Shown one piece after another: positions 1 through 4,444 of a DNA stretch of 4,444 bases. The notes beneath the pieces are model-generated. The model worked only from the letters and a program-made list of their open reading frames with translations, ran no database searches and had not been told where the DNA came from. A program made the position numbers and the translations under genes. Origin of the DNA: a virus (Duplodnaviria > Heunggongvirae > Uroviricota > Caudoviricetes); the IMG/VR virus record IMGVR_UViG_2693429713_000003; one strand, 5' to 3'. Numbering within the stretch: position 1 is the first letter of the stretch; each line of letters opens with the position of its first letter.

Positions 1-555
1 TTTCACCCGTCAGAATCTGGCGGGGATCCGTCAGTAAAATCAAAACATGATCCGTCAGATAAAAAAACTTCTCGTCCGGACGCTTCGCAACCGGACACGC
101 AGACGGATGAACAGGATTTTTTAACTCGCCATCCTGATGCGGTTGTATTCAGCCCTAAAAAGCGCCAGTGGGGGACGCAGGATGATTTGACCTGCGCACA
201 GTGGCTCTGGAAAAAAATCATCGCCCTGTACGAGCATGCCGCCGAATGTGACGGCGAGGTGGTTCGTCCCAAAGAACCGAACTGGACAGCCTGGGCAAAC
301 GAAATTCGCTTGATGTGTGTGCAGGATGGTCGTACTCACAAACAAATCTGCGAGATGTACAGCCGCGTCAGCCGCGATCCGTTCTGGTGCCGTAACGTGC
401 TCAGCCCGTCGAAGCTGCGGGAAAAATGGGATGAGCTTTCCCTGCGCTTATCGCCGTCCGTCAGCACGTACACCGAAAAACGCGAAGACCCGTACTTCAA
501 ATCCAGTTACGACAACGTGGACTACAGCCAGATCCCGGCAGGATTCAGGGGGTGA
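1..555 (+). CDS. Phage replication-associated protein, 3' portion with DnaT-like (primosomal protein I-like) C-terminal domain; 5' end is outside the window
   Basis: Frame 1 is open from nt 1 to the TGA at 553-555, so the ATG at 187 is probably internal. The C-terminal tail ...DYSQIPAGFRG matches my recollection of the E. coli DnaT C-terminus (...SQIPPGFRG), and an upstream W-x3-A-x2-IRL block also resembles DnaT. Residues encoded by nt 1-180 are a low-complexity charged linker (S/D/K/P/T-rich). Confidence 0.62.
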   Translation, partial: FHPSESGGDPSVKSKHDPSDKKTSRPDASQPDTQTDEQDFLTRHPDAVVFSPKKRQWGTQDDLTCAQWLWKKIIALYEHAAECDGEVVRPKEPNWTAWANEIRLMCVQDGRTHKQICEMYSRVSRDPFWCRNVLSPSKLREKWDELSLRLSPSVSTYTEKREDPYFKSSYDNVDYSQIPAGFRG

Positions 556-557
556 TC

Positions 558-1046
558 ATGAGTCTGTTAAATGACGTTCAGAAATTCATTGAAGCCCATC
601 CGGGCTGTACTTCCGGAGACATTACGGATGCTTTTGCAGGTTACTCACGGCAGCGCGTTCTGCAGTCAGCAAGCAAGTTACGTCAGAGTGGGCGTGTGGC
701 TCACCGTTGTGAAGGAGATACACGCAGACATTTCCCGCGCCTGACTGAGAGAGCGCAGGAGCCGGAACCACAACCAGTTCGTGAAACCAGACCTGTGCGC
801 AATTTCTATGTCGGCACTAACGATCCCCGGGTGATTTTGTGCCTGACCCGCCAGGCTGAAGAACTGGAGTCCAGGGGCTTATACCGTCGTGCTGCAACGG
901 TGTGGATGGCGGCATTCCGTGAAAGCCACTCCCAGCCAGAACGAAACAATTTTCTGGCGCGTCGTGAGCGGTGCTTACGGAAAAGCAGCAAGCGCGCTGC
1001 ATCGGGTGAAGAGTGGTATCTGTCAGGGAATTACGTGGAGGCTTAA
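558..1046 (+). CDS. PerC-like transcriptional regulator with an N-terminal extension
   Basis: ATG at 558 is preceded by AGGGGGTGA (546-554); the ORF track's GTG at 552 is less likely. The C-terminal half contains AEELESRGLYRRAATVWMAA, matching the PerC-family signature (AEELE-x-G-x-YRRAA-x2-W) as I recall it. The stop TAA 1044-1046 overlaps the next ATG (TAATG). Confidence 0.5.
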   Translation: MSLLNDVQKFIEAHPGCTSGDITDAFAGYSRQRVLQSASKLRQSGRVAHRCEGDTRRHFPRLTERAQEPEPQPVRETRPVRNFYVGTNDPRVILCLTRQAEELESRGLYRRAATVWMAAFRESHSQPERNNFLARRERCLRKSSKRAASGEEWYLSGNYVEA

Positions 1047-1699
1047 TGAGTAATAAATATTGCCAGGCGCTGGCGGAACTGCGGAACAAACCAGCCCATG
1101 AACTGAAGGAAGTGGGCGATCAGTGGCGCACGCCGGATAACATTTTCTGGGGAATTAACACCCTGTTTGGCCCGTTTGTTCTGGATCTGTTCACTGACGG
1201 TGATAACGCCAAATGTGCCGCGTATTACACGGCGGAAGACAACGCGCTGGCGCATGACTGGTCAGAACGTCTTGCGGAGCTTAAAGGTGCTGCCTTTGGT
1301 AATCCCCCATACAGCCGCGCCAGTCAGCATGAGGGGCAATACATCACAGGCATGCGTTACATCATGAAGCATGCCAGTGCCATGCGTGATAAAGGTGGGC
1401 GCTATGTTTTCCTGATCAAAGTTGCCACCAGCGAAGTGTGGTGGCCGGAAGATGCAGATCATATTGCTTTTATTCGCGGGCGTATTGGTTTTGAACTGCC
1501 TGCCTGGTTTATCCCGAAGGATGAGAAGCAGGTGCCGACAGGCGCTTTCTTCGCTGGTGCTATTGCTGTTTTCGACAAGACCTGGAAGGGACCGGCAATC
1601 AGCTACATCGGGCGCGATGAACTTGAGGCATGTGGTGAGGCCTTTCTGGCGCAGGTTCGCCAGCAGGCGGAAAAACTGGTCAGGGAGATGGCGGCATGA
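1046..1699 (+). CDS. Phage-type DNA N6-adenine methyltransferase (Dam-like, orphan)
   Basis: ATG at 1046 with GGAG at 1037-1040; the track's GTG at 1013 lacks a comparable RBS. Contains the catalytic motif IV NPPY (..AAFGNPPYSR..) typical of N6-adenine methyltransferases, and a WRTP...LDLFTD N-terminal block as in phage Dam-family enzymes. No adjacent restriction endonuclease gene. Confidence 0.8.
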   Translation: MSNKYCQALAELRNKPAHELKEVGDQWRTPDNIFWGINTLFGPFVLDLFTDGDNAKCAAYYTAEDNALAHDWSERLAELKGAAFGNPPYSRASQHEGQYITGMRYIMKHASAMRDKGGRYVFLIKVATSEVWWPEDADHIAFIRGRIGFELPAWFIPKDEKQVPTGAFFAGAIAVFDKTWKGPAISYIGRDELEACGEAFLAQVRQQAEKLVREMAA

Positions 1700-2022
1700 C
1701 GACGTTAACTCAATGCCAGCAGCAGGTGCTGGATATGCTGATTTCTTATCAGAAAGAACGTGGCTTCCCGCCAACCAATCAGGAGGTGGCAACCATGCTG
1801 GGATACCGTTCAGTGAATGCAGCGGTGGAGCATCTTCGCGCACTGGAGAAAAAAGGCGTCATCACGATAAAGCGTGGCGTGGCCCGGGGCATCACGCTTC
1901 ATACCGCGGTGAAGGATGACGACAGCGAGGCGGTCGGGATTATCCGCTCACTGCTTGCCGGTGAGGAAAACGCCAGGCTGCGTGCAACCCACTGGTTACA
2001 TGAGAGGGGGCTGAAAGTATGA
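1696..2022 (+). CDS. LexA N-terminal DNA-binding domain protein (winged HTH), lacking the S24 peptidase/autocleavage domain
   Basis: 108 aa. Residues 4-68 (LTQCQQQVLDMLISYQKERGFPPTNQEVATMLGYRSVNAAVEHLRALEKKGVITIKRGVARGITL) align closely with my recollection of E. coli LexA 4-68 ([65 protein letters not shown]). No Ala-Gly cleavage site or Ser/Lys peptidase region follows. ATGA overlap with the methyltransferase stop (1696-1699). Confidence 0.8.
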   Translation: MTTLTQCQQQVLDMLISYQKERGFPPTNQEVATMLGYRSVNAAVEHLRALEKKGVITIKRGVARGITLHTAVKDDDSEAVGIIRSLLAGEENARLRATHWLHERGLKV

Positions 2023-2408
2023 AGCTGATTCTGCCTTTTCCACCCAGCGTGAACACCTACTGGCGACACCCCAACAAAGGGGCATTTGCTGGTAAGAGCC
2101 TGATAAGTGCGGCGGGGCGAAAATTCCAGAGCGCGGCGTGCGCAGCAATAGTTGAGCAGTTACGTCGTCTGCCGAAACCAACGTCGGCACCTGCTTCAGT
2201 GGAGATTGTGTTGTTTCCTCCGGATAACCGGATCCGCGATCTGGACAACTATAACAAGGCACTGTTTGACGCCCTGACCCACGCGGGTGTGTGGGAAGAC
2301 GACAGCCAGGTGAAAAGAATGCTGGTGGAGTGGGGACCGGTTATCCCGGAAGGGAAGGTCGAGATCACTATCAGTAAGTACGAGAAACCGGCGGGTGCAG
2401 CCGCCTGA
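2019..2408 (+). CDS. rusA: Crossover junction endodeoxyribonuclease RusA (Holliday junction resolvase)
   Basis: 129 aa. LPFPPSVNTYWRH...RIRDLDNYNKALFDALTHAGVWEDDSQV... matches the RusA family pattern (LPWPPSxNxYYRH...RRRDLDNLxKAxxDALTKAGxWxDDxQV). ATGA overlap with the preceding stop (2019-2022). Confidence 0.88.
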   Translation: MKLILPFPPSVNTYWRHPNKGAFAGKSLISAAGRKFQSAACAAIVEQLRRLPKPTSAPASVEIVLFPPDNRIRDLDNYNKALFDALTHAGVWEDDSQVKRMLVEWGPVIPEGKVEITISKYEKPAGAAA

Positions 2409-2427
2409 TTAAGAGGAGAAACGAAGT

Positions 2428-3237
2428 ATGAATAATCTGATGGTCATTGATGGTATTGAAGTTCGTCGTGATGCTTATGGGCGTTACAGCCTGAACGATC
2501 TGCATCGCGCAGCAGTAGCATCTGGTGCAAATGCCAGAACCAAGGAGCCAGGAAAGTTTCTTTCCAGCCAACAAACTGTTGAACTCGTTCATGAATTGAC
2601 CAACACCCAGAATTTGGGTGTTGACCCGGTGAGTGTGATTCATGGGGGAAATGAACGGGGAACTTATGTCTGCAAGGAACTGGTGTATGCCTATGCAATG
2701 TGGATCAGCCCGTCATTCCATCTGAAGGTGATCCGTACTTTCGACATGGTAACCAGCGCACCGGAAAAATTATCCGGACAGGCTGCTGACAAGATGCAGG
2801 CTGGTGTGATTCTGCTGGACTTTATGCGTCGGGAGTTAAACCTGTCTAACTCATCTGTGCTTGGTGCCTGTCAGAAACTCCAGGAGGCTGTTGGCTTACC
2901 GAATCTGGCACCGCGCTATGCCATTGATGCTCCTGCTGATGCACTCGATGGCTCAAGCCGCCCTACGCTATCATTGAGTGCACTGCTGAAGCAGTATGGT
3001 ATCCGCCTTACGGCTAATCAGGCATATCACCAGATGGTGAAGCTGGGGATCGTCGAACAGCGCGAACGATACAGCCGTACCGCGATTAACAACATCAAAA
3101 AATTCTGGTCGCTGACAGCGAAAGGCTGCATGTTCGGCAAGAACATCACCAGTCCCGCAAATCCGCGCGAGACGCAGCCGCACTTTTTCGAATCCCGATT
3201 CCCTGAGCTGTTAAAGCTGCTCGATACCGTTCATTGA
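2428..3237 (+). CDS. KilA-N domain protein (Roi/antirepressor-like), possibly with a KilAC-like C-terminal region
   Basis: Strong RBS AAGAGGAG (2410-2417) before the ATG at 2428. The N-terminus MVIDGIEVRRDAYGRYSLNDLHRAA...VCKELVYAYAMWISPSFHLKVIRTFD fits the KilA-N consensus. The C-terminal ~130 aa are less certain; a KilAC/Ant-like resemblance is weak. Confidence 0.72.
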   Translation: MNNLMVIDGIEVRRDAYGRYSLNDLHRAAVASGANARTKEPGKFLSSQQTVELVHELTNTQNLGVDPVSVIHGGNERGTYVCKELVYAYAMWISPSFHLKVIRTFDMVTSAPEKLSGQAADKMQAGVILLDFMRRELNLSNSSVLGACQKLQEAVGLPNLAPRYAIDAPADALDGSSRPTLSLSALLKQYGIRLTANQAYHQMVKLGIVEQRERYSRTAINNIKKFWSLTAKGCMFGKNITSPANPRETQPHFFESRFPELLKLLDTVH

Positions 3238-3238
3238 G

Positions 3239-4234
3239 GTGACCGTGAGAGCACTACTGACCCCTGAAATTGCCCCGCGTATGGGGATCGTATTGTTCAG
3301 ACCAGGTTCAGAGCTGATGCCCCTGTTTATGCAGGGGCGTGTCCTGCTGGAGCCTGAGCCGGAGCATTATTCATCTTTCGCCAGTGGTGCCGTTCCCGCG
3401 GCATCACAACCGCTGGCGGATGATCCTGTCGTTCGGGCCGTGTTCCGTAATGAGGCAGTGATTCGTCGTGCTGGTGGGGTGGAATGTCTTGAAAGCTGGT
3501 TACTTCGTGAAAAAGGCTGCCAGTGGCCTCATTCCGACTGGCACAGCGAGAACATGACCACAATGCGACACGCGCCGGGCGCAATCCGTCTGTGCTGGCA
3601 CTGTGATAACCAGCTGCGCGATCAGTTCACGGAACGGCTGGAATCAATGGCAACGGATAACTGTGCCCGGTGGGTGTTATCTGTCGTGCGTCGGGATCTC
3701 GGTTTTAATGATAGTCACGTTGTGACAATGCCGGAACTGTGCTGGTGGCTGGTTCGTAATGACCTGGCGGATGCCTTACCGGAAAGTGCAGCCCGTAAGG
3801 CACTGAGATTACCGAAGCCTGTTGTGCCATCTGTCACCCGGGAAAGTGACCTTGTGCCTTCGGTTCCTGCCACCAGCATCATCCAGGATAAAGCGAAAAA
3901 GGTGCTGGCGCTGAAAGTGGATCCGGAGTCGCCGGAGTCTTTTATGTTACGCCCAAAACGTCGCCGCTGGGTTAATGAAAAGTACACGCGCTGGGTTAAG
4001 ACGCAGCCGTGCGCATGTTGTGGAAAGCCTGCTGATGATGCCCACCACCTGATAGGTCACGGTCAGGGTGGAATGGGTACAAAAGCGCATGACCTTTTTG
4101 TGTTGCCTTTGTGCAGAAAGCATCACGACGAGCTGCATGCGGATACCGTGGTATTTGAAGAGAAGTATGGCTCCCAGTTGGAGCTGATATTTCGTTTTAT
4201 TGATCGTGCGCTGGCAATTGGCGTGCTGGCGTAA
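3239..4234 (+). CDS. DUF968-like protein with C-terminal Cys/His (HNH-like zinc-binding) motif; putative nuclease
   Basis: 331-aa ORF. The C-terminus CACCGKPADDAHHLIGHGQGGMGTKAHDLFVLPLCRKHHDELH resembles the DUF968 signature found in lambdoid prophage Nin regions. A second CxxC (LCWHCDN) lies mid-protein. The start is uncertain: GTG 3239, GTG 3245 (after GAGGTGA) or ATG 3281. Confidence 0.6.
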   Translation: MTVRALLTPEIAPRMGIVLFRPGSELMPLFMQGRVLLEPEPEHYSSFASGAVPAASQPLADDPVVRAVFRNEAVIRRAGGVECLESWLLREKGCQWPHSDWHSENMTTMRHAPGAIRLCWHCDNQLRDQFTERLESMATDNCARWVLSVVRRDLGFNDSHVVTMPELCWWLVRNDLADALPESAARKALRLPKPVVPSVTRESDLVPSVPATSIIQDKAKKVLALKVDPESPESFMLRPKRRRWVNEKYTRWVKTQPCACCGKPADDAHHLIGHGQGGMGTKAHDLFVLPLCRKHHDELHADTVVFEEKYGSQLELIFRFIDRALAIGVLA

Positions 4235-4248
4235 GTGGAGAACTCTAA

Positions 4249-4383
4249 ATGATTAATCCTTCTGAAATTGGCAAAACGGGTGAAATGGTTCGTCTTCGTA
4301 CTCTGGAAAGTATCTGGGTTCAGGGGAAGCTCCGCATGTGGGGGCGTTGGTCTTATATCAGTGGAGGGACTAGCGGTAACTAG
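4249..4383 (+). pseudogene. N-terminal fragment of a putative Q-type late antiterminator, truncated after 44 codons by the IS2 insertion
   Basis: ATG at 4249 with GTGGAG 9 nt upstream. Encodes MINPSEIGKTGEMVRLRTLESIWVQGKLRMWGRWSYISGGTSGN; the L-x2-WG-x-W block resembles the N-terminus of 82/933W-type Q proteins as I recall them (..MVLERWGAWAA..). Its position after rusA/KilA-N/DUF968 is where Q normally sits. The terminating TAG (4381-4383) is the first triplet of the IS2 end. Confidence 0.4.
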
Positions 4384-4444
4384 ACTGGCCCCCTGAATCT
4401 CCAGACAACCAATATCACTTAAATAAGTGATAGTCTTAATACTA
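4381..4444 (+). mobile_element. IS2 (IS3 family) left terminus including the terminal inverted repeat; the element continues past the window end
   Basis: TAGACTGGCCCCCTGAATCTCCAGACAACCAATATCACTTAAATAAGTGATAGTCTTAATACTA matches the IS2 left end (IRL, upstream of orfA/insC) as I remember it. The abrupt change from a coding-like ORF to this sequence marks the junction at about 4380/4381. Confidence 0.82.
4414..4431. repeat. Perfect 18-bp palindrome ATCACTTAAATAAGTGAT inside the IS2 end
   Basis: Read directly: ATCACTTA-AA-TAAGTGAT, where the two 8-nt arms are exact reverse complements. It lies at the inner edge of the IS2 terminal repeat. Confidence 0.75.

Follow-up and report, generated by a model that had tools for sequence, protein, structure and literature searches.

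Several phages encode small DNA adenine methyltransferases of the family PF05869/TIGR01712, which lack a separate target-recognition domain. Three of these served for comparison, VT2-Sa orf32 (175 aa), T1 gp20 (237 aa) and HP1 orf13 (173 aa); they are 32–36 % identical to one another, and all are orphan genes in early or nin-like phage regions. HP1 Dam is reportedly specific for GATC, a result said to go back to Piekarowicz and Bujnicki in 1999. M.EcoVT2Dam likewise methylates GATC, according to the part of PMC6602927 that cites Radlinska and Bujnicki (2001), as does M.EcoT1Dam (PMC4996451). Also in this family is the 35 %-identical M.Btr190III, which methylates GATC with marked off-target activity (PMC4996451). 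Other prophage-borne enzymes include the orphans M.EcoGI and M.EcoGII, which are non-specific (PMC6602927, PMC4659465), and the Stx-phage type M.EcoPA8orf6770P/M.EcoGV, a 'DNA adenine methyltransferase' that has a DPPW motif and a METTL3/14-like fold and carries a GATC-specific annotation (PMC10810198). M.EcoPA8orf6770P is functionally linked to the product of a neighbouring gene, and in complex with PNB-2 its preferred substrate is 16S rRNA (PMC10810198).

The gene investigated here shares its family with the VT2, T1 and HP1 enzymes, and like theirs it is an orphan in an early phage region. The window, which is the whole stretch of 4,444 nucleotides of phage DNA that was analysed, is tightly packed, and its eight substantial ORFs are all on the + strand.

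3..555, + strand: 3′ part of a replication O-like (helix-turn-helix) gene, the stop of which overlaps the PerC-like start
552..1046 (alternative start 558), + strand: PerC-family (YfdN-like) gene, so named by PGAP (Pfam PerC, E 7.6e-9)
1037..1048, + strand: ribosome-binding GGAGG (1037–1041) and ATG (1046–1048), within the 3′ end of the upstream gene
1046..1699, + strand: gene very likely encoding an orphan phage N6-adenine DNA methyltransferase, 217 aa (PF05869/TIGR01712)
1175..1240, + strand: putative S-adenosylmethionine-binding region, strand beta1 (VLDLFT, with D47), beta2 and then E64
1301..1312, + strand: catalytic motif IV, N86-P-P-Y89, right after predicted strand beta4 (residues 82–85)
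1316..1354, + strand: clade-specific insertion 1, approximately residues 91–103, after NPPYS (from alignments and model)
1493..1546, + strand: clade-specific segment 2, residues 150–167, a loop between the last two core strands
1696..2022, + strand: gene for a LexA DNA-binding-domain-only protein, 108 aa (Pfam LexA_DNA_bind, E 2.9e-19, residues 1–65)
2019..2408, + strand: RusA Holliday-junction resolvase gene, overlapping the LexA-domain gene in the same operon
2428–3237, + strand: KilA-N protein gene
3245–4234, + strand: DUF968/HNH protein gene
from 4249, + strand: start of a DUF1133 (Q-like) gene, 44 codons

The methyltransferase ORF is intact, from ATG 1046 to TGA 1697–1699. An in-frame GTG at 1013 is a possible alternative start; PGAP picks the ATG in the 99.8 %-identical locus of E. 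coli Ecol_545. The protein matches the Pfam 'Dam' profile PF05869 over positions 3–167 of 169 (E 1.8e-45; 155 bits, cutoff 28.1) and the TIGR01712 equivalog 'phage N-6-adenine-methyltransferase' over positions 1–165 of 165 (253 bits, cutoff 97), and both matches are far beyond chance. The PADLOC MTase_II model PDLC03263, which has exactly 217 positions, is matched over its full length with 519 bits. A Pfam search of the protein found no second domain, and the enzyme is small and single-domain with no separate target-recognition domain. The initial annotation had read this gene as an N6-adenine methyltransferase with an NPPY motif, and the intact ORF, the two family matches and the NPPY at residues 86–89 bear this out. 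It is therefore very likely that the product is a small enzyme of one domain, an S-adenosylmethionine-dependent DNA N6-adenine methyltransferase belonging to the T1/HP1/VT2 'small Dam' family, without a restriction partner.

The D12-class enzymes (PF02086), which include E. coli Dam, T4 Dam and DpnM, form a different family. Identity of the window protein to these three is 8–12 % over about 110 aligned residues, the target-recognition domain inserted in the D12 class is absent, and the Pfam search of the protein gave no PF02086 (MethyltransfD12) match. M.EcoMIV, as a PF02086 enzyme, is ruled out as the same gene. Likewise, M.EcoGV and M.EcoPA8orf6770P are ruled out as MT-A70/DPPW enzymes: the window protein has NPPY instead, the Pfam search gave no MT-A70 profile match, and METTL3/14 and METTL4 chains matched its model with Foldseek E values of at least 0.059 and probabilities of at most 0.20. 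For M.EcoGI and M.EcoGII, described as non-specific, no link to the window gene was found.

In an alignment of 35 diverse relatives, D25, W27, T29, D47, N54, the PPYS of residues 87–90 and R146 are invariant, and N86 is nearly so. D47 is invariant in three family alignments, including this one, and E64 is invariant in one and nearly invariant in another of 32 sequences. The core common to the T1, HP1, VT2-Sa and window enzymes consists of D25, W27, T29-P30, L46-D47, N54, W72, N86-PPYS, S129, W132, R146 and F149 (D-x-W-x-TP, LD, N, W, NPPYS, S-x-x-W and R-x-x-F).

An AlphaFold model based on the 35-sequence alignment reached a pLDDT of 94.7 and a pTM of 0.90, with the lowest confidence in the 10-residue block 161–170 (mean pLDDT 79). 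An earlier run with a shallow alignment of 17 sequences (pLDDT 58.5) was discarded, and the 32-sequence alignment, which includes T1-like proteins and is misaligned in its C-terminal half, was left out of the modelling. The model has beta1 at residues 44–50, beta2 at 59–62, a helix at 72–79 and beta4 at 82–85, with NPPY directly after, followed by a short hairpin within insertion 1, then a helix at 103–115, three further core strands and a helix at 190–216. This predicted layout follows the canonical class I (Rossmann) methyltransferase order, as one alpha/beta domain with a C-terminal helix. D47, in strand beta1, and E64, after beta2, stand where the class I fold has its cofactor-binding acidic residues, and from this canonical layout they are putatively motif I-like and motif II-like, respectively.

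No PDB chain matched the protein by sequence, the sole hit being a chance match to xylose isomerase (E 0.57). The top structural match of the model is an RNA cap methyltransferase, which counts against a DNA methyltransferase, as does the rRNA preference of M.EcoPA8orf6770P with PNB-2; by analogy, the window enzyme could be an RNA methyltransferase, possibly with a partner encoded next to it. This is highly improbable. PCIF1 is matched only weakly (TM about 0.5, 12 % identity), with DNA methyltransferases scoring nearly as well, the motif is NPPY rather than DPPW with no MT-A70 match, and family members cloned alone act on DNA (PMC6602927, PMC4996451). The PerC and LexA-like genes, as candidate partners, are missing around more distant homologues. 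In addition, relatives with 67–74 % identity are fused to an N-terminal C5-cytosine DNA methylase domain, and one with 57 % identity to a C-terminal PAPS-reductase-like domain (proteins P0213, P0214, P0219 and P0230). These fusions point to DNA modification.

DNA is the probable substrate, and no paper giving the target of this clade was found in the literature searched. GATC appears the likeliest, because distant members of the family have it in common, and the analysis leans towards GATC, possibly with relaxed fidelity. Over aligned positions, the window protein is 30 % identical to the VT2-Sa enzyme, 24 % to that of T1 and 26 % to that of HP1, and it is set apart from all three by two additional segments in loops and by the long helix at its C-terminus. 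Insertion 1, a short predicted hairpin with a conserved TGM, is absent from the T1, HP1 and VT2-Sa enzymes and is a candidate DNA-contact element. Segment 2 is longer than in HP1 and VT2-Sa and is unlike that of T1. Due to this low identity and the two clade-specific insertions, GATC is likely rather than proven, and the loops, as seen in the alignments, may leave real room for another specificity. An adenine methyltransferase with a non-GATC motif, or a nearly promiscuous one, its specificity set by the two insertions, is unlikely but worth considering: the T1, HP1 and VT2-Sa enzymes are no more than 24–30 % identical to the window protein over aligned positions, the insertions (approximately 91–103 and 150–167) are where loops could face DNA, M.Btr190III in the same family has off-target activity, and the prophage orphans M.EcoGI and M.EcoGII are non-specific. 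However, T1, VT2-Sa and M.Btr190III enzymes all methylate GATC, and among T1, HP1 and VT2-Sa this has been kept despite 32–36 % identity, which suggests that GATC is the ancestral specificity.

The initial annotation had held that the target cannot be read from the sequence, and base composition gives no clue to it. GATC occurs 23 times in the window (25.9 expected), and the observed/expected ratios for SfII (0.76) and the Ecol_545 prophage (0.73) are like those in T1 (0.78), HP1 (0.63) and VT2-Sa (0.62); composition is therefore uninformative on specificity. As a separate observation, GGCC is the most under-represented 4-base palindrome in the window (7 observed, 21.5 expected), with a ratio of 0.54 for SfII and of 0.51 for the Ecol_545 prophage (L001 13300–44380), a stronger under-representation than that of GATC.

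The gene belongs to the rightward early operon of a lambdoid prophage of the e14/SfII/mEp460 type, where it comes after the replication gene. Five early genes (O-like, PerC-like, methyltransferase, LexA-domain and RusA) are chained by overlaps of 1–4 bases: GTGA between the O-like and PerC-like genes, TAATG between the PerC-like gene and the methyltransferase (TAA 1044–1046 and the ATG have one base in common), ATGA between the methyltransferase and the LexA-domain gene (TGA overlapping ATG), and ATGA again before RusA. Promoter-like sites in the window are as frequent as in shuffled sequence, which is chance level. Terminator-like sites number 10 against a shuffled mean of 4.0, with none on the + strand near the methyltransferase gene in the scan of the window.

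Translational coupling to two flanking regulators, PerC-like upstream and LexA-like downstream, had been proposed. The TAATG and ATGA overlaps are real, but they are not a specific link to regulators, as they belong to the five-gene chain. The upstream gene is indeed PerC-like, by its Pfam match, and falls in phrog_1324, labelled transcriptional activator. Downstream, the LexA likeness holds for the DNA-binding domain but goes no further: the protein is of 108 aa without a peptidase domain, and TIGR00498 aligns it to LexA positions 1–91 of 203 only, with a score below the cutoff. It consists of an N-terminal winged-helix domain without the S24 peptidase domain, and self-cleavage is therefore not possible; it might be a non-inducible binder of LexA-type operators. 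Its PHROGs label is transcriptional repressor.

The order PerC-like, methyltransferase, LexA-domain (not always present) and RusA is kept in lambdoid phages of E. coli, Shigella and Salmonella. In more distant relatives it is lost: in Klebsiella phage ST405-OXA48phi1.2, a homologue with 67 % identity is flanked by a DUF968 fragment and a DUF1133 gene, and Chi gp52, with 46 % identity, has unrelated neighbours and no PerC gene. In other E. coli assemblies, one extra G in GTGGAGG (window 1030–1048) gives PerC-methyltransferase fusion proteins of 380 or 382 aa (...SGNFVGGLMSNKY...; P0012, P0135 and similar), found on at least 40 contigs. A frameshift at an overlap would be expected to give such a fusion, which is weak evidence for a functional partnership. 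Deletion-derived fusions of the methyltransferase with the LexA-domain protein (P0005) and with RusA (P0027) occur in single-member clusters. The versions from Cronobacter, Atlantibacter and ST64B have an extra C-terminal extension of 70–110 aa without a Pfam match.

The absence of a restriction partner, as first annotated, agrees with the searches. PADLOC and Pfam searches revealed no restriction endonuclease in the window, where the PerC-like, LexA-domain, RusA, KilA-N and DUF968 neighbours match no PADLOC restriction model, and none is listed in the Ecol_545 prophage annotation, which has an HNH endonuclease gene directly upstream of the terminase genes. With no cognate endonuclease nearby, this is an orphan methyltransferase rather than part of a Type II restriction-modification system. 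The one candidate for a nuclease is the DUF968/HNH protein (3245–4234), of which the methyltransferase would be the modification half. It has an HNH-type motif (HNHc_6, E 1e-6), its gene lies in the same operon 1.5 kb downstream of the methyltransferase, and the DUF968 fragment in the Klebsiella phage abuts the methyltransferase. Such a pair is nonetheless extremely unlikely, and DUF968 was rejected as the restriction partner, since it matches no PADLOC defence or restriction model. Three unrelated genes lie between the two, and the methyltransferase is truncated to yfdM in K-12. DUF968 genes such as ydfU also occur in lambdoid prophages without this methyltransferase, which counts against pairing. 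The DUF968 protein, encoded in the nin-like region, has its clear HNH-type motif near its C-terminus (CCGKPADDAHHLIGHG...CRKHHDELH), and the SfII homologue is annotated as an HNH endonuclease.

Comparisons show the window block to be 96.6–98.2 % identical to phages SKA5, SfII, mEp460_4F5 and others, with mEp460 and Stx2c phages matching from base 480 on, and 99.8 % identical to a prophage integrated beside icd in Ecol_545. The order in that prophage is repressor, cro, ymfL, O-like gene, the block, and then lysis and structural genes. The same methyltransferase gene is found in SfII (dam, SfII_43), mEp460, SKA5, 1720a-02 and Stx2c-converting phages, with protein identities of 97–99.5 % for the mEp460, SKA5 and Stx2c phage copies. 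These E. coli and Shigella phages have the same order as the window (PerC-like, methyltransferase, LexA-domain, RusA, KilA-N, DUF968) and are essentially no different from it. In ST64B, sb44 is 70 % identical and lies in the order PerC-like, methyltransferase, RusA with the same overlaps, but it has an extra C-terminal extension of approximately 85 aa where the window has a separate LexA-domain gene. Of 5426 complete E. coli genomes, 2120 contain the gene and 1725 have at least 80 % of it. A search of 1.84 billion cluster representatives gave 1429 matches with E≤1e-3, of which 97 had E≤1e-30.

In K-12, a 5′ remnant of the gene persists as yfdM of CPS-53. It matches gene nucleotides 1–267 at 97.4 % (MG1655, NC_000913.3 2472121–2472387) and ends at about the NPPY motif; yfdN is its PerC-like neighbour, and the window has the full-length methyltransferase instead. 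According to a preprint (bioRxiv 10.1101/413146), SW1, a T1-type phage, needs YfdM for its propagation or is promoted by it, which is hard to reconcile with half an enzyme acting as a methylase.

The K-12 remnant, together with an IS3-family element that truncates the downstream DUF1133 gene at codon 44, might suggest that the window copy, too, is a remnant, non-functional and in decay within a defective prophage. This is very unlikely for the methyltransferase: the ORF is full length, the protein is 99.5 % identical to that of Escherichia phage SKA5 and 97.2 % to that of mEp460, and every invariant family residue is kept. From position 4381 on, the DUF1133 gene gives way to the last 64 bases of the element, presumably an IS2 end, which also supplies the TAG stop (4381–4383). 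Ecol_545, the closest genome, has an intact DUF1133 gene of 192 aa with no IS at that place. Late gene expression is probably defective in the source prophage.

For an intact DNA adenine methyltransferase in this operon, the following course is proposed. While the prophage repressor is bound, the gene would be silent. On induction or infection, the enzyme would be made, translated as one link of the chain of overlapping ORFs, and would methylate adenines in replicating phage DNA, and in host DNA, most probably at GATC or at a GATC-related or relaxed site. In this way, rapidly replicating phage DNA would stay fully modified and be protected against restriction when it enters the next host. What a phage would gain from a GATC enzyme is not obvious, as GATC is already methylated by E. 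coli hosts.

The methyltransferase is an ordinary and very common gene, already known and routinely annotated by PGAP, PADLOC and Pfam. Lambdoid and SfII-like prophages carry it as a standard accessory gene, and it matters little beyond its correct annotation. A more far-reaching interpretation, and a rather improbable one, is that because of its two loop insertions this clade, which roughly one in three complete E. coli genomes carries, has a non-GATC or promiscuous target, and that the PerC-like protein, its natural fusion partner in some alleles, might modulate the enzyme during induction. If true, the prophage would gain an epigenetic handle on host or phage gene expression.

The names given to the gene vary between annotations. 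PGAP uses 'phage N-6-adenine-methyltransferase' and the SfII annotation dam, and several RefSeq phage records (among them SfII_43, L009 32072–32725; Chi gp52, L005 3004–3690) label it 'phosphoadenosine phosphosulfate reductase'. This mislabel appears to stem from phrog_33262, a family of PAPS-reductase-methyltransferase fusions, in which the window protein matches positions 283–492 of 495, the methyltransferase half.
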